Origin: a virus | Taxonomy: Duplodnaviria > Caudoviricetes | Direction: 5' to 3' (one strand) | DNA: 41,983 nucleotides | IMG/VR virus record: IMGVR_UViG_3300030097_000100 | Coordinates: 1 to 41,983 of that record | In this document: one piece after another, positions 1-41,983 of the stretch | How the letters are laid out: every line of letters begins with the position of its first letter | Numbering within the stretch: position 1 is the first letter of the stretch | Made by a program: the position numbers and the translations under genes | The notes under the pieces: model-generated | What the model saw: the letters and a program-made list of their open reading frames with translations, nothing else | What the model was told of the DNA's origin: nothing | Databases searched by the model: none

Positions 1-178
1 TTTCTTACCCGCCTTAATTTTATTTATTCTATCCATTATCTTTGCGCTTTCTGTGCAAGATGGCTTGAAGTTATCGCGCATGGTGTCAGTTTGTTTTGCT
101 GTCACATGCTCGGTTAAAAGTGGTGTTTCATTTCGGTTTAATTGACCATCAACCCACTTTTGATAATTTATTTTATAG
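1..178. repeat. Terminal direct repeat (left copy), most likely circular-assembly overlap
   Basis: 1-178 equals 41806-41983 except G108 vs T41913; it lies inside a coding sequence that reads through the junction. Confidence 0.95.
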
Positions 179-663
179 TGCTTATTCCAAATCTTTTCGG
201 CTTTCTCTGCTGTAGTTGAGCGGCAATTAAATCCAACTTGACTACGAGTCTCAACTTCGACAGGGTGCTGAGCCTCTTTGCGGTTAACAAAGCGGATATA
301 TCCCTCAGATGGGTCGCACACTGATTTGTTGCACCACTGGACAAACTTACCAGATGATGGAAGAAAGTCCGACCCTGAGGCTCTGGCGTGTTTAAACCCC
401 TCTCTTAGCTGGTCAATGGTATTTACATTTCCTTCAAGGAAAGCTTTCACCCATTCAACTTTGGCCGCGTCAATTGCTTTGGCATCTTTCCAAGCGTATT
501 GCCAAGCAGGAAAAATGCTTTTTAGCTGCTCAAATACTCTATCAACTAGATGCTTGGCGTTATCGTTGATATTGCCTTGCAGTTGATGATGAGTTTGGTT
601 TTGTGGTTGTGCCATGCCTCGATTAATAACCGCCTTCATTTGGTTTTTAAAGTCGCTACTCAT
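1..663 (-). CDS. Lambda P-like replication protein (helicase loader), 221 aa; stop codon lies across the circular junction at 41803-41805
   Basis: Hand translation from ATG 663 (overlapping the initiator stop): MSSDFKNQ...VFEQLKSIFPAWQYAW...EWVKAFLEGNVNTIDQLREGFKHARASGSDFLPSSGKFVQWC, matching the lambda P pattern; absent from the ORF track because it runs off position 1. Confidence 0.8.
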   Translation of the reverse strand, partial: MSSDFKNQMKAVINRGMAQPQNQTHHQLQGNINDNAKHLVDRVFEQLKSIFPAWQYAWKDAKAIDAAKVEWVKAFLEGNVNTIDQLREGFKHARASGSDFLPSSGKFVQWCNKSVCDPSEGYIRFVNRKEAQHPVEVETRSQVGFNCRSTTAEKAEKIWNKHYKINYQKWVDGQLNRNETPLLTEHVTAKQTDTMRDNFKPSCTESAKIMDRINKIKAGKK

Positions 664-1478
664 AATCCTAAATCTCCTTCGTGCCAGTTTGAATTTGCAG
701 ACTCTTGCATAATATCTCGCCTTGAGCCTGTAGAGTTTGAATTCATTTTTGCTGACAGTTGGGCGTATTGCTTGCGGAACTTATCAGCGCTTAATATATT
801 TGTTTGCCAAAATGGGTCGCTGTTAGCCCATGCAAATACATTCCAAGCATCCATCAGGTTAATACCGTCAATTTCGTTTATCAGTCTTGCAGTATTTGCC
901 CACGCCTCTAGGTTTGGTTTTTTAGTTGCTGGTGCTACATTTAAAATTGATTGATACATGGCGCTAGCAAAATTCATTTGATCATCATTGTATTTAAACT
1001 TAATTGGTTTAGCCTCTGGCTGAACAATAGGTTTATATACTTCTTCTTCTACTTCTTCTTCTACTTCTAATTCATGGCATGAGTTGACGCCGTCAGAGCC
1101 TGTCATGACACCATTTGACGGCGTTGGTAGGGTTTTATTTCCTATCCAAGCTCGCATTTTCGGGCTGTTTGTCATTGATTTGTCTATGCTTTCAGCGAGT
1201 TTTAAGCAGGTTATTACGTTGTTTGAGCTTTCAAATAACCCTATCTCAACCATGTACCTAATTATCTCTTCGACTCGCTTTTCCTGTATGTTTAACTCAA
1301 AGCCAATAGTCTCAGAGTCTTCTTTAAGGTCAAAAGTCAAATTATCCTTATCAACGTCATAAGCTATTGCTTCAAGGCAAAACCAGTATATAGCGTAGCC
1401 ATCACCGCCGTACTTCCTTCTAACCTTCCTTAGCTTTAGGGAGTTTCTAGCGTCAGACTGATGTTTAAACCACTTCAT
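660..1478 (-). CDS. Phage replication initiator (Lin1244/DUF4373-like N-terminus, lambda O-like C-terminus)
   Basis: N-terminal WFKHQSDAR...KYGGDGYAIYW; C-terminal WANTARL...WANSDPFWQTNILSADKFRKQY; directly upstream of the P-like gene. Confidence 0.8.
   Translation of the reverse strand: MKWFKHQSDARNSLKLRKVRRKYGGDGYAIYWFCLEAIAYDVDKDNLTFDLKEDSETIGFELNIQEKRVEEIIRYMVEIGLFESSNNVITCLKLAESIDKSMTNSPKMRAWIGNKTLPTPSNGVMTGSDGVNSCHELEVEEEVEEEVYKPIVQPEAKPIKFKYNDDQMNFASAMYQSILNVAPATKKPNLEAWANTARLINEIDGINLMDAWNVFAWANSDPFWQTNILSADKFRKQYAQLSAKMNSNSTGSRRDIMQESANSNWHEGDLGL
1039..1124. other. Candidate replication origin inside the initiator gene
   Basis: Symmetric dyad ACGCCGTCA(1087-1095)-5nt-TGTCATGACA(1101-1110)-5nt-TGACGGCGT(1116-1124) next to a strand-asymmetric CTT/CTA repeat tract (about 1039-1068); lambdoid origins lie in the initiator linker. 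Confidence 0.5.
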
Positions 1479-2119
1479 TAAATAACCCCTTCACTAATTA
1501 ATTTCTCGTTAATGTAAACCTCACCTGCTGGCGTAAATAAAGCTTGTGAGTAACCTTGTTCTGTTTGCTTTAACTCACCGTATCCACTTTCAATAAAAGA
1601 TTGAATAAAAACTCGCCCGCGCTTTACTGATTGATTGTAAACACCGCCTAGCTCATCAAGTAGTTTATTTAACTTAACAGCACTCATTTTATGCTTGCTT
1701 GCTACTTGCGTAGCCGTCATTAGGCTATCTCTATTAACTAGGTTATCAACAAAAGCAACTTTAGGCGCTGCAAGCTCTAGCTGTTTTGCTTGGTCTGCTG
1801 CTAATTGTAATGCTTCTGCAAAGTTCGTTGGTATTTTTTGCTGCTGGTTTGATTCAAGTTCTTGCCATCGATCAACTAACACTGCAGTAAACTCAGGTGA
1901 TAATTGAGCAACAACTACATAGCTATCCCTCTTATTTACATGTAACACTGCAGATGGTCTACCATCACCCTTTTCCACAGTCTGTGTAAAAGTAATTAAT
2001 CCTTTATCCTGCAGTGTAACCATTGTTCTCTTAACTGAGTCATGACGACTATTAACTACAGCAGCAATATCTTTACTACTCATTGTTAAAGTTTGGTTTG
2101 TATTAACTAAGTTTTTCAT
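1478..2119 (-). CDS. Rha-family / antirepressor (KilA-C/ANT) regulatory protein
   Basis: MSSKDIA...RHDSVKR, KRDSYVVVAQLSPEFTAVLVDRWQELE, PTNFAEALQLAAD...APKVAFVD motifs. Confidence 0.85.
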   Translation of the reverse strand: MKNLVNTNQTLTMSSKDIAAVVNSRHDSVKRTMVTLQDKGLITFTQTVEKGDGRPSAVLHVNKRDSYVVVAQLSPEFTAVLVDRWQELESNQQQKIPTNFAEALQLAADQAKQLELAAPKVAFVDNLVNRDSLMTATQVASKHKMSAVKLNKLLDELGGVYNQSVKRGRVFIQSFIESGYGELKQTEQGYSQALFTPAGEVYINEKLISEGVI

Positions 2120-2148
2120 TTATTAACTCCTCATCTAAAGTATGTGTA

Positions 2149-2241
2149 AATATAAATGCTAAATAATAATAAGTCAATATTAAAAACGTATTAGAAAAAT
2201 ATTAAATAAAGTATTGACATATTTTATATATACTCCATAAT
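2149..2241. promoter_or_regulatory. Divergent sigma70-type promoter pair separating the replication arm from the recombination arm
   Basis: Minus strand TTGACT(2177-2172)-17-TATATT(2154-2149); plus strand TTGACA(2214-2219)-16-CATAAT(2236-2241). Confidence 0.65.
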
Positions 2242-2271
2242 TAGCAGCAACAAAACTAAATAGGAATAACC

Positions 2272-2430
2272 ATGAGTGATACAAAAAACAAACCAAAGTT
2301 AACAAGAATAAACTGCGATTTGCCGCCGCATGTGCATGATTTCCTTGCTTCATTGCATGGCACTAAAAAGTACAACGCTGAGGCGATATTAATGGCGGCG
2401 GCACGTAAAAACGGCTTTAAGGCCAAATAA
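2272..2430 (+). CDS. Small 52-aa protein, possible ribbon-helix-helix DNA-binding regulator
   Basis: Hand-read ORF MSDTKNKPKLTRINCDLPPHVHDFLASLHGTKKYNAEAILMAAARKNGFKAK with upstream AGGA; first gene after the rightward promoter. Confidence 0.55.
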   Translation: MSDTKNKPKLTRINCDLPPHVHDFLASLHGTKKYNAEAILMAAARKNGFKAK

Positions 2431-2452
2431 AACTTAATTGATGGAGATTAAG

Positions 2453-3322
2453 ATGAGTAATGATTTAGTTCAATTCGTACAGCAGCAAGAAAGCATGTTT
2501 ATTGAGCGTGTATGCGATGAAAAAGTAAAGTTTTCAACTGAGTCGCAATTTGCTATACAGGCATTCCAAGGGAATAAGTTTTTAGCTGATACAGCACGCA
2601 AAAACATGGCTAGCTTGCAAAATGCAATCATTAACGTTGCATCTATTGGCATTAGCTTAAACCCAGCTAACAAACACGCTTATTTAGTGCCTAGAGATGG
2701 CAAGATATGCCTTGATATTAGTTACATGGGATTACTGCACCTTGCAATGTCTACCGGCTCAATTATGTGGGGTCAATGCAAATTGGTTTACTCTAACGAC
2801 CAATATCAAAACCAAGGATTAGATAAATCGCCTACACATAGTTATAGTGCTTTTGGTGACCGTGGTAGTGTAATTGGTGGTTACTGTACTGTAAAAACAC
2901 CAGAGGGTGATTACCTAACGGAAGAAATGAGCCTTGATGAAATTAAAAAAATCGAGCAATCATCAAAAGCCAAAAATGGCCCATGGAAAACGCACTGGTC
3001 AGAAATGGCTCGTAAAACGATAGTAAAAAGAGCTAGTAAATATTGGCCTAAAGTTGATAGATTAGATGCAGCCATTCACAACCTAAACACAGACGGAGGT
3101 GAAGGCTTACAAGATAGTAATTCAGATCCGGTTGATGTTACGCCGTGTTTCGCATCACAACTAGATGAAATAACCAATCAATTGCAGCGCATAGGAAGAA
3201 CAGAGCAGCAGCTTATAGAAAAGCTAGTGCCAAAACTAATTGGGCGTTCAGTTGTTGAATTGCCAGACCTTACAAGCGGTGAGGCTATCAAGGTTATTAA
3301 ATATCTTGAGGAAATGAAATGA
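2453..3322 (+). CDS. recT: RecT-family single-strand annealing recombinase
   Basis: ASIGISLNP...AYLVPR...LDISYMGL...PWKTHWSEMARKTIVKRASKYWP; start placed at ATG 2453 after GGAG. Confidence 0.9.
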   Translation: MSNDLVQFVQQQESMFIERVCDEKVKFSTESQFAIQAFQGNKFLADTARKNMASLQNAIINVASIGISLNPANKHAYLVPRDGKICLDISYMGLLHLAMSTGSIMWGQCKLVYSNDQYQNQGLDKSPTHSYSAFGDRGSVIGGYCTVKTPEGDYLTEEMSLDEIKKIEQSSKAKNGPWKTHWSEMARKTIVKRASKYWPKVDRLDAAIHNLNTDGGEGLQDSNSDPVDVTPCFASQLDEITNQLQRIGRTEQQLIEKLVPKLIGRSVVELPDLTSGEAIKVIKYLEEMK

Positions 3323-4101
3323 TTATTATTGAAAACTTAGAGCAAGGCACTGTTGAGTGGTTAAAAGCTCGTGCAGCAAGAATAACAGCAAGTCGCGCCG
3401 CTGATTTTTCAGCAGAGCCAAACCTTGCACCAATGCCTGATGTTAAAATAACAAAGGAAGGTAAGGTTAATTACTGTCTTTTTAATGGTGTCACATATGA
3501 GCATACAAGCAAGCTTGAATTGCAAAAGATGATTCGTGAAAGTTTACCTAAAGTATATCCTGATATGCGTAACGGTTACTTACATGAATTAATAGGGCAA
3601 GTCTGCACAGGTGAAATTAAAGAGCAAGTACCATTCAAACAAGCTGAGTGGGGTCACGAAAACGAAGATATAGCTAGAAGTATATTTGAGTTTGAAACAG
3701 AGAAGGATGTTAGACAGGTTGGTTTTATATATAAGGACGAACAGCAACGGGCAGGTATTTCACCAGATGGTTTAGTAGTTGGTGAAGATTCCGGCCTTGA
3801 GATTAAGTGTCCATGGGATACAAAGTGGCATATTGATTTTATACTGGCTGAGAAAATAAAGCCTGAATACATAGAGCAGTGCCAGTTTTCAATGTGGGTT
3901 ACTGGTTACAAGCAATGGTATTTCGCAAGTTATGACCCAAGAATGAGAGCTAAAAGACTGTATTATGTAACAATAGAGCGCGACGAATCTTTTATGGAAA
4001 AATACGATCGAGCATATGATAATTTTATTAACGAAATGGACGAGAAACTAAAATCAATAGGTTTCGAGTTTAAAGATATTTACACAAACAAAGGAAATTA
4101 A
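3319..4101 (+). CDS. YqaJ / lambda-exonuclease family nuclease
   Basis: QGTVEWLKARAARITAS, WGHENE..AR, GISPDGLV, LEIKCP, QCQFSMWVTG, YDPR. Confidence 0.9.
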   Translation: MIIIENLEQGTVEWLKARAARITASRAADFSAEPNLAPMPDVKITKEGKVNYCLFNGVTYEHTSKLELQKMIRESLPKVYPDMRNGYLHELIGQVCTGEIKEQVPFKQAEWGHENEDIARSIFEFETEKDVRQVGFIYKDEQQRAGISPDGLVVGEDSGLEIKCPWDTKWHIDFILAEKIKPEYIEQCQFSMWVTGYKQWYFASYDPRMRAKRLYYVTIERDESFMEKYDRAYDNFINEMDEKLKSIGFEFKDIYTNKGN

Positions 4102-4103
4102 TT

Positions 4104-4592
4104 ATGAATACAGCAACTTTTGCGGGTAACGTTGGACAAGACCCGCGCATTAACTCAGTTAACACACAGAATGGCCCTAAATCGGTTTTAAACTTTTCTC
4201 TAGCAGTTCAAAAACGCACCAAAGACCAGCAGGGTAACTATGAAACGCTATGGATTGATTGCGCTTTGTGGGGCGATAGAGCCGACAAACTAAGCCAGTA
4301 TATTACCAAAGGCACTAAATTAGCTGTTAGCGGTTCAGTTGATGTTGATAGTTACGAAGGTAATAACGGCTTTGTTCCTAAGCTTACAATGATGGTCAAT
4401 GAGTTAACACTACAAGGTGGCGGACAATCACAAGGGCAAAGCAACCAGGCTCAAGGCGGTTATACTCAGCAGCAAGTACCACAACAGCAATACCAGCAAG
4501 CGCCGCAGCAAGGTTATCAGCAGCCGCAAAATGAACCACAGCAACAAGGTGCATTTAATCCAAATCAAGACCCAAACAACCCGCCATTCTAA
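4104..4592 (+). CDS. ssb: Single-stranded DNA-binding protein
   Basis: GNVGQDP OB-fold start, W..CALWG..A, KGTKLAVSG, Q-rich tail ending PPF. Confidence 0.95.
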   Translation: MNTATFAGNVGQDPRINSVNTQNGPKSVLNFSLAVQKRTKDQQGNYETLWIDCALWGDRADKLSQYITKGTKLAVSGSVDVDSYEGNNGFVPKLTMMVNELTLQGGGQSQGQSNQAQGGYTQQQVPQQQYQQAPQQGYQQPQNEPQQQGAFNPNQDPNNPPF

Positions 4593-4599
4593 CAACAAA

Positions 4600-4627
4600 A
4601 GCGCCATTAATTTGGCGCTAATTTTAT
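4600..4627 (+). terminator. Possible intrinsic terminator after ssb
   Basis: AGCGCCA/TGGCGCT stem with a weak T tail. Confidence 0.45.
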
Positions 4628-4636
4628 AGGTGATTT

Positions 4637-4813
4637 ATGAAACAGCCAACACATGCCGTATACCACGTCATTAATTGGAATGGAGAAGGTGATAAATTTT
4701 GGTCATTCGCTTTTAAAGATGGTGATGAATGGCGAAACTTTGAAACCTGCGACCCGCTAATTGAGTATGATGGTGATGAAATATTAAAAATAGTGAGCCT
4801 TAAAGATGAGTAA
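4637..4813 (+). CDS. Hypothetical protein, 58 aa
   Basis: Hand-read MKQPTHAVYHVINW...VSLKDE with AGGTG RBS; fills the gap between ssb and the resolvase. Confidence 0.6.
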   Translation: MKQPTHAVYHVINWNGEGDKFWSFAFKDGDEWRNFETCDPLIEYDGDEILKIVSLKDE

Positions 4814-5267
4814 AATAATAATTGGTTGCGACCCTGATAGCAGTAAAAGCGGTATTTCAACTTACATGAACGGAAGTCTGGCCGATTTAACTTGCTTATC
4901 GTTAATTGATATTTATTTTCATATTGATGATTTATGTATCAGGTTTGAACCGTCAGAAATTGAATTACATATTGAGAACTTAAACGGTATTAGCTCCAAC
5001 GCTTTTAACGTAAATAGAAAAGATACACTACCTGTCAAACTTAAAAAGGCTCAGAATGTTGGGCAATGCAAACAGGTTCAAACTGAAATAGAGCGCATAG
5101 CTGAACATTTTGGTATTAAAGTAGTTAGACACCAGGTAAGTAAAATGTGGAAGGGTAGCGCAACCGGTAAAGCTGTATTAAAGGATTTAGGCTGGACAGG
5201 CCAAAGCAATGAGGATAGCCGCAGCGCGGCATACTTCGGCTATCTAGGCGTTAAACAATCAAAATAA
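4806..5267 (+). CDS. RuvC-like Holliday junction resolvase
   Basis: IIIGCDPD..KSG, HIEN, NEDSRSAA acidic catalytic pattern of the RNase H fold. Confidence 0.65.
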   Translation: MSKIIIGCDPDSSKSGISTYMNGSLADLTCLSLIDIYFHIDDLCIRFEPSEIELHIENLNGISSNAFNVNRKDTLPVKLKKAQNVGQCKQVQTEIERIAEHFGIKVVRHQVSKMWKGSATGKAVLKDLGWTGQSNEDSRSAAYFGYLGVKQSK

Positions 5268-5272
5268 CCAAC

Positions 5273-5294
5273 AGCCGCACACTAGCGGCTTTTT
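5273..5294 (+). terminator. Intrinsic terminator
   Basis: AGCCGC/GCGGCT stem followed by TTTT. Confidence 0.75.
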
Positions 5295-5333
5295 CATACC
5301 TAAAAATAAATCGCAATTAATTAAAAATAATAC

Positions 5334-5362
5334 TTTACACTGAAACGGTATTCACCTACTAT
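5334..5362 (+). promoter_or_regulatory. Sigma70-type promoter
   Basis: TTTACA-17-TACTAT upstream of GGAG RBS and ATG 5408. Confidence 0.6.
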
Positions 5363-5407
5363 GTACTTACTGAAACGCAATAACGCGAAATTAATTGGAG
5401 AGTCCTT

Positions 5408-5644
5408 ATGAATCAGAGTTCAAGTAAAGCGGTAAAAAGTATCGGTAGAAGTATATCTAATATAAATAAGCAGATTGAAATACTAAGACTTGAGTATCCA
5501 GATGCTTGTAACTATCTTGATAACGGAGATAGCTTTAATGTGTCAATTACTGATAGCTGCAATCAAGATCTTACATTAAACGAAAGGCAATCAGGTTGCG
5601 TTGCCACTTTCAGCATGAAACACACTGACTGCGGTGGTTGGTAA
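5408..5644 (+). CDS. Hypothetical protein
   Basis: ORF with GGAG RBS, first gene of the cassette. Confidence 0.7.
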   Translation: MNQSSSKAVKSIGRSISNINKQIEILRLEYPDACNYLDNGDSFNVSITDSCNQDLTLNERQSGCVATFSMKHTDCGGW

Positions 5645-6246
5645 TGATTAAATCTGTATACGAAAATCAAATCGACATACTAAAATCTATAATGACCCTG
5701 TGTAACATTAAACGCTTTGACGTTGATGTTACATATGGGAACGGAATGTTTTACAAAGAAATAGAAAAACCGCTGTATTGTTTTGATATTGACCCGTCAC
5801 TTGTTGAAACCCCAGCTAGCAGTGATAACCTTCCACTAGCTGATAACTCTGTTTCTAGCCTTATATTCGACCCACCTTTTTTGACTTATGTTAGGGCTGC
5901 ACGTAAAGGTAACGGTAACATGGTGATGGCTAAGAGATTCGGCGGATATTGGCGATACGACGAGCTTGAAGCTCATTACAAAGATACTCTAAAAGAAGCA
6001 GCTAGAGTGTTAATCAAGAAAGGAATTATGATTTTTAAGTGTCAGGACATTATACATAATCACAAAATGCACTGCACTCATGTTAACGTCATTAATTGGG
6101 CTGCTGGTGAATTTAGGATTAAGGATTTATTCATTCTACCAGCAAAAACAAGAATGGCGATACCTCAGCAAGTGGGAACTAAAAAAAAGGTGCAAAAACA
6201 CGCTCGCATATTCCACAGTTATTTTTTAGTTTTGGAGAGGTTATGA
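5638..6246 (+). CDS. Orphan SAM-dependent amino (N6-A/N4-C) DNA methyltransferase
   Basis: DVTYGNGMFY SAM-binding-like motif, FDPPF catalytic motif, EAARVL..KG.MIFK. Confidence 0.75.
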   Translation: MVMIKSVYENQIDILKSIMTLCNIKRFDVDVTYGNGMFYKEIEKPLYCFDIDPSLVETPASSDNLPLADNSVSSLIFDPPFLTYVRAARKGNGNMVMAKRFGGYWRYDELEAHYKDTLKEAARVLIKKGIMIFKCQDIIHNHKMHCTHVNVINWAAGEFRIKDLFILPAKTRMAIPQQVGTKKKVQKHARIFHSYFLVLERL

Positions 6247-6413
6247 CCCCATCAACACAAGCAAAAGCAGTAGGGCTTAATAGCCTTGCTGAATTATCAC
6301 AAATTACACATATGCCAGTCAGTACACTAAAAGACTGGTTTAGAAATTACCCTAAGCGCTTTGAGTTTATTTGCAAAGGTGCGGTATTGGTTAAGGAGCA
6401 ATCAAGTGGCTAA
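6243..6413 (+). CDS. Small helix-turn-helix protein, 56 aa
   Basis: Hand-read MTPSTQAKAVGLNSLAELSQITHMPVSTLKDWFRNYPKRFEFICKGA...; GGAGAGG RBS; ATGA overlap with the methyltransferase stop. Confidence 0.7.
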   Translation: MTPSTQAKAVGLNSLAELSQITHMPVSTLKDWFRNYPKRFEFICKGAVLVKEQSSG

Positions 6414-6870
6414 AAAACGCAATAAAAAATACAACGCCATGAAAGGCGCAATAAAAAGCGCTAAAGTTGGCCTGAGAAATTTAGGTGTATGGCACAGCCA
6501 GCGAACAGATTCAGAATACACCGCAGAGGTAGTTAACTATAAAACGCTAAAAAGCGAAGATGTAGGTCGCTCAATGGTGTTTGCAATAACCAAAGTTCGC
6601 CACAAATGGCAAATACTATTGCTTGCAATTGGTGAGGATGACAGCGGTAAAAAGTATTTTAAAGTTGACCCGGTTCAAATTAAGCATGAAATGTTTCAAA
6701 GTGACTTAGCTGAATATTTAGATCAAAGGCATAAATATTTTATTGCTAAGTCATTCAATAAAAACCATTTAACAAATGTTGCTTGGCTGGCGGTGCCAAA
6801 TGGCAGTGAGGCAGATGCAATAACCGATGAAATGATTGATAAACTAATTACACATAAGGATGCTTGGTAA
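6406..6870 (+). CDS. Hypothetical protein (start moved to GTG 6406)
   Basis: AAGGAG precedes GTG 6406; same frame as track ORF 6361..6870. Confidence 0.7.
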   Translation: MAKKRNKKYNAMKGAIKSAKVGLRNLGVWHSQRTDSEYTAEVVNYKTLKSEDVGRSMVFAITKVRHKWQILLLAIGEDDSGKKYFKVDPVQIKHEMFQSDLAEYLDQRHKYFIAKSFNKNHLTNVAWLAVPNGSEADAITDEMIDKLITHKDAW

Positions 6871-7043
6871 TGAGAAAAGCTAGCACTGAATGGGCTTATC
6901 AGTTGGGGTATAAAGCAGCACAGAAAGGCGAGTTAATATCTGCAAACCCATATGACACAGCGAAACCCTCAAATAAGTATGCCTGGCTAGGTGGTTACAA
7001 TGACTTTTTAGCTGGACATAATTTAGATTTAACGGTGTTTTAG
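6870..7043 (+). CDS. Rmf/CrpP-fold small protein (ribosome modulation factor-like), 57 aa
   Basis: Hand-read MRKASTEWAYQLGYKAAQKGELISANPYDTAKPSNKYAWLGGYNDFLAGHNLDLTVF; A.Q.GY.A...G.....PY.......WLGG pattern; TAATG coupling to the upstream gene. Confidence 0.65.
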   Translation: MRKASTEWAYQLGYKAAQKGELISANPYDTAKPSNKYAWLGGYNDFLAGHNLDLTVF

Positions 7044-7045
7044 GT

Positions 7046-7225
7046 ATGAAATCACCAAAAACGCGCAACAGCTATTCAAGCGTAGTTAATCGCATAATGA
7101 AAGAGCCTGAGTTAAGGCTAAAAAACAAATTGGAGCGTCAAGGTTTAGACTGGCGTGAAATTGACAAAAAAATAAATGAACTAGTAAGGAATAAAAATGA
7201 TACCAACACATCAAACAAAATTTAG
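7046..7225 (+). CDS. Hypothetical protein, 59 aa
   Basis: Hand-read MKSPKTRNSYSSVVNRIMKEPE...; fills the gap before dUTPase. Confidence 0.5.
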   Translation: MKSPKTRNSYSSVVNRIMKEPELRLKNKLERQGLDWREIDKKINELVRNKNDTNTSNKI

Positions 7226-7589
7226 CGCCGGCGCTGATTTATACGCAGCAGAAACTGTAACTATTGAGCCGCAGCAAGTTAGACTTGTTGGTACTGGTTT
7301 CTCATTAGCAGAATTACCGTATCAAGCTGACCATGATTTAGTATTCATTCTTTGCAATCGCTCAAGTATTGCATACAAAAAATCATTAATGGTGTGCAAC
7401 GGAGTGGGGGTTATAGACCAAGATTTTGAAGATGAAATTAAGGTTATGTATATTAATATGAGCGGTGAACCTCAAACAATCAATAAAGGCGAGAGAGTCG
7501 CGCAATTAGTACCAATGCGTTATGTTACAAACCTATTTGATGTTGAAGATAACAAGCGCAATGGCGGCTTTGGGAGTAGCGGAAAATGA
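7197..7589 (+). CDS. dut: Trimeric dUTPase
   Basis: SAGADL, RSS, GVIDQDF, RVAQL, RNGGFGSSG motifs 1-5. Confidence 0.92.
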   Translation: MIPTHQTKFSAGADLYAAETVTIEPQQVRLVGTGFSLAELPYQADHDLVFILCNRSSIAYKKSLMVCNGVGVIDQDFEDEIKVMYINMSGEPQTINKGERVAQLVPMRYVTNLFDVEDNKRNGGFGSSGK

Positions 7590-7924
7590 ATAACTACAAA
7601 AAATACTTGCGCCTAATGAATTTAAACAAGAAAAACCCATTGCCAGAAGTAACATTAAAAGAAATGTGGGATAACTGGCACTGCAATGATGAAGATGAAA
7701 AGCATCCACCATATTACTTTGGCATCAATCAAAGTTGGCGCGAAAGGCAGTTAGCGGTAATGCGTGAATTAAACATTGAAGAAACAATAAAATTTACACG
7801 CGGCGGTGATTCGAGACTTAAGCATGTAAAATTTACAGATAGCACAAAGCATTTATTTGCAACGTGTCAAAACCTAATAGCGCGTAAGGCGCATTTTAAT
7901 GAAAATAGCGGGGTTGCGTTATGA
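7586..7924 (+). CDS. Hypothetical protein
   Basis: ATGA-coupled ORF in the operon. Confidence 0.7.
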   Translation: MNNYKKYLRLMNLNKKNPLPEVTLKEMWDNWHCNDEDEKHPPYYFGINQSWRERQLAVMRELNIEETIKFTRGGDSRLKHVKFTDSTKHLFATCQNLIARKAHFNENSGVAL

Positions 7925-8139
7925 TTAATAAAGATTTAATAAATAAGTGCGAATCTCATGTTGAAATTGGTGAATTGCCGAATGATCTGGCAACTGAGTT
8001 ATTATCAAACTACAAAATATTAATAGAGCAAAACGCAGAGTTACACAAAGAGCTTGCAAAGTTAAAAGGTGATCGTGTTTTTGTGGTTAATGAGGGTAAG
8101 CCTTACTCAGAAAATCCACCTAATAATTTAGCAATGTAG
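7921..8139 (+). CDS. Hypothetical protein
   Basis: ATGA-coupled ORF in the operon. Confidence 0.65.
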   Translation: MINKDLINKCESHVEIGELPNDLATELLSNYKILIEQNAELHKELAKLKGDRVFVVNEGKPYSENPPNNLAM

Positions 8140-8147
8140 GAGGTTTA

Positions 8148-8909
8148 ATGGCATTTAGAAAAGAGTTAATAATACCTAAAACGGTTGAAGAATTAATAAA
8201 AGACCGTGACGACATTATTTTAACGCTCACACATATGGATAAGCTAAAGCAACAAGCTGAGGATCAATGCAAGAGTGTTGGGGCTTACATTTTCCCAGTG
8301 CATCAATTTAGAGGTTATCATGGTATTGAGGTGTTAAAAAAAGACGTTGACCGCAGGATGTGGCGACAAACAATCGAGCTAACAGGTTTTAATAAATACA
8401 TGGATAAAAAGGCACGTCAAGAGTTTGCTGACTCGCTAGAAAAGGAGCCGCCAGCGTTTACTGTTGATAATGTTAGAAGTACGCTTTTAAGTAGTTACCA
8501 ACAAGCAGAGACGTTTATGAATAGAGGTATAGTTGAGTTATTTAAAAACCTTGGCGCAAACTATAAAACCAATGACGCTTTTAAGATTGGAAAAAAGATT
8601 ATATTGCGAAACTGGTTTACTGTTTTTTGCGGTAGTTTATCTGTTAACTACAACCAAGAACCAGAAATGAATGACCTTGATCGCGTTGTGCGCACATTGG
8701 ACGGCGTGGAATTTAAAGAGCATTTATTTAGTCAGTCAATGCGAAAGGCAATCAACTCTATGGAATACGAGGATGATTACTTTAAAATAAAAGCATTTAA
8801 GAATGGTAACGCTCACTTATGGTTAAAGCGAGAAGACTTAACAGACAAAATAAATGATATTATCGCAGCTTGGTATGGTGATGGTAAATTGGCTAATAAC
8901 ACTAAATAG
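8148..8909 (+). CDS. DUF4942-like protein
   Basis: MWRQ...YMD..AR..F, FT.DNV.ST, GI..LF..L...YKTN.AFKIGKKII, YFKIKAFKNGNAHL; AGGAGG RBS. Confidence 0.65.
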   Translation: MAFRKELIIPKTVEELIKDRDDIILTLTHMDKLKQQAEDQCKSVGAYIFPVHQFRGYHGIEVLKKDVDRRMWRQTIELTGFNKYMDKKARQEFADSLEKEPPAFTVDNVRSTLLSSYQQAETFMNRGIVELFKNLGANYKTNDAFKIGKKIILRNWFTVFCGSLSVNYNQEPEMNDLDRVVRTLDGVEFKEHLFSQSMRKAINSMEYEDDYFKIKAFKNGNAHLWLKREDLTDKINDIIAAWYGDGKLANNTK

Positions 8910-8926
8910 CCCAGCCAATAACAACA

Positions 8927-8966
8927 TGCTACAATAAAGCCATACTTTTTAACGTGTGTCTTTTTT
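8927..8966 (+). promoter_or_regulatory. Extended -10 promoter plus hairpin/T6 directly before the portal start
   Basis: TGcTACAAT(8927-8935), imperfect hairpin, TTTTTT, then ATG 8967. Confidence 0.5.
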
Positions 8967-10349
8967 ATGTCTGCAAACAATCTAAATAAACAATTCGTGG
9001 CTAATATGCGACAAAATCAGCGTAGGCCACTTAATTCCATTATACCTAGTGCGCCGGTTAATTTTGGCGATACTAACAGAAATGATTCGGCTGCTTATGG
9101 ATATCCTGATGCAATTGAATTTGATGTGCTGTATAACGCATATCGCCGCGGCGGTTTCTTTAATGCTATTGTTGATATTATTCCAGAGCGTTGCTTTAGT
9201 GATGACCCATTTATAGTTGATGGTGATGAAGATACGCCGCAAGATACGCAGTTTGAAAAAGAAGTTAATGAGCTGGTCAAAAAGTTTGATTTATGGCGCG
9301 TGTTTGAGACATCATTCAAAATGGCTGATATTGGTCAATACTCAACAATTGTACCTGTAATCTCTGAGTCATCTGAAAACAAATTAGAAAATCCAATTGT
9401 GCAAGGTAAGCGAATTATTGCTATCAATCCGTGGTATCAAGTTGAGTGCGAGGCTAACCAGGAGTTTGATCCAGACTACAGCAGCGAAAATTACAACAAG
9501 CCGCTAACTTACCGCCTACAGCCATCTCAGTTAAGCGGACGCCAAACAACTAATGCTACACAGCATACATTGCACTACAGTCGCGTAAACGTCATTACAA
9601 ATGCAGTAGGTGCTACCATTTACGGAGAGTCAGTTTTAGAGCCAGCATTTAACGCTTTATTTGATGCTAACAAAGTGCGCGGTGCATCTAGTGAGGGTTA
9701 TCGCAAGAATGCAATGCAAAAGTACATTCTAAGCGCTAACAATGCAGATGCTGCAAAGTCATTTAACACTAATAAAGACGCTATGGATGAGGCGCTAGAT
9801 AATTTCAACGATAACTTTAACAGCGCGTTAAGAATGGCTGGTGTAAGCGTAACAAGCCTACAAACACAACTACAAGACCCAAAGAGCGCATGGGAAATAT
9901 GCGTGGTCGAGGCATGTGCAAGCCGTGGCGTACCATTAACTGAATTGGCCGGCTACATCACAGGCGAGCGAGCAAGCTCAGAAAATAGCTCAGCATTCAC
10001 CAAGCGCCTTAAAAAATGGCAGAAGAAATACGGCAATGACATACATAGGTTTTTTCAGTGGCTAATTAATTTGGGTTTACTGTCAGAGCCTAGCAACGGT
10101 GAATTTAAAGTGTGTTGGCCTGATATTGGTGAGCCTAGCACGACCGAAAAGCTTGATAATGCTGGTAAGATGACTGAGCAAAACGAAAAAGCGTTCAAGG
10201 CTGGTGAAGAAAAACCGTGGACAATGGAAGAAATTCGACAGGCTGGCGGCGCTGATTCTGAAAAGCCAAAAACTAAATATGATGATTTTGACGCTAAAGA
10301 CGATTTAACATTGGATGATAAGCCTGATGAAGAAAATACGCCAGATTAG
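8967..10349 (+). CDS. Portal protein (DUF1073 family)
   Basis: YGYP, YRRGGF..AIVD, LHYSRV, YGESVLEP.FNAL, SEGY.KNA, P.T.L.G..TGERAS; 460 aa followed by MuF. Confidence 0.85.
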   Translation: MSANNLNKQFVANMRQNQRRPLNSIIPSAPVNFGDTNRNDSAAYGYPDAIEFDVLYNAYRRGGFFNAIVDIIPERCFSDDPFIVDGDEDTPQDTQFEKEVNELVKKFDLWRVFETSFKMADIGQYSTIVPVISESSENKLENPIVQGKRIIAINPWYQVECEANQEFDPDYSSENYNKPLTYRLQPSQLSGRQTTNATQHTLHYSRVNVITNAVGATIYGESVLEPAFNALFDANKVRGASSEGYRKNAMQKYILSANNADAAKSFNTNKDAMDEALDNFNDNFNSALRMAGVSVTSLQTQLQDPKSAWEICVVEACASRGVPLTELAGYITGERASSENSSAFTKRLKKWQKKYGNDIHRFFQWLINLGLLSEPSNGEFKVCWPDIGEPSTTEKLDNAGKMTEQNEKAFKAGEEKPWTMEEIRQAGGADSEKPKTKYDDFDAKDDLTLDDKPDEENTPD

Positions 10350-11403
10350 CACTTACCCGGTTATACCTAATGACGCGGCAGACCCAGCAAATCAAAAGGG
10401 GAATTTAAAGCGCGCCCAGGTAGAATTAAAAAAGCGGTTCGAGCGAATTAATAAAGCCGTCAAACAATTATGCCGAGACCAAAAGCAGCATCAAAGTGTT
10501 GCGGCTGCTAATAGTAACCGTATGAGTTTTTGGCAACCGCTTGAGTATTTTACCAATAGCAAAGGCGAGCTTGATACGCGCAAATCTGATGTGTTTATTG
10601 CTAACAAGCAGTTTTATAGCTATGACATATCAACAGAGCGCTACGATTCTATCAATAGCTTTATTGAGCGCTTACTTTACAGTGAGATATTGGAGTCTCT
10701 AGATGGACGCAGACCGCAAAACTGGTTTTATCAATCATATCTATCAAGTGCAACTCAAGACGCGATACGCGACACCATACAGTCATCAAAGAACATGGCT
10801 GAGCCTAGTGTTGTTGGTGATGAAATAGCGATGCTGGTTAGGCAGTTAGACGCAGACGCATTTAACCCGCAGCAAATTAACTCACTAAATCTAGTTTACT
10901 CGCGTGTGTTTAATGAAATGAAAGGATTAACTGACTCAATGAAAGTTAATCTATCAGAAACACTAACACGCGGCATGGCTAACGGTTTAGGTATTCAGCA
11001 ATTGACGCGCGATGTTGCTAAGCGTGTAGGTGTTGGATTTAGCCGAGCGCAACGCATATCACGCACTGAAATAATGGGTGCATACAGGACGGCGCAACGA
11101 GATAAAACACGCCAGATTAACAAGGATATTTACGGCAATTCACCATTCATACAAAAGCAGTTATGGTTTAGCGCTTTGGCTATGACAAGTCGCCCTCATC
11201 ATGTTGCAAGGCACTCTGAAATTTACAGCATTCAGGAAGTTGAAGAATTTTACAGTGAAGTAGCCAATAGTATTAATTGCCAGTGCTCCCAAAGCCCAAT
11301 ATTGGTAAACCGCAAAACAGGCGCGGTAGTTATGCAAAGCCTAATTGATAAAATGAAATTGCAAAAGAAAGCTTGGCGCGCTGGAGTCGCTAGAGCGGCA
11401 TAG
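10315..11403 (+). CDS. Head morphogenesis protein (SPP1 gp7 / MuF family)
   Basis: RAQRISRTEI, WFSAL..TSRPHH..RH, INCQCS. Confidence 0.88.
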   Translation: MISLMKKIRQISTYPVIPNDAADPANQKGNLKRAQVELKKRFERINKAVKQLCRDQKQHQSVAAANSNRMSFWQPLEYFTNSKGELDTRKSDVFIANKQFYSYDISTERYDSINSFIERLLYSEILESLDGRRPQNWFYQSYLSSATQDAIRDTIQSSKNMAEPSVVGDEIAMLVRQLDADAFNPQQINSLNLVYSRVFNEMKGLTDSMKVNLSETLTRGMANGLGIQQLTRDVAKRVGVGFSRAQRISRTEIMGAYRTAQRDKTRQINKDIYGNSPFIQKQLWFSALAMTSRPHHVARHSEIYSIQEVEEFYSEVANSINCQCSQSPILVNRKTGAVVMQSLIDKMKLQKKAWRAGVARAA

Positions 11404-11408
11404 TGCCA

Positions 11409-11437
11409 TTGACAAAACCACCTCTCTACATTATCAT
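11409..11437 (+). promoter_or_regulatory. Near-consensus sigma70 promoter with no downstream ORF
   Basis: TTGACA(11409-11414)-17-TATCAT(11432-11437). Confidence 0.65.
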
Positions 11438-11443
11438 CTAAGT

Positions 11444-11535
11444 GTCAAGTTTAGATAAGTTGTATTAAAATACTTATTTCAAGCCGTTGCAACCCACGTA
11501 ACGGATAGTAAAAAACCGCTTAATTGCGGTTTTTT
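11444..11535 (+). ncRNA. Candidate ~90-nt small RNA
   Basis: Lies between the promoter and a terminator; hairpins ATAAGT/ACTTAT and CCGTTGC/GTAACGG; no ATG-started ORF. Confidence 0.45.
11510..11535. terminator. Bidirectional intrinsic terminator
   Basis: AAAAAACCGC-ttaatt-GCGGTTTTTT. Confidence 0.85.
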
Positions 11536-11564
11536 ATTGCTTTTGTTTTCTTTGTATGAATAGT

Positions 11565-11590
11565 AAAAAGCCACTAATTAAAGTGGCTTT
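11565..11590 (-). terminator. Intrinsic terminator after the yopX-like gene
   Basis: AAAGCCACT/AGTGGCTTT stem with an A run on the left. Confidence 0.7.
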
Positions 11591-11961
11591 ATTAATTCAG
11601 GGTTTTCGTGAATATTGCCGATAACAGACAGGACATACTCCACACCAAAAGGGTTCGGCTCAATCGAAAACTCGCTGGTATCTCCATCCTTTGAATAGTT
11701 AACACCAAAACCGACCGATGCGTGAGAGTAATACCCGCAAATATCCACTAGGTAATGAGCTGCACCACTTGAAAGTATATCACCCTCATAAATCTCAGCG
11801 CCATTCTTATCTTTTAATCCAGTGAATTGAGATACCTGTAAATCTTCACGAAAACCTTTTTGGCTTATATTCGTTTGGTCGTTTGTCATTAGATACTCAA
11901 GGGTTACAAAGTCAACACTCCCGTTAACAGTATTTCTTATTCTAAATTTAATCTCTCTCAT
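11578..11961 (-). CDS. YopX-family protein
   Basis: MREIKFR, QFTGLKDKNG.EIYEGDI, VIGNIHENPEL; start moved to ATG 11961 after GGAG. Confidence 0.9.
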   Translation of the reverse strand: MREIKFRIRNTVNGSVDFVTLEYLMTNDQTNISQKGFREDLQVSQFTGLKDKNGAEIYEGDILSSGAAHYLVDICGYYSHASVGFGVNYSKDGDTSEFSIEPNPFGVEYVLSVIGNIHENPELIKPL

Positions 11962-12053
11962 TTCATAATCTCCAAATCTGTTAAAAATAATAATTGCAAA
12001 CACACTATAATATGCTACATTATTAAAAACAACATTAAACGCAAAATATTTTT

Positions 12054-12398
12054 ATGTGCATAGATAACTTACTAGAAGAAGCAATAAAGGCAGAAATAGA
12101 AGATAACGCAGAAGATGCGTTTTACTACCACATGCAAATAAGCGCACTGTATAGAAAGTGTGGTAATGTTCAGTTATCAAATGTGCATAGATGCAAAGCA
12201 CAAGTTTACAACGATGAAGAGGAATCACCTAAAATGACATTTTTACTTAATCAATATCGCGTTATAGCAAAAGATGAAAACGGCGTAACGCATAAGTTTG
12301 ACGTAGAGGCGCAAACACCAAAAAGCGCTCGGGTTGAAGTTGAAGATGAAAACCCTAATTTATTGGTGGTTGATGTAAATTTGAAGGTGCGCAAATGA
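12054..12398 (+). CDS. Hypothetical protein
   Basis: First ORF of the lysis-cassette transcript. Confidence 0.6.
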   Translation: MCIDNLLEEAIKAEIEDNAEDAFYYHMQISALYRKCGNVQLSNVHRCKAQVYNDEEESPKMTFLLNQYRVIAKDENGVTHKFDVEAQTPKSARVEVEDENPNLLVVDVNLKVRK

Positions 12399-12499
12399 AA
12401 GAGCTATTAAAGCAAATTCGTATTGCGCAGATAAACCGTGATGAAACAACTGAGGTTAAACTACTTAAACAACTTGATGAAATGGAGCGTTTATTGTGA
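12395..12499 (+). CDS. Small hypothetical protein, 34 aa
   Basis: Hand-read MKELLKQIRIAQINRDETTEVKLLKQLDEMERLL; ATGA and GTGA overlaps on both sides. Confidence 0.55.
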   Translation: MKELLKQIRIAQINRDETTEVKLLKQLDEMERLL

Positions 12500-12999
12500 A
12501 TCCACAGCAACTACATGATTATATAATTAAACCAACCCTTAAATATATGGGTGGCAACTACTACAGCAAAGAATCTGCATTTTTACTTTTATGTACCGCC
12601 GCAATTGAATCTAATTGTGGTGAGTATATCAAGCAAATTAATGGGCCTGCTCTTGGTGTTTGGCAAATGGAGCCTGATACTCATTTTGATTTGTGGATGA
12701 ATTCAGATAATTTAAAGAATGCTGATTTTAATTTGATTATAAATAATTTAGCACCACTTTACTGTGATTTAAAGGGCGGCAAGCTAATTGACTCACCAAA
12801 GTACGCTTGCGCCATGGCTCGCCTTAAATACTCAATGGATCCTAACCCACTACCAAAGCTAACAGGAGTTACAAGCACCGACCTAAAAAGCTTCTATAAT
12901 TACTACAAGCTCGTATATAACACCGAGCTAGGCGCTAGCACTTACGATAAGTGGTGTATTGCAATAGCCGCAAATCATATTATGAAGGTTGAACTATGA
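12496..12999 (+). CDS. Endolysin (lysozyme-like / transglycosylase fold)
   Basis: LLLCTAAIES, KQINGPALGVWQMEP, YACAMARLKY, YYK.VYNT..GA motifs of a phage lysozyme-like family. Confidence 0.75.
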   Translation: MNPQQLHDYIIKPTLKYMGGNYYSKESAFLLLCTAAIESNCGEYIKQINGPALGVWQMEPDTHFDLWMNSDNLKNADFNLIINNLAPLYCDLKGGKLIDSPKYACAMARLKYSMDPNPLPKLTGVTSTDLKSFYNYYKLVYNTELGASTYDKWCIAIAANHIMKVEL

Positions 13000-13178
13000 C
13001 AGCACACATAGACGCCGAAAACCTAGAAACAGACACGCAAGAATGCAATACGCACGACTTGCACTCAATGCAAAAGCAGCTTGTCAAGGTAAACCATGCC
13101 AAGCGAGGTTATATGTTTTTGTTAGGATTGTCGGTATTCTTTAATTTAATTTTTATACTTAAAAGGGTTGTAGAATGA
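12996..13178 (+). CDS. Small protein with C-terminal transmembrane helix
   Basis: YMFLLGLSVFFNLIFIL; ATGA-coupled to the endolysin. Confidence 0.6.
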   Translation: MTAHIDAENLETDTQECNTHDLHSMQKQLVKVNHAKRGYMFLLGLSVFFNLIFILKRVVE

Positions 13179-13255
13179 AAATCAATCGATACACAGTAAG
13201 CGCATTTTGTATTTGTGCAATATTTTGGATGTTTGTTCTGGCGGTGTTTTTATGA
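13175..13255 (+). CDS. 26-aa hydrophobic peptide
   Basis: Hand-read MKINRYTVSAFCICAIFWMFVLAVFL; ATGA overlaps at both ends. Confidence 0.55.
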   Translation: MKINRYTVSAFCICAIFWMFVLAVFL

Positions 13256-13707
13256 GCATCTTAACTAGCATTGCGCTAGGATTAAAGTCACTTTTTAGCT
13301 CAAGCGGTGCTGGTGAAACAGCGCTAAAAATAGTCGAGAGAATTAGCGGCACTGATTGGAATCCACAACAACAAGCTGATTTTATAATCGCGTATCAAAA
13401 CGCCACCAAGCACATGAGTTTAGCGCGTAGAGTTATAGCGATATCGTTTGTTACTGGATTTGCTCTGTTTGGTTTTGTGTGGCTCTGTAGCGCTGTTACT
13501 TATCATGTATATATGTTTGCTAGTGTTAGTGGAGAAACACTGGCACAGTTAACGACAAGTCAGAATTTGCATAAAATAAAGGCCATGCCATTACTTCAAT
13601 TAAGTAATGATATTAGCGTATTTTTAAAAGATATATTCAAGGAGCCAATGACTTGGATACTGAGCTTTTACTTTGTAATTGATATTGGTACAAGGATTAA
13701 GAAATGA
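13252..13707 (+). CDS. Putative holin-like membrane protein
   Basis: Start ATG 13252 (MSILTSIALGLKSLF); ARRVIA followed by a TM helix and C-terminal ILSFYF; downstream of the endolysin. Confidence 0.6.
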   Translation: MSILTSIALGLKSLFSSSGAGETALKIVERISGTDWNPQQQADFIIAYQNATKHMSLARRVIAISFVTGFALFGFVWLCSAVTYHVYMFASVSGETLAQLTTSQNLHKIKAMPLLQLSNDISVFLKDIFKEPMTWILSFYFVIDIGTRIKK

Positions 13708-13793
13708 CTAAGAAAGAATACTACGAATACTGTTTTGAGTGTGAGTGTAATGGTGAAATACCACTAAGCTATGAAGAAATAAGCCCTCAATAA
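13704..13793 (+). CDS. 29-aa hypothetical peptide
   Basis: Hand-read MTKKEYYEYCFECECNGEIPLSYEEISPQ; AAGGA RBS, ATGA overlap. Confidence 0.4.
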   Translation: MTKKEYYEYCFECECNGEIPLSYEEISPQ

Positions 13794-13807
13794 GAGGGCT
13801 TTGTTTT
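13781..13807. terminator. Terminator between convergent lysis and tailspike genes
   Basis: AAGCCCTC/GAGGGCTT stem with T tail. Confidence 0.75.
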
Positions 13808-15947
13808 ATGCTCCGCTTACTGTTTGCTTAGTTACCCAAGAGCCTCCAACTCGTTTTTGGTGTATTAAGTCACCACCAATAAGAGCAACACGCCAGCTGC
13901 CATCTGCCTGAGAATCACCGTAATAAGTATAGTTTGAGCCATCATCTGTCATCTCAATTTGAACACCATCACTTTGAGCTGTTAGTTTCTTAGAAAAAGA
14001 ACCAGCATGTAACGATGTTTTCCCTCCTGAAGTGTTCGATCCTATTTGGTATGTTGATATTAGCGGGTCGTATAAACTAAAAGCACTTCCTGCTGCATTG
14101 CCTCCATCAATAAAATGAACATGACCTGAAGCGCCAGTACTCATAAAAGCGCTTAAAGCTGCACCAGATGACTCTCTAACATCCATTACGTCAAGACTTA
14201 TAGCTACACTGTAACCGCTATCAGAACGCTTTAGGTGTTGAACAGTATTATCATACAGCCATTTTGTACCAGTTGCGTACGAGTTTCCAACAAATGCTTT
14301 ATTAGTTTTTGTCCACTGAGGAGCAATGGTGTTTCCAGTTAGAATGTTGCCACTAAAATCACAAACATCAGAGCGGTTGTAGTTAATGTTAGCATTGTTA
14401 GTGGTGTTATCTCCGCAGTCATGAAATATGTTATCTTTGATCATTACACCAAAAACGTCAGTCTGAACGTTGTCAGAAATGTATGGGAAGTTTTTACAGA
14501 TGTTGTTTGTGACAATTAACCACTTGTCGACGTTTATACCAGTAGTTGGACCAAACGCACCAATTACACCAGTTCCACCGTCCTCTGCAATATTGTTATT
14601 TACAATCAAATCACCAGCGCCCCAGCTAAACGTTACCATGCCCTCTGCATGGCCATTAGCTGCCTGTCCGTTAGTGTTAGTTCGCTTAATGGTGTTGTTA
14701 ATAAATCGACTGAATCCAGCGTCAGCTAGTGCTGCATCGTTTCTTGATAAGTGAAAACATGATCCGCCTAGATCTTCAAAAGTATTATCATCACAAGTAA
14801 CACCATGACAAACAATGCAATCCATTTCTATATTCTTAAACAAGCATTTTGTTATAGTGCAACCAAGACCTAGAAGATAAATCTCATTACCAAACCTCCA
14901 TGACTTATTTAACTGAGTTGATGCGTTACCGTCAAATGTGCCATTGCTAATTAATACCTTCCTGTTAACATCGCTTACCAACTCATTCTTACCACTCATT
15001 GTAGTAAAAGATTTGGCAATAGTGGTGCCGATTGGAAGTGTAGACTTGGCAACAGGAAATGAAAACTCTGATGATATTGTAACTTGATTACCAGATATTT
15101 CAGTAATAATTTTACCATCTTGGGATGTGTCAACATAGTTAGCAGATGTAAATGCTGAAACTCTATCACCAACGCGCCAGTTTGCAGGGACGGAAGAAAC
15201 ATTTAACACAGTGCCACCAGAAACGGTTAAAGCAGAAGATAGTGCAGTTGCTGTAGCTGAGCCGTCAGCGCGCTTAATTGTTGCACCATTTAAATCTATA
15301 TGTACGTTATCAGCTTTTATTATAGTCTCGTGAAATACCTCATATACACGACCAGTTTGAAAGACTAATCTAACGCCTTTGTATGGCAATAACCTTACAT
15401 ATTCAAATGCTCTATTGATAACGTCTGAATCATATAAATCAATATCTTTCCTAAACTCTTCAACATTAACTCCGAACCAATCTACTGCATCTTGCACAGT
15501 TACTGGATTACCGCTAGAAAGAAGAATATTTTTAACTGCAAGTGATATTGCGCTTGCAGGGTGAGAGTTAATCTGGTCTCTGTTTATTGTTTCATTATGG
15601 TCATTGTATGTAACTTGTTGATAGTCTGGCGAACTTGGTACAGTGCCAGCGCTAACAACTTTATCAGGAGCGCCTGCACCAACATAAATCCAGCTATCAC
15701 CGTTTGCATCTATGCCAACATCATTAAATAACTCATATGTAAATCCATCTGCAAATGTGCCAACAACTCGGAACCCGCGTGATTGGTTTATTTCAATAAT
15801 TGCCGCAGCAATTTCTGCATTCCATCCATCAACTAAATATTGGTAGCTTGGTTTTGGTCCGTTGCGCAATGTTGGTATTAATGCATTATCATTAACTAGG
15901 CCATCGAGTGATGTTGCATTAGCTTCTGCATTTGCTATTTTTGACAT
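13806..15947 (-). CDS. Tailspike / receptor-binding protein with right-handed beta-helix (putative depolymerase)
   Basis: N-terminal virion-anchor-like region, D..VINRAF, IDLNGATI, NGTFDGN, repeated I.NN.. beta-helix rungs; last gene of the tail block. Confidence 0.8.
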   Translation of the reverse strand: MSKIANAEANATSLDGLVNDNALIPTLRNGPKPSYQYLVDGWNAEIAAAIIEINQSRGFRVVGTFADGFTYELFNDVGIDANGDSWIYVGAGAPDKVVSAGTVPSSPDYQQVTYNDHNETINRDQINSHPASAISLAVKNILLSSGNPVTVQDAVDWFGVNVEEFRKDIDLYDSDVINRAFEYVRLLPYKGVRLVFQTGRVYEVFHETIIKADNVHIDLNGATIKRADGSATATALSSALTVSGGTVLNVSSVPANWRVGDRVSAFTSANYVDTSQDGKIITEISGNQVTISSEFSFPVAKSTLPIGTTIAKSFTTMSGKNELVSDVNRKVLISNGTFDGNASTQLNKSWRFGNEIYLLGLGCTITKCLFKNIEMDCIVCHGVTCDDNTFEDLGGSCFHLSRNDAALADAGFSRFINNTIKRTNTNGQAANGHAEGMVTFSWGAGDLIVNNNIAEDGGTGVIGAFGPTTGINVDKWLIVTNNICKNFPYISDNVQTDVFGVMIKDNIFHDCGDNTTNNANINYNRSDVCDFSGNILTGNTIAPQWTKTNKAFVGNSYATGTKWLYDNTVQHLKRSDSGYSVAISLDVMDVRESSGAALSAFMSTGASGHVHFIDGGNAAGSAFSLYDPLISTYQIGSNTSGGKTSLHAGSFSKKLTAQSDGVQIEMTDDGSNYTYYGDSQADGSWRVALIGGDLIHQKRVGGSWVTKQTVSGA

Positions 15948-15991
15948 TTTGTTGCTCTCTTATTTATAAGTTTTTACATTATAGCGTAAAA

Positions 15992-18457
15992 TTAATCAGC
16001 TTCATAAATTCTCTCGTCATAACCAATCATGCTAATTTGAACATCATAACCGGCTGTTTCACGCTCCATTACACGCCAGCGCCTATTTATCGTATCATTA
16101 ACTTGGGTGATGTAATATCTGCTGCCAACTTGACCACCTTCAAACCCTTCGGTATAAGCTTGAGATAAGTCAGCACAAGTAAAGCTATTTGCTGTTGATG
16201 ATGTTACTGTTTGAGGTCCTATAGCTTCACCTAGCGCGTTTGTGTAATAAACTTGATACGTTACACCTGATTGCAAGTTAAGCTCTTCACCAACCGTGGC
16301 AGTGCTTCCGCTTATCGATAAAATCTCACCACCAAAAGCGTCACCACCCTCGTATATTTCGTTGTACATTACCACTGCGCCGCGCTCTAAAAACCTATGA
16401 GCATCGATGAATGTGTCAGATAAAGTCCAGCGTTGATATAGCATCTTCCTTATTTCAAGCTCAGCCCTGTTAGTTGCGTTAACTAAATTTTGGCAACCTG
16501 CAAGCTTTATCTCTTTTGGGTTTTTTCCTGCTGTATTTTGTATAACGCCAAGGCTATTAATTGAACTATAAATATAAGCTTTCTTATTTATCCCCCTATC
16601 TACATACTCAATTTGCACGCTATCATATTCACCGCTTACAAAGCTTGAGCGCGATATCGAATAACTTCTATCTGATTCGGCAGCCAAATCTGACCTGCTT
16701 AATAATGCAGAGTTGAAAGAAACAGCTTCATCACGCCAAAATCTTATTTGTTGACCGTCCCAATATTTGTATACCCTAGCAACATTTAATATTGTATCAA
16801 GTACAGTGCCAGCACCATTGCTTGCATCGTCAAAAGTATAGTCAAATGTTTTAAAATCCTCTGGCAGTGAGTTTGCTATTGTGTATAGCTCGTCAAGATT
16901 TAAAAGGTTAACGTCTTGGCCGTAGAAATCACGCCATACAAATAAAACAGCGTCAGCAAAGTTTCTACTTGGCGAGTCTGGAAGTATTTGACCGGTGTTA
17001 ACATCATAACTTGGCATTTCAACTTGACCGTTGACTAGATTTATTTTGTTATCAACTCCTGATCCAGTTGGTATTTGTGTTGTTGGCATTTTAACTGAAA
17101 GCATAGTGCCACCGTCAGGAAAATCATAACTACCAAGCTCTTGAATGCAATAAACAGCTTCCATTGTCGGTATGTCTGGAGCATTTGTATCCTGTGACGC
17201 TTCATTAGTTCTTTTCACCTCAAACTCATACCAAGCCTTGCCAAATGTAGGTATTACTGTAAAAGTCTCGTATACGGCGTCTACTGTGTCATCCGAATAT
17301 GTGGTGTTGAATGATTCGCTATTGCCAGTTCTGGTACCGCCCTTGGAATCAAGCTCATAAACAACTACATTTATAGGAACTATTTTTTTAAGCCCTCTAT
17401 CGAACTTAATATTAAAAAATAGCTTTTCACACTCAATAGGGCATGAGAATGGGCCAATTGTATTATCTAGCTTTATTGTAAAAATATACGGAGATTCATA
17501 AACAGTCTCGCTTTTTCTTCCGTTGAAATTAACTACAACTATAGTGTATTCACTTCCTGAAAGTGTCATTGAGTCGATTTTTCCTGTACCGCTAACATCT
17601 AAAGGCTCAGGCGAGCCGCCCGGCTCTAATGTTACGTATATAGTGTAATCAACCTCTATGTTCTCATCACCAGCATCAAAAGACGCCTTTAAACCGTCAG
17701 ATTGAGCATCTTGATTAACTCTAATGGTAAATGTTGTTCCTGTGTAAGTTGATGGTGTTGCGCCTTGGTCGCATGAATAAGCCGCGCCATCATTACCCTC
17801 ATTGGTTCCTTTTATAATTTGACCATCAACCTCATCAACTTTTTGGCCAACTCTGTAGTTTGGTATTGTAGTTACACCTGCTGCCGGGTAATAAAGTGAA
17901 GTTGTTGCAGTGCCAAACTTAACTATGTTGGTATTTCCTGCTTGTATTGTAGCGCCAGTTAATACGCCTGTGCATACTTCAAAGTATTGCTCTGATTGCT
18001 TTACATTGCCTTGGTAATACTCTATCGCCTGACCTATCAAATCAGGGTATACAACAGGACTTCCAACAACTAAAGGGCGCTGTGAGTAAGCCCTCGATAC
18101 GTTTGTTTGTGATGTGTAGTTATTGTTTGGGCTTGTCTGCTCACCACCTGGTGCATCAGGAATATCAATTAAGAAGTTTAAAGCGCCTTTAAGCAAATCA
18201 CCAACAACGCCAAAAAAACCACTAATAACACCTTTAACCTCATGAGTTACAGTTATAATGTCATTGTCACCAACATCATTAAACATAGCAGGGCTGTATG
18301 GCTGCACTATATCTTCATTTAAATGTATTGTTACTTTGCTTGGATCTATTTTATCAAATCTTGTTTTTACAGCATCGATAACGCGAATTTCACCGCTTAA
18401 CGGATAAACCTCTGGCTTTCTTAATTTTAACTGGTCTTGAACTATTAATTTAGCCAT
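15992..18457 (-). CDS. Tail tip / central fibre protein (lambda J-like host-specificity protein)
   Basis: SPNN.Y..QTN.SRAY..RP.VVG...VYPDLI, SRNFADAV, FDYTFDD, YD.V.IEY, YDERIYEAD. Confidence 0.8.
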   Translation of the reverse strand: MAKLIVQDQLKLRKPEVYPLSGEIRVIDAVKTRFDKIDPSKVTIHLNEDIVQPYSPAMFNDVGDNDIITVTHEVKGVISGFFGVVGDLLKGALNFLIDIPDAPGGEQTSPNNNYTSQTNVSRAYSQRPLVVGSPVVYPDLIGQAIEYYQGNVKQSEQYFEVCTGVLTGATIQAGNTNIVKFGTATTSLYYPAAGVTTIPNYRVGQKVDEVDGQIIKGTNEGNDGAAYSCDQGATPSTYTGTTFTIRVNQDAQSDGLKASFDAGDENIEVDYTIYVTLEPGGSPEPLDVSGTGKIDSMTLSGSEYTIVVVNFNGRKSETVYESPYIFTIKLDNTIGPFSCPIECEKLFFNIKFDRGLKKIVPINVVVYELDSKGGTRTGNSESFNTTYSDDTVDAVYETFTVIPTFGKAWYEFEVKRTNEASQDTNAPDIPTMEAVYCIQELGSYDFPDGGTMLSVKMPTTQIPTGSGVDNKINLVNGQVEMPSYDVNTGQILPDSPSRNFADAVLFVWRDFYGQDVNLLNLDELYTIANSLPEDFKTFDYTFDDASNGAGTVLDTILNVARVYKYWDGQQIRFWRDEAVSFNSALLSRSDLAAESDRSYSISRSSFVSGEYDSVQIEYVDRGINKKAYIYSSINSLGVIQNTAGKNPKEIKLAGCQNLVNATNRAELEIRKMLYQRWTLSDTFIDAHRFLERGAVVMYNEIYEGGDAFGGEILSISGSTATVGEELNLQSGVTYQVYYTNALGEAIGPQTVTSSTANSFTCADLSQAYTEGFEGGQVGSRYYITQVNDTINRRWRVMERETAGYDVQISMIGYDERIYEAD

Positions 18458-18867
18458 TAACTTATTACCTCATGGAATGTAACGTTTTTATAAGCTTTTA
18501 CTAAGACGCTAAGTGAGTGAATTTCTACTTTACCGCCTTTCTCTTTATTTCCTCTTGCATGTAGAACCTGTTGATTGCCAACGCATATGCCAATGTGTAC
18601 AGGGTTCATTGAATTATCGTAAAGCGTTACAACCGCACCATTCTGCCACCTACCTACCTGCCACCAAGTGCGCTTAGCTTCTCTGCGCCATATGCCATCA
18701 AACGCAAAACCCTCTTTGTAACCTGTTGCCTTTGGTAACTCAACACCTTCAACCATGCTTTTATAAAGCTTAACAAGTCCGTAGCAGTCAACCTCTTCAG
18801 CGGTGTCAGCACGATTAACCCAAGGCTTTCCAACCATTAGATTTATAAAATCTTCTTGCTTCATCAT
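18457..18867 (-). CDS. NlpC/P60 tail tip assembly protein (lambda K-like)
   Basis: VGKPW...DCYGLV, HIGI, VLH catalytic pattern. Confidence 0.85.
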   Translation of the reverse strand: MMKQEDFINLMVGKPWVNRADTAEEVDCYGLVKLYKSMVEGVELPKATGYKEGFAFDGIWRREAKRTWWQVGRWQNGAVVTLYDNSMNPVHIGICVGNQQVLHARGNKEKGGKVEIHSLSVLVKAYKNVTFHEVIS

Positions 18868-19367
18868 AGCCCCTGTAGACCTACATAAATAGCTGGGTCA
18901 AATATTTTATTAACCTTTGTTTGTTTCTCAAGGTTTTCTGTCGTTAGCTCTATTTTCACTTGCCTAACACCTGCAGTAAAATTTGACATGTAGGCGGAGT
19001 AATCATAAAGCGCATCTTGTTGCCCTTCCAAATACGTCAAAAATCTGACGGTTACAGCCTCAAACGTTGGCGCATAGTCAAGCTTTCTTATCTCGCTAAC
19101 AACCTCAAACCCAACTCTATCAAATGAGACTTCTCCCTTATCAACATCATCGCTTGATAATATTGATTGCTCAGGTATTGACGCTATACAGCCTGTAAAC
19201 GTTTTTGCTTCACCGTCAACAAAGAAGTCTAAATCATCTGATTGGTCAGTAACAAATCTAAACTCGCCTATTGTCGGGCTGCTTATTATAAATGCGTTGT
19301 AAACAATTCTTTCGGCATCTTGTGTTACATAAAACTGCTTTAACTCATCATTCATTGTTTTGGCCAC
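18864..19367 (-). CDS. Minor tail protein (DUF1833 / lambda L-like position)
   Basis: Position between distal tail and NlpC; ends FDPAIYVGL. Confidence 0.7.
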   Translation of the reverse strand: MAKTMNDELKQFYVTQDAERIVYNAFIISSPTIGEFRFVTDQSDDLDFFVDGEAKTFTGCIASIPEQSILSSDDVDKGEVSFDRVGFEVVSEIRKLDYAPTFEAVTVRFLTYLEGQQDALYDYSAYMSNFTAGVRQVKIELTTENLEKQTKVNKIFDPAIYVGLQGL

Positions 19368-19828
19368 CTTTCATTTATTGCTATATCAAGTGGGTCAGAG
19401 AGGTTATTATTTACCAGCAAATCCCAGTAGTCATCCTTTTCTTGTTGTGTGTTATCTTCCCAGCCTTGAAGTAGCTTATCTGCGTAAATCACGCCATCAT
19501 ACGTGTAATAACCGTTACTTTCAGTTGGGTTTATTGGTGGCGTTTTCCATTTGCAATTATAATCATTAAATCCACCCTCAGTTTTTAGTGACATTTTAAA
19601 CTGCTGACCCTCATCAACACCCTCAAGCCACAAAGCCATTAGTTGTGTTTTCTCGTACGGTATCAAAAAAGAAACATTAAAATAAACAGTTGAGCTATTG
19701 CGCTTTTTACGTGGTAGCATTTTTCCGTCAAAATTATCGCGGGTATCGTATTTTTGCTGAACACTTCGCTGCTTACCAACAAGCGGCGCTGGCAATATAT
19801 CGTGTGGGTAATCTATTGGAATTGGCAT
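19352..19828 (-). CDS. Distal tail protein (lambda M-like position)
   Basis: IDYP...LPAPL start; immediately follows the tape measure gene. Confidence 0.65.
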   Translation of the reverse strand: MPIPIDYPHDILPAPLVGKQRSVQQKYDTRDNFDGKMLPRKKRNSSTVYFNVSFLIPYEKTQLMALWLEGVDEGQQFKMSLKTEGGFNDYNCKWKTPPINPTESNGYYTYDGVIYADKLLQGWEDNTQQEKDDYWDLLVNNNLSDPLDIAINERWPKQ

Positions 19829-19831
19829 TTA

Positions 19832-21916
19832 TTACCTCTTTGCATTGTTTGAGTAGTTGCCGCCTGACTTCATAGCATTATACATTGAGCCGCGCCCTTT
19901 TTGTAGTTTGCCAGCCTCGTTGCCAATTTCAATTTTGGCAATTCCAGCAGCCTCGTCTCTAGTGACAAACACTTGATATGGTGTGTAGTTATTAACCTCA
20001 ACACTCATACTTGAACCTCTACCAGCTTTATCAAGTGGCGTAATATTGGCGTTTTTAGTATTCATCAAGTAGTCTTTGCCACCTTGGCTATACACTTCTG
20101 GTACACCTGTTTCATTTACACGATACATACCATTTGATACTGGCCCACCGTATTGTCGACCACCCATTAATGAAGGTAGCGCTGCAGCTGCTGCTGATAC
20201 TGCAGCTATACCTGCAAGTGCTGGTCCTGAGTTTGCGCCAAAGCTTGCCAATGATGTTGCCGCCGCCAATGGAACGGCTGTGCTTAATACCGTTGCATTT
20301 GCCGCTGTTTGAGCGGTTGCAGCTGTGCTACTTGCAATTGCAGACGCTATACCTTGTTGTATTATTGCGCCCACAACTTGAGTTAATATTGTTCTGGCCA
20401 ATCCTTTTAGTGCATCTTCACCATCTTGCGCGCCTAAAACGATATTACCTAGAGTTCCTGCTATTTGCGTATCAAGGTTACCGAAAGCATTTTCCATAAA
20501 CTGATTTGTTTCGCCTTGAAGATTGCGAATTGCATCTTGCTTTTCTTTCTCAAGTTGCACTCTTCTATCAGCGTAAGAACCTTCAATTTCAATCTTTTGC
20601 TCTTCCGCTTGATTTAATAGCTCAAGCTCTTGTTGGTATCTTGCTTGTATTTCTTCAAGCGAAGTTAAACCAATGCTTTGCACTTGCGCTGTTAGCGTTG
20701 CTGTTGCTTTTTGATCTTCAACTTTCATTCGCTCGATTTGCTGGTCAAGCCACTCAAGATCGCTTTCTGTTTGTCTTCTTACTGACTCTTCGTATTTTTC
20801 ATTTGCTTTTGCCGCTTCTTCTGTTGCTCTATTTGTGGCTTCAAGCGCTTCTTTTTTATCGTAAAGAGTTAATATTTCAGCCTGTTGATTTGCATCAAGT
20901 CCGCTCATTAATAGCGACCATTTCAACGCTGCTTTTTCACCACTCTTTAACTCAATTATATTTTCGAGTAGTGCGTTTTTCATATCCTTAAACGAATCTG
21001 CTGAAATTGAATTTGATTCGCTCAATGATTCTTGTGATTGAGCTAGCGCCGCATTGCTTGCTATTGTTTGTCTTACTGCATCTGAGAATGTAAAAAACTC
21101 ACTGGCATACTCAGCAAGCTCTTTAGTTGGAAATACACCATTCTTGCGCATATTTAAAAGCGCTTTTTCAGCTTGGTCTAATGCCTTTAGCTTTTTATCA
21201 TCACTTGTTGCTGCGTTAAAATTACGCATTGCGCCGGTTATATTAAGTATTTCACCGGTCTTTGATGTTAGTCCTGTAAGCCTTTTTGCTGCATCTTCTG
21301 CGTACTCTTGAAATCCTATTAACTCCGCACCTAAAGCTAAAGCCTCTTTTCTTGCTGAGCTCATGGCTTGTGCGTTTTGCGTCATTGCTAAAGCTATTTT
21401 TATTTTGGCTAGATTTTCAGATGCTGTGTTTAGCTTTTTTATTTCATCTGTGTACTTAGCAACCCCATCAGCGCCGACAGTCATTATAGCTTTTGTGTTT
21501 TCTATTGCTTTTTGTAGCTTTTCAATATTTGATACGCTGCCAAAAATAGCAGGGGCAAGAGTGCCAGCAAGGACGGCGGCAAGCGACACGAATACACCAA
21601 TCAAAGGCGCGCCTAGTACAATACCTAAATCCGCTGATTGCTGAGCAAGCGCAACCATTGCAGATTGACCACCCTGTAACTGGCCAGCAAATTGTTGTAT
21701 CTGAATACCAGCCTGGCCAAGGTTGCTGCCAAATGCGCGCCTTACACCTTGAGATGCCTTTGTTGTTTGCGCATTGAAATTTTTAACAGAGTTATCAACC
21801 TTTTTAAAGCTATTACTCATGCTGTCAGTGGCTTTTGTTGTGACTGTTTGAGCCTTTAAAACATCGGTTGTTTCAACTCCAAATTCATACCATATGCGAC
21901 CAGCGTTTTCTGCCAT
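19832..21916 (-). CDS. Tail tape measure protein
   Basis: Ala/Gln-rich helical protein; GQAGIQIQQF..QLQGGQS..VALAQQ..DLG; GGRQYGGPV...YRVNE.G.PE; start ATG 21916. Confidence 0.92.
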   Translation of the reverse strand: MAENAGRIWYEFGVETTDVLKAQTVTTKATDSMSNSFKKVDNSVKNFNAQTTKASQGVRRAFGSNLGQAGIQIQQFAGQLQGGQSAMVALAQQSADLGIVLGAPLIGVFVSLAAVLAGTLAPAIFGSVSNIEKLQKAIENTKAIMTVGADGVAKYTDEIKKLNTASENLAKIKIALAMTQNAQAMSSARKEALALGAELIGFQEYAEDAAKRLTGLTSKTGEILNITGAMRNFNAATSDDKKLKALDQAEKALLNMRKNGVFPTKELAEYASEFFTFSDAVRQTIASNAALAQSQESLSESNSISADSFKDMKNALLENIIELKSGEKAALKWSLLMSGLDANQQAEILTLYDKKEALEATNRATEEAAKANEKYEESVRRQTESDLEWLDQQIERMKVEDQKATATLTAQVQSIGLTSLEEIQARYQQELELLNQAEEQKIEIEGSYADRRVQLEKEKQDAIRNLQGETNQFMENAFGNLDTQIAGTLGNIVLGAQDGEDALKGLARTILTQVVGAIIQQGIASAIASSTAATAQTAANATVLSTAVPLAAATSLASFGANSGPALAGIAAVSAAAAALPSLMGGRQYGGPVSNGMYRVNETGVPEVYSQGGKDYLMNTKNANITPLDKAGRGSSMSVEVNNYTPYQVFVTRDEAAGIAKIEIGNEAGKLQKGRGSMYNAMKSGGNYSNNAKR

Positions 21917-21936
21917 ATCCAAACTCAACTTAAAAA

Positions 21937-21960
21937 TGATAAACTAAACGCATTATAACA
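21937..21960. promoter_or_regulatory. Closely spaced divergent extended -10 promoters for tape measure and chaperone
   Basis: Minus TGtTATAAT (21960-21952); plus TGaTAAACT (21937-21945). Confidence 0.5.
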
Positions 21961-21981
21961 CAGCTAAAAAGGCTTTCATTA

Positions 21982-22596
21982 ATGCTTACACGTTACGGGT
22001 TCGGCGCAATTTATATAGACGATAAAGAATACAAAATCAGCCCGACTTTTCAGAATATAGATAAACTAGGCACGCCAAAGGAAATAATAGAAACGTTTAC
22101 ATCGTTTTTTAATTGCCCGTCTATTAATTGGCAGTACCATAGAGCAGTTGAAATACTTCAAGCGTGTTGTGAGCCAAAACTACCAGATAGTGCAACGGGT
22201 AGGTTTAAGGTTTACGAAAATGGCAAGTTAAAGCTAATCAACCCACCAAGCCAAGACTTTATGCACGATATAATTGTGCTAGCTAGTCACTGTTTAAAGT
22301 ATGGCGTAATAGGCGTAACCGATAGCGAATCAGAAAGTGAAGGTGAGCCAATTAAAGAGTTTGATGTTTATTTCTACATTGGATTAGCTTGCGAGCATTT
22401 ACGAAAGTCACGCGAAGAAGCGGCTGACATGACGTTAACAGAGTTTTTAATGGCGTGGGATATTAAATTTCCAGAGGCTAAGAAGAAGCGTGATGAGCGA
22501 CTAACTAAAGCTGAGCAGCAAAGATTAATGGATTATCAAGACGAGCTAGATAGAAAAGCCGCTCAACGAAGAGCGGCAAAAAAGACTATGGATTAA
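21982..22596 (+). CDS. Putative tail assembly chaperone (DUF6246-like), inverted relative to the tail genes
   Basis: YG...I....Y...PTF.NI..LG.P.EI, EFDV..YI..A..HL..S.EEA..MT.TEF...W..KFP; sits between tail tube and tape measure. Confidence 0.65.
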   Translation: MLTRYGFGAIYIDDKEYKISPTFQNIDKLGTPKEIIETFTSFFNCPSINWQYHRAVEILQACCEPKLPDSATGRFKVYENGKLKLINPPSQDFMHDIIVLASHCLKYGVIGVTDSESESEGEPIKEFDVYFYIGLACEHLRKSREEAADMTLTEFLMAWDIKFPEAKKKRDERLTKAEQQRLMDYQDELDRKAAQRRAAKKTMD

Positions 22597-23101
22597 TAGA
22601 CTCTGACTGATATGTTGCGTTAGTATCATCATAAGTGGGTATAGCCGTGAAGGTAAATTCACCTGTACGGTTTCCCTCATTCTCAGCGCTACGACCTAGT
22701 GATGTAACGTTGCAGAAGTAATAACGGTATTCTTCCAGTAACGGGTCAAGAATACGCACCCACACAGATGGTTGGCGACCTGCTTGCACCTCCGTAATGT
22801 AGTAAGTACGTAAAGCTTGTTGTGAGCTTACGTTAACCACATCTTTTGCATCAAGCACGCTAGCAGTAATCTCAATATCACTACCAATTACAGTTGTATC
22901 TGTGTAAATACCGCTTGAGTCTGTGTTGCTTGTTACTGTGCGCGGTGTCAAGTTTTCTCCGCGTGTTTCAACAAACCCAAGCTTGGTGTAAACAAGTGGT
23001 GTTGTTGCATTTTTTGTTGGGTCGTCTGTGCCACAGCCTTGCACCCATGAAAGTACTAGACCGCGACCAATGCCGATTGGTTGGCTATCACATGTTGCCA
23101 T
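22586..23101 (-). CDS. Major tail tube protein
   Basis: IGRGLVL...GCG.D.P, KLG, TVTS.TD, RQPSVWVR; GAGG RBS; neck-tube-chaperone-TMP position. Confidence 0.8.
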   Translation of the reverse strand: MATCDSQPIGIGRGLVLSWVQGCGTDDPTKNATTPLVYTKLGFVETRGENLTPRTVTSNTDSSGIYTDTTVIGSDIEITASVLDAKDVVNVSSQQALRTYYITEVQAGRQPSVWVRILDPLLEEYRYYFCNVTSLGRSAENEGNRTGEFTFTAIPTYDDTNATYQSESINP

Positions 23102-23144
23102 AATTTTATACCTCTTTAAATAAATTGATAACGTTATCGCAGTG

Positions 23145-23153
23145 ATTATACCA
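23145..23153 (-). promoter_or_regulatory. Extended -10 promoter for the tail tube gene
   Basis: TGgTATAAT on the minus strand just past the terminator. Confidence 0.55.
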
Positions 23154-23164
23154 TTTATTTACAG

Positions 23165-23663
23165 GCAATAAAAAACCGCCAAATAAATGACGGTTTTTGA
23201 TGGAGATTAATGTACTGTAGGGAAACTGTTTTAATTGTTTAATTGGATTGATACAAAGTGCATCGGTTATTCGGCGGACGCTTAATCTTAAGAAAGCACT
23301 TTCTACCATGAAAAGCTTAGTGCTATCGCCAATCACAGTATTTTAATTGGTTTGCACAACCAACACTCGCCGAATACCGATAAACTCTGTAAAAATACTA
23401 ACATCTATCATCACGACAGTAGTCAGTTTGCTGCTAACCGATTTTAACCATAATCGGATGGAGATAGTATCACCGCCTATTAAGTTGGTTTATCTAGTTG
23501 CTGACATATACCATTCCAGCTTGCGGTTTACTGTTTTCTCATCCTGATTTCTGCACCTCAGAATACAGGCAATAAGGTTGCATTTGTTTTTTATAAGAGT
23601 CATTAAGGCTAAATATCTCTTGTCTTTTCCTGTGTCTTTACGTGCTAACTTCTGCACTGCACA
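23165..23663 (-). ncRNA. Candidate ~500-nt structured non-coding RNA
   Basis: Own promoter and terminator, no credible ORF, long-range stem 23368-23391 with 23252-23276 plus several nested hairpins. Confidence 0.55.
23170..23198. terminator. Bidirectional intrinsic terminator
   Basis: AAAAAACCGCCA-aataaa-TGACGGTTTTT; on the minus strand the stem closes with a U-G pair. Confidence 0.75.
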
Positions 23664-23669
23664 AAACAA

Positions 23670-23698
23670 ACAATAATACTAAACTTAATATATGTCAA
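23670..23698 (-). promoter_or_regulatory. Sigma70-type promoter reading into the non-coding gap
   Basis: TTGACA(23698-23693)-17-TATTGT(23675-23670); the same -10 hexamer is seen at 29760 and 35645. Confidence 0.6.
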
Positions 23699-24135
23699 AC
23701 ATTAAATTTAACAATTAGATTAATTTCAAATACTGCTCGACTATCTTCGGTAAATAATGGATTAGAAACTCCGCGAGTGCTTATTGATGTTATGCACTGG
23801 CTTGATGAAAAGTAATTATCAATTAACCACTTATAAATGTCAGTAGCAAAACCTTTAGTTATTGGTAAGTCTTCATCATTAGCTTTGCTAAACACAGCTA
23901 TCAACATAGGCACGTCAATGATTCCTTGATATGGACGACCAAAACTATCAGATCCATTTTGACGCACAAGTATAGCTCGCTTATTATCTGCAAGATTTGT
24001 TAGGTCAATCATGCCAGCAACAGAGTCTGTAGCACCTTGAGCATTACTAAAGCAATCAGTAAATGATGCTAGCAAGCCGCTTGATTTAATATGCTCAAGA
24101 AGTCGAACTTCTTCAAAATTAGCTATAGTTGTCAT
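23695..24135 (-). CDS. Tail terminator protein
   Basis: Last neck gene; P..TED.R.VFE..L C-terminal pattern. Confidence 0.65.
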   Translation of the reverse strand: MTTIANFEEVRLLEHIKSSGLLASFTDCFSNAQGATDSVAGMIDLTNLADNKRAILVRQNGSDSFGRPYQGIIDVPMLIAVFSKANDEDLPITKGFATDIYKWLIDNYFSSSQCITSISTRGVSNPLFTEDSRAVFEINLIVKFNV

Positions 24136-24548
24136 ATTTTAAGTATCGCCTTATTTGCTTCCATCATTGGTTTAGCTTCTGCTGATTCAAAACCATATTC
24201 TAAATAATTCTGTGTAGCTTCTGGATTCCAAGCGGTGGCAGGTGCGATTCCTTGTTTTTTATTACCGTACTTGGCAGGTGGTTTGGGTCGCCAAGGTGTT
24301 TTTGGGTTATTAAGCGCCTCGGCATACAAAGTGTTATAGCTTAGTATTCCAGTATATCTAGTGTTGCGCTTTTCAAAGTCTTGCTCCTGACTGTTTACAA
24401 GTCTTGAGTAAGCCAATGGCGCCCTAGTCTTTGATAAAATACCAGCATCACTAACCACAGCTTGCACAAACTGCACTGCTTTTTTATCTATCTTAGCAAC
24501 CGCTTTTCGTAGATTGCCTTTTACCTGGTTAGCGTTTTTAACTGGCAT
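24132..24548 (-). CDS. Tail completion / HK97 gp10-like neck protein
   Basis: MPVK...V..NL, AP...S.LVNS, Y...YA..L, W.P.A...YL..GF. Confidence 0.7.
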   Translation of the reverse strand: MPVKNANQVKGNLRKAVAKIDKKAVQFVQAVVSDAGILSKTRAPLAYSRLVNSQEQDFEKRNTRYTGILSYNTLYAEALNNPKTPWRPKPPAKYGNKKQGIAPATAWNPEATQNYLEYGFESAEAKPMMEANKAILKI

Positions 24549-24550
24549 AA

Positions 24551-24628
24551 TTAAGCGCCTGTAAATTCATTGTCAAAGTCACTAGAGCCACCAATAATCG
24601 GCCAATCTTCCTCGTTAAATTTATTCAT
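24551..24628 (-). CDS. 25-aa acidic micro-ORF
   Basis: Hand-read MNKFNEEDWPIIGGSSDFDNEFTGA; exactly fills the gap with 2-nt spacing on both sides. Confidence 0.45.
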   Translation of the reverse strand: MNKFNEEDWPIIGGSSDFDNEFTGA

Positions 24629-24630
24629 AA

Positions 24631-24993
24631 TTAAGCCACCAAATGTAAATCATCAAGTTGATTGCCACGTAAAATATCAGCTGGCAATAAGTTAACCTGC
24701 CTTATTTCTTCTGCGCTATCAATGTTGTTAGGCGTTAATTCTGTAGAGTAATTACCGATAGCAACAAAATCACCTAGACGCGGCTTTTCAATATCGTATT
24801 CAAGCCAATACTGAGATTGCGGCGTAAATGAAACGCCATTAGCCACAAACTGACTAGAGCCGCCCTGTTTCCAATCTGACATCGTTGTTATGGCTTCCCA
24901 TGTAGTTGAGCTACCATAACCACCTAAACCGCTGCTACGCTTGTACCAGATAGTAATTAAAGTTTTAGCTGCGCGCTTGGTTGGGTTGCTCAT
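24631..24993 (-). CDS. Head closure protein
   Basis: TIW..., G..F......W.E, GD.VAIG, A.EIR.V; neck position. Confidence 0.65.
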   Translation of the reverse strand: MSNPTKRAAKTLITIWYKRSSGLGGYGSSTTWEAITTMSDWKQGGSSQFVANGVSFTPQSQYWLEYDIEKPRLGDFVAIGNYSTELTPNNIDSAEEIRQVNLLPADILRGNQLDDLHLVA

Positions 24994-25376
24994 AGTTGGT
25001 TGTCAGCCTCAAAAGTTTTGCCAGCGCTACCAAAGCTAAATTGTGATTCGTCAATAGGTAGGCATCCGTTAATATCTTGCTTGTACGCCCATGCAATTAG
25101 CGCATTATCGTACTGCATATCATCACCATACTTTAACTGTTTGAATGATGTACTTGCACCGCTGGCCGCTTTCTCTTGCGTTACTTGAGTTTCACCAGTT
25201 GATGATTGAAGCGAGCCAGCAACGTATGAATTGGCAATATCATCAGCAACATCGGCGCTGTAAGTTGACTGCAAGCAAATATAAGCACCAGTAGTAAACG
25301 CAGCAATACGTGCGTTAATCATTCCATCTGAACCAGTGCCACCGTATTCTTTTACTGTTTCTAGTGTAAATGCCAT
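24990..25376 (-). CDS. Head-tail adaptor protein
   Basis: CL...Y, Q.....AASGAS.SF, D..GCL motifs; neck position. Confidence 0.65.
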   Translation of the reverse strand: MAFTLETVKEYGGTGSDGMINARIAAFTTGAYICLQSTYSADVADDIANSYVAGSLQSSTGETQVTQEKAASGASTSFKQLKYGDDMQYDNALIAWAYKQDINGCLPIDESQFSFGSAGKTFEADNQL

Positions 25377-25795
25377 TATTTACCTGCCAATTTACTAAAG
25401 TCGAATGTGTTAGCGATGATGATAATAATTAATGCTGTGAAAACGAATGGAACTGCAACTTTCATAATATAGTTATCAATCCACTTCTGCATTTTGGTAG
25501 ACCACCTAATGCCGTCCTCGTTAGCTTTAAGCGTCTCTTTGATGTTATCTATCTGCTCTTGAGAATGCACCCTATTAGCGCCAATTAATTCCTGCGTCTT
25601 TTGGTCTTTTTCCTCCCTAACCTTTTCAGCCATCACTAATTCATTAACTGATGATGCTAATTGTTGCAAAGAAATCTGTGTTTGCTTCATAGTTTCACGC
25701 ATATCATCAGCATTTTTTTGTTGCATTTCAGATTGATGCGCCATGTACTTTTCAATAGTTTGCAAATGTAGCGGGGTAACTATATCGTCACTCAT
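25376..25795 (-). CDS. Coiled-coil protein with C-terminal transmembrane helix
   Basis: Heptad-rich N-terminus; VAVPFVFTALIIIIIA. Confidence 0.7.
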   Translation of the reverse strand: MSDDIVTPLHLQTIEKYMAHQSEMQQKNADDMRETMKQTQISLQQLASSVNELVMAEKVREEKDQKTQELIGANRVHSQEQIDNIKETLKANEDGIRWSTKMQKWIDNYIMKVAVPFVFTALIIIIIANTFDFSKLAGK

Positions 25796-25797
25796 CT

Positions 25798-26358
25798 TTA
25801 TTTACCTTGGTTAATCTTTTTGACAGTATACCAAAAATAAACAAGATAGACATTAACGCGCATGATACTGCAAGTACGCACAAGCTCATCCACCAGCCGG
25901 TCAAAGATGAATTTATCCCTATATAACGAAACAATGATTGCAGCATGAATAAGCACAATGATATTTTCGTAGTAGCGCCAAGCAACTGTTTCAATATATG
26001 CATTAATGTACGAGTCCCACGCCATAAATAACAAGAATAAAATCATTATAACACAGCACATTAGCGTATTTTTATTCGTTGTTTGTCGTATGTGTAAGCC
26101 AGCGACAGCAATCCATGTGAGAAGAATCGCACAGTAAAAGGTTAAGCCATATATTGGTGGTGGTAGTGATGATGGAATTAAATCAATGAATGAAAGTGTC
26201 TCACATAATAAAAAAGCCACACCAAATAGGTATGACTTTCTAATAGAAATTAAGTAACCTAAAAATATTAGATTACTTAGATTTTGGCTTGTCGGTGCTA
26301 GGCTTAGAAGGCCTTGCTGGTTTATTAGTTGTAGCCACGTTAAAAACTCCTCAATCAT
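25798..26358 (-). CDS. Multi-pass membrane protein
   Basis: About five hydrophobic segments. Confidence 0.7.
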   Translation of the reverse strand: MIEEFLTWLQLINQQGLLSLAPTSQNLSNLIFLGYLISIRKSYLFGVAFLLCETLSFIDLIPSSLPPPIYGLTFYCAILLTWIAVAGLHIRQTTNKNTLMCCVIMILFLLFMAWDSYINAYIETVAWRYYENIIVLIHAAIIVSLYRDKFIFDRLVDELVRTCSIMRVNVYLVYFWYTVKKINQGK

Positions 26359-26367
26359 TAGTTGAGC

Positions 26368-26814
26368 CTATAGTTTATCATAATCTTTAGCAGCTTTATC
26401 AAACTTATCAATTTTAGCCAGTGCAGACTTAACCGACCCCATAAAGCAACCATTATCAACGGCGCACTTATTAGCGTTATCACCTGTTAATATATGCTGA
26501 ATTGACGCTTTAATAACTGAGTCAGCCATAACTTTACCGCCCGTTTCTTTTAGCGCTTCAAACTTTGCGTTAATATCAGTTGGCCAATTGAGCAAAAACT
26601 CATGCCAGAATAATATTTTCTCACCAAGCTTTTTACCATACTGCTTAATAGTGTAGCACTCGCGATTGCCATTAACTGGTTTTATGTCTTCCCACTCGCT
26701 ATGAGCAAAGATATACTTTTGCGCAGCATCAATGCGAGAATCTGAGTACTTAGAGCCGCTTGTAGATTGTTCTGAAAATGCTAGTAAAAAATCAAACTGC
26801 TTCTTTGTTATCAT
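26368..26814 (-). CDS. Putative transcriptional regulator with PapB/TrfB-like repeats
   Basis: MITKKQFDFLL..S...RIDAAQKYI and FEAL...SVIKASIQHILTG......A..NG.....V..AL.KI resemble PapB-type HTH units. Confidence 0.45.
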   Translation of the reverse strand: MITKKQFDFLLAFSEQSTSGSKYSDSRIDAAQKYIFAHSEWEDIKPVNGNRECYTIKQYGKKLGEKILFWHEFLLNWPTDINAKFEALKETGGKVMADSVIKASIQHILTGDNANKCAVDNGCFMGSVKSALAKIDKFDKAAKDYDKL

Positions 26815-26865
26815 CTATTCAATTCCTAATTTAAGTTTTAAATATAATAGCAGCTAAAAATAACA

Positions 26866-26894
26866 TTGACAACAAGCTAAGTGCTGTTTAGTAT
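26866..26894 (+). promoter_or_regulatory. Sigma70 promoter of an inserted early cassette
   Basis: TTGACA-17-TAGTAT. Confidence 0.7.
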
Positions 26895-26924
26895 TATGTT
26901 TAACTTAATTTGATGGAGAATGAA

Positions 26925-27263
26925 ATGAGCGAAACAAAATTTACTAAAGGTGAGTGGTTTGCAATTGTTGATGATGAGTGTTGCTTCATCGACAATTGCG
27001 AGAAAGGTCTTATTGCAGACCTAGAAGAATCTGACGCGCCTTGCGATGAGGCTGAGGCAAACGCGCACCTTATAGCCGCTGCACCTGATATGTATGCGCA
27101 GCTTGAATCGGTTATTGGTGAGCTATTTATGTTGATTGATGAAGTCAGCGACCAAAGAGCTAGCCGTATAAATTCACAAACTGAAACAGAGCCTGATTAT
27201 CACGATATGGAAACTTTACATAACATACAGATTTTACTAGCAAAAGCGCGGGGTGAGAAATGA
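26925..27263 (+). CDS. Conserved phage hypothetical protein
   Basis: KFTKGEW...ANAHLIAAAPDMY..L...AKARGE motif; start after GGAG. Confidence 0.8.
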   Translation: MSETKFTKGEWFAIVDDECCFIDNCEKGLIADLEESDAPCDEAEANAHLIAAAPDMYAQLESVIGELFMLIDEVSDQRASRINSQTETEPDYHDMETLHNIQILLAKARGEK

Positions 27264-27451
27264 AGCGCATCAGCAATAAACGCAAAAAGCACTTAAAACT
27301 AAGGAGAAAGCTTTTTATTATTGATATTTTGAATCATATAGAGCAACTTAAATTTACCAGCAAGCGAGCGCCTGAAAGTGTAGTTATGAGTGCATCCACA
27401 GCCAAAAATCTTGGTATTGACATTGATGATGGTGGTGAAAAATGCAACTAA
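27260..27451 (+). CDS. Hypothetical protein
   Basis: ATGA-coupled. Confidence 0.6.
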   Translation: MKRISNKRKKHLKLRRKLFIIDILNHIEQLKFTSKRAPESVVMSASTAKNLGIDIDDGGEKCN

Positions 27452-27555
27452 TAACTGAATACGCTTTTTACCTAACAGTGTTTGTAGTTATTTGCGCTGC
27501 TGGTATTGCGCTGATTGATTTTTATAACGATATTATTGAAGGAATTGAAGAATGA
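27442..27555 (+). CDS. 37-aa single-TM protein
   Basis: Hand-read MQLITEYAFYLTVFVVICAAGIALIDFYNDIIEGIEE; ATGA-coupled to the next gene. Confidence 0.55.
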   Translation: MQLITEYAFYLTVFVVICAAGIALIDFYNDIIEGIEE

Positions 27556-27743
27556 ACGACATGACAGATTTAAGCTTTACACAAACATTTAGAGCAATGG
27601 CAAGTAAGCCTGTATCAAGAGTGGAAAGAAGCTACAAACCTTGGTGGGTGATTGCGGCAGAGCACAACAAAAAGCCAAAGGTTTTAATCGACCGCAGGGC
27701 TAAATGCTGGAAAAGTCAGCCTAACGTATTTATGGGGTGTTGA
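27552..27743 (+). CDS. Hypothetical protein
   Basis: Coupled ORF with AAGGA RBS. Confidence 0.6.
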   Translation: MNDMTDLSFTQTFRAMASKPVSRVERSYKPWWVIAAEHNKKPKVLIDRRAKCWKSQPNVFMGC

Positions 27744-27955
27744 TTATGGAATGGAAAAATACAAATGATGCAAAGCCACACTATGGGCAGGTTGTAAAAC
27801 TAAAAATAGATGGTGCAATTCAAGATTCAACTTTTATTTTTGATGGTGCAGATAATTGTAGCGACTGGTTTGAGGTTAAGAAGGCCGATAACTATGAGGA
27901 CGCTGTTTTTGATAATTCAAAACACAATCTTGAATGGATGGAGTTTTCTGAATAA
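27737..27955 (+). CDS. Hypothetical protein (DUF551-like architecture)
   Basis: MEWK....KP..GQ.V ... WM; ends just before a terminator. Confidence 0.6.
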   Translation: MLIMEWKNTNDAKPHYGQVVKLKIDGAIQDSTFIFDGADNCSDWFEVKKADNYEDAVFDNSKHNLEWMEFSE

Positions 27956-27957
27956 AC

Positions 27958-27982
27958 AAAGCCCTCGCAATGAGGGCTTTTT
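27958..27982. terminator. Bidirectional intrinsic terminator
   Basis: AAAGCCCTC-gcaat-GAGGGCTTTTT between convergent genes. Confidence 0.85.
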
Positions 27983-27983
27983 G

Positions 27984-28529
27984 CTATCTACCTTTCTGCG
28001 TCCTTTCCACTTGCAACTCAATGTTATAAATAGAGCTTGTGCCGCCTATAGACGTTATTGTTGGGATACCGCCATTAGCTAAAAACGTTGATCCTGTATA
28101 TCCTGGCATCACAAAGTTAAAAGCCTGCTCAGTATTTGCACCCTTAATAAATAATTGACTGTCAGGAAATATAACCCCAAACGCGCCGCCAATATCAATA
28201 CCAAACTTAATGTAACCATTAGACGCTGCTGAGTTTTTAGCAAAGAATCTATAGGTGAAGGTAAACTTATCCAATTCATTAACTGCAATTATCTTACCCG
28301 TTACTGAGTCGTAAAAATCAGTAACACCATCAGGTAATTGCGATTTTATCGTCTGCCCTGCGTTGTTAGGTAATGCTACGGTTGCAGCATCAGCAATAGT
28401 AAATGGGTTAGCCTCATCGTATTGCGTATCAAAGTAACGCGCCCAGCCATTTTCAGCGCGTAAATTTGCGTAAAACAAAGAGTCTGCCTCGGCGGTACTT
28501 ATACCACCCGAACCGCCAATTTTAGCCAT
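27984..28529 (-). CDS. Putative virion accessory protein (beta-rich)
   Basis: Gly/Thr-rich beta-strand pattern; part of a four-gene cassette. Confidence 0.6.
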   Translation of the reverse strand: MAKIGGSGGISTAEADSLFYANLRAENGWARYFDTQYDEANPFTIADAATVALPNNAGQTIKSQLPDGVTDFYDSVTGKIIAVNELDKFTFTYRFFAKNSAASNGYIKFGIDIGGAFGVIFPDSQLFIKGANTEQAFNFVMPGYTGSTFLANGGIPTITSIGGTSSIYNIELQVERTQKGR

Positions 28530-28530
28530 A

Positions 28531-28815
28531 TTAAATCACCTCTACATTAATAACGCCTTCACTAACTAAGCATGTTGCAATAACACCCGGTGCGTTAGCT
28601 TCTGTTGTAACTTGCCAATACTGCGGTGCTGTTGTGCCGCCGTCTTTTTCAACGGATGCAGTAGCTTCATGTATGTAAACAGGTAAGCTACCCTTGTTTT
28701 GAATACGTAAAGCAGCACCAACGGTAACGGCAGGATAGCCAGCTTGCTCGTTAAGTCGTGCATAAACGTCATTATCAACGTTTGGTTGTAGTTTGATATT
28801 CGGTCTAGTTGCCAT
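28531..28815 (-). CDS. Putative small virion protein
   Basis: L.IQNKG..PVYI motif; AGAGGA RBS. Confidence 0.6.
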   Translation of the reverse strand: MATRPNIKLQPNVDNDVYARLNEQAGYPAVTVGAALRIQNKGSLPVYIHEATASVEKDGGTTAPQYWQVTTEANAPGVIATCLVSEGVINVEVI

Positions 28816-29098
28816 TGTTTATGTCCTCTGGTGTAAAATGTTTAGCGACTTCTCTCGCTTGTTCGATATTGCAAATAAATGGGCCAATAGCACCACTATT
28901 AATCTGCTCAATTGTTTCGCTTGCTGATAAGTATTTAAACTCTGCATCGGCGTATTCAGCCTCTAGCTTTGGCAAGTCAGACTCAGTGAATACTAGCAAT
29001 CTGTAATCACCATACAGCGTCGCGTTAGGTCGAACGGTTGCTAACTTAGCATGCCAACCAGCATCAGTAACAAAGGCGTATAAATCATTATTACTCAT
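28805..29098 (-). CDS. Hypothetical protein
   Basis: GGAGG RBS then ATG 29098 overlapping the upstream stop. Confidence 0.7.
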   Translation of the reverse strand: MSNNDLYAFVTDAGWHAKLATVRPNATLYGDYRLLVFTESDLPKLEAEYADAEFKYLSASETIEQINSGAIGPFICNIEQAREVAKHFTPEDINNGN

Positions 29099-29673
29099 AC
29101 TTCCTCCCACGTGTCAGTATAGTTCGCTATGGTTGCCGATACGTTACCGACAGTTGGTAACTGAGTAGCTCCTTGAGCTTTGTTTGTTAGTGGTATATGG
29201 TTTATAACAACACCCTGCTCATCTCTTACAATTAAATCCTTGAAAGACCCCTGTAGTAACCTTTCGAATGAAAACCTACAACCTAGATTTTTTATCTCTG
29301 TAGCTAAGTTTGCGGACTCTACTGACACGGAATGAAACTCACCATCAGCAGGTAGTAAGTTGTTATCAATTCCATCAACCATTAAGTTTGCTAAATAACC
29401 AGAGCTACCTAGAAATAAACTCGTCTCGCCACTGTAAAAACACGCTGTATTAGTATCGGACTCACCACTAATCACGTATTCATTCATTCCAGCTGAACCT
29501 ATCGGCCTGAGGAGTGAGAACTCAATCTTACCACCAACAGGAACTTGTATTGGTTCACTAAACTGAAGGTACTTGGTTAACCCATCGAGCTGGTAAATGT
29601 AATTCTTAACAGGCTCTAACGCACCATTAACAAATCCTGCTTGCTCTAATATTGGAGCGTGTAAAATAGGCAT
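29095..29673 (-). CDS. LamG/ConA-like beta-sandwich protein, possible head fibre or adhesin
   Basis: LDGLTKYLQF, VDG, DGEFHSV, LG.RF....LQGS.KDL pattern. Confidence 0.5.
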   Translation of the reverse strand: MPILHAPILEQAGFVNGALEPVKNYIYQLDGLTKYLQFSEPIQVPVGGKIEFSLLRPIGSAGMNEYVISGESDTNTACFYSGETSLFLGSSGYLANLMVDGIDNNLLPADGEFHSVSVESANLATEIKNLGCRFSFERLLQGSFKDLIVRDEQGVVINHIPLTNKAQGATQLPTVGNVSATIANYTDTWEEV

Positions 29674-29736
29674 ATTCTAGCCCCTTAAATAATAGTTAAC
29701 TCATTATACATTATTTAACCATCTAATAAAAAATTC

Positions 29737-29765
29737 TTGCATAGGTAAAAATAAAGCGCTATTGT
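29737..29765 (+). promoter_or_regulatory. Sigma70 promoter of an inserted early cassette
   Basis: TTGCAT-17-TATTGT. Confidence 0.6.
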
Positions 29766-29796
29766 GTTAGTGTTATTTTTAATTGGAGGTTGTGTA

Positions 29797-29994
29797 ATGA
29801 GTGAGTGGATTAGCGTTGGTGATAGGCTGCCAAATGATGGTGAGTTAGTTTTGATAGTTACCGTTAGCGGTGACTTAACAGATTACAACTTTGCAAAGTG
29901 GAGTGGAGATTACTGGACTAGAAAGGCTTGGCCCCTTGGTTATGCTCCAACCCATTGGATGCCATTACCAGAGCCACCAAAAAATAAAATTTAA
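29797..29994 (+). CDS. DUF551-family protein
   Basis: MSEWISVGDRLP ... THWMPLPEPP; GGAGG RBS. Confidence 0.88.
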   Translation: MSEWISVGDRLPNDGELVLIVTVSGDLTDYNFAKWSGDYWTRKAWPLGYAPTHWMPLPEPPKNKI

Positions 29995-30028
29995 TTATTG
30001 ACTAGCTTTAACATATTTGGAGATTATT

Positions 30029-30379
30029 ATGGAATTAAAATTTAGATGCTTTTGCCTGTACAATAAAGAAATGCTTTATTCAGATAGACACTACCCTAAC
30101 CTTGAAGCTTATTTCGGTGACCAATCGAGTGATACAAGTGATTATATGCAATACACTGGGGTAAAAGATAAAAACGGCATTGAGATTTATGAGGGTGATA
30201 TTGTGATGTGCTACCCAGATGAGATTAACCTTGCGTACAGTAAAGTTGTTAAGTGGCACAAAGATAGGGCTGAGCTAGGCATAACCGTAGATAGCAGTGG
30301 CCTAATTTTATGTAGCAGCGCATCTTCCTATATTTTAGTTATCGGCAATATCTACGAAAACCCTGAGTTATTGGAGTAA
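30029..30379 (+). CDS. YopX-family protein (second copy)
   Basis: MELKFR, MQYTGVKDKNG.EIYEGDI, VIGNIYENPELLE. Confidence 0.9.
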   Translation: MELKFRCFCLYNKEMLYSDRHYPNLEAYFGDQSSDTSDYMQYTGVKDKNGIEIYEGDIVMCYPDEINLAYSKVVKWHKDRAELGITVDSSGLILCSSASSYILVIGNIYENPELLE

Positions 30380-30384
30380 TCAAA

Positions 30385-30597
30385 ATGACACACGCAACTA
30401 AAACACTGCGCGATAAATATATGGTGCGCGCTCAGGATATTGGCAGCAATGCTATTAAACTTGTTAATGAGTTTTTTAATTTCGGCATCTATGACACTGT
30501 AACTTATCTTTATGGTCTTGCTACGTGTTTAGATGATTACCAATGGACACTATCAGACCTAGACAGAGCGCTTGATGCTATGGCTGGTGCAAAATGA
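30385..30597 (+). CDS. Hypothetical protein
   Basis: GGAG RBS, in cassette. Confidence 0.65.
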   Translation: MTHATKTLRDKYMVRAQDIGSNAIKLVNEFFNFGIYDTVTYLYGLATCLDDYQWTLSDLDRALDAMAGAK

Positions 30598-30791
30598 ACT
30601 TAGAGCAAATAGCACAGCAATCAATGGAATATTTAGATAGTGTAGGTTTGGCGGCTGATTATAAGTTAACGCACGTTATGCTAACTGTCGTTACTGATGA
30701 TGGTGTGTTCAATACAAGGCTGGGTGAGTGCAATTGTAAAATGATAAATCAGGTTATGAAAGCATACCCACAAAAAAGCCCTGCTAAATAA
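30594..30791 (+). CDS. Hypothetical protein
   Basis: ATGA-coupled. Confidence 0.6.
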   Translation: MNLEQIAQQSMEYLDSVGLAADYKLTHVMLTVVTDDGVFNTRLGECNCKMINQVMKAYPQKSPAK

Positions 30792-30800
30792 CAGGGCTTT
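30772..30800. terminator. Terminator of the capsid operon (probably bidirectional)
   Basis: AAAAAAGCCCTG/CAGGGCTTT. Confidence 0.8.
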
Positions 30801-30817
30801 CGTTTGCAATCGTTAGA

Positions 30818-30997
30818 TTACTTTTTGGCTTTAGTGCTTTTAGTCTCTGTCTTTGCAGCTTCAACCTTTACAGCGTATCCGCTGGTAATCATTGACTCAG
30901 CTGTTTTGGTGTCAACTTCTTGCTCACCTAATGCCAACTCAGTCAAAACACCATCAACCTTAGCAAAATGAGCTTTTTTAGTTACATTAACTTTCAT
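30818..30997 (-). CDS. 59-aa protein after the major capsid gene (lambda FI-like position)
   Basis: Hand-read MKVNVTKKAHFAKVDG...AKTETKSTKAKK with a Lys-rich tail. Confidence 0.7.
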   Translation of the reverse strand: MKVNVTKKAHFAKVDGVLTELALGEQEVDTKTAESMITSGYAVKVEAAKTETKSTKAKK

Positions 30998-31008
30998 AGC
31001 TCACCCAC

Positions 31009-32082
31009 TTATGCGCCAGAAGCGTACACAGTTGATTTCAAGCCGCTAAATGTATTCTTAGACTGGAAGCCAGCCGCGAACCATTTAACGAACTGGTACG
31101 GGTCGTTGTGCTTAAAGCGTGGCATTTGGTAGCTTGACATCATCATACCAACTTTAGCATGTAGACCTTGCTGACCGATAATAGAGATTAAAATCTGATT
31201 GCCTGAAAGCTGACTATCTGCTTGTATTGACGAAAACTCAGGGATTAGCTGGCTAACAGCCGCCATGATATTCATAAAACCAGTGTTGTTTGATGCACCG
31301 ATGCGCTGGAAGTTAGACATGATTTGTGGTGATACTTTCAACACAAATGGACCAGACTTCTTATTTGCAATGCGCAGAACATCAAGAGCCGCCAGCAATT
31401 CTGCAACCGCTTCTGCGTCGCTTGTAGCTGATGCTGATAAGTCTTTTTGCAGTGTGTACGTTGCAATTGAGCTATCACCTTTTAAGCCACCCCAAACCGC
31501 TGTATCAACTTTAAGCGATGCATCACCATTCCAAAGATAGTCATTCACATCTTCAAGCAATGAAAACTCAATTTCCATTGAATCTTCTGCAAGCGCTGGC
31601 AAAGCCTCGCTTTGCATAGCTGCAACATCACGGAAGTCACGCTCATAGCCACCGTCAAAGATAGGAACGATAGTTTTTTGATAGTTACTTTCAGTCTTAT
31701 CCATCTTAATATCAGTTTGACCTGACATTGAGCGGGTAATACGGCCTGCCTCACTGTATCGGCGAGATTCAATAACTTTCTTACCAATGCTTACAGTTTG
31801 AGCTGTTGATAGTAAGTCACCTAAAAGGTTTTGTGAACCCCAATCGCGATCTTCACCAGTTGCAGTACCATCAACTAAGCGGTACATTTCGTCAACGCGA
31901 AGCATATTAACTGACATATCTTTTTCGGCTTTATTTACGCCAAAAGTTTCGCCTGTATGCTTCAGTAAATCCAATGACGCATTAACACCCGATTTACGGA
32001 AGTCTTGCAAGTCATTCCATTGGCGGTTTAGTGCATGTAGCTCTTTGCCGCTTTTACCTTTAAAATTAAAATAAATGCTCAT
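31009..32082 (-). CDS. Major capsid protein
   Basis: 357 aa after protease and decoration genes; VSIGK, RSMSGQ, VPIFD.G..RD.R, YLWNGD. Confidence 0.88.
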   Translation of the reverse strand: MSIYFNFKGKSGKELHALNRQWNDLQDFRKSGVNASLDLLKHTGETFGVNKAEKDMSVNMLRVDEMYRLVDGTATGEDRDWGSQNLLGDLLSTAQTVSIGKKVIESRRYSEAGRITRSMSGQTDIKMDKTESNYQKTIVPIFDGGYERDFRDVAAMQSEALPALAEDSMEIEFSLLEDVNDYLWNGDASLKVDTAVWGGLKGDSSIATYTLQKDLSASATSDAEAVAELLAALDVLRIANKKSGPFVLKVSPQIMSNFQRIGASNNTGFMNIMAAVSQLIPEFSSIQADSQLSGNQILISIIGQQGLHAKVGMMMSSYQMPRFKHNDPYQFVKWFAAGFQSKNTFSGLKSTVYASGA

Positions 32083-32092
32083 CGTTTACCCC

Positions 32093-32542
32093 TTAAAGTG
32101 CGCGACATAAAACTAAAGTGCCAGCGGCAGTTACGTTAATAACTTCTTCTGTCACTGCGAATAACTGCTCAGTGCCATCAGTAGCCCCAAGTTTAAAATC
32201 ACCGTCGCCGTTAGATGCAACCGGCAAACCTTTGCTTGTTACGTTTTGCGTGTTTGCAAATGATAGCAATACAAAATCACCAGTGTTAACCGAGATAGCT
32301 TCAACTGTATCACCAACAGTAACCGCTGTAGACGTTGAACCGCCTAGAGTTTGTGGCTGGTCGTCACAGATTAAAAACTCGTTACCGAATGTGGTAGATG
32401 CTTTAGCTGTTACATCGATTGCACTAGCTGCACCACGTGCAAGTAGCTGACCCGGTTTAAATGCAGACTGCGCTAAACCTTCAATTGTTTGTTTGATACG
32501 ACCTACGCCGCCAACAAAAATACTGTTTTTTCCTGCTGCCAT
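32093..32542 (-). CDS. Capsid decoration protein
   Basis: N.IF.GG, EG.A..A.KPG, G..VASNGDG; between protease and capsid. Confidence 0.75.
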   Translation of the reverse strand: MAAGKNSIFVGGVGRIKQTIEGLAQSAFKPGQLLARGAASAIDVTAKASTTFGNEFLICDDQPQTLGGSTSTAVTVGDTVEAISVNTGDFVLLSFANTQNVTSKGLPVASNGDGDFKLGATDGTEQLFAVTEEVINVTAAGTLVLCRAL

Positions 32543-32547
32543 TGTGA

Positions 32548-33924
32548 TTACTCCTCAAGACCAGGTTTGCGCGAACGGTATTCATCTTCGCTAGAGTTAA
32601 TATTTACATTGCGACCACTATGCTGTGCGCCGTAACCTTCCGCTAAAAACTCAGCACCGTTAGCTGCCAAGAATGCTTTAGCTTTAGTTAAGCCCAATGC
32701 TTTTGCATCTTCTGCGTCTAATCCTTTATTAAGCGCTGCAACTTGCTCAGCTACTTCATTAAGCTCTTTATCAGCGTTAGCTGTTAGTTGGTCTTGCAAA
32801 GGTTTAACAGCGGCGTTAACAGCTTGTTCAACGATTTGCGTTACATCTTCTTTAGTAAAACCCTCACTAGCATTTACGGCAAGCTTAGATTTCATTAGAG
32901 TTTTAAGCTCATCGTCTGAGACTTGGCTATTAGTAGCTAAGCCTAACGCTTCGAGCATTTCACTACGATCCATAATTAGATCCTCATTTAGTTGGTTTAC
33001 GTCAAATTCTTGACTATTGTAGCCTTTATCTGTGGCTGGTGCAAAAACGTTAGCCTTTACAAATTTCTTAACTACTTTTTGCGCCTCACCAGACAGTATT
33101 ACAGAGTCATTACTATCAATTTCATAACCTAGCTGGTAATAATTACCATCGTCAGAGTCGTCAATATAAATGAAGTAATTATCATAAACCTCAACAACCC
33201 ACTTGTATCGCTCGCGCTGATTATCATCGTTAACTTCATCATTTAATTGACGCCTAATATCATCATGACTAAGCGCGTTAATTCCTGCCAGCTTCTTAGC
33301 TGCATTCCACGCCTTTTTTATTCTGCTTCGCTTATCCTTACACTGTTTATCTAATGGCTCGTAATCGTCAACATTAAACACTTGAACATCTTCACCATTA
33401 AAGCGCATAACAGTAGCATCACCACCGGCAGGCTTTTCCGATTCGTGAAGCATGGCAAGGTGGTCAAATGACATATTGCGAGCAATCATCTTGTAACCTT
33501 CGCCACTTTCGTTGTTAGCTTCAAAAGTTAAACCTGTGCTTACACCGATAGGCTCGCCACTATCTAGACGATTAGCAAAGTATTCACCCATATCAGATGC
33601 GCGCAATTTCTTCTCGTCAATATCCGAATCAGCATACCAAACACCATCTTTATTGTAAGTGTTAGTAACTTTACCGCCAGAATAGAAATCAATGCCATCA
33701 GGCGAGAATACGGACACATTGCGACCGTCATTATCAGCAGGATGGGTTAACGTCATAGGCATGCCATTTAAAGTTTTCATGCCTTTAGCATTTTCGTCTG
33801 CTGGGTATTTAATGTTATTCATAATGGCACCATCAACAGTGATAGGAATGCCATTAATTTGATACTTGCCGTCAGACTTTTTAACAGTCGTCTTGCTAGT
33901 GTTTGTTGCTAGTATGATGCGCAT
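32548..33924 (-). CDS. Capsid maturation protease / scaffold (DUF2213 family)
   Basis: VDGAIMN...YP, P.TLTHP, VSTGL, FDHLAML...PAG; Ala/Glu-rich scaffold C-terminus. Confidence 0.85.
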   Translation of the reverse strand: MRIILATNTSKTTVKKSDGKYQINGIPITVDGAIMNNIKYPADENAKGMKTLNGMPMTLTHPADNDGRNVSVFSPDGIDFYSGGKVTNTYNKDGVWYADSDIDEKKLRASDMGEYFANRLDSGEPIGVSTGLTFEANNESGEGYKMIARNMSFDHLAMLHESEKPAGGDATVMRFNGEDVQVFNVDDYEPLDKQCKDKRSRIKKAWNAAKKLAGINALSHDDIRRQLNDEVNDDNQRERYKWVVEVYDNYFIYIDDSDDGNYYQLGYEIDSNDSVILSGEAQKVVKKFVKANVFAPATDKGYNSQEFDVNQLNEDLIMDRSEMLEALGLATNSQVSDDELKTLMKSKLAVNASEGFTKEDVTQIVEQAVNAAVKPLQDQLTANADKELNEVAEQVAALNKGLDAEDAKALGLTKAKAFLAANGAEFLAEGYGAQHSGRNVNINSSEDEYRSRKPGLEE

Positions 33925-33961
33925 AAAAAAGCCCCATGTGTTAGATAGGGCTATTGTATCA
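33925..33961 (-). promoter_or_regulatory. Extended -10 promoter overlapping a terminator-like hairpin directly before the protease start
   Basis: TGaTACAAT(33961-33953)-AGCCCTAT/ATGGGGCT stem-T run-ATG 33924. Confidence 0.55.
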
Positions 33962-33987
33962 CTTATTGTTAGCGTGTAAAAATGGGG

Positions 33988-34164
33988 TTAAGTTAAATAT
34001 TTATCAACGCCTTTAGGCTTGTTTTGCCTAATAAACTTTTCATAGTTTGCTATTTCTTTCTCAATCTTTGCCACTTCTTCAATTTCACCTAGTTCGCTAT
34101 GAGCTTTTGATTTAGCGCTAAGCTTTTTAATTTGTCGCCTGTAGTAGCTAAGATTGATACTCAT
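33988..34164 (-). CDS. Hypothetical protein, 58 aa
   Basis: Hand-read MSINLSYYRRQIKKL...DKYLT with GAGGGA RBS. Confidence 0.6.
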   Translation of the reverse strand: MSINLSYYRRQIKKLSAKSKAHSELGEIEEVAKIEKEIANYEKFIRQNKPKGVDKYLT

Positions 34165-34345
34165 TAAATCCCTCTCTTTCTATATCGCGCCAACCTGTGA
34201 CACGGTTAATTGGAAATAGACCGCCGTTAGCGTAAAAGCGGCCCACCTTGTAAGTGGCAATAATATAGCCAGCGTGTTGGCCATCGTTACCGTTAAACTT
34301 GCATAGTAGTGGCTTGTTAGTTGGTATTTGCATTATCACGCTCAA
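34148..34345 (-). CDS. Hypothetical protein
   Basis: ORF within the cassette. Confidence 0.55.
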   Translation of the reverse strand: MSVIMQIPTNKPLLCKFNGNDGQHAGYIIATYKVGRFYANGGLFPINRVTGWRDIEREGFNEYQS

Positions 34346-35024
34346 TCATTGCCTGTTTAAGATAACAAGCTAAGTCTAAAGCTTCTTCGTAGGCATCCTG
34401 TAAAGCATCACGACCGTTGCTAGCCCTAAGCGCTTCACCATATGTCTTTATGCCTATTTCCATTCGCTCAGTTAAATCAATCATAACCTGAGCTACTACT
34501 GGTTTGTTTTTTTGCATTGCTACCTCTTTTTCTTTTACGTCACCTAAATCAACTTTTACGCATCCGCTATATTCACCACACCGCTTTAAATTATCACGCT
34601 CATTCATTAAGCGCTTAAGCTTACCTATTGCCATTAGTTGGTTGTAGGTTAGTTTGCGTTTTGCGCTAAGCTCTAAATCATACGTTTCATTATAGATAAG
34701 CTCGATGTGAGTCGATTTAATTACAAGACCGCGAGACTTATCATTACCATGACGGCAAAAGCCGCTTACAGTTAGGTCGTAATTAAGGTAAGGATTAAAA
34801 CCAAACAACCCAAACACCTCCACAGCATCATTATACTTCTGCTCTGTGTCTAGCTCTGATTTTGGTATGTAGTCGCCTTGGCGTGGCTCGTTTAGTTGGA
34901 AGTCACCATAATGGCCAATATCTAAATCACCACACATTAATTTGTTAGAAATATAACTTGCTGCGTATCTTTGCTCTCCATCTGCATAACAAACCGCACC
35001 TTCTTTCCATTCAATATTATTCAT
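34317..35024 (-). CDS. Hypothetical protein with C-terminal all-alpha NTP-pyrophosphohydrolase (MazG-like) domain
   Basis: ER...GIKTYG..L...NGRDALQDAYEEALDLACYL acidic helix motif. Confidence 0.55.
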   Translation of the reverse strand: MNNIEWKEGAVCYADGEQRYAASYISNKLMCGDLDIGHYGDFQLNEPRQGDYIPKSELDTEQKYNDAVEVFGLFGFNPYLNYDLTVSGFCRHGNDKSRGLVIKSTHIELIYNETYDLELSAKRKLTYNQLMAIGKLKRLMNERDNLKRCGEYSGCVKVDLGDVKEKEVAMQKNKPVVAQVMIDLTERMEIGIKTYGEALRASNGRDALQDAYEEALDLACYLKQAMIERDNANTN

Positions 35025-35034
35025 AACTCAACCC

Positions 35035-35265
35035 CTAATTTACAGCAGATAAATCTTCGTTAATTGCTTCTCTTGCGGTATATCCATCAACAAAATAATC
35101 AAACCAACAATAAATACCAGTTAAATTCTCCAACAATCCTTTCCCATAGTGCTTTGTCTCGCTATGCACCTTGTTTAGCTCATCAAGCCAAACTTCGAAT
35201 TTTGCCTTTTCGTTTTCACACATAGATTTGATTAAATCTTCATCTTTAATATTCATATCACTCAA
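35035..35265 (-). CDS. Hypothetical protein
   Basis: W.DYF.DGYT..EAI.ED C-terminal motif. Confidence 0.65.
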   Translation of the reverse strand: MSDMNIKDEDLIKSMCENEKAKFEVWLDELNKVHSETKHYGKGLLENLTGIYCWFDYFVDGYTAREAINEDLSAVN

Positions 35266-35569
35266 CCCCTATTTCAAAATCATCTGCCATTGCAGAAAGC
35301 AGCTCACACAACCCATCACTCAACAACTCGCGCAACTCGTCACGACAATCGCAGCACTCACCACCGTCTAGCCATTTATTTAGCGTTGGCATTACATCAA
35401 TATCACACAACACATTATCGCGCGATATAAAAGCCTCTTTGCTTAGCTCTGTACTGCGGTCGTATTGCACTTGGTTATTTAAAACCAACTCAGCCGCGCC
35501 GTGAATCCAATCAACGCGGTTAATATTCATTGCAGCATGCGCCGCCTCTTTTGCTTTTACTGTTTGCAT
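35258..35569 (-). CDS. Hypothetical protein
   Basis: GGAG RBS; first gene of the leftward cassette. Confidence 0.7.
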   Translation of the reverse strand: MQTVKAKEAAHAAMNINRVDWIHGAAELVLNNQVQYDRSTELSKEAFISRDNVLCDIDVMPTLNKWLDGGECCDCRDELRELLSDGLCELLSAMADDFEIGVE

Positions 35570-35599
35570 TTACAATCTCCATTTATTTATCTGTGACTA

Positions 35600-35650
35600 A
35601 ATATAATATTAAACAAAACACTTTACAAGTTTTATTTTTATAGTTATTGT
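35600..35650. promoter_or_regulatory. Back-to-back sigma70 promoters with overlapping -35 boxes
   Basis: Plus TTTACA(35622-35627)-17-TATTGT; minus TTGTAA(35628-35623)-17-TATATT. Confidence 0.6.
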
Positions 35651-35679
35651 TAGTGTGAAATTAATTATTGGAGATAGAA

Positions 35680-36462
35680 ATGAAATATCCGTATATAGGA
35701 AAAGGCACAGAAAGCGGCAGCATTATATTAATGACAGGTAAAGGAGAGGGCATTGTTATAGATAGTAAAACAGCGGCAACTCATCCTGGTAAGTTTGAAT
35801 CAACTGTAGATGAGGATTACTTCAAAAACATCACCCGCGAATACCTTGATGGCAAATGCGTTAAAATTGAATCACATGAGCATAGCAAGCTTGTTCAAAA
35901 GGTGGCTTTTGGCGCTGGTTTTCAGTGGCCAGAATCTTTTGGCACCATAAAGCATACTGGATATAAGTTCTTATTCTTTAGAGTTAAAGGCTTAATCAAT
36001 TGTGGTCATGAAAATAATAGTAAAGTCCAGCAAATCACAATCCCGCTACCACCCAAACAAATACAAACAGCAACATTAGAGGAAGAATTTGAAATGCAGC
36101 ATATTATGAAAAACAACGGTGACAATCTTATTTTAGGTTGTGAAGATTCAAAGTGTGAAGAGTGGCCGCAAGTTGGTGATGAGGTTGTTTGGGATAAAAA
36201 CGACTATAAAGGTATTGTAAAGGCTATTAGCGAGCAAAAAGCTTGGTGCAGGCTTAATAATGGGCTTTATTATACGATAAGCTTTGATAGACTTAAAAAA
36301 CCAAAAACACCAGAGGAAGAGTTGCGTGATGAAGTTACAGAGCTAGTATGGAAGGCTAACGACCTGTGGACTAATACGAAAGCAGTTCAACAAGTATCAG
36401 TGCAAGAATTTGTTGCAGCTAAGATAATTGGCAAATACAACATAACCAAAAAGCCGCAATAG
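35680..36462 (+). CDS. Hypothetical modular protein
   Basis: Long ORF; start ATG 35680 after GGAG; WPQVGDEV small-barrel-like segment. Confidence 0.75.
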   Translation: MKYPYIGKGTESGSIILMTGKGEGIVIDSKTAATHPGKFESTVDEDYFKNITREYLDGKCVKIESHEHSKLVQKVAFGAGFQWPESFGTIKHTGYKFLFFRVKGLINCGHENNSKVQQITIPLPPKQIQTATLEEEFEMQHIMKNNGDNLILGCEDSKCEEWPQVGDEVVWDKNDYKGIVKAISEQKAWCRLNNGLYYTISFDRLKKPKTPEEELRDEVTELVWKANDLWTNTKAVQQVSVQEFVAAKIIGKYNITKKPQ

Positions 36463-36467
36463 CGGCT
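36448..36467 (-). terminator. Probable terminator of the terminase transcript
   Basis: Minus strand AGCCGC-tatt-GCGGCTTTTT. Confidence 0.6.
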
Positions 36468-36478
36468 AAGGATTAATT

Positions 36479-36676
36479 ATGAAAGATAGTGAATACTTTT
36501 GCTCTTACATGACATCAATGAATGGGTTAATTAATGGTTATGGTGATTTTATTTTCACTGGAAAGGTAAATAATGCAAATAAACTACTTGGCGATATAAA
36601 GAAAGAGATAATAAGTAAATATTACAGCAACAACCAAGATGTTGAAATTGTTATTACAGCGCTAAATAAACTGTAA
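36479..36676 (+). CDS. Hypothetical protein
   Basis: AAGGA RBS; AT-rich ORF converging on terL. Confidence 0.6.
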   Translation: MKDSEYFCSYMTSMNGLINGYGDFIFTGKVNNANKLLGDIKKEIISKYYSNNQDVEIVITALNKL

Positions 36677-36681
36677 TAACT

Positions 36682-38298
36682 CTAACCAATAAAATCACTC
36701 ATCCAATCTGAGCTATCAACCACAGCAAAGGCCATTACGCCACCATCAAATAAGTTAGGGCTTGGTATACCGCGTTTAGCCAAGTCCTTCTTGCTCTCAA
36801 CCTTATCTTTGCCGTTGTTGTCAGTATCGCGCAATATGCGGCTCATCTCACTGATAAACTCGTCAAGCGTTTGCGGGTCTATTGACTCACTATCAAAACT
36901 AATCATTTCATCTTCGTTAAACTCTTCACCTTCCTCTAATGCCATATAGGTATTTTTCACCCTATCAGCAAATGACCAAGTTGACTGAGCCTTTACGTTT
37001 GAGAACTTATCTTTGTTAGTTTTGCCTGGTGCGTAATCATCGCTAGGGTTTACAATATCTTTACTGCCAGCATTAAAGCCAGTAAACACTACTTTTTCAT
37101 ATCCGTTTTGCGTGCTTCGCTCATCGTTAAACTCATCAAAGCTTGAGCCAGCATTTGAGCCAACGCCAACAGAGTCATAAATTATGCTTGCCTTGTTATC
37201 GTAAGCCAGATTGTAAACGCGCTTATATGATTTACGACTCTCATGCTCTTTGTGTTGCCACTTCGCAATATGAGTTATTACAGAGCCGTGACGCATTACC
37301 TCTGTGTTCCAATCTTTACCACCATCCATGATATCAAAGCCAATGACTTTAGCGCCAGACGGTTCAAAGCCCAACTTCTTATGTGCATCAATACACGCCC
37401 TTGCATAAAGCGCAGGTATTAACACACCCTCAACAGATGCATCATAGTCAACATCAATTTCTTGCGCTACCGTTACTGGGTCTTGCTCTCTTACTTGCTT
37501 ATCATACCAGTCTTGGTCTTTACGCGGGTCATCTTGCCATCTAAGGGTTAAAACTTTAACTTTTCCACTAAAGCGCTTGCGATAAAATGAATTACCATTA
37601 CCGTTTGGTGTTGATATATCTACCTGACAGTTAGTTGTTTGTGATAATGCAGCGTCCGCCGCTTCCTGTCTTTCAAGGAACGCGGCCTCATCTACAAAGT
37701 ATATTGATGTACGCGCACCACGACCAATATCATAACCACCCTCACCTGTTAGCGTTGAGCCGTTCTCAGGATTAGTTATCTTTAAAAAGTTAGCATGCTC
37801 TTTTTCTTTATATCCAACTGGTAAAAACTCTTTAGGTATAAAGCGTAGGAATTGACGGCCTTTCTCGAATATGCTTTTTGGGTCGCCTAAACGGTCAACC
37901 AAATCAACTTTACGCGAACCATAACCAGCCGTATAATCATCCCAAAATAGCCACATAGTACAGCCATAAGCAATAGACAGCCAAGACAAACCAAAGTCAC
38001 GCGTCTTTTCTACTAGCGCCCTTTCCCTATTCCTCCATCTTTCATGTATCCACTGCAAAGTTTCAACCTGTCTAGGGAATAGAATAAACGGCACAACCGC
38101 TGGCAAATCACGCTCAAGGTTACGCGGGTCGAATGTCATGCCCCAATCGGTTATAAAATCCCAAGGATGATTTTTATAGTGAACTTTTGCAGCGGCTAGT
38201 GCATTTGGATTTTTACGCAGAAAAGAAAGCCGTCTTTGTCTTTCTGCAAGGACGGCTGAGTAGTTTGGGTTTTTAAAGTCTATTTCAAGATTTGCCAT
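36682..38298 (-). CDS. terL: Terminase large subunit
   Basis: EKTRDFGLSW Walker A region, GRGART, YFVDEAA Walker B, ISTPNG, GFD..DGG.D nuclease, YDSVGVG, SPNLFD. Confidence 0.93.
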   Translation of the reverse strand: MANLEIDFKNPNYSAVLAERQRRLSFLRKNPNALAAAKVHYKNHPWDFITDWGMTFDPRNLERDLPAVVPFILFPRQVETLQWIHERWRNRERALVEKTRDFGLSWLSIAYGCTMWLFWDDYTAGYGSRKVDLVDRLGDPKSIFEKGRQFLRFIPKEFLPVGYKEKEHANFLKITNPENGSTLTGEGGYDIGRGARTSIYFVDEAAFLERQEAADAALSQTTNCQVDISTPNGNGNSFYRKRFSGKVKVLTLRWQDDPRKDQDWYDKQVREQDPVTVAQEIDVDYDASVEGVLIPALYARACIDAHKKLGFEPSGAKVIGFDIMDGGKDWNTEVMRHGSVITHIAKWQHKEHESRKSYKRVYNLAYDNKASIIYDSVGVGSNAGSSFDEFNDERSTQNGYEKVVFTGFNAGSKDIVNPSDDYAPGKTNKDKFSNVKAQSTWSFADRVKNTYMALEEGEEFNEDEMISFDSESIDPQTLDEFISEMSRILRDTDNNGKDKVESKKDLAKRGIPSPNLFDGGVMAFAVVDSSDWMSDFIG

Positions 38299-38773
38299 TA
38301 ATCATATCTTGGTAAATTCTCGTTGCTTCGGCTGGATCCATTTCATGTGTTATCTGTTTCACATCATGCTTAACAGAGCCGCTGTGCTCAATCTCAGAGC
38401 TATCTTTAAGGCCAAGGTCGCGAGCTATTATATTTGCATTTAAAACGCCACCAGCAGCGCCTGTGAACTTCTGCTCGCGCATTACCGACTCAATATGTTT
38501 AGTGACTTCCAAATACTCAGGCTTAGCTTTGTAGTTATGCCATGTTGAAGTGCTAATATTCAAGAAAACACAAAGACCATCTTGAGTCATTGCTCTCATC
38601 TTAAATTCATCACCGTAAATTATTTCACCTTGGCTTGAAAATGGTTTTTGAACATGTATAGGGTTTTCTTTACACCATGCAAAATACTCATAGGCTTTAT
38701 GTAGCATTTCATCAGGACAATTAAAGCATGGCGGCTTGCCTACGCTCTTTTTAGCTACCTCCCACAACTCCAT
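38285..38773 (-). CDS. terS: Terminase small subunit (P22 gp3-like)
   Basis: EYF.WC.ENP, RAMT..GLC.FL, QKF.GAA.G.LNANIIARDLGL. Confidence 0.9.
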   Translation of the reverse strand: MELWEVAKKSVGKPPCFNCPDEMLHKAYEYFAWCKENPIHVQKPFSSQGEIIYGDEFKMRAMTQDGLCVFLNISTSTWHNYKAKPEYLEVTKHIESVMREQKFTGAAGGVLNANIIARDLGLKDSSEIEHSGSVKHDVKQITHEMDPAEATRIYQDMINGKS

Positions 38774-38831
38774 AAAACCACCTAAAAATAATTAATAAAA
38801 CTTAAATGTAATACTACCACAAAACTAAAAA

Positions 38832-38860
38832 TAAAAAAGCCCACGTTTTAAGGTTGGCTT
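38832..38860 (-). terminator. Intrinsic terminator upstream of terS
   Basis: Minus strand AAGCC...GGCTT stem with a long T run. Confidence 0.55.
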
Positions 38861-39039
38861 GATATTGCTTTGCTTATTGCGTCTCTGGCTATTGCAAATG
38901 CGTTAATGTTTTCTTGCCTGTTACTTACTCTCTCTGGTTCCGGAATAATAAGCCCTCCATGCATCACATAAAACACATAAAACACCGGCGGATAATCAGG
39001 CCGCCATTCTGTTAAGTGGTCTTTGTATTGTGGTTTCAT
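38848..39039 (-). CDS. Hypothetical protein
   Basis: Start moved to ATG 39039 (ATGA overlap, upstream GGAG). Confidence 0.55.
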   Translation of the reverse strand: MKPQYKDHLTEWRPDYPPVFYVFYVMHGGLIIPEPERVSNRQENINAFAIARDAISKAISSQP

Positions 39040-39227
39040 AACAAGCTCACTCCATACCAACCCAACAAAAACAAGACAGGATAAACCAAAAGCCACCAGC
39101 GCGATTCTAAGCGCTTTAAATCTGAATAGTAGGGACTTAATCGAAAAGCTTTTAATTTAGCCTCCTGCTCGCTATTGGCGTTTAATTTAACGACATTGCC
39201 AGCAATGTTTACACTGTATCTAGGCAT
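39036..39227 (-). CDS. Small protein with C-terminal TM helix
   Basis: WWLLVYPVLFLLGWYGVSLL. Confidence 0.65.
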   Translation of the reverse strand: MPRYSVNIAGNVVKLNANSEQEAKLKAFRLSPYYSDLKRLESRWWLLVYPVLFLLGWYGVSLL

Positions 39228-39230
39228 AAC

Positions 39231-39530
39231 CTACTCCATTGAATCCATACAGATTGAAAATACGACACGCTTAACGTTTGCAATATCACCTTGTAAGTCA
39301 CTTGTCATTGGTATTGAGTACGCCAATTCAATAAGTTGTCTATTTTCAGTTGTTAGCGCGCCTGTTTTACTAAGCTCAGATAAAACCTCATCTTTAGTGT
39401 AACCTTGTGAGCGTATTTCCACCGCATCACCACCAAGTTTGCTAAACTTGCTGCAATATTCGTAAGCACTCATTGCTAAAGTGTTTGTTGATGTTAGTGC
39501 TAAAACCGCTGTTAGTAGTAATGTTTTCAT
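39231..39530 (-). CDS. Putative secreted/periplasmic protein
   Basis: MKTLLLTAVLALTSTNTLA signal peptide; two Cys in the mature part. Confidence 0.7.
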   Translation of the reverse strand: MKTLLLTAVLALTSTNTLAMSAYEYCSKFSKLGGDAVEIRSQGYTKDEVLSELSKTGALTTENRQLIELAYSIPMTSDLQGDIANVKRVVFSICMDSME

Positions 39531-39886
39531 TTTGTATCTCCGTTTAGTTTATTTGCAAGCACTTCTAACGCTCTTTGTGCTGGTGTTGTTATGTCTGCGC
39601 GTGTTAATGCAGCGCCATAAATTCCTTTAGTTGAGTAAAAAACACTGCCGCAATCATGCAATCTTTTCTCAATTACATCGCTAAGTGTTGCTTCAATATC
39701 CTTAATTGTAATATCAACTATTTTGCTTTCATCTTTTGTAAATGCGCAGTTTGAGCTATCAGCGTTACTCAGAACAAAATAAATTTCCTCATCTCTAACC
39801 TCAAAATCACCAGCCAACACATCACGATTAAATCTTTCTAAACGCTCAATGCCGCCTTTGCTTAGTTGGTATGTTTGTTTGCTCAT
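39527..39886 (-). CDS. Hypothetical protein
   Basis: GAGGAG RBS, ATGA-coupled. Confidence 0.7.
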   Translation of the reverse strand: MSKQTYQLSKGGIERLERFNRDVLAGDFEVRDEEIYFVLSNADSSNCAFTKDESKIVDITIKDIEATLSDVIEKRLHDCGSVFYSTKGIYGAALTRADITTPAQRALEVLANKLNGDTK

Positions 39887-40161
39887 TTTGACAACTCCTC
39901 AAGCAAAGCGTCAGCGCACGCTATAGACCACTGAGCAAGTGATCGTTCATCTGAATTGCAAAACCCTGTACCGCTCATGCTGTTAGATTGAACAACGCCT
40001 CCACTATTGGAAAGCAAACCTTGCATTGCGTGCATGGCAAACATTTCACGCTTTGTTAGGCCGTTAAATTCATTATGCCCATAATGTTCACTTGTTGATA
40101 AGCACTCAGTTTCGTTTAGCGCTATTGGTTGAGGGTTTGCTGGTAAATCTGCGTTTTTCAT
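39883..40161 (-). CDS. Conserved phage hypothetical protein
   Basis: PA.P...GLTKREMFAMHAMQGLL...A...ADALLEEL motif; start ATG 40161. Confidence 0.8.
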   Translation of the reverse strand: MKNADLPANPQPIALNETECLSTSEHYGHNEFNGLTKREMFAMHAMQGLLSNSGGVVQSNSMSGTGFCNSDERSLAQWSIACADALLEELSK

Positions 40162-40192
40162 CTCGGTAATCTCCATTAATTAAGTTGTGTTA

Positions 40193-40221
40193 AATATAAA
40201 GCCTTATTTTTAGTATTGCAA
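40193..40221 (-). promoter_or_regulatory. Sigma70 promoter
   Basis: TTGCAA-17-TATATT. Confidence 0.6.
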
Positions 40222-40236
40222 GTTTATTTTTAAGTT

Positions 40237-40683
40237 TTAATCTTGATAATCTAAATGGTATTCGTTTTTATTGTATTCACTCTGCATTGTGTCTCGGTAT
40301 TCGTTGTGCTGCTTAGTAGTGAATAGACGGGTTACTGGTAATAATTCCATGTACCCGCATTGCTGCTCATATGGCCAATCAAAAAAACCAAGTTTATTAA
40401 GAGTCCAGGATATTTTATGGCCGTATTCAACGCTTTCTAGCAGTATCGGCAAGCCAAACATACGTTTGCACTGGCACTCGATAGTTTTTACGCTCTCCCC
40501 GTCTTTGTCTGCTATCTGTTTATACCAAACGTGTATTTGTGCGTTAGCTGATAACGTGCGTTTTTCGCTCCATGGCTCAATGGTGATTTTTAGCGCTACG
40601 CTATGTTTAAATAGCTCTTGCATTAGCTGAATTACAACTTGCGTATTAGTTCCTATGAACTTTATTGATTTAATTAGACTCAT
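40237..40683 (-). CDS. NinB/YbcN-like protein
   Basis: KRTLSANAQIHVW..QIA, CKRMFG, T..FT..Q..EY. Confidence 0.7.
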   Translation of the reverse strand: MSLIKSIKFIGTNTQVVIQLMQELFKHSVALKITIEPWSEKRTLSANAQIHVWYKQIADKDGESVKTIECQCKRMFGLPILLESVEYGHKISWTLNKLGFFDWPYEQQCGYMELLPVTRLFTTKQHNEYRDTMQSEYNKNEYHLDYQD

Positions 40684-40973
40684 TTAGCCACCAGTAAACC
40701 CTTTTCAATCATAGCCTCTTGCGTTTCCTCAAGCGCTCTTAATTTCTCTGTGTTTAATTCATCTTTACTAAAACTAGAACTAACCCGACCGTCAATAGCA
40801 TCATGGCAAGCAGCGCAAGCATAAATAGCAAACGTGTCACTGCACTTTAACCCCATTCCGCGCCGCTTACCTATATGACATAAAACAACGGTTTCATTGC
40901 TTGAGCAAACGCCTAGTCTCAAAGTGCAATCTTCACCTCTTGCTGAGTCACGTATCTTTTTAGATTTAATCAT
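40680..40973 (-). CDS. DUF1364 (YbcO-like) Zn-binding nuclease-domain protein
   Basis: KIRDSARGEDCTLRL, ETVVLCH, GMGLK.SD, YACAACHD.ID. Confidence 0.85.
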   Translation of the reverse strand: MIKSKKIRDSARGEDCTLRLGVCSSNETVVLCHIGKRRGMGLKCSDTFAIYACAACHDAIDGRVSSSFSKDELNTEKLRALEETQEAMIEKGLLVAK

Positions 40974-41167
40974 TGCTTTGCCTTTGTGTATTTGTGACTT
41001 GTTGGGCTTTTGTATCTTCTTAAACCCATACGCTTAAATAAATCCTTAATAGCCGCCTCAGAGCGCCCTAGATACCTTGCTATGTATTTATAAGTCTTAT
41101 TTGCAAAGAACAATTCTTTTGCTGTTTCAATTTCACTTGTTAAGTAACTTTTGTAATGATTTTTCAT
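40970..41167 (-). CDS. Small HTH protein
   Basis: TYKYIARYLGRSEAAIK. Confidence 0.7.
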   Translation of the reverse strand: MKNHYKSYLTSEIETAKELFFANKTYKYIARYLGRSEAAIKDLFKRMGLRRYKSPTSHKYTKAKQ

Positions 41168-41168
41168 A

Positions 41169-41531
41169 TTACCAATCCAATTGTATTCCCTTCATGCCTT
41201 TTGGTAGCTCAGTGTTAATTATTACCCCGCTACTTGTTGGTTTTTTAGGTTGTGGTTTATCTTGCTTTACCATGCCTTTCATTTTTTCAAGGTGGCGATT
41301 GTAAGCATCTGGCGTTCTTTCTGCTTGATACTTACGAGCCTCGTTATGCAAGTATGCATTCGCTTCCTTACGCCCTTTAGCAACATTTACACCACCGTTT
41401 TGCATGTAAAGCCTGTCGTATGTGTCGCTTACTTCTTGCTGCTTGCTAGGTGGTATATGCGCGATGCGGGTGAGGATAAAGTTTTTATCACTCACACCGC
41501 CCCGATAGTAATAGCGTATTGGGTAGATCAT
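41169..41531 (-). CDS. Hypothetical protein
   Basis: ATGA-coupled ORF downstream of the replication genes. Confidence 0.7.
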   Translation of the reverse strand: MIYPIRYYYRGGVSDKNFILTRIAHIPPSKQQEVSDTYDRLYMQNGGVNVAKGRKEANAYLHNEARKYQAERTPDAYNRHLEKMKGMVKQDKPQPKKPTSSGVIINTELPKGMKGIQLDW

Positions 41532-41806
41532 TTAATTAACGACTCCAAGCTTTGGCCGTTTTGTTCAAGTTCGCAAATTAAAGATTTATTATCATCTGAT
41601 AGTTCTATGATTTTTTCTATATCATCTATTGACCGCATCAACCCAACTTGCTTGTCAGTAATTTGAATCCAATCCTGACCCTTGCATGCTGCGTACCATC
41701 TATCACTTTCGATTTTTAGGTATATAGGGTTGCAAGTCATCATTACAGATTGCGCACCTATCGGTTTTGAGGTTATGATTTCTTTTAGCATTTCTAAATT
41801 TTTCAT
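41528..41806 (-). CDS. Hypothetical protein
   Basis: Its ATG overlaps the TGA of the P-like gene across the junction. Confidence 0.7.
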   Translation of the reverse strand: MKNLEMLKEIITSKPIGAQSVMMTCNPIYLKIESDRWYAACKGQDWIQITDKQVGLMRSIDDIEKIIELSDDNKSLICELEQNGQSLESLIK

Positions 41807-41983
41807 TTCTTACCCGCCTTAATTTTATTTATTCTATCCATTATCTTTGCGCTTTCTGTGCAAGATGGCTTGAAGTTATCGCGCATGGTGTCAGTTTGTT
41901 TTGCTGTCACATTCTCGGTTAAAAGTGGTGTTTCATTTCGGTTTAATTGACCATCAACCCACTTTTGATAATTTATTTTATAG
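41806..41983. repeat. Terminal direct repeat (right copy)
   Basis: 177 of 178 bases identical to 1-178. Confidence 0.95.

Follow-up and report, generated by a model that had tools for sequence, protein, structure and literature searches.

The window analyzed here, a stretch of 41,983 bases taken at its full length, is the complete record of a marine virus with siphovirus-type structural genes, and RecT, YqaJ and SSB genes are also present in the phage genome. Its largest gap had been read in a first-pass annotation as the site of a large structured RNA between a tail terminator and a tail tube gene, and the placement proved right. Once the short ORFs within it are set aside, the gap spans 23102-23694 (593 nt; the next largest measures 318). 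A tail terminator gene lies upstream (23695..24135, minus strand; Pfam PF23842) and a PHROG major tail protein gene downstream (22586..23101, minus strand; phrog_1407 and phrog_853). Of the 18 records that match the gap DNA, 15 are from Pseudoalteromonas phages, which makes Pseudoalteromonas the probable host. Elsewhere in the genome, the plus strand carries portal and Mu-F-like genes at 8967-11403, a long way from the terminase and head genes (31009-38773), which run in the opposite direction.

Related loci were gathered by BLAST in phage records, by tail protein and by module patterns. After removal of repeats of the same contig, 31 loci (the window included) served for the counts of the clamp stem and of module B given below, and 34 for the comparison of T-arms and tRNAs. 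All the loci are related, some of them nearly identical, and the modules themselves served to find them; the counts are therefore biased and describe the set rather than independent events. A pattern scan of genome_contigs returned 20 matches; two of them (L052 and L058) carry module B and the other 18 look like chance.

Transcription unit and coding potential

A sigma70-type promoter, TTGACA-17-TATTGT, lies on the minus strand where it had been annotated (23670..23698), with a +1 that we infer to be near 23663. A consensus promoter scanner reported 8 promoter-like sites against 5.9 expected, and therefore the match by itself carries little weight. Across the set, the hexamer pair with a spacing of 17 opens the unit in 28 of the 31 loci. 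The other end is marked by an intrinsic terminator-like hairpin with a U-tract (23168..23198, minus strand; inverted pair I5). This hairpin, annotated at 23198-23170, is present (z -5.1), though missing from the output of the terminator scanner, and relatives have it at the same position with changed stems. The tube gene was also said to have its own promoter, and we found an extended -10 motif ahead of the major tail gene (23145..23153, minus strand) that recurs downstream in most relatives. Host polymerase would very probably make a primary transcript of ~495 nt, from 23663 to about 23170. The conserved promoter and terminator, the covariation described below and the lack of an Rfam match bear out the description of the gap as a non-coding, structured and previously undescribed phage transcription unit.

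It is highly improbable that the gap instead codes for small proteins through its ORFs at 23669-23490, 23336-23106 and 23347-23547. The first of these, a 59-codon frame, does stay open over 52 codons in one relative (L020), and a real-looking small gene sits in the same RNA unit of two others (L007 and L028). Against this, no Shine-Dalgarno was found within 20 nt upstream of any of the three ORFs, the TTG at 23669 precedes the inferred +1, and stops break the homologous frames in L001, L003, L007, L034 and L047. The two ORFs that were tested had no PHROG match.

Mosaic architecture and insertion sites

In the direction of transcription the unit consists of modules A, C and B, a long clamp stem that encloses an interior (the payload), and the terminator. 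The best public record covers 34% of it, and no relative keeps all of it. Over the 34 related phage loci each module may be kept, missing or replaced regardless of the others. For instance, one relative (L047) has flanks 86% and 94% identical to those of the window, and there module C is absent, module B is another variant and the clamp holds another interior. A further relative (L008) has an empty 118-nt gap in which the cassette is absent, and two more (L009 and L010) have 287-nt gaps with other content.

The insertion site of the unit varies as well: in phages H40/1 and C7 it lies in the tail operon, in Pq0 and PS_L5 it precedes HNH or terminase-region genes, and in L075 it stands between baseplate-type genes, antisense to its neighbors. 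The same payload class, that of PS_L5, occurs in L019 and L078, two phages with different insertion sites. Judged by these sequence comparisons, the gap is a modular small-RNA cassette whose modules are shuffled between phages. The RecT and YqaJ genes of the phage would offer a means of module swapping by short homology.

These sites also bear on a role in cis. In the manner of T7 RNase III sites, the unit could punctuate the late mRNA, with its terminator, RNase III site and pseudoknots cutting and stabilizing a read-through transcript and setting tail-tube levels. The co-orientation of the unit with the late genes at the tail site would fit such a role. We consider it improbable, given that the unit has its own promoter and terminator, that the tube gene has its own promoter, that the unit moves to unrelated sites and is antisense to its neighbors in L075, and that relatives with an empty site exist.

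Two kinds of additional content were seen in the relatives. A further recurring non-coding module is shared by L009 (2740-2930), L010, L036, L049, L073 and L078, also in gaps that have neither module B nor the clamp. The small protein genes inside the RNA unit lie at 2108-2293 and 2708-2899 in L007 and occur also in L028; the second matches phrog_1761.

Folding of the region

The first-pass annotation had described extensive pairing over the whole RNA. The whole region gave a folding z of -3.7 on the minus strand, but of -3.4 on the plus strand too. The signal is significant in the clamp with its interior (z -6.4) and in the terminator (z -5.1), whereas the 5' 274 nt (23393-23666, z -0.9) are no more stable than shuffles. 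None of 280 background windows of 150 nt fell below z -4.5. The lowest background values (-3.5 to -4.5; 15 shuffles each) were found on the plus strand at 901-1050, 11401-11550, 21601-21750 and 36601-36750.

Several of the individual helices that had been listed are sound. The sequences given for the long stem (23391-23368 with 23276-23252) are present and the stem forms in both the MFE and the centroid structure; the hairpins at 23347-23363 and 23438-23457 are present too. The segments of the hairpin at 23295-23324 are complementary, but another fold outcompetes it in the MFE and centroid structures of the excised interior. The pairing of 23472-23476 with 23523-23527 is broken at one end in L020, the only homologue of that part. 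Both reported repeats, the 12-mer included, exist, but neither is kept in the L020 copy of module C.

No Rfam family reached its gathering threshold in the window, and no match better than E=1 fell within 22900-23900. When 33 related loci were scanned along with the window, tRNA was the sole family to rise above chance, and no family matched the non-tRNA modules. Homologues do show covariation within module B, but no pairing between modules is conserved. These results speak against the proposal that had been made for this gap, namely a single ~500-nt ornate RNA that folds and works as a unit in the manner of GOLLD or ROOL. Such an RNA would be in keeping with the single promoter-terminator unit of ~495 nt and with the whole-region z of -3.7. 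It is very unlikely, considering that the modules are freely exchanged without conserved inter-module pairing, that no relative keeps the whole unit, that the 5' 274 nt fold no better than shuffles and that no GOLLD or ROOL model of Rfam matches. The long stem had been taken for part of one large fold; it behaves instead like a processing stem whose interior can be exchanged. Two pseudoknots and an RNase III signature had been overlooked.

GOLLD and ROOL resemble the unit in being large, non-coding and phage-associated with unclear function. They differ in having extensive covarying structure over their length and forming multimeric cages, as described in 10.1101/2024.12.08.627333, whereas the unit is a shuffled mosaic. 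We found no match of the unit to the Rfam models of GOLLD, ROOL or OLE, and no single covarying fold over its whole length.

Predicted structures in the 5' part

Module A (23631..23663, minus strand), a short hairpin whose internal loop is conserved, mostly comes first in the transcript and was found by pattern in 19 of the 31 loci. Its alignment has mostly one-sided changes, with one two-sided change seen by eye (L045), and its structure is weakly supported because its z is -1.25. It is followed by a small hairpin (23595..23621, minus strand) closed by an AAGAG/CUCUU stem, which in phage H40/1 surrounds a longer insert of another kind.

Module C (23543..23580, minus strand) is a predicted H-type pseudoknot with one homologue only, in L020. 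Its stem pairs 23569-23559 with 23553-23543, and ACCU at 23578-23575 pairs with the loop AGGU at 23558-23555. Compared with L020, the outer stem has 2 two-sided changes, and the pseudoknot strands change together, from ACCU/AGGU to ACCCU/AGGGU (by eye).

Module B (23404..23495, minus strand) comprises an upstream hairpin and a P1-closed H-type pseudoknot. The upstream hairpin (23495-23462) competes with P1 (23466-23462 with 23409-23405). The other helices are S1 (23461-23459 with 23450-23448) and S2 (23457-23452 with 23443-23438), and a conserved junction, CNGUYGNG, lies at 23419-23412. The 3-bp S1 pairing is fully paired in 28 of the 31 loci and occurs in five types (CCA/UGG, ACC/GGU, CGU/ACG, CGA/UCG and CGU/GCG); the exceptions are L019, which breaks one pair, L052, which has a nested helix instead, and L049, which is without S1. 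In a MAFFT alignment of 17 rows, in which 4 ACC/GGU rows lie one column out of register and are counted as unpaired, 5 pairs had two-sided changes, a number reached in none of 500 shuffles under a control that ignores relatedness. By this comparative evidence module B is a covarying pseudoknot.

A model of module B was run against 151 bacterial genomes sampled from the order and matched only its own source genome. In L075 module B scores only 20.5 bits, level with chance hits, and it is the sole match in that genome, just before the clamps. We also considered some known elements. A resemblance between module B and ToxI was considered and set aside, as the Rfam ToxI model RF02519 was unmatched in the cassette at E<=10 in 5 records. 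A search for tandem repeats of the pseudoknot unit found no tandem family in the gap. The R-box motifs of integron attC sites were absent by eye, and this reading was rejected too.

The clamp stem and its fit to RNase III

The outer part of the long stem, here called the clamp, has its 5' arm at 23376..23390 and its 3' arm at 23253..23267 (minus strand). Cuts are predicted, from the E. coli consensus, between 23377 and 23376 and between 23265 and 23264. Downstream of module B, where it was searched for, the clamp recurs as 35 copies in 28 of the 31 loci, and 5 more copies were found in 3 later loci. A clamp pattern scan that allowed only short interiors gave 0 of 401. In 28 of the 35 copies, what comes after the arms is a single bulged A and a ~7-bp stem, the geometry of a tRNA discriminator and acceptor stem. 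Among the interiors with a bulged A, 22 are distinct and fall into 16 classes without a BLAST link. In the first clamp of L028, L034 and L047, which holds a payload class of 121-122 nt, the central clamp pairs are changed and there is no bulged A in the usual register.

The window clamp pairs at 11 of its 12 core positions and at 8 interior ones, with a single bulged A, a length in agreement with the roughly two-turn helix of an RNase III substrate. It matches the E. coli RNase III consensus WNAGWGNNCWUNNN^NAWGNNCWCUNW, which belongs to E. coli and is called weak in the passages of its source, at 14 of 16 positions (PMC4357697). Among 33,756 candidate duplexes taken from the two strands, one other scores as high and none higher, and base-pair shuffles of the window clamp reach 14/16 in 0.08% of trials (fraction 0.0008). 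For 28 distinct arm pairs the mean consensus score was 11.25 at the clamp register and at most 7.5 at 16 others, 4 of 33 clamp-like hits having been dropped before register scoring as they lay in coding DNA. The excess of G-U over A-C (50 to 15) in the clamps fits the transcribed strand.

We also compared the clamps with in vivo preferences of RNase III, which include G-C at the two central pairs and A-U or U-A at D and D' (passages of PMC6212723). Of the 35 copies, 29 have G-C at one central pair and 27 at the other. The D pair is A-U in 34 of 35, its U being fixed by the search pattern. Interior pair 2, which corresponds to D' if the bulge is skipped, is U-A or A-U in 22 of 22 interiors, against 60 of 132 cells at the other interior pairs; descent or recombination edges could also have caused this conservation.

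One feature departs from an ideal substrate. In a minimal RNase III substrate, a C-G pair next to the scissile bond cut cleavage 7-fold, according to passages of PMC1540722. Beside the 3' scissile bond of the window clamp, the outer neighbor is C-G and the inner one U-A; C-G is found in 12 of the 35 clamps. RNase III sites are expected to have neither G-C nor C-G next to the scissile bonds, and the departure lowers reactivity without excluding cleavage. In addition, the bulged A, two positions from the 5' cut, could restrict cleavage to a single nick.

In a different arrangement, the processing or sensing would fall to module B or C, as a self-cleaving ribozyme or ligand-binding RNA of a new type, while the clamp would bind RNase III or another dsRNA-binding protein and escape double cleavage. 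In its favor, the pseudoknot of module B is compact, has an unpaired junction that does not vary and sits immediately 5' of the block of tRNA and clamp, and the clamp has the C-G pair beside one scissile bond. The arrangement is improbable: no Rfam ribozyme or riboswitch matched at E<=0.5-10, by eye we saw no hammerhead, twister, pistol, HDV or hairpin core, and in L052 a nested helix replaces the pseudoknot.

Clamped interiors

The payload slot of the window (23268..23375, minus strand) is a 108-nt interior with a predicted 8-bp closing stem and bulged A, and received no tRNA call. The predicted excised RNA (23376-23265) would measure 112 nt and fold into a cloverleaf of three hairpins, closed by a 9-bp stem and ending in a 3' ACC overhang (z -3.3). 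Compared with tRNA, it showed no T-loop, anticodon arm or tRNA score, and shares only the acceptor-like stem and unpaired A. BLAST and pattern searches found no homologue of this payload. A search for antisense targets within the phage genome gave best off-site matches of only 12-14 nt.

Some other clamps do hold tRNA-related RNAs. In L036 the clamp encloses a tRNA-Lys(UUU), supported by an ARAGORN call and 60.8 bits in Rfam, and in L017 a tRNA-like RNA that is a degenerate version of tRNA-Lys (46.1 bits in Rfam). A T-arm contiguous with the closing stem was found in 5 clamped interiors in all, and the clamped T-arm RNAs end in A-ACC where the tails were printed. Other interiors are pseudoknot-like, or hairpins of 23-24 nt, and most interiors are not tRNA-like. 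In total, ARAGORN called tRNA genes in 7 of the 34 loci: Asn(GUU) four times, Met twice, and Gly, Pro and Lys once each.

Some individual interiors deserve description. The clamped RNA of phage C7 (L004:1771-1902), missed by ARAGORN and Rfam, has an acceptor, a D-arm, a variable arm and a T-arm, with a long insert at the position of the anticodon loop. Another clamped RNA (L005:2626-2734) combines an acceptor with a T-arm but has no D-stem, and where the anticodon arm would be there is a long helix; it is reminiscent of the tRNA-like domain of tmRNA. The 58-nt payload at L020:1777-1834 and L044:867-924 reads by eye as an H-type pseudoknot inside an acceptor-like stem.

The main rival to the reading developed below is a drifting tRNA operon with stabilizing RNA parts. 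Both cassette and processing would be as described; the tRNAs would aid late translation, and the other parts would be stabilizers, spacers or relics without any defence as their target. Its case draws on the tRNA-Lys that is intact in L036 and degenerate in L017, on clamps that hold only 23-24-nt hairpins, on close relatives without the cassette (L008), and on the part that RNase III takes in T4 tRNA maturation, as stated in passages of PMC4810235. We regard it as rather unlikely. Of the 34 loci, 27 have no ARAGORN tRNA and yet keep the promoter, module B and mostly the clamp; the compensatory changes in modules B and C indicate that folds other than tRNA are under selection; and the PS_L5-type payload recurs in L019 and L078 despite their different insertion sites.

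Proposed processing and function

We conclude that the cassette is real and is a phage small-RNA operon of a new form, which would work like an RNase III processing stalk. Our preferred reading, to which we assign a probability of roughly 0.55, is that of a small-RNA cassette whose last stem is cut by RNase III to free an exchangeable payload, likely directed against host defences aimed at tRNA or RNA. Judging from the consensus, host RNase III would probably cut at YGG|U and ACC|R and thereby release an RNA of the form 5'-U-[payload]-A-A-C-C-3'. By what is generally known of the CCA-adding enzyme of the host, it might conceivably complete the payload end, a step that we put forward tentatively. 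The 5' part (A-C-B) would stay as a second stable RNA.

The purpose is the weakest step. Counter-defence, with the payload as a decoy or replacement against host systems that cut tRNA or sense RNA, is a speculative possibility, suggested by the rapid turnover and dispensability of the cassette, its Lys(UUU) and Asn(GUU) tRNAs and the precedent of pseudo-ToxI. According to PMC12409363, Lys(UUU) and Asn(GUU) tRNAs are targets of PARIS and are rescued by T5 tRNAs; the cassette family likewise has these two tRNAs, whereas the payload of the window is not a tRNA. PMC3475682 describes how pseudo-ToxI of phage PhiTE neutralizes ToxIN, a precedent for counter-defence by a phage RNA. That RNA is also small and phage-made, and the cassette differs in having neither tandem repeats nor a ToxI match. 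The presence in cassettes of tRNAs beyond Lys and Asn (Met, Gly and Pro) counts against the defence reading. For the window's own payload, a decoy role would be by analogy only. A bolder version, which we think unlikely, makes the clamp a plug-in slot from which RNase III, by one double cut and without RNase P, produces interchangeable tRNA-shaped decoys and other mimics against immune nucleases. Any clamped sequence would then become a stable RNA with an acceptor-like stem one pair longer and an ACC end ready for CCA.

Among known systems, the T4 tRNA region also has tRNA genes beside small non-tRNA RNAs, RNAC and RNAD, whose role is called unknown in passages of PMC3014915 and PMC9697503. 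In the cassette, by contrast, each payload is enclosed by a stem of its own whose borders fit the RNase III consensus, closely related phages differ in what the unit contains, and a tRNA is absent from most units. The comparison of sequence with RNAC and RNAD was made through Rfam. The stalks of rRNA operons and the T7 early-mRNA sites share with the clamp a long helix with the RNase III consensus and the in vivo pair preferences, and like the clamp, the stalk helix closes off an RNA to be released. The clamp differs in that the cuts predicted for it correspond to tRNA positions -1 and 76 of an insert of 23-132 nt, with the bulged A at the discriminator position, whereas T7 sites are local hairpins in mRNA. 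In the literature searched we found no description of the cassette. In the virus structured-RNA catalogue PMC10690425, the sample numbers of six contigs were absent from the 7 supplementary files searched; files 1 and 2 lay outside this search and may hold modules.

A role for the small phage RNAs that accompany tRNA genes, such as T4 RNAC and RNAD, has been missing for decades. The family includes cultured Pseudoalteromonas phages of ~35-45 kb (H40/1, C7, Pq0, PS_L5, AL, SL25, PHS3, PHS21, HS1, HS5 and XCL1123), which offer natural presence, absence and payload swaps together with exact predicted RNA ends, and so make the question testable. If the payloads are decoys, the slot catalogues at least 16 RNA classes that would point to host defence systems, and RNase III excision at tRNA borders, if true, would itself be an uncommon route of RNA maturation.

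tRNA-like RNAs outside the clamp

The tRNAs that lie outside clamps have an encoded CCA in 6 of the 6 cases for which tails were printed; the tRNA-Gly of phage ZP9, a phage outside this set, is without CCA. Outside the clamp we also observed tRNA-like RNAs at L004:1594-1668, in L034 (minus strand, before the tRNA-Asn) and in L027, L036 and L078. These have an acceptor stem, a T-arm and an encoded CCA, with no normal anticodon arm. In those of C7 and L034, tandem G.A mismatches were seen by eye at acceptor positions 3:70 and 4:69. Finally, a hairpin in Shewanella phage ZP9 (L070:1480-1555), which is common to the payload of L032, lies just before the tRNA-Gly with no clamp.
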